A stretch of 19,625 bases of DNA from a candidate division WOR-3 bacterium (GCA_965649055.1 CBFGJG010000039.1:1-19625); one strand, 5' to 3'. Positions 1 to 19,625 are shown, counted from the first letter of the stretch. Notes: generated from the sequence alone by a model not told the origin. Translations and numbers: made by a program.

Positions 1-831
1 GTAAAAGTCAGAAGAATAATATTTTATCTCTTTATAGGTATATCTCTTGGAATTGTTTTTGCAATACTTGCAGATTATCTTGATATTTCAGTGAAATCTG
101 AAGAAGAAGTAAATTTTATACTCAAAGTTCCTTTGTATGGTCTAATTCCAAGGGTTCAGAATAACAGTAAAGAAGATATTACTTCTGAACATAAGAAATC
201 CCTGATTTCAGAACCTTTCAGAACATTAAGAACAAATATTGTCCTTTCTGATGCTGAAGAAAAGAAATCAATTCTTATCACAAGTATAAGGGAAGAAGAA
301 GGTAAAAGTTTTGTAGCATCAAATCTTGCTGTTTCTTTCTCTCTCGCTGAAAAAAAGACTATTATTATAGATGCTGATTTAAGAAAACCTGTTATTCATA
401 GATTTTTTCAGATAGAAAAAGAACCGGGGCTTTCTGATTATCTAAGTGGAAATATAAAAGAATTACCTATAACAAAAAGGGGTAAAATTTCTATAATAAC
501 ATCCGGGACACGTACACCAAACCCTACTGAACTCCTTGAATCAAAGAAAATGAAAGACCTTATAACAAACCTAAAGAAGGAATTTGATGTAATTATCGTT
601 GATTCCCCCCCTATTTTTACCGTTGCTGATTCAATGTTACTTTCAAGTCTTCTTGATAAAACAATACTTGTTGTTAAACATTCGAGCACACCAAAAATTC
701 TTCTTCAAAGATTAAAGATGTTTATGAATAATAAATCTATAAAGATTGACGGATATGTTTTGAATTTTGTGAATCTTTCAAAAGGATACAGATACTATTA
801 TTATTACAGAGATTATTACACGAAGAAGTAA
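1..831 (+). CDS. wzc: Wzc/CapB-family polysaccharide co-polymerase tyrosine autokinase, C-terminal part (5'-truncated by window edge)
   Basis: The frame is open from base 1 (VKVRRIIFYLFIGISLGIVFAILADYLD, a TM helix), so the start at 91 is not real. Motifs: SEPFRTLRTNI, Walker A TSIREEEGKS, A' IIIDADLRKP, B VIIVDSPP, and a C-terminal tyrosine cluster GYRYYYYYRDYY. Confidence 0.92.
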   Translation, partial: VKVRRIIFYLFIGISLGIVFAILADYLDISVKSEEEVNFILKVPLYGLIPRVQNNSKEDITSEHKKSLISEPFRTLRTNIVLSDAEEKKSILITSIREEEGKSFVASNLAVSFSLAEKKTIIIDADLRKPVIHRFFQIEKEPGLSDYLSGNIKELPITKRGKISIITSGTRTPNPTELLESKKMKDLITNLKKEFDVIIVDSPPIFTVADSMLLSSLLDKTILVVKHSSTPKILLQRLKMFMNNKSIKIDGYVLNFVNLSKGYRYYYYYRDYYTKK

Positions 832-1307
832 TCCCTCATTTTCAATGCAAAATCGCCAAATATTTTGGTCTTATAATCAGGATATGTCCACGGAAGTTCC
901 TGAAATCTTTTATTTTTATAGATTAATGTAACTTCACCATAAATTCCTTCACCAAGATAAATCCTGTGGGAATAATTCTTTGTTGTAACAAGAATTACCC
1001 TTGAAATCCCAATTCCACCAGGGTCTATGTTAACCTTCCTTTTACCATTTATAGATATCTGTTTTTCAAATTGAACAGTTGAATTTTTTATGTAAACAAG
1101 CTCGTTCTCAAAAATGATTCTATCAGTTCCTATCCAGAATCTTTTAAGATTCTCTCCCATTTCATCATTATAATAGTCTGTAAAATCAAATGGAATATGT
1201 TCTGTTTCATAAACTATATTACCTATGTTTTTTTCAATCCATAATCTTGATTCTTCCAACCTTTCTTTATCAGTGTATATAATCCCTGTAAATACAACAC
1301 ATTTCAT
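816..1307 (-). CDS. DUF4416 family protein
   Basis: Recalled family motifs FDFTDYYNDEMG, RKVNIDPG, TTKNYSHRIYLGEGIYGEVTL, LPWTYPDY; ATGA overlap with pilD. Confidence 0.8.
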   Translation of the reverse strand: MKCVVFTGIIYTDKERLEESRLWIEKNIGNIVYETEHIPFDFTDYYNDEMGENLKRFWIGTDRIIFENELVYIKNSTVQFEKQISINGKRKVNIDPGGIGISRVILVTTKNYSHRIYLGEGIYGEVTLIYKNKRFQELPWTYPDYKTKIFGDFALKMRDYFFV

Positions 1308-2050
1308 ATTTTAAAAATTTTTATTATGTAATCTCCAAAAATCATTGAAATAAAACCACCAATTGCAAGGAATGGACCAAATGGGATTTCCGTTTTCATA
1401 TTCTTTTTTTTTCTTATAACAATAAATATTCCATATATTGAACCGATTACAGATGCAATAAAAAGAGAAATGAAAAATCCAGAAATTGATGTGAAAGAAC
1501 CTATTAGAGCAGCAACCCTTATATCTCCAAGTCCTATTGCTTCTTTTTTAAAAACTGCTTTTCCTGCAAAATATATGATAACAATTGATACTGCACCAAC
1601 AAAAGCACCTGTTAATGAGAAAAATATCTCACCTTTGAAGAGGGAAACAATTAAACCTGTTATAATTCCAGGAATTGCTATTGAGTCAGGAATTAACATA
1701 GTATCAAAATCAATAAAAGCAATTGGAAGCATAAAGAAAATATATAATGTGCTTTTTAAAAAATCCAATGATAAACCGTATCTGAAATATAGAAAAACTG
1801 GAATTATCCCTGAAATAGACTCAACAATAATATATCTTGATGATATAGGTTTTTTACAGAACCTGCACTTCCCTAAAAGAATAATGTAACTTAAGATTGG
1901 AATATTATCATAGAATTTTATTCTCTTCTTACAATAGGGGCAACTTGAAGGTGGAAAAACTATTGATAACTTCCTTGGAAGCCTATAAATAAGAACATTG
2001 ATAAAAGAGCCTATTGATGCACCTAAAAATAAAATTATGAATGGTATCAT
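1304..2050 (-). CDS. pilD: Type IV prepilin peptidase/N-methyltransferase (A24A)
   Basis: GSFINVLIYRLP, two CxxC pairs (CPYC, CRFC), catalytic Asp motifs AFIDFD and GLGD, C-terminal IPFGPFLA, multiple TM segments. Confidence 0.93.
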   Translation of the reverse strand: MIPFIILFLGASIGSFINVLIYRLPRKLSIVFPPSSCPYCKKRIKFYDNIPILSYIILLGKCRFCKKPISSRYIIVESISGIIPVFLYFRYGLSLDFLKSTLYIFFMLPIAFIDFDTMLIPDSIAIPGIITGLIVSLFKGEIFFSLTGAFVGAVSIVIIYFAGKAVFKKEAIGLGDIRVAALIGSFTSISGFFISLFIASVIGSIYGIFIVIRKKKNMKTEIPFGPFLAIGGFISMIFGDYIIKIFKI

Positions 2051-3879
2051 TGTATAACCCTCCCTATGTATTCAAATTCAAGTTCACCCGAGAGCGAATC
2101 AAGGTGGTTAATCCTCATTGTTATCCTATCCCCAACCTTGAATTTCTTCCATTTTCCAATCAGTTCATTCTCATATGCTCTGTAATTATCATCCGGTAAA
2201 AGAGAAACAGGAATGAACCCTGATATCAAAAATTCTTCAAGTTCTACAAAAATACCTTTGTTTGTTACTCCTTTTATAAGTCCAATAAATTCTTCTCCTC
2301 TGTGTTCTTTAAGATATTTTAAAGTAAATATCTCCTGTGCTTTCCTCTCTGCTTCCTGAGCCCTCCATTCCATCTCACTTGAATGTTCTGAAATTTTTTC
2401 AAGTTCTTTTAATTCATATTTTTCTCCGTTTATAATCCTGTGGACTACAAGGTCTGGGTATCTCCTTACAGGAGAAGTGAAATGTGTATATAAAGAAGAA
2501 GCAAGTCCGAAGTGAGGAGAAGGATATGCTACATATCTTGCCCTTTTCATACACCTTAAAAGTTCATAATTCAAAATCTTTTCAAAAGGTTCACCTTTTA
2601 TCTTTTCCAAGAATTTAAAAAGTGCTTCCCTCGATATTCCTTCAAGTTTATAACCAAGTAAAGAAACGAATCTTTTAAATTCATTCAATTTAATCTCATC
2701 AGGTTCTTCATGTATTCTGAAAATTCCTTTATCAAATTTTAATTGTTCCTTTGCGATTATTTCATTCGTTAGTATCATAAACTCTTCTATTAAATCATGG
2801 GAAGAAAGTCTTATCTCCGGTCTTACAAGAATCCTGTTATTTATAATTTTAACCTCTATCTTTGGAATATTAAAATCAAGTCTTTTTTTCTTTATCTTTT
2901 TCTCTTCAATTATCTTTGAAATTTCCGATAATTCTTTTAGATATTTTCCTAATTTTGTTTTATGGTTTGAATTTATAAGTTTTTCTGCCTCCTCATAACT
3001 CAGTCTTTTCCTATTTCTAATAATAGATTTCTCTATGGAATAATCAACAACTTCACCTGAATTATCAAGTTTCATAATAACAGAAATAGCCCTTTTATCA
3101 TCTCCTTCGGTTATACTCAATTTTTCTGTCAATTCCTTTGGAAGCATATAAAATGTTTTGTATGGGAGATAAACAGAAAGTCCTCTTTTTTTTGCCTCTT
3201 TATCTATTTCACTATCTTTTTTAACATAATTAGATACATCAGCAATATGAACATAAAGATAGTAATATCCCTTTATTTTTCTCAAAGATATAGCATCGTC
3301 AAAATCTTTTGCATCTTCCGGGTCAATTGTTATAACAAATTCTTTTCTGAGATCTTTTAATTTATCTTTTATTATAAATTCAATATTTTTTACTTCATTT
3401 AGAACATTTTTATTGAATTCTTCTTTTAGTAAGAAAGTCTCCTCAAGTATGTATTTTTCAATATCGTCAGAATCTATTCTTTTTTGTATTATGCAGGACG
3501 GTGAGTATCTTTTTGATTCCCACTTTAAAAACTTTGCAAGGACAATCTCTCCCTTTTTATATTTTTTCTTGTTAAAATTTTCAATATAGAAAAGATAAGG
3601 AATGTTCTTATCAAAAACATAAAGATAACCAACTCCTCTTTCTATAACTATCCTTCCCACATATTTTTCCTTCCCTCTTTTTAAAACATTTAAAACCTTG
3701 GCAATGTATTTAGGACCCTCTCTTATTTTTACTGCAGAAACAGTATCGCCATTTAGTGCAGTTCCTGTATAATGTTGCGGAATAAATAAATCATTTGAAC
3801 CATCTTCGGGAATTAAAAAACCATATCCACCATTTTTGCCCTCAAATTTTCCAATAATAATATTATTTTCTTTTTTCAA
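2047..3879 (-). CDS. rnr: Ribonuclease R / RNB-family 3'-5' exoribonuclease (compact, 610 aa)
   Basis: N-terminal cold-shock domain (GYGFLIPEDGSNDLFIP), catalytic TIDPEDAKDFDDAIS, HFGLASSLYTHFTSPVRRYPDLVVHR, C-terminal S1 domain; TTG start 1 nt after the dapH stop. Confidence 0.9.
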   Translation of the reverse strand: MKKENNIIIGKFEGKNGGYGFLIPEDGSNDLFIPQHYTGTALNGDTVSAVKIREGPKYIAKVLNVLKRGKEKYVGRIVIERGVGYLYVFDKNIPYLFYIENFNKKKYKKGEIVLAKFLKWESKRYSPSCIIQKRIDSDDIEKYILEETFLLKEEFNKNVLNEVKNIEFIIKDKLKDLRKEFVITIDPEDAKDFDDAISLRKIKGYYYLYVHIADVSNYVKKDSEIDKEAKKRGLSVYLPYKTFYMLPKELTEKLSITEGDDKRAISVIMKLDNSGEVVDYSIEKSIIRNRKRLSYEEAEKLINSNHKTKLGKYLKELSEISKIIEEKKIKKKRLDFNIPKIEVKIINNRILVRPEIRLSSHDLIEEFMILTNEIIAKEQLKFDKGIFRIHEEPDEIKLNEFKRFVSLLGYKLEGISREALFKFLEKIKGEPFEKILNYELLRCMKRARYVAYPSPHFGLASSLYTHFTSPVRRYPDLVVHRIINGEKYELKELEKISEHSSEMEWRAQEAERKAQEIFTLKYLKEHRGEEFIGLIKGVTNKGIFVELEEFLISGFIPVSLLPDDNYRAYENELIGKWKKFKVGDRITMRINHLDSLSGELEFEYIGRVIQ

Positions 3880-3880
3880 T

Positions 3881-4573
3881 CTATCTCTCTCTCAGTTCTC
3901 TTAAAATTTTTTTCTTGTCTTCTTTAACATCTTTTGCATCCTTAATAATCTTTGCTGGAACTCCTGCTACAACCTTACCCTCTGGAACATTGTCAACAAC
4001 AACTGCACCTGCTCCAACTATAGAACCTTTTCCCACTTTAACACCTTCAAGTATCACAGCATTTGCCCCAACTATAACATTATCCTCTATTATCACAGGT
4101 TCTGCAGAAGGTGGTTCAAGAACACCTGCGATAACAGAACCAGCACCTATATGGCAATCTCTTCCTATTATAGCCCTTGCTCCTATAACTGCATTCATAT
4201 CTATCATTGTTCTTTCCCCAATTTCAGCGCCAATGTTCACAACAGCACCCATAAGTATTATACTATCTTTACCAATCTTTGCCCCATCCCTTATTATAGC
4301 ACCAGGTTCCACCCTTGCCTCAATCTTTCTCAAATCTATCATAGGGACTGCCTGGAACCTTCCTTTTATATCAACATAGATATCCTTCTGTTCAACTATA
4401 ATCTTTTTTATCTCATCCCAGTCGCCGATAAGTATATAATCTTCTCCAAAACCAAATATATGAATTCCAAGTTCTCTACCTCTTATTGTGTCAATTTTAC
4501 CTTTCAGGAAAACTATTGAAGGTGTTGTTTTCCTTGACTTCGAAATAATATTTGCTATCTCTTTCCAGTCCAT
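3881..4573 (-). CDS. dapH: 2,3,4,5-tetrahydropyridine-2,6-dicarboxylate N-acetyltransferase
   Basis: DapH-type N-terminus ([18 protein letters not shown]), [11 protein letters not shown], hexapeptide repeats, [16 protein letters not shown]; follows dapA-dapB. Confidence 0.88.
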
Positions 4574-5208
4574 ATATCCTCCATTGAATATAAACCTGGC
4601 TCTTTACCGATTATCCATTCACAGGCAAGTATTGCACCGATTGCAAATATCTTTCTTGTCCTTGCTCTATGTATTATTTCTATAGTTTCACCATCACCAT
4701 ATAAGAATAAAAAATGTGTTCCAGGTTCATCCTTTGCCCTTATTGAGAATGTTTCAACTGGATTTGTGTATTCGGCAATCTTTTTTGCAGTTCCGCTTGG
4801 TTTATCCTTCTTCGAAGTATGATGTGCTTCAAGAATGTATGAAGTAAAAAATTCTTTAAGATTTTCAGGAAATGAATTTAAGAAATGAAAGATTAGATTT
4901 ACACCAAGGGAAAAATTAGGTGAATAAAGAACTGGAATATTTTTTCTTGCTTCTTCAAAAATCCTTTTATCTATTCCTGTTGTTCCACTCACAACGGGTA
5001 TTTTCTTTTCTATACAGAATTCAATAGCGTTTTTAAGTCCCTCTTCTGAAGAAAAATCGAGGATACAATCTAAATTATCCTTTATATCATTTATTCTTTT
5101 TATTTCGCCTTTTATATCCACTTTATAAACACAGATACCTTTTTCCTTTGCATAATCATAGGCGACTGAACCCATTTTTCCAAGAGCACCAATAATAGCG
5201 AGATTCAT
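4555..5208 (-). CDS. dapB: 4-hydroxy-tetrahydrodipicolinate reductase
   Basis: GALGKMG Rossmann motif, [36 protein letters not shown] upstream. Confidence 0.93.
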
Positions 5209-5216
5209 TTTTGCTC

Positions 5217-6089
5217 CTATTCTTTAATTATCTTATATTTAAGAAGAACCTTTCTTAATTTTTCCTTATTCTCACGGGAAAGTTCTGTTAAGGGTAATCT
5301 TGGTTTACCCATTTTAAAACCTAGCATATTCAAAGCTTCTTTTACAGGTATTGGATTTGTATCTATGAACAAGGCATCTGAAACCTCAACTATTTCCTGA
5401 TTCATTTTCAATGCAGACTCAAAATCTCCTTTAAGACAGAAATCCACAAATTTTTTGACCCTTTCAGGTATAATGTTAGCTGTAACGGAAATAACACCTT
5501 TCCCACCTATTGACATAAGTGGTAAAGTTATAAAATCATCCCCTGAAAGCAAAACAAAATCTTTTTCAGCATAGAAAACAATCTTCATCATTGCCTTTAT
5601 ATCACCACTTGCCTCTTTTATTCCGATAATATTTTTTACCTTTGAAAGTTCAACAACTGTTTCAGGTTTTATCGAAACACCGGTTCTTCCCGGAACATTG
5701 TAAATAATTATTTTTATGTCTACTGACTCGGCTACCTTTATAAAATGATGATATAAACCTTCCTGATTTGGTTTATTATAATAAGGTGTAATTACAAGCG
5801 CATATTCAGCACCGAGTTCTTTTGCCCTTTTTGTATCCTGTATTGTTTTTTCAGTTGAATTTGTTCCTGTTCCAACTATAACCGGTGATTTCGACCATTC
5901 AAGTGTTTTCTCAATAATTGCATCTTTTTCCTTCTGTGATAATGTAGGTGATTCACCGGTTGTTCCAAGAACAAGTATAGCATCTGTATTAGCTTTGTTA
6001 TGAAATTCTATCAATTCTTTTAATGTGTTAAAATTAACACCATCATCTGTAAATGGTGTTGATAATGCGACTATAGAACCTTTTAACAT
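5217..6089 (-). CDS. dapA: 4-hydroxy-tetrahydrodipicolinate synthase
   Basis: LGTTGESPTL, TPYYNKP, IYNVPGRTG, catalytic GIKEASG, LLSGDD, TNPIPVK; RBS AGGAGG at 6095-6100. Confidence 0.96.
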   Translation of the reverse strand: MLKGSIVALSTPFTDDGVNFNTLKELIEFHNKANTDAILVLGTTGESPTLSQKEKDAIIEKTLEWSKSPVIVGTGTNSTEKTIQDTKRAKELGAEYALVITPYYNKPNQEGLYHHFIKVAESVDIKIIIYNVPGRTGVSIKPETVVELSKVKNIIGIKEASGDIKAMMKIVFYAEKDFVLLSGDDFITLPLMSIGGKGVISVTANIIPERVKKFVDFCLKGDFESALKMNQEIVEVSDALFIDTNPIPVKEALNMLGFKMGKPRLPLTELSRENKEKLRKVLLKYKIIKE

Positions 6090-6122
6090 AGATCCCTCCT
6101 AATTTAAATATTTTTATATTTT

Positions 6123-7481
6123 TTATCCAAGGTTTCTTCTTATGTTGTAGGGTGGAATATTCAGTTCTTCTCTGTATTTTGTAACTGTTCTTCTTGTAAT
6201 ATATATTCCCATCTCCTGAAGTTTTTTTAATATCTGGGTATCCTTTAATGGTTCTTTCTCTTCAGATATAATTTTTTTTATCATTGTTTTTACATTATCT
6301 CTTGAAATGTCTCCCTTATTTTTTGAAGGAAGACTGAAAAATTCCTTTATGTTATATACTTTACAGTTTACCTGAACATAAATATCCTTTAAAATTCTTG
6401 AACAGGTTGATAGATTAACATTAAGTTTCTCCGATATGTCTTTTAATCTCAAGGGTTTTTTAAATTCTTCCCCTCTCAAAATGAATTCTTTCTGTTCATT
6501 TATTATAAATTCAATTAATCTTCTGAATGTCCTTCTCCTCATTTCAAGCCCTTTAATAAAAAGGAGTCCTCTTTTAACCTTTTCCTTTATGAAACTTAGT
6601 GTCTCTTTATCATAAAGTTCTTCATTTTTCAGTATGTCAAGATGTTTGGGATTAATAAATATGAATGGAATTTCTGTCTCATTTATCAGTATCTTTAGCT
6701 CATTGTTTTCTATCTCAACTAGGACATCAGGAACGATGTATTCAACTTCACCAAATTCATGATTTGCAGGAAATGGTTTTAGTTTCTTGATTTCATTTAC
6801 CTTTTCTTTTATCTCTTCAAGATTTTTATTCATCCTCTTGGCAATTGTATTTAAATCATTTTTTAAAAATTCATTGTAAAAATCTCTAACTATAGTTTCA
6901 CAATCTTCATCAAGGTATTTCATCCTGATTTGGTATATCAGATATTCTTGAGTTCCTTTTAAGGCAAATCCACCTGGTTCTATATCTCTAATAATACTCA
7001 TTGCTTTAAAAACATTTTCCGGATTAACATTTAAGTCCCTTGCAATATCTTCAATATCATATTCAAGGAATCCGTGCTCATCAAGTGATTCAATAATATA
7101 TTCCCCTATCCTGAAGCTTTCTTCATCAGATGTTAACATTGCAAATTCCTGTTTAAGATACTCTTTTAATGTGGGTTTTGATGATGGGATTTCAAAGAAT
7201 TTATCTTCATCCTTTTCAGGTTCAAAATATGTCAAAAAATCTTCCTTTATTATTTCTTTTAATTCTTTATCAAAATCAAGTTCTTCTATTTCTGTTTCTT
7301 CTATCTCCTGAGATTCTTCAAACTCAATATCGAGAAGGGATGGATTTTGTTCAAGTTCATTGTTTATACTTTCGATTAATTCAAGTTTGGGTGTTTGCAG
7401 AATATGAAGAATTAATACCTGTTCAGGAGTTAATCTCTGTTCAAGTTTTATTAAATTTTCCTGCGAAATGTGTTTCTTCAT
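6123..7481 (-). CDS. rpoN: RNA polymerase sigma-54 factor
   Basis: Region I-like LEQRLTPEQVLILHILQ, ELEQNP, core-binding region IIESLDEHGFL, RpoN box variant TRRTVTKYREELNIP; canonical position after lptB. Confidence 0.92.
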   Translation of the reverse strand: MKKHISQENLIKLEQRLTPEQVLILHILQTPKLELIESINNELEQNPSLLDIEFEESQEIEETEIEELDFDKELKEIIKEDFLTYFEPEKDEDKFFEIPSSKPTLKEYLKQEFAMLTSDEESFRIGEYIIESLDEHGFLEYDIEDIARDLNVNPENVFKAMSIIRDIEPGGFALKGTQEYLIYQIRMKYLDEDCETIVRDFYNEFLKNDLNTIAKRMNKNLEEIKEKVNEIKKLKPFPANHEFGEVEYIVPDVLVEIENNELKILINETEIPFIFINPKHLDILKNEELYDKETLSFIKEKVKRGLLFIKGLEMRRRTFRRLIEFIINEQKEFILRGEEFKKPLRLKDISEKLNVNLSTCSRILKDIYVQVNCKVYNIKEFFSLPSKNKGDISRDNVKTMIKKIISEEKEPLKDTQILKKLQEMGIYITRRTVTKYREELNIPPYNIRRNLG

Positions 7482-8197
7482 ATCCTGAATTTTTCACCTA
7501 AGTATATTTTTCTTGCCTTTTCATTTTTTATAAGTTCTTCAGTTTTTCCCGAAATAAGTATCTTTCCTTCATACATAATAAATGAAAAATCTGTAATTTC
7601 AAGTGTTTCTCTGACATTATGGTCTGTAATAAGAATACCAATTTTTTTATTTTTAAGTGTTATAACAAGCCTCTGGATTTCTTCCCTTACAATCGGGTCT
7701 ATTCCAGTGAAAGGTTCGTCAAGCAAAAGAAATTTTGGTTTGGCCACAAGAGCCCTTGCAATCTCAACCCGTCTTCTTTCTCCACCTGAAAGTTTAGAAC
7801 CTAAATTTTTTCTAATCTCTTTCAGATTAAACTCTTCAATTAATTTTTCTGTTGTCTCTTTCATTTCGCTTTTATCTTTCAATATCATTTCACAAACAGC
7901 ATAGATATTATCCTCAACAGTGAGTCCTCTAAAAATTGATGGTTCCTGTGGAAGATAAGATATTCCGAGTCTTGCCTTTAGATGCATTGGTAATGAAGTT
8001 ATATCTTTATCATCAAGATATACATATCCTTCGTCGGGCTTCAGAAAACCCATAATCATATAGAATGTTGTTGTTTTTCCTGCCCCATTTGGCCCAAGCA
8101 ACCCAACAACATCTCCCTTTTTTATTTCAATATCAACACCATTAACAACAGGTCTTGATCTGAATATCTTTTTAAGGTTTTTTGTTGAGAGTATCAT
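7478..8197 (-). CDS. lptB: LPS export ABC transporter ATP-binding protein
   Basis: GLLGPNGAGKTT, YLPQEPSIFR, LSGGERRRVEIARAL, LLLDEPFTGIDP, ITDHNVRETL, YLGEKFRI. The true start is probably the ATG at 8197 (MILSTKNLKK), not 8284. Confidence 0.95.
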   Translation of the reverse strand: MILSTKNLKKIFRSRPVVNGVDIEIKKGDVVGLLGPNGAGKTTTFYMIMGFLKPDEGYVYLDDKDITSLPMHLKARLGISYLPQEPSIFRGLTVEDNIYAVCEMILKDKSEMKETTEKLIEEFNLKEIRKNLGSKLSGGERRRVEIARALVAKPKFLLLDEPFTGIDPIVREEIQRLVITLKNKKIGILITDHNVRETLEITDFSFIMYEGKILISGKTEELIKNEKARKIYLGEKFRI

Positions 8198-9008
8198 TTT
8201 TAACGAGCTCACCCTTTGTGTTTTTGAAAAGGAACAGGGAATCAAGTTTATCCTTCCCAAAGAAGAATCTTGCAAAATCCCCACTTACAAAATTTTTCCC
8301 ATCCTCTGTATTTGAAATTATCTTTGTATTATACGATAAGCCTGTATTTGTGTTAAAATCAAAATAACCGGAATCACATACAATACTGTCTGTTTTTGTA
8401 ATAAATATTGGATTATAGTAAAATTTACCGGAATTTTTTATATCATCATAGAAAAATTTTCCACAGAAACCATTAACCTCTTCACTCTTAATATTAACAT
8501 TATTTATGAATTGTGCCGTGCTATCATTAAAATTATATATGATTGTATCTGATGAAATTAAAACTTTTTTTCTCTTATATACAGGCTCTTTAAATATCTT
8601 CACCCTTTCTTTATTGAAAGATGCATAGTTTCCCTGAATTATCGAACTATCTGTTTTAAGAAAGAATTTTTTATAAACGTATCCTGAATCATAATCAATA
8701 AAAAAGCTTCCAGCATCCCCTGAGAAATTATAATTTCCCCTTGTAATAACAATGTTGTCAAACAGTGTTACAACACCATTTTTAGGATAAAATATCACAC
8801 TATCACAGATTATATTTGTATTTCCCGAATTGGCAGAAACATTTCCCATTATTTTAACAACATTTTCACCCTGGATACCTTTCAATCCTTTTATATTAAA
8901 ACTATCTGAAGTAATTATTACTGTATCTTCGAATATCTTTGTCTTAAAATCAAGTATCTTCATTTTTCCTGCTTCAATGTCATAGGTTATTGCTAATATA
9001 AAAATCAT
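8172..9008 (-). CDS. LptA/OstA-like beta-jellyroll protein (LPS transport periplasmic protein)
   Basis: Lies between lptC and lptB; repeated beta-strand motifs (ICDSVIFY, SSDTIIYN, VCDSGYFD, GDFARFF) typical of OstA-type jellyrolls. Confidence 0.7.
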   Translation of the reverse strand: MIFILAITYDIEAGKMKILDFKTKIFEDTVIITSDSFNIKGLKGIQGENVVKIMGNVSANSGNTNIICDSVIFYPKNGVVTLFDNIVITRGNYNFSGDAGSFFIDYDSGYVYKKFFLKTDSSIIQGNYASFNKERVKIFKEPVYKRKKVLISSDTIIYNFNDSTAQFINNVNIKSEEVNGFCGKFFYDDIKNSGKFYYNPIFITKTDSIVCDSGYFDFNTNTGLSYNTKIISNTEDGKNFVSGDFARFFFGKDKLDSLFLFKNTKGELVKNDTLNKKP

Positions 9009-9499
9009 CTTTTATATTCACCTTTACCTTTTATTCTTTTTTTAATAACAATCTCCTTAAGCAATCTGTCTGATTCCATACCTTCACCTTCTATATATTC
9101 ATCCTTCGTCCAGTATTTAAAATTTCCATCTATAATTATCTTTTCTATCTTATTATTCCATTTTAGTGAATCTGAAAGGAGTTTGATAGAATCACCTGTT
9201 ATCACATTTACATTCGAATATGCTATCAAATTACCTGTTTCTTCAAATACGAGACCACTATCGGAATACAGCTTTGAAAGTGTTTCTCTATCTGCAGATA
9301 AAAAACTTATTTTCACACCATAAATTATGTATGAATAATTTTCTGATTCTCTTGCACTATCAGCAAAAAGTATCCAGTTTTTATAACCCGAAAAAGATTC
9401 GGAAATACTGAAATCTTTGATGGTGATTTTTGGTTGTTCTTCCTTGTTTTTTATCCTTGAACAACCCAAAATTAAAAATATCAAAAAAAAATTTTTCAT
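9005..9499 (-). CDS. lptC: LPS export ABC transporter periplasmic protein LptC (predicted lipoprotein)
   Basis: Lipobox-like MKNFFLIFLILGC; WILFADSA, LLSDSLKWN, IEGEGMESD motifs; first gene of an lptCAB-rpoN arrangement. Confidence 0.8.
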   Translation of the reverse strand: MKNFFLIFLILGCSRIKNKEEQPKITIKDFSISESFSGYKNWILFADSARESENYSYIIYGVKISFLSADRETLSKLYSDSGLVFEETGNLIAYSNVNVITGDSIKLLSDSLKWNNKIEKIIIDGNFKYWTKDEYIEGEGMESDRLLKEIVIKKRIKGKGEYKR

Positions 9500-9505
9500 A
9501 TTAAA

Positions 9506-9533
9506 AATATAAAGGAATAATGGAAAAATGCAA
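9506..9533 (-). promoter_or_regulatory. Putative sigma70 promoter for lptC operon (TTGCAT-N16-TATATT), likely leaderless
   Basis: The -35-like hexamer is at 9528-9533 and the -10-like hexamer at 9506-9511, 6 nt before the ATG; no SD sequence. Confidence 0.55.
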
Positions 9534-9555
9534 GTGAAAATTAATTAAGGAGAAG

Positions 9556-9780
9556 TCAGGTTTTTTCTTTATTTTCTTTATCTTTAACTTCTATATTTCT
9601 CTTTTTATAATCAGTTATATAAAAACCCGAACCTCTGAAGGATATTCCTATACTTTTTGAGAATATTTTAAGACCTTCTCCATTACATTTAGGGCAGATG
9701 GAAGTCAAATTATCATTAAAATTTTTTAAATCAGTAAAAATATTTCCACATTTAGAACATTTATATTCGTATATTGGCAT
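9556..9780 (-). CDS. FmdB-family zinc-ribbon protein
   Basis: MPIYEYKCSKCG...CPKCNG...FRGSGFYITDY signature. Confidence 0.9.
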   Translation of the reverse strand: MPIYEYKCSKCGNIFTDLKNFNDNLTSICPKCNGEGLKIFSKSIGISFRGSGFYITDYKKRNIEVKDKENKEKT

Positions 9781-9790
9781 AATAATAGAT

Positions 9791-9812
9791 AAGGGGGCTT
9801 AAAAGCCCCCTT
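9791..9812 (-). terminator. GC-rich hairpin after groEL (intrinsic terminator or mRNA-stabilising stem)
   Basis: AAGGGGGCTT-AA-AAGCCCCCTT perfect inverted repeat 10 nt after the groEL stop; imperfect U tail on both strands. Confidence 0.7.
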
Positions 9813-9822
9813 CTGTTAAACA

Positions 9823-11457
<1,635 letters not shown>

Positions 11458-11465
11458 CTACCTCC

Positions 11466-11753
11466 TTATTTTTCTTTTTCAATCTTTGCAAGGATATCAT
11501 CTTCGTTCAGTATCAAATATTCTTCACCCTCTATCGTTATCTCGCTCCCTGCATACTTACCAAAGATAATTTTATCACCTTTCTTAACCGGAAGAGGATC
11601 ATCCTTCTCTTTTACATCTGCAACCGCAATAACCTCACCCATCTGGGGTTTTTCCTTTGCGGTGTCAGGTATATAAATAGCACCAACCTTCTTTTCCTCC
11701 TCTTCCATTCTCTTAACAAGAACCCTTCTACCAACAGGTTTAACCTTCACCAT
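11466..11753 (-). CDS. groES: Co-chaperonin GroES
   Basis: KPVGRRVLVK, IYIPDTAKEKPQMGEVIAV, GKYAGSE, EDDILA; RBS AGGAGG. Confidence 0.98.
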   Translation of the reverse strand: MVKVKPVGRRVLVKRMEEEEKKVGAIYIPDTAKEKPQMGEVIAVADVKEKDDPLPVKKGDKIIFGKYAGSEITIEGEEYLILNEDDILAKIEKEK

Positions 11754-11776
11754 AGTTAACCTCCTTTTTTATAATA

Positions 11777-11804
11777 ATATTATCACAAATAACATATTTG
11801 TCAA
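11777..11804 (-). promoter_or_regulatory. Putative sigma70 promoter of groESL (TTGACA-N16-TAATAT) containing a 7-3-7 inverted repeat
   Basis: Perfect TTGACA at 11799-11804; -10 candidate at 11777-11782; palindrome ACAAATA-ACA-TATTTGT at 11785-11801. Confidence 0.65.
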
Positions 11805-11902
11805 GGGGTGAAGTAAAAATTTTTTATTTTTATAATTTTTTCAAAATCATTAAATTATAAAGATTTTTTAAAAATTTTTAAAAAAATTTTAAAAAAATGA
11901 AT

Positions 11903-12571
11903 TTAGTTTGGAAAGAATTGTTCTACGATACCCTTGAGTTCTTCAAATTCCTTATCTAAATAAAGTCTTTCCTTTGTATCGTTTTTTATGTTTTTGTATC
12001 CTCTTGCATTCTGTATTCTGAACCTTTTTGCCCCTTTAATGAGTTCTACTATTTTTAAGATATCCTCTTTATCAACATATTTTGGATGAACTGTTGTTCT
12101 AAACTCATAATCCTTAAAACCTTTCACTATCTCTATGGAGTTTAATATCTTATTTATATCCACCTCTATACCGGAAGCTTCCTTGTATTTTTCTATAGAA
12201 CTTTTTATATCCATCGCTATATAATCAACAAAGGGGAGTATTTTATTCAGCCTTTCGGGGAATGAGCCATTTGTATCTATTTTAACTTTCAATCCAATAT
12301 CCTTTATTTCTTTTGCGAGTGTTATGGTTTCGTCGTAAAGTAATGGTTCTCCACCTGATATCACGATTCCGTCTATGAATCCTTTTCTTTTTTTTATTTC
12401 TATCAATATATCTTTTTTATCAATATCGGGTAATTCTTTTAAGAGTTCGGGAAGAACAAGCTCAGGATTATGGCAGATTGGGCATCTAAAATTACAACCA
12501 CCGATGAATATTATTGAAGAGATAGTATCTGGAAAGTCCAGCAGGGTTAATCCGCTAAACCCCTTTATCAA
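11903..12571 (-). CDS. nrdG: Anaerobic ribonucleotide reductase activating protein (radical SAM)
   Basis: TLLDFPD, GCNFRCPICHNP (CxxxCxxC), ISGGEP, KIDTNGS, YEFRTTV; TTG start with AAAGG upstream; downstream of nrdD. Confidence 0.93.
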   Translation of the reverse strand: MIKGFSGLTLLDFPDTISSIIFIGGCNFRCPICHNPELVLPELLKELPDIDKKDILIEIKKRKGFIDGIVISGGEPLLYDETITLAKEIKDIGLKVKIDTNGSFPERLNKILPFVDYIAMDIKSSIEKYKEASGIEVDINKILNSIEIVKGFKDYEFRTTVHPKYVDKEDILKIVELIKGAKRFRIQNARGYKNIKNDTKERLYLDKEFEELKGIVEQFFPN

Positions 12572-12716
12572 CTTTTAAAACCTTTCTATCTTTAAATTCC
12601 TGTTTTTTCCCTATATTCCAGTTCTGAACAGGCCTAAAATAACCAACAACCCTTGAATATATTTCAGGCTTTACAACAAATACCTTTATTTTTTTATCTT
12701 CTTTAAGTTTTTCCAT
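12555..12716 (-). CDS. Stand-alone glycyl-radical subunit of class III RNR (53 aa: MEKLKEDKKIKVFVVKPEIYSRVVGYFRPVQNWNIGKKQEFKDRKVLKVDKGV)
   Basis: Translated by hand; absent from the ORF track. Carries the NrdD C-terminal signature YSRVVGYFRPV-x2-WN-x-GK-x2-EF-x-DR. SD AGGAG lies 5 nt before the ATG. It overlaps nrdD by 14 nt and nrdG by 17 nt. Confidence 0.88.
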   Translation of the reverse strand: MEKLKEDKKIKVFVVKPEIYSRVVGYFRPVQNWNIGKKQEFKDRKVLKVDKGV

Positions 12717-14814
12717 CTTCACTCCTTTTTAAAATTACACTTATTGTTTCATCCTCTTTGATAAAAGAACCGGCTGGTATTTCATTCAATTGTTCCTCTG
12801 AAATCTCAATTTTCGTTCCATACTTTAAAATGTCTTCCTTTGTATGTTCGAAAGGACAGAATTCCTGTTTACCTTTTAAATATCCATGGACAGGGCATAT
12901 TGAGAAGGTAGGTGTGATACTGAAATAAGGTAATCTGAATCTTGTAACTATCTTCTTTACAAGTTCCCTCACCATCTTCCAGTCTTCTATCTCCTCACCA
13001 AGGAAAAGGTGAACCACGGTTCCACCTGTGAATAAAACCTGAAGGTCGTCCTGTAATTCAAGGAGTTCAAATATATCGTGTTCTTCATTAACAGGTAAAT
13101 GAACCGAATTTGTGTAATAAGGTGCATCAGCTGTTCCCTGTGTATAGATTGAAGTAAATTTTTCCCTGTCTTTCTTTGCAAACCTGTAAGAAACACCTTC
13201 TGCAGGTGTTGCTTCAAGATTATATAGATTTCCTGTTTCCCTCTGGAATTCAAGTATCTCTTCCCTCATCCATTTCAGTATTTTTATTGTCCAGTTTTTA
13301 CCTTCCTTTGTGGATATCGGAAGACCAAGAAAATTCATACACGCTTCATTCATACCTACAATACCTATTGTTGAAAAATGGTTTGACCAGTATTTCCCTG
13401 TTGTTTGTTTTACATTCTCAAGATAAATCTTTGAATACGGATAGAGGTCTTTTTCAGTCAGGTCTTCAACTATCTTCCTTTTTATCTCAAGTGATACCTT
13501 AGCAAGTATCATTAAATGTTTAAGCCTTTCAAAAAACTCGGTTTCTGTATGTGATATGTAAGCAATCCTTGGAATATTAATTGTTACAACACCTACAGAA
13601 CCGGTTTGGACACCTGCACCGAAAAGACTTCCGCTCCTTCTCCTTAATTCTTTCTTGTTAATCGAAAGCCTGCAGCACATACTTGTAATATCCTCAGGCT
13701 TCATATCCGAATTCACATAATTCCCAAAATATGGTATACCATATTTTCCTGTCATCTTCCATATATTCTTGAAAACAGGGTTATCCCATTCAAAATCCTT
13801 CGTGATATTTATAGTCGGGATTGGGAAGGTGAATATTCTTCCAACACCATCACCTTCAAGATAAAGCTCTGCAAGAACATCATTGAAAAGATCCATCTCT
13901 TTCTGGAAATCACCATATTTTTCAGGCATTTCCATTCCACCTATTATAACATTCTTATCCTTCATATATTCAGGAACCTTTAAGTCAAGGGTTATATTCG
14001 TGAAAGGTGTCTGGAAACCAACCCTTGTAGGAACATTGCAGTTAAAAAGAAATTCCTGTAATGCCTGTTTTACCTGACCTCTATCAAGTTTATCATACCT
14101 GATAAATGGCGCAAGGAGTGTGTCAAAATTTGAGAAAGCTTGTGCGCCTGCTGTTTCACCCTGCAATGTATAGAAGAAATTTACAGCTTGTCCAAGTGCA
14201 GTCCTCAGCCTTTTGGGTGGCTTTGAAGTTATTTTCCCCGGAACACCTCCAAACCCTTTCCTTAAAACATCTTCAAGATTCCATCCCACGCAATATGGTG
14301 CAAGCAATCCAAGGTCGTGTATATGTAAATCTGCTTCATCATGTGCCCTTTTTATATCTTCAGGATAAATTCTATTTAACCAGTATCTCGCTGTTATGGA
14401 AGAAGAGATATAAAAATTCATTCCCTGTAATGAATAATTCATATTTGAATTTTCCTGAACCCTCCAATCCCACTTCGTCAAATAATTTTCAATAAGATTT
14501 TCCGCCTCTTCAAGTGTGCTCTTTAAATCCCTTGCCTCGCTTCTTTTCTGTCTATAAATAATATAAGCCTTTGCAACATCAACATAACCTTTTTCCATCA
14601 ATGTTCTTTCAACGATATCCTGGATTTCCTCAACAGATGGAATACTACCTTTCTTAAAAAAACTTCTATGTAATATAATCTCTATCTCTTTTGATATATC
14701 TTCAACAGGTATTATGGCTTCACAGGCTGTTGCTGCCTTCTCAATTGCCTTTTCAATCCTGATTCTGTCATACTCAACTATACTACCATCCCTTTTCCTG
14801 ACATACCTTTCCAT
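12703..14814 (-). CDS. nrdD: Class III (anaerobic) ribonucleoside-triphosphate reductase catalytic subunit, with ATP cone, lacking the glycyl-radical loop
   Basis: ATP cone (VRKRDG...VEEIQDIVERTLM), HIHDL, PYCVGW, GAQAFSNFDT, SMCCRL, YNLEATPAEG, YYTNS, FTGGTVVH, TPTFSICPVHGY; no RVxGY in this ORF; RBS AGGAG. Confidence 0.95.
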   Translation of the reverse strand: MERYVRKRDGSIVEYDRIRIEKAIEKAATACEAIIPVEDISKEIEIILHRSFFKKGSIPSVEEIQDIVERTLMEKGYVDVAKAYIIYRQKRSEARDLKSTLEEAENLIENYLTKWDWRVQENSNMNYSLQGMNFYISSSITARYWLNRIYPEDIKRAHDEADLHIHDLGLLAPYCVGWNLEDVLRKGFGGVPGKITSKPPKRLRTALGQAVNFFYTLQGETAGAQAFSNFDTLLAPFIRYDKLDRGQVKQALQEFLFNCNVPTRVGFQTPFTNITLDLKVPEYMKDKNVIIGGMEMPEKYGDFQKEMDLFNDVLAELYLEGDGVGRIFTFPIPTINITKDFEWDNPVFKNIWKMTGKYGIPYFGNYVNSDMKPEDITSMCCRLSINKKELRRRSGSLFGAGVQTGSVGVVTINIPRIAYISHTETEFFERLKHLMILAKVSLEIKRKIVEDLTEKDLYPYSKIYLENVKQTTGKYWSNHFSTIGIVGMNEACMNFLGLPISTKEGKNWTIKILKWMREEILEFQRETGNLYNLEATPAEGVSYRFAKKDREKFTSIYTQGTADAPYYTNSVHLPVNEEHDIFELLELQDDLQVLFTGGTVVHLFLGEEIEDWKMVRELVKKIVTRFRLPYFSITPTFSICPVHGYLKGKQEFCPFEHTKEDILKYGTKIEISEEQLNEIPAGSFIKEDETISVILKRSEDGKT

Positions 14815-14831
14815 AAAAACTCCTTTTTTCC

Positions 14832-14860
14832 CGTATACAACAAATTTTTATTTTTGTCAA
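14832..14860 (-). promoter_or_regulatory. Putative sigma70 promoter for nrdD (TTGACA-N17-TATACG)
   Basis: Perfect TTGACA at 14855-14860; imperfect -10 hexamer at 14832-14837. Confidence 0.5.
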
Positions 14861-14867
14861 GTAAAAA

Positions 14868-14913
14868 ATACTATATATTGTATTTTTTTAAAAAAAGATA
14901 CTATATATTGTAT
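14868..14913. promoter_or_regulatory. Tandem NrdR boxes
   Basis: Two identical near-palindromic 16-mers ATACTATATATTGTAT (14868-14883, 14898-14913), 30 bp apart, matching the NrdR consensus acaCwAtATaTwGtgt, directly upstream of nrdD. Confidence 0.88.
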
Positions 14914-15893
14914 TATTTATGAGACCAGAGACCCATATTTTCCCTAACAATCTGCATTGTTTTTCTTGTCTCTTCTATTGCTTTTTCTTTCCCTTTATTA
15001 AGAATTTTTTCTATATCCCATTTTTCTACTTCTTTTCTTTTCTTCCTTATTGGTTCAAGAAAATCGTTGAGTATTGAAGAAATTTCTTTTTTACACTGGA
15101 CGCAACCTATTTTTCCTTCAATGCATGCTTTTTCTCTTTCAGTGAACATTTCTTTATTTAATATCTTAAGATATGCAAATGGAACGCATCCTTCCGGGTG
15201 TCCCGGATCATTCTTCTTTATTTTCAACGGGTCCGTGAATGCTTCAAAGATCTTTTTATCAACATCTTCCCTTGAATCTGAAATAAGTATTGTATTACCA
15301 AGGGATTTAGACATCCTTCTTCCATCAAGCCCCGGAACCCTTTTTGCTTCTGTAAGTATTCCTTCTGGTTCAGGGAATACTTCACCATAAAGATAATTAA
15401 ATCTTCTTGCTATCTCCCTTGCAAGTTCTATATGTGGAAGCTGGTCTTCGCCAACAGGAACCTTGTTTGCCCTGTATATTAAGATATCAGCGGCTTGAAG
15501 GACAGGGTATCCAAGAAGTCCGAAGGACAGGTTTTCTCCTATTGACAAATCCCTAATCATATCCTTCAAAGTTGGGTTTCTCTGTAATCTCTGGACTGTA
15601 ACAAGCATTGAAAATAAAAGATAAAGTTCGGCATGTTCCTTCACATCAGACTGGACAAAAACAGTTGATTTTTCAGGGTCTATTCCACAGGCAAACCAGT
15701 CAATAACAGTTTCCTTAATCAATCCTTTAAGGTTTTTACTGTTTTCTGGCTTTGTCGTTAGCGTATGCCAGTCTGCTACTTCAAAAAAGCAGATGTTGTT
15801 ATTTTGTAATCTAACCCAATTTTCAATAGCACCAAAGAAATTACCTATATGAACCCTGCCTGTTGGTCTTAATCCGCTCAATATTTTATCCAT
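14913..15893 (-). CDS. trpS: Tryptophan--tRNA ligase
   Basis: SGLRPTGRVHIGN (HIGH motif), GYPVLQAADIL, VPVGEDQLPHIELAREIARRFN, RMSKSLGN (KMSKS variant); RBS GGAGG. Confidence 0.97.
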   Translation of the reverse strand: MDKILSGLRPTGRVHIGNFFGAIENWVRLQNNNICFFEVADWHTLTTKPENSKNLKGLIKETVIDWFACGIDPEKSTVFVQSDVKEHAELYLLFSMLVTVQRLQRNPTLKDMIRDLSIGENLSFGLLGYPVLQAADILIYRANKVPVGEDQLPHIELAREIARRFNYLYGEVFPEPEGILTEAKRVPGLDGRRMSKSLGNTILISDSREDVDKKIFEAFTDPLKIKKNDPGHPEGCVPFAYLKILNKEMFTEREKACIEGKIGCVQCKKEISSILNDFLEPIRKKRKEVEKWDIEKILNKGKEKAIEETRKTMQIVRENMGLWSHK

Positions 15894-15907
15894 ATTTTAC
15901 CTCCGGA

Positions 15908-17980
15908 TCATACAAAGAAATCTTTCACATTAAGACTGAATTCATCTATTAATTTATTCAGATTTTCAATCTCACCCAATACCCGCTTTATAAATGTTTC
16001 AAATTCACTTATTGTATTCAGATTACTTTTTATCTGAATAATAAGTGATGTTATCTTTTCCCCACTTTCTTTATTAAGGGAAACTGATTTTGTTATCTCA
16101 TGTTCTATCATATCTGTATTTCTTTTAAGACTCTCTATCATCTTTATATTTTTTTCCATTGAATTTTTAATCTCATTAAGATTATTTGAAACAAATGAAA
16201 GGTAATTCTCAAGTGATTCAGTGAATTTTTGATAAAGGCTCATCTTATCTTTTTTTGCCTCTACACTATCCACTATAAAAGAAAATCTTTTTGAATAATT
16301 ATCAAGTATATCTTTGGCTTTTTCAATCAGTTCAATTGTGTTTGCTGAAAGAGTTCCAATTTCCTGTGCTATCACAGAAAATCCCCTGCCAACATCTCCA
16401 ACCCTTGCTGCTTCAATGCTTGCATTTATTGCAAGAAGGCTCGTATCATCTGAAAATTCAACTATGGAATCAATGATGTTTTTAAAATCATATATGCTGT
16501 CCTGAATTTCCCTTATAGAATTGCTTATTACTTTAAGAAATTCGGTCATATCGGTTATGAGATTTTCATGTTCTTTTATATCTTTGGATTTATTCTCTAC
16601 CTCTCTATTAATCTCGTTTATATTATTTAATAATTTCCTTATTTCTTCTATTAATCTTTCGTTTGTCCCTTTTATAGATACAATGCTGTTTTCAAAAATC
16701 CCAAAAGAATCTACCATTTTACCTGTTTCAGTGTGAACTATTGTGGCACTTTTCACATTTTCATTAATCTTTGTAATGAATTCATTAATTGTTCTATCTG
16801 TTTCTTCGGTTCCCTTCTTTATATTTTTTGAAAGGCGTAGAAGTGGTAGAAGTTTCATATGTGTATTTATTATCCTTGACAATTCCGGAACAAACATACT
16901 TCCAAGTATTATATCGTTTTCATCAAATCCATTAGGTTCCTTGTGCTCAAAGTCAAGGACACCCAAAGGTTCATTGTTATAAAATAATGGTATACACAAT
17001 TCACATCTTGAGACTGAATCCACAGCAACAAAATCTTTGTCTTTTTTCACATCCCTTACAAGAACAGGCTCCTTTGATGTTATTGCCCTCCAAGATACAC
17101 CTTTTCCCAGTGGGGTATAGAAGTCGTAATCAAATCCTCTTATTGTGTTATAAAGGACATGCATCTTTTCATCCTTTATTATTCCAAAATTTATGATTGT
17201 CCAGTCTATATATTTTTTTGATTCTTCAATAACGAAATTAATACCATCTTTAAGTGAGAGTTTTGACATCCTGTTTGAGATATCTATTGCCACTTTGTAA
17301 ATTAGTCCTTCAACTGATAATTTTAATATATAATTCAGAATAATAATTAATATCGTTGTAAGGATAAGAAAAATATAAAAAGAAGAGAATTTTATCAGGT
17401 AGAAGAAAAAATAAGTGTAAATTGCACCAAAGAAAAACAGAAAGATATTGTAAAATACAAAATGGAATATATGAAAAATATTAATTTTTCTGTTAATTGT
17501 ATTAGGAATTATTGATGAAACAAGAAAGAATACAAAAAAAGATATTGTTGATATAGCAAGATTATTTTTTGTAAAAGCATCCTTAAAAAAGAAGAAAGAA
17601 GAAAGAAGAAATGGAACAGAATGTATCAAACCATTAAGTATAGACCTTTCTTTATCTTTTGTGATTATAAGACGCCCGATAAAACCTGCAAAAAATATAA
17701 TAATACCCGAGATTACAGGGTTTAAAATAAATAATAATGGAAGTGAGAAAAAAGGAACAAACGATACCGGTAATCTAAACAAGCTTATTGATGAGAATGA
17801 AGCAATTGTTACGAATAAGTATGGCAATAAAAGTTCTGTAAATAAGATTATTTTATTATACTCAATAATATTTAGAATTTTTAAAAGATAAGGTGAGAAA
17901 AAATCCTGATAAATTACAAAATTTAAAGAACACAGGATAATAAATATTATTCCGTAAGCTATATTCAATTTTTTTATCAT
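15908..17980 (-). CDS. Multi-pass membrane sensor with GAF domain and methyl-accepting chemotaxis (MCP)-like signalling domain
   Basis: About 220 hydrophobic N-terminal residues; GAF signature GKGVSWRAITSKEPVLVRDV...ELCIPL...LGVLDF...FDEND; coiled coil with MCP tip TSLLAINASIEAARVGDVGRGFSVIAQEI. Confidence 0.82.
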   Translation of the reverse strand: MIKKLNIAYGIIFIILCSLNFVIYQDFFSPYLLKILNIIEYNKIILFTELLLPYLFVTIASFSSISLFRLPVSFVPFFSLPLLFILNPVISGIIIFFAGFIGRLIITKDKERSILNGLIHSVPFLLSSFFFFKDAFTKNNLAISTISFFVFFLVSSIIPNTINRKINIFHIFHFVFYNIFLFFFGAIYTYFFFYLIKFSSFYIFLILTTILIIILNYILKLSVEGLIYKVAIDISNRMSKLSLKDGINFVIEESKKYIDWTIINFGIIKDEKMHVLYNTIRGFDYDFYTPLGKGVSWRAITSKEPVLVRDVKKDKDFVAVDSVSRCELCIPLFYNNEPLGVLDFEHKEPNGFDENDIILGSMFVPELSRIINTHMKLLPLLRLSKNIKKGTEETDRTINEFITKINENVKSATIVHTETGKMVDSFGIFENSIVSIKGTNERLIEEIRKLLNNINEINREVENKSKDIKEHENLITDMTEFLKVISNSIREIQDSIYDFKNIIDSIVEFSDDTSLLAINASIEAARVGDVGRGFSVIAQEIGTLSANTIELIEKAKDILDNYSKRFSFIVDSVEAKKDKMSLYQKFTESLENYLSFVSNNLNEIKNSMEKNIKMIESLKRNTDMIEHEITKSVSLNKESGEKITSLIIQIKSNLNTISEFETFIKRVLGEIENLNKLIDEFSLNVKDFFV

Positions 17981-17986
17981 TTTTCT

Positions 17987-18014
17987 ATTATAAAATCCGG
18001 GAAATTTTTGTCAA
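17987..18014 (-). promoter_or_regulatory. Consensus sigma70 promoter (TTGACA-N16-TATAAT), likely leaderless transcript
   Basis: TTGACA at 18009-18014 and TATAAT at 17987-17992; only 6 nt (AGAAAA) before the ATG at 17980. Confidence 0.8.
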
Positions 18015-18054
18015 ATAATTTTAAGTATATAATAAATGTAAAAAAATTCTTATC

Positions 18055-19290
18055 TTAAAACTCCTGTTTCATTGCTCTTTGAACTTCTTCTTTACCAAGC
18101 CTTAATAATTTTTCAGGTGGTTCATCTGTCTTTAGTGCTGGTTCAAGTGCTATCTGTGAAAGTAATTTCCTACCTATGAACCATTGTGGTATTGTTGGTT
18201 CAAACACTGCGTAATCAAGCTGTTCCCAGACCAATCTTAAATCAGGCTCTTCCTTGAATGTCCTTTTCACTATCTCAGTTTCAAATGAAGATTTCCTTAC
18301 AGGAACATACCCTGTTGAGACTGCCCATCTTGCCTGTATTTCTGGTGATAAAAACCATTTTATGAATACCCATGCAGCATTTTTCTCTTTCTCTTTTGCA
18401 TTTGAAAATACCGCAATATTTGTTCCCATAATAAAAACAACCCTTTCTTTCCCTTTCGGCATAGGTGCAAGTCCTATCCTGAAATTTGGATTTGACCTTT
18501 TTAAATAAGAATAAGAAACAGATGAACCCATTATAAAACACGCCTTCCCTGATAAAAATAAATCCTGGTGTTCATAACCTGTTGTTGTCTTTGCAACCTT
18601 ATATTTAAAAATCATATCCTGTAAGTATTTTATAGCCTTAATCCCGGCTTCACTATCAAAAACAGGATTTAAATCTTCATCAAGTAATCTTCCACCAAAA
18701 GAATATAACAACTGTTCGAAAATCCCAACTGTTATTGCGAATGCTGTTGCAACAGTATCCTTTGAATTCAGGATTTTCATAACTTCCATCATTTCATCGT
18801 AAGTTTCCGGAAATCCTTTTATCCCCTTTTTTTCAAATATATCTTTATTGTAAAAATAAGCACTCACACTTTTATTAAAAGGTAATGTAACAAGGACTGA
18901 ATCGTGTGTATTATCATCTATAAATACCTTAAAAAAATCATCCAGTTCTTTCTTAAAAGAAGTATCTTTTTCAATAAAATTTTCTACAGGGTATATTGCC
19001 TTCGAATTATGAAGGCTCGTTGTCCAGGTTTCATAAACCTGTGCTATTGTCGGTGTCTTCTTTGAAAGTATTGATGCCATTATCTTCTGTGATAGAGCAT
19101 TGTAATTACCCATATTAACAGATACAACCTTTATTGTTTCATTCATTGAGTTAAACTCTTCTATCAACTTATCAAGAGTCCTGCCAAGCGGTCCACCCAT
19201 AGCATGCCAGAATGTAATCTTTACAACCTTCTCATCTGTACCTTTTGAGCAGGAAAGAAAAATAAAAAAAGCAAGCATTAAATATCTCAT
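18055..19290 (-). CDS. Carbohydrate/glycerol-3-phosphate-type ABC transporter solute-binding lipoprotein (UgpB-like)
   Basis: Lipobox MRYLMLAFFIFLSC; ITFWHAMGG, LPFNKS...YFYNKDIF, AAWVFIKW, WAVSTGYVPVRKS. Confidence 0.88.
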   Translation of the reverse strand: MRYLMLAFFIFLSCSKGTDEKVVKITFWHAMGGPLGRTLDKLIEEFNSMNETIKVVSVNMGNYNALSQKIMASILSKKTPTIAQVYETWTTSLHNSKAIYPVENFIEKDTSFKKELDDFFKVFIDDNTHDSVLVTLPFNKSVSAYFYNKDIFEKKGIKGFPETYDEMMEVMKILNSKDTVATAFAITVGIFEQLLYSFGGRLLDEDLNPVFDSEAGIKAIKYLQDMIFKYKVAKTTTGYEHQDLFLSGKACFIMGSSVSYSYLKRSNPNFRIGLAPMPKGKERVVFIMGTNIAVFSNAKEKEKNAAWVFIKWFLSPEIQARWAVSTGYVPVRKSSFETEIVKRTFKEEPDLRLVWEQLDYAVFEPTIPQWFIGRKLLSQIALEPALKTDEPPEKLLRLGKEEVQRAMKQEF

Positions 19291-19625
19291 TCTTTTATTC
19301 CGCTCCTCATATAAGATTCCATTATCCTTCTCTGGAAGAAGAAGAATATAATAATAACAGGTATAACAACTATTGTAGATGCTGCTGAAAGTAATGTATA
19401 ATTAGTGCTCTCTTCCTGCATAAAGTATGCAAGCCCTACCTGAACAGGCCTTAGCTTATCACTATTTGTCATAACCAAAGGCCATATAAAAGAATTCCAT
19501 GAAGAGAGTATATCAAATATAACTATTGTTATTATTGCTGGTTTTACAAGTGGTATTGCTATCTTCAATAAGAAACCAAAAACAGAACATCCATCGATTA
19601 TCGCTGCTTCAAGTAATGCCTTAGG
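19287..19625 (-). CDS. Carbohydrate ABC transporter permease (MalG/UgpE-like), 5'-truncated by window edge
   Basis: The frame is open to the window end: PKALLEAAIIDGCS (EAA motif), WNSFIWPL, FFFFQRRIMES; ATGA overlap with the solute-binding protein gene. Confidence 0.9.
   Translation of the reverse strand, partial: PKALLEAAIIDGCSVFGFLLKIAIPLVKPAIITIVIFDILSSWNSFIWPLVMTNSDKLRPVQVGLAYFMQEESTNYTLLSAASTIVVIPVIIIFFFFQRRIMESYMRSGIKE

Follow-up and report, generated by a model that had tools for sequence, protein, structure and literature searches.

The window analyzed in this study, a stretch of 19,625 nucleotides from a candidate division WOR-3 bacterium, very likely encodes a working class III ribonucleotide reductase (RNR) made of two polypeptides together with its activase, the genes being arranged in the order nrdD, small gene, nrdG in one overlapping operon on the minus strand. 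The glycyl-radical motif is present in this system, but on a separate 53-aa chain and not on the NrdD polypeptide. This is a variant of class III RNR which is apparently undescribed. Judged from the sequence comparisons presented below, the two-chain enzyme is real, conserved and probably essential, and it appears to be the only RNR of the organism. The split type typifies a large clade which is present in Thermodesulfobacteriota, Fermentibacterota, TA06/WOR-3-like bacteria, Chloroflexota, Aquificota, Lentisphaerota, Verrucomicrobiota, Planctomycetota, Elusimicrobiota, Margulisiibacteriota, and some archaea.

Gene arrangement and junctions

The gene nrdD (12703..14814, minus strand), encoding the large (catalytic) chain, is an ORF of 703 aa which ends with ...KRSEDGKT followed by the stop codon TAA at 12705-12703. 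The small gene (12555..12716, minus strand) encodes a glycyl-radical protein of 53 aa, including EIYSRVVGYFRPVQNWNIGKKQEFKDR, plus a stop codon, and is supported by a match to PF13597, by homologues, and by selection. The third gene, nrdG (11903..12571, minus strand), encodes a radical-SAM activase of 222 aa starting from TTG 12571, as identified by TIGR02495 and Radical_SAM.

A sequence-only reading had described this junction before, and its details were all recovered when the DNA was read again. nrdD (14814..12703) stops at 12703 without a glycyl-radical motif, the pattern R-[VITC]-[VITCS]-G-Y being absent from the last 120 residues of the 703-aa chain. The 53-aa ORF (12716->12555) is in the +1 frame relative to nrdD and starts with ATG at 12716, with an in-frame GTG at 12722. 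It has its own Shine-Dalgarno sequence (SD), AGGAG (12722..12726, minus strand), which lies within the nrdD end with a spacing of 5 nt to the ATG. Both neighbors are overlapped, namely the nrdD end by 14 nt (12703..12716, minus strand) and nrdG by 17 nt at its TTG start. Also, a TAA in the frame of the small ORF (12729..12731, minus strand; read directly) is the fifth codon upstream of its ATG. Any event fusing the two ORFs must therefore fall between this codon and 12703. The overlapping layout of nrdD and the small ORF is typical of translational coupling, and on this ground the small ORF is probably coupled to the end of nrdD.

The neighbors of the operon, all on the minus strand, were named from translation only. 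Downstream lie groES-groEL (9823-11753), and upstream a tryptophanyl-tRNA synthetase-like ORF of 326 aa (14913-15893) and a multi-pass membrane protein of 690 aa (15908-17980).

Domains of the two chains and the activase

The large chain starts with an ATP-cone domain (residues 4-93; 14536..14805, minus strand; PF03477, E 9.9e-23, above the cut-off), which is an allosteric on/off module. The barrel (residues 121-655; 12850..14454, minus strand) covers positions 1-526 of the 562 positions of the Pfam profile NRDD. With this profile (PF13597) the large chain scored 583.7 bits (cut-off 26.2; E 5.5e-175), and with NCBIfam NF006126 it scored 984.2 bits (cut-off 548). The NRDD profile is thereby split end to end, with positions 1-526 in the large ORF and positions 534-560 in the small ORF. 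With 34 bits, the small ORF alone exceeded the Pfam cut-off (26.2), and since the arrangement also recurs in relatives, this is far beyond chance. In the NCBIfam scan, the peptide matched just the last ~30 positions of four full-length NrdD models, far below their cut-offs, and it matched no model made for the small protein alone. NrdG scored 183.4 bits with TIGR02495 (NrdG2; cut-off 131.15).

Six residues (C640, P641, H643, C653, P654, and H657) were invariant in 38 split-type large chains. They form a putative metal site, C640-P-x-H643 ... C653-P-x-x-H657 (12844..12897, minus strand), whose second pair is C-x3-H (C-P-x-x-H) in the split type versus C-x2-C (C-P-x-C-G) in fused relatives. H657 is followed by a split-specific C-terminal tail of 46 residues (658-703; 12706..12843, minus strand), and the canonical fused forms with C-P-x-C-G have no such tail. 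Related tails were seen in 108 homologues without the glycine motif, and from the contacts in the complex model described below, the tail is proposed to be a docking element for the small chain. Also invariant in the split-type large chains were C380 and C381, which we infer to be placed in the finger loop by analogy to the T. maritima type as described in section 2.5 of PMC9669993.

In the small chain, the conserved core extends from E18 to R44 (12585..12665, minus strand) and contains the codon GGT of the radical Gly25 (12642-12644, minus strand). Its invariant residues are E18, Y20, S21, R22, V24, G25, Y26, R28, P29, W33, N34, G36, K37, E40, and R44, and the core is under purifying selection as detailed below.

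Relatives and distribution

The small protein was searched for in 41 genomes (the source genome and 40 relatives), 29 of which had a match. In the same-family, same-order and same-class genomes with a match, it lay in an open frame of 55-80 aa, except for one fused class-level genome (G024), and such a frame was also found in two same-phylum genomes. In seven more distant genomes (G024, G026, G028, G032, G034, G038, and G040) the match lay within a frame of 692-853 aa. Dissection of 30 loci revealed 17 split behind a truncated nrdD, seven fused, five behind an unrelated gene, and one at a contig end. Relatives with a truncated nrdD followed by a small ORF, as the earlier reading had asked for, thus exist, and a continuous nrdD is not universal among the relatives.

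In a collection of 5.8 billion proteins, 256 proteins of 29-93 aa matched the peptide (E <= 0.001). Of these short matches 120 were listed, and all but one of the listed (119/120) start with Met. Their source names are 'hypothetical protein' or 'anaerobic ribonucleoside-triphosphate reductase', just as the sequence-only reading had expected of short proteins with this motif. When the C-terminal region of NrdD was used as the query, 108 of the best 120 homologues had no glycine motif and 12 were fused to it through a short linker; one close NrdD homologue carries the label candidate division WOR-3.

Scanning one genome per prokaryotic species resulted in 592 confirmed stretches, of which the best 80 were kept. 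These comprised 32 loci split beside nrdD, 38 fused loci, and 10 short ORFs with no nrdD seen upstream; as the 80 loci were chosen as the most query-like, these counts give no estimate of prevalence. Split carriers included the isolate Thermodesulfatator autotrophicus S606, Thermodesulfobacterium, Caldimicrobium, Fermentibacteria, Aegiribacteria, TA06, Anaerolineae, Aquificales, Victivallaceae/Lentisphaeria, Verrucomicrobia, Thermoguttaceae, Elusimicrobia, Margulisiibacteriota, and Geoalkalibacter, as well as the archaeal Bilamarchaeaceae and Nanoarchaeia.

A quick maximum-likelihood tree was calculated from the 420 residues before the glycine-loop region, using 66 rows (31 split, 35 fused). 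It leaves out 15 of the 80 loci, which had no 420-aa body, and one row (L105) forms a very long branch. A minimum of nine changes between split and fused was counted on the tree, at least four of them forced by branches with SH-aLRT >= 95. The sequence of the window falls into a supported clade (97) of 17 rows, of which 15 are split and two fused. Since the tree is unrooted, fission and fusion are indistinguishable.

The split is found in more than one form. In a second architecture (L045, L048, L068, L104, and L116 from Lentisphaerota/Verrucomicrobiota; L052 from Thermoguttaceae), the large chain terminates immediately behind C-P-L-E, and M-A-K-C-G are the first residues of the small chain, so that one presumed metal-binding Cys would be located on the small chain. 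A third architecture was observed at two loci from Elusimicrobiota (L090 and L101), where both Cys pairs are on the large chain, which has a heptad-like helical end, and where the small chain has a matching helix-like stretch ahead of the glycine loop. From their sequence, these helices could be a coiled-coil tether. Separately, two small glycyl-radical proteins of 67-78 aa (P0092 and P0112) were found to have a complete CxxC...CxxC ribbon of their own; their PHROGs matches were restricted to the C-terminal ends of phage NrdD families, and the source of P0092 names it 'viral metagenome'.

Lengths of 1005-1183 aa and intein or homing-endonuclease domains (PF14528, PF14890) are found in many split-type large chains (P0124, P0129, P0142, and others), and the nrdD of a same-family genome (G002:C5:34799-38991) is an open frame of 1471 aa in which NRDD is matched at three separate places. 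A split gene and inteins therefore occur together. Among fused NrdD proteins, some have the split-type C-P-x-x-H pair (L041 from Caldisericia, P0167, P0181, and others). In these fused chains, and in L087 and L117 from Brevinematia, the linker resembles the tail plus the N-terminus of the peptide, and L117 has an internal Met exactly where the small gene would begin. By their sequence, fused chains with such a split-like linker look like intermediates or re-fusions.

Integrity of the junction

A one-base deletion in either A5 run within 12729-12703 would fuse the two frames, and the source is a metagenome-type assembly of 85 contigs. We therefore considered that a homopolymer indel was introduced at the junction by sequencing or assembly, or that nrdD is a pseudogene broken not long ago, of which the small ORF is a remnant. 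Six public runs contained related sequence, all of them hot-spring metagenomes kept as contigs and none of them an RNA run. In one run (X1), a contig of 249 nt covers 12601-12849 with 0 differences and 0 gaps; this is a contig and not raw reads, and it may originate from the source sample itself. In a run from another study (X2), a contig of 1472 nt covers 11910-13380 and is ~8% diverged (120 differences), with 0 gaps, so the junction is kept in an independent, diverged sequence. The search for an indel over the junction, which the sequence-only reading had named as a check, found none in contigs of two studies, at contig level, where minority variants are not visible. Also speaking against an indel or pseudogene, different families, orders, and phyla share the layout. 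The pseudogene variant is further opposed by strong purifying selection on the small gene and by the fact that the enzyme is the sole RNR found in the genome. For the 27-codon core, compared between 23 loci (253 pairs), the median pN was 0.115 vs. a median pS of 0.871; changes at synonymous sites come close to saturation, the protein being kept, and by these sequence data the core is under strong purifying selection. Taken together, we regard an indel or a broken gene as extremely improbable.

A programmed +1 frameshift or a stop read-through would yield one fused NrdD, with the small gene being a mere 3' part of it. At the locus of the window, 26 nt of open sequence with an A5 run are common to both frames (12729-12703), and in six of 17 relatives the frames coincide with one stop between them. 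However, there is no shared shift site. In the 17 nrdD-adjacent small ORFs, the relative frame was +0 with an intervening stop in six cases, +1 in six, and +2 in five, and the small open frame overlapped the nrdD stop by -14 to +55 nt. At two of the loci (L006 and L030) the small-frame stop comes after the nrdD stop, and no frameshift of any kind can join these ORFs. Furthermore, all 17 have an AGGAG-like SD at a correct spacing of 3-10 nt and a start codon (ATG, TTG or GTG), and the small gene is also found on its own, downstream of unrelated genes. The six small copies not seen beside nrdD likewise all have an AGGAG-like motif and a start, the spacing in all 23 being 3-11 nt. The predicted small products in the relatives are 52-62 aa long. 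A fused product is thus highly improbable as the general explanation, while at the six same-frame loci stop-codon read-through may, as far as their sequences go, still give a fused chain. Selenocysteine read-through was a separate candidate, considered for the small proteins of the 'MAKCG' type, and was set aside for the locus of the window in view of its TAA stop and the differing frames.

The variety of frames, the SDs, the selection, and the contigs together exclude that the split is mainly explained by an indel artifact, by a programmed frameshift which is conserved, or by the decay of a pseudogene. The claim of a genuine split, with the glycyl-radical loop as a gene of its own between nrdD and nrdG, is accordingly backed by the tests at sequence level.

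RNR inventory of the genome

The source genome (93.8% complete, 85 contigs) contains one NRDD body and one small ORF. Neither a class I/II large subunit (PF02867) nor a second NRDD body was found in this 93.8%-complete genome, and the control genomes gave the expected results; another RNR could be located in the missing part. A single NRDD body in combination with no PF02867 protein was likewise found in G031 (100% complete), in G037 (99%), and in 13 of 15 genomes of the sister genus g4. The same-family relatives G001-G003 additionally carry a PF02867 protein, so that several genomes, but not all, have the split enzyme as the only RNR found. For the earlier proposal of an obligate three-component RNR, the lack of a second NrdD body or class I/II large subunit among the proteins found is indirect support. 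Lacking a glycine loop of its own, the large chain depends on the small chain, which is obligatory and a primary part rather than a spare one.

Model of the complex and proposed mechanism

Modeling of NrdD with the peptide had been suggested with the sequence-only reading. We used residues 101-703 of the large chain (38-row alignment) and the peptide (33-row alignment) as input. The peptide was placed on the large chain with ipSAE values of 0.89, 0.89, and 0.90, while the best of three controls had 0.00. The partner pLDDT was 78, and the 202-207 contacts agreed between runs to >=95%. Among solved complexes, 116 of 157 attain the mark applied to such models, compared with 2 of 215 mismatched pairs, a calibration which is rough with custom alignments. 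The surest contacts were between residues 17-21 of the peptide and residues 636-640 of the large chain, and residues 661-690 of the tail touch the peptide in the model. Since structures of one-chain NrdD have been solved (8p23, 4coi/4u3e, 1h78), the passing of the model may merely mirror this likeness. In these terms, the model shows that the pieces can be arranged as the two ends of a normal NrdD, which is likeness and not binding.

In the proposed mechanism, ATP-cone, catalytic barrel, and a putative Cys/His metal site would all come from the 703-aa chain. The radical-glycine loop with Gly25 would be brought in by the 53-aa chain, whose translation starts at an ATG of its own with its own SD upstream. 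For docking, a strand of the small chain (~9-21) would pair with the strand T-P-T-F-S-I-C (636-640) on the large chain, and the split-specific tail (658-703) would hold the docked small chain. NrdG would then take a hydrogen from Gly25, thereby forming the glycyl radical, which in turn would generate a thiyl radical on a barrel cysteine, like in one-chain NrdD. Oxygen cleaves a glycyl-radical chain at the radical glycine. In the two-chain enzyme, such damage would be likely to destroy just the 53-aa piece, so that a fresh copy could re-arm the large chain.

Extra copies of the small gene and the role of the split

Two or more small genes together with only one large body were present in 13 of 15 genomes of the sister genus g4. 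At the four g4 loci examined for this type, the extra, unlinked copy lies between a rhodanese gene and an MBL+rhodanese gene (L033-L036; G008:C9, G017:C1, G011:C8, and G015:C45). Another unlinked small gene lies between genes for a Cys/Met PLP enzyme and NifS-NifU (L037; G004:C6), and a further one behind a 4Fe-4S protein gene (L039; G019:C9). Judged from gene context, these sulfur and Fe-S neighborhoods could reflect co-regulation with repair after oxygen stress. On a Lentisphaeria chromosome (CP091727; L072:2941-3520), three tandem small genes with identical 41-aa cores are located between nrdD and nrdG. Upstream of them, the long-read assembly shows nrdD as three overlapping ORFs, possibly as a result of assembly indels. 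As a separate observation, G019 has a third, more divergent small copy of 77 aa beside a PD-(D/E)XK nuclease gene and ORFs with no assignment on a contig of 3157 nt, the whole of which (L038; G019:C40) may be a mobile element or phage fragment. In PHROGs, no family matched this 77-aa copy or the peptide of the window, and we therefore make no claim of phage identity for L038.

Two readings of the split have to be weighed. According to the first, the small chain would be a consumable radical cartridge: an intact 80-kDa body would be re-armed with a freshly made, NrdG-activated copy, the arrangement would have evolved repeatedly in oxygen-pulsed lineages, where extra cartridge genes are kept, and some of these would be wired into sulfur-transfer and Fe-S repair operons. 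The gene counts in other lineages fit a replaceable part. We put this forward tentatively, as a reading which may well turn out to be wrong.

According to the second, the split would be functional but selectively neutral, with the two chains assembled once during translation and remaining together permanently, as in NrdJa/NrdJb, and with no spare-part role. Overlapping, coupled genes favor a 1:1 synthesis, the source genome has a single small gene, the modeled interface with its 202-207 contacts is large and would suggest tight binding, and a split class II RNR is an accepted precedent (PMC4520616 and PMC9669993). However, the repeated changes between split and fused (at least nine by the fewest count, with four or more forced by well-supported branches), the surplus of small over large genes in 13 of 15 g4 genomes, and the tandem triplication at one Lentisphaeria locus are not predicted by neutral fission. 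A neutral, permanent assembly is conceivable, somewhat on the improbable side.

Implications

The two-chain RNR offers a natural system for asking how the activase reaches a buried glycine loop and whether the radical-bearing piece is exchangeable. It may also explain the economy of strict anaerobes after oxygen exposure. Annotation pipelines built for a single chain will report a complete body and call its partner of 41-93 aa hypothetical, and RNR surveys which filter by length will overlook the small partner. If the cartridge reading is true, this would be the first spare-part system of a glycyl-radical enzyme other than pyruvate formate-lyase, and here no part besides the spare would exist.

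Comparison with known systems

In the literature, class III RNR is a homodimer of a single chain with its own glycyl radical (Table 1 of PMC2795772; introduction of PMC4520616), is given as alpha2 with the glycine in alpha (PMC2795772), and has its glycyl-radical domain at the C-terminus according to PMC9669993, which also treats the split class II enzyme. A search of open-access full texts and bioRxiv found no description of a class III RNR with the glycine loop on a separate protein, and the only split RNR of cellular life found in this literature was the class II NrdJa/NrdJb.

With one-chain NrdD/NrdG, the system shares the ATP-cone, the barrel, a putative Cys/His metal site, the glycyl-radical motif, and the adjacent activase in the same order. 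The nearest solved one-chain NrdD proteins by sequence are those of Prevotella copri (8p23), Thermotoga maritima (4coi/4u3e), and phage T4 (1h78). In contrast to these, the last ~30 profile positions with the radical glycine are found here on the separate 53-aa protein, and the large chain has the C-P-x-x-H pair and the 46-residue tail, whereas canonical forms have C-P-x-C-G and are tail-less.

GrcA/YfiD is the autonomous glycyl-radical 'spare part' of pyruvate formate-lyase (PFL). Like the small chain, it is a small free-standing glycyl-radical-loop protein which serves a barrel enzyme with a radical-SAM activase. However, its parent enzyme keeps a glycine domain of its own, for which the small protein substitutes once oxygen has cleaved it, and the large chain here has none. 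None of the 33 small chains, nor the peptide of the window, matched PF01228 (Gly_radical) at E <= 0.01, and all 33 matched the NRDD C-terminus; the small chain is therefore not homologous to GrcA/YfiD at the family level. In section 5.3 of a review from June 2026 (PMC13450708), formate lyases are given as the sole class of glycyl-radical enzymes with known spare-part proteins.

NrdJa/NrdJb from Pseudomonas aeruginosa and other Proteobacteria is also an RNR whose catalytic chain is encoded by two adjacent genes, divided near a C-terminal module. It differs in being a B12-dependent class II enzyme (PF02867), a family for which no member was found in the source genome, and NrdJb has 229 residues and bears the reducing cysteines instead of the radical. 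The two systems are alike in gene architecture alone.

Finally, phage nrdD genes interrupted by introns, inteins, and unexplained breaks are described in the section of PMC3653736 dealing with them, and there, too, nrdD occupies more than one ORF. These phage breaks lie within the gene body and are spliced or unexplained, whereas the system described here has a clean junction of stop codon, SD, and start codon just before the glycine loop, which is conserved across cellular phyla.
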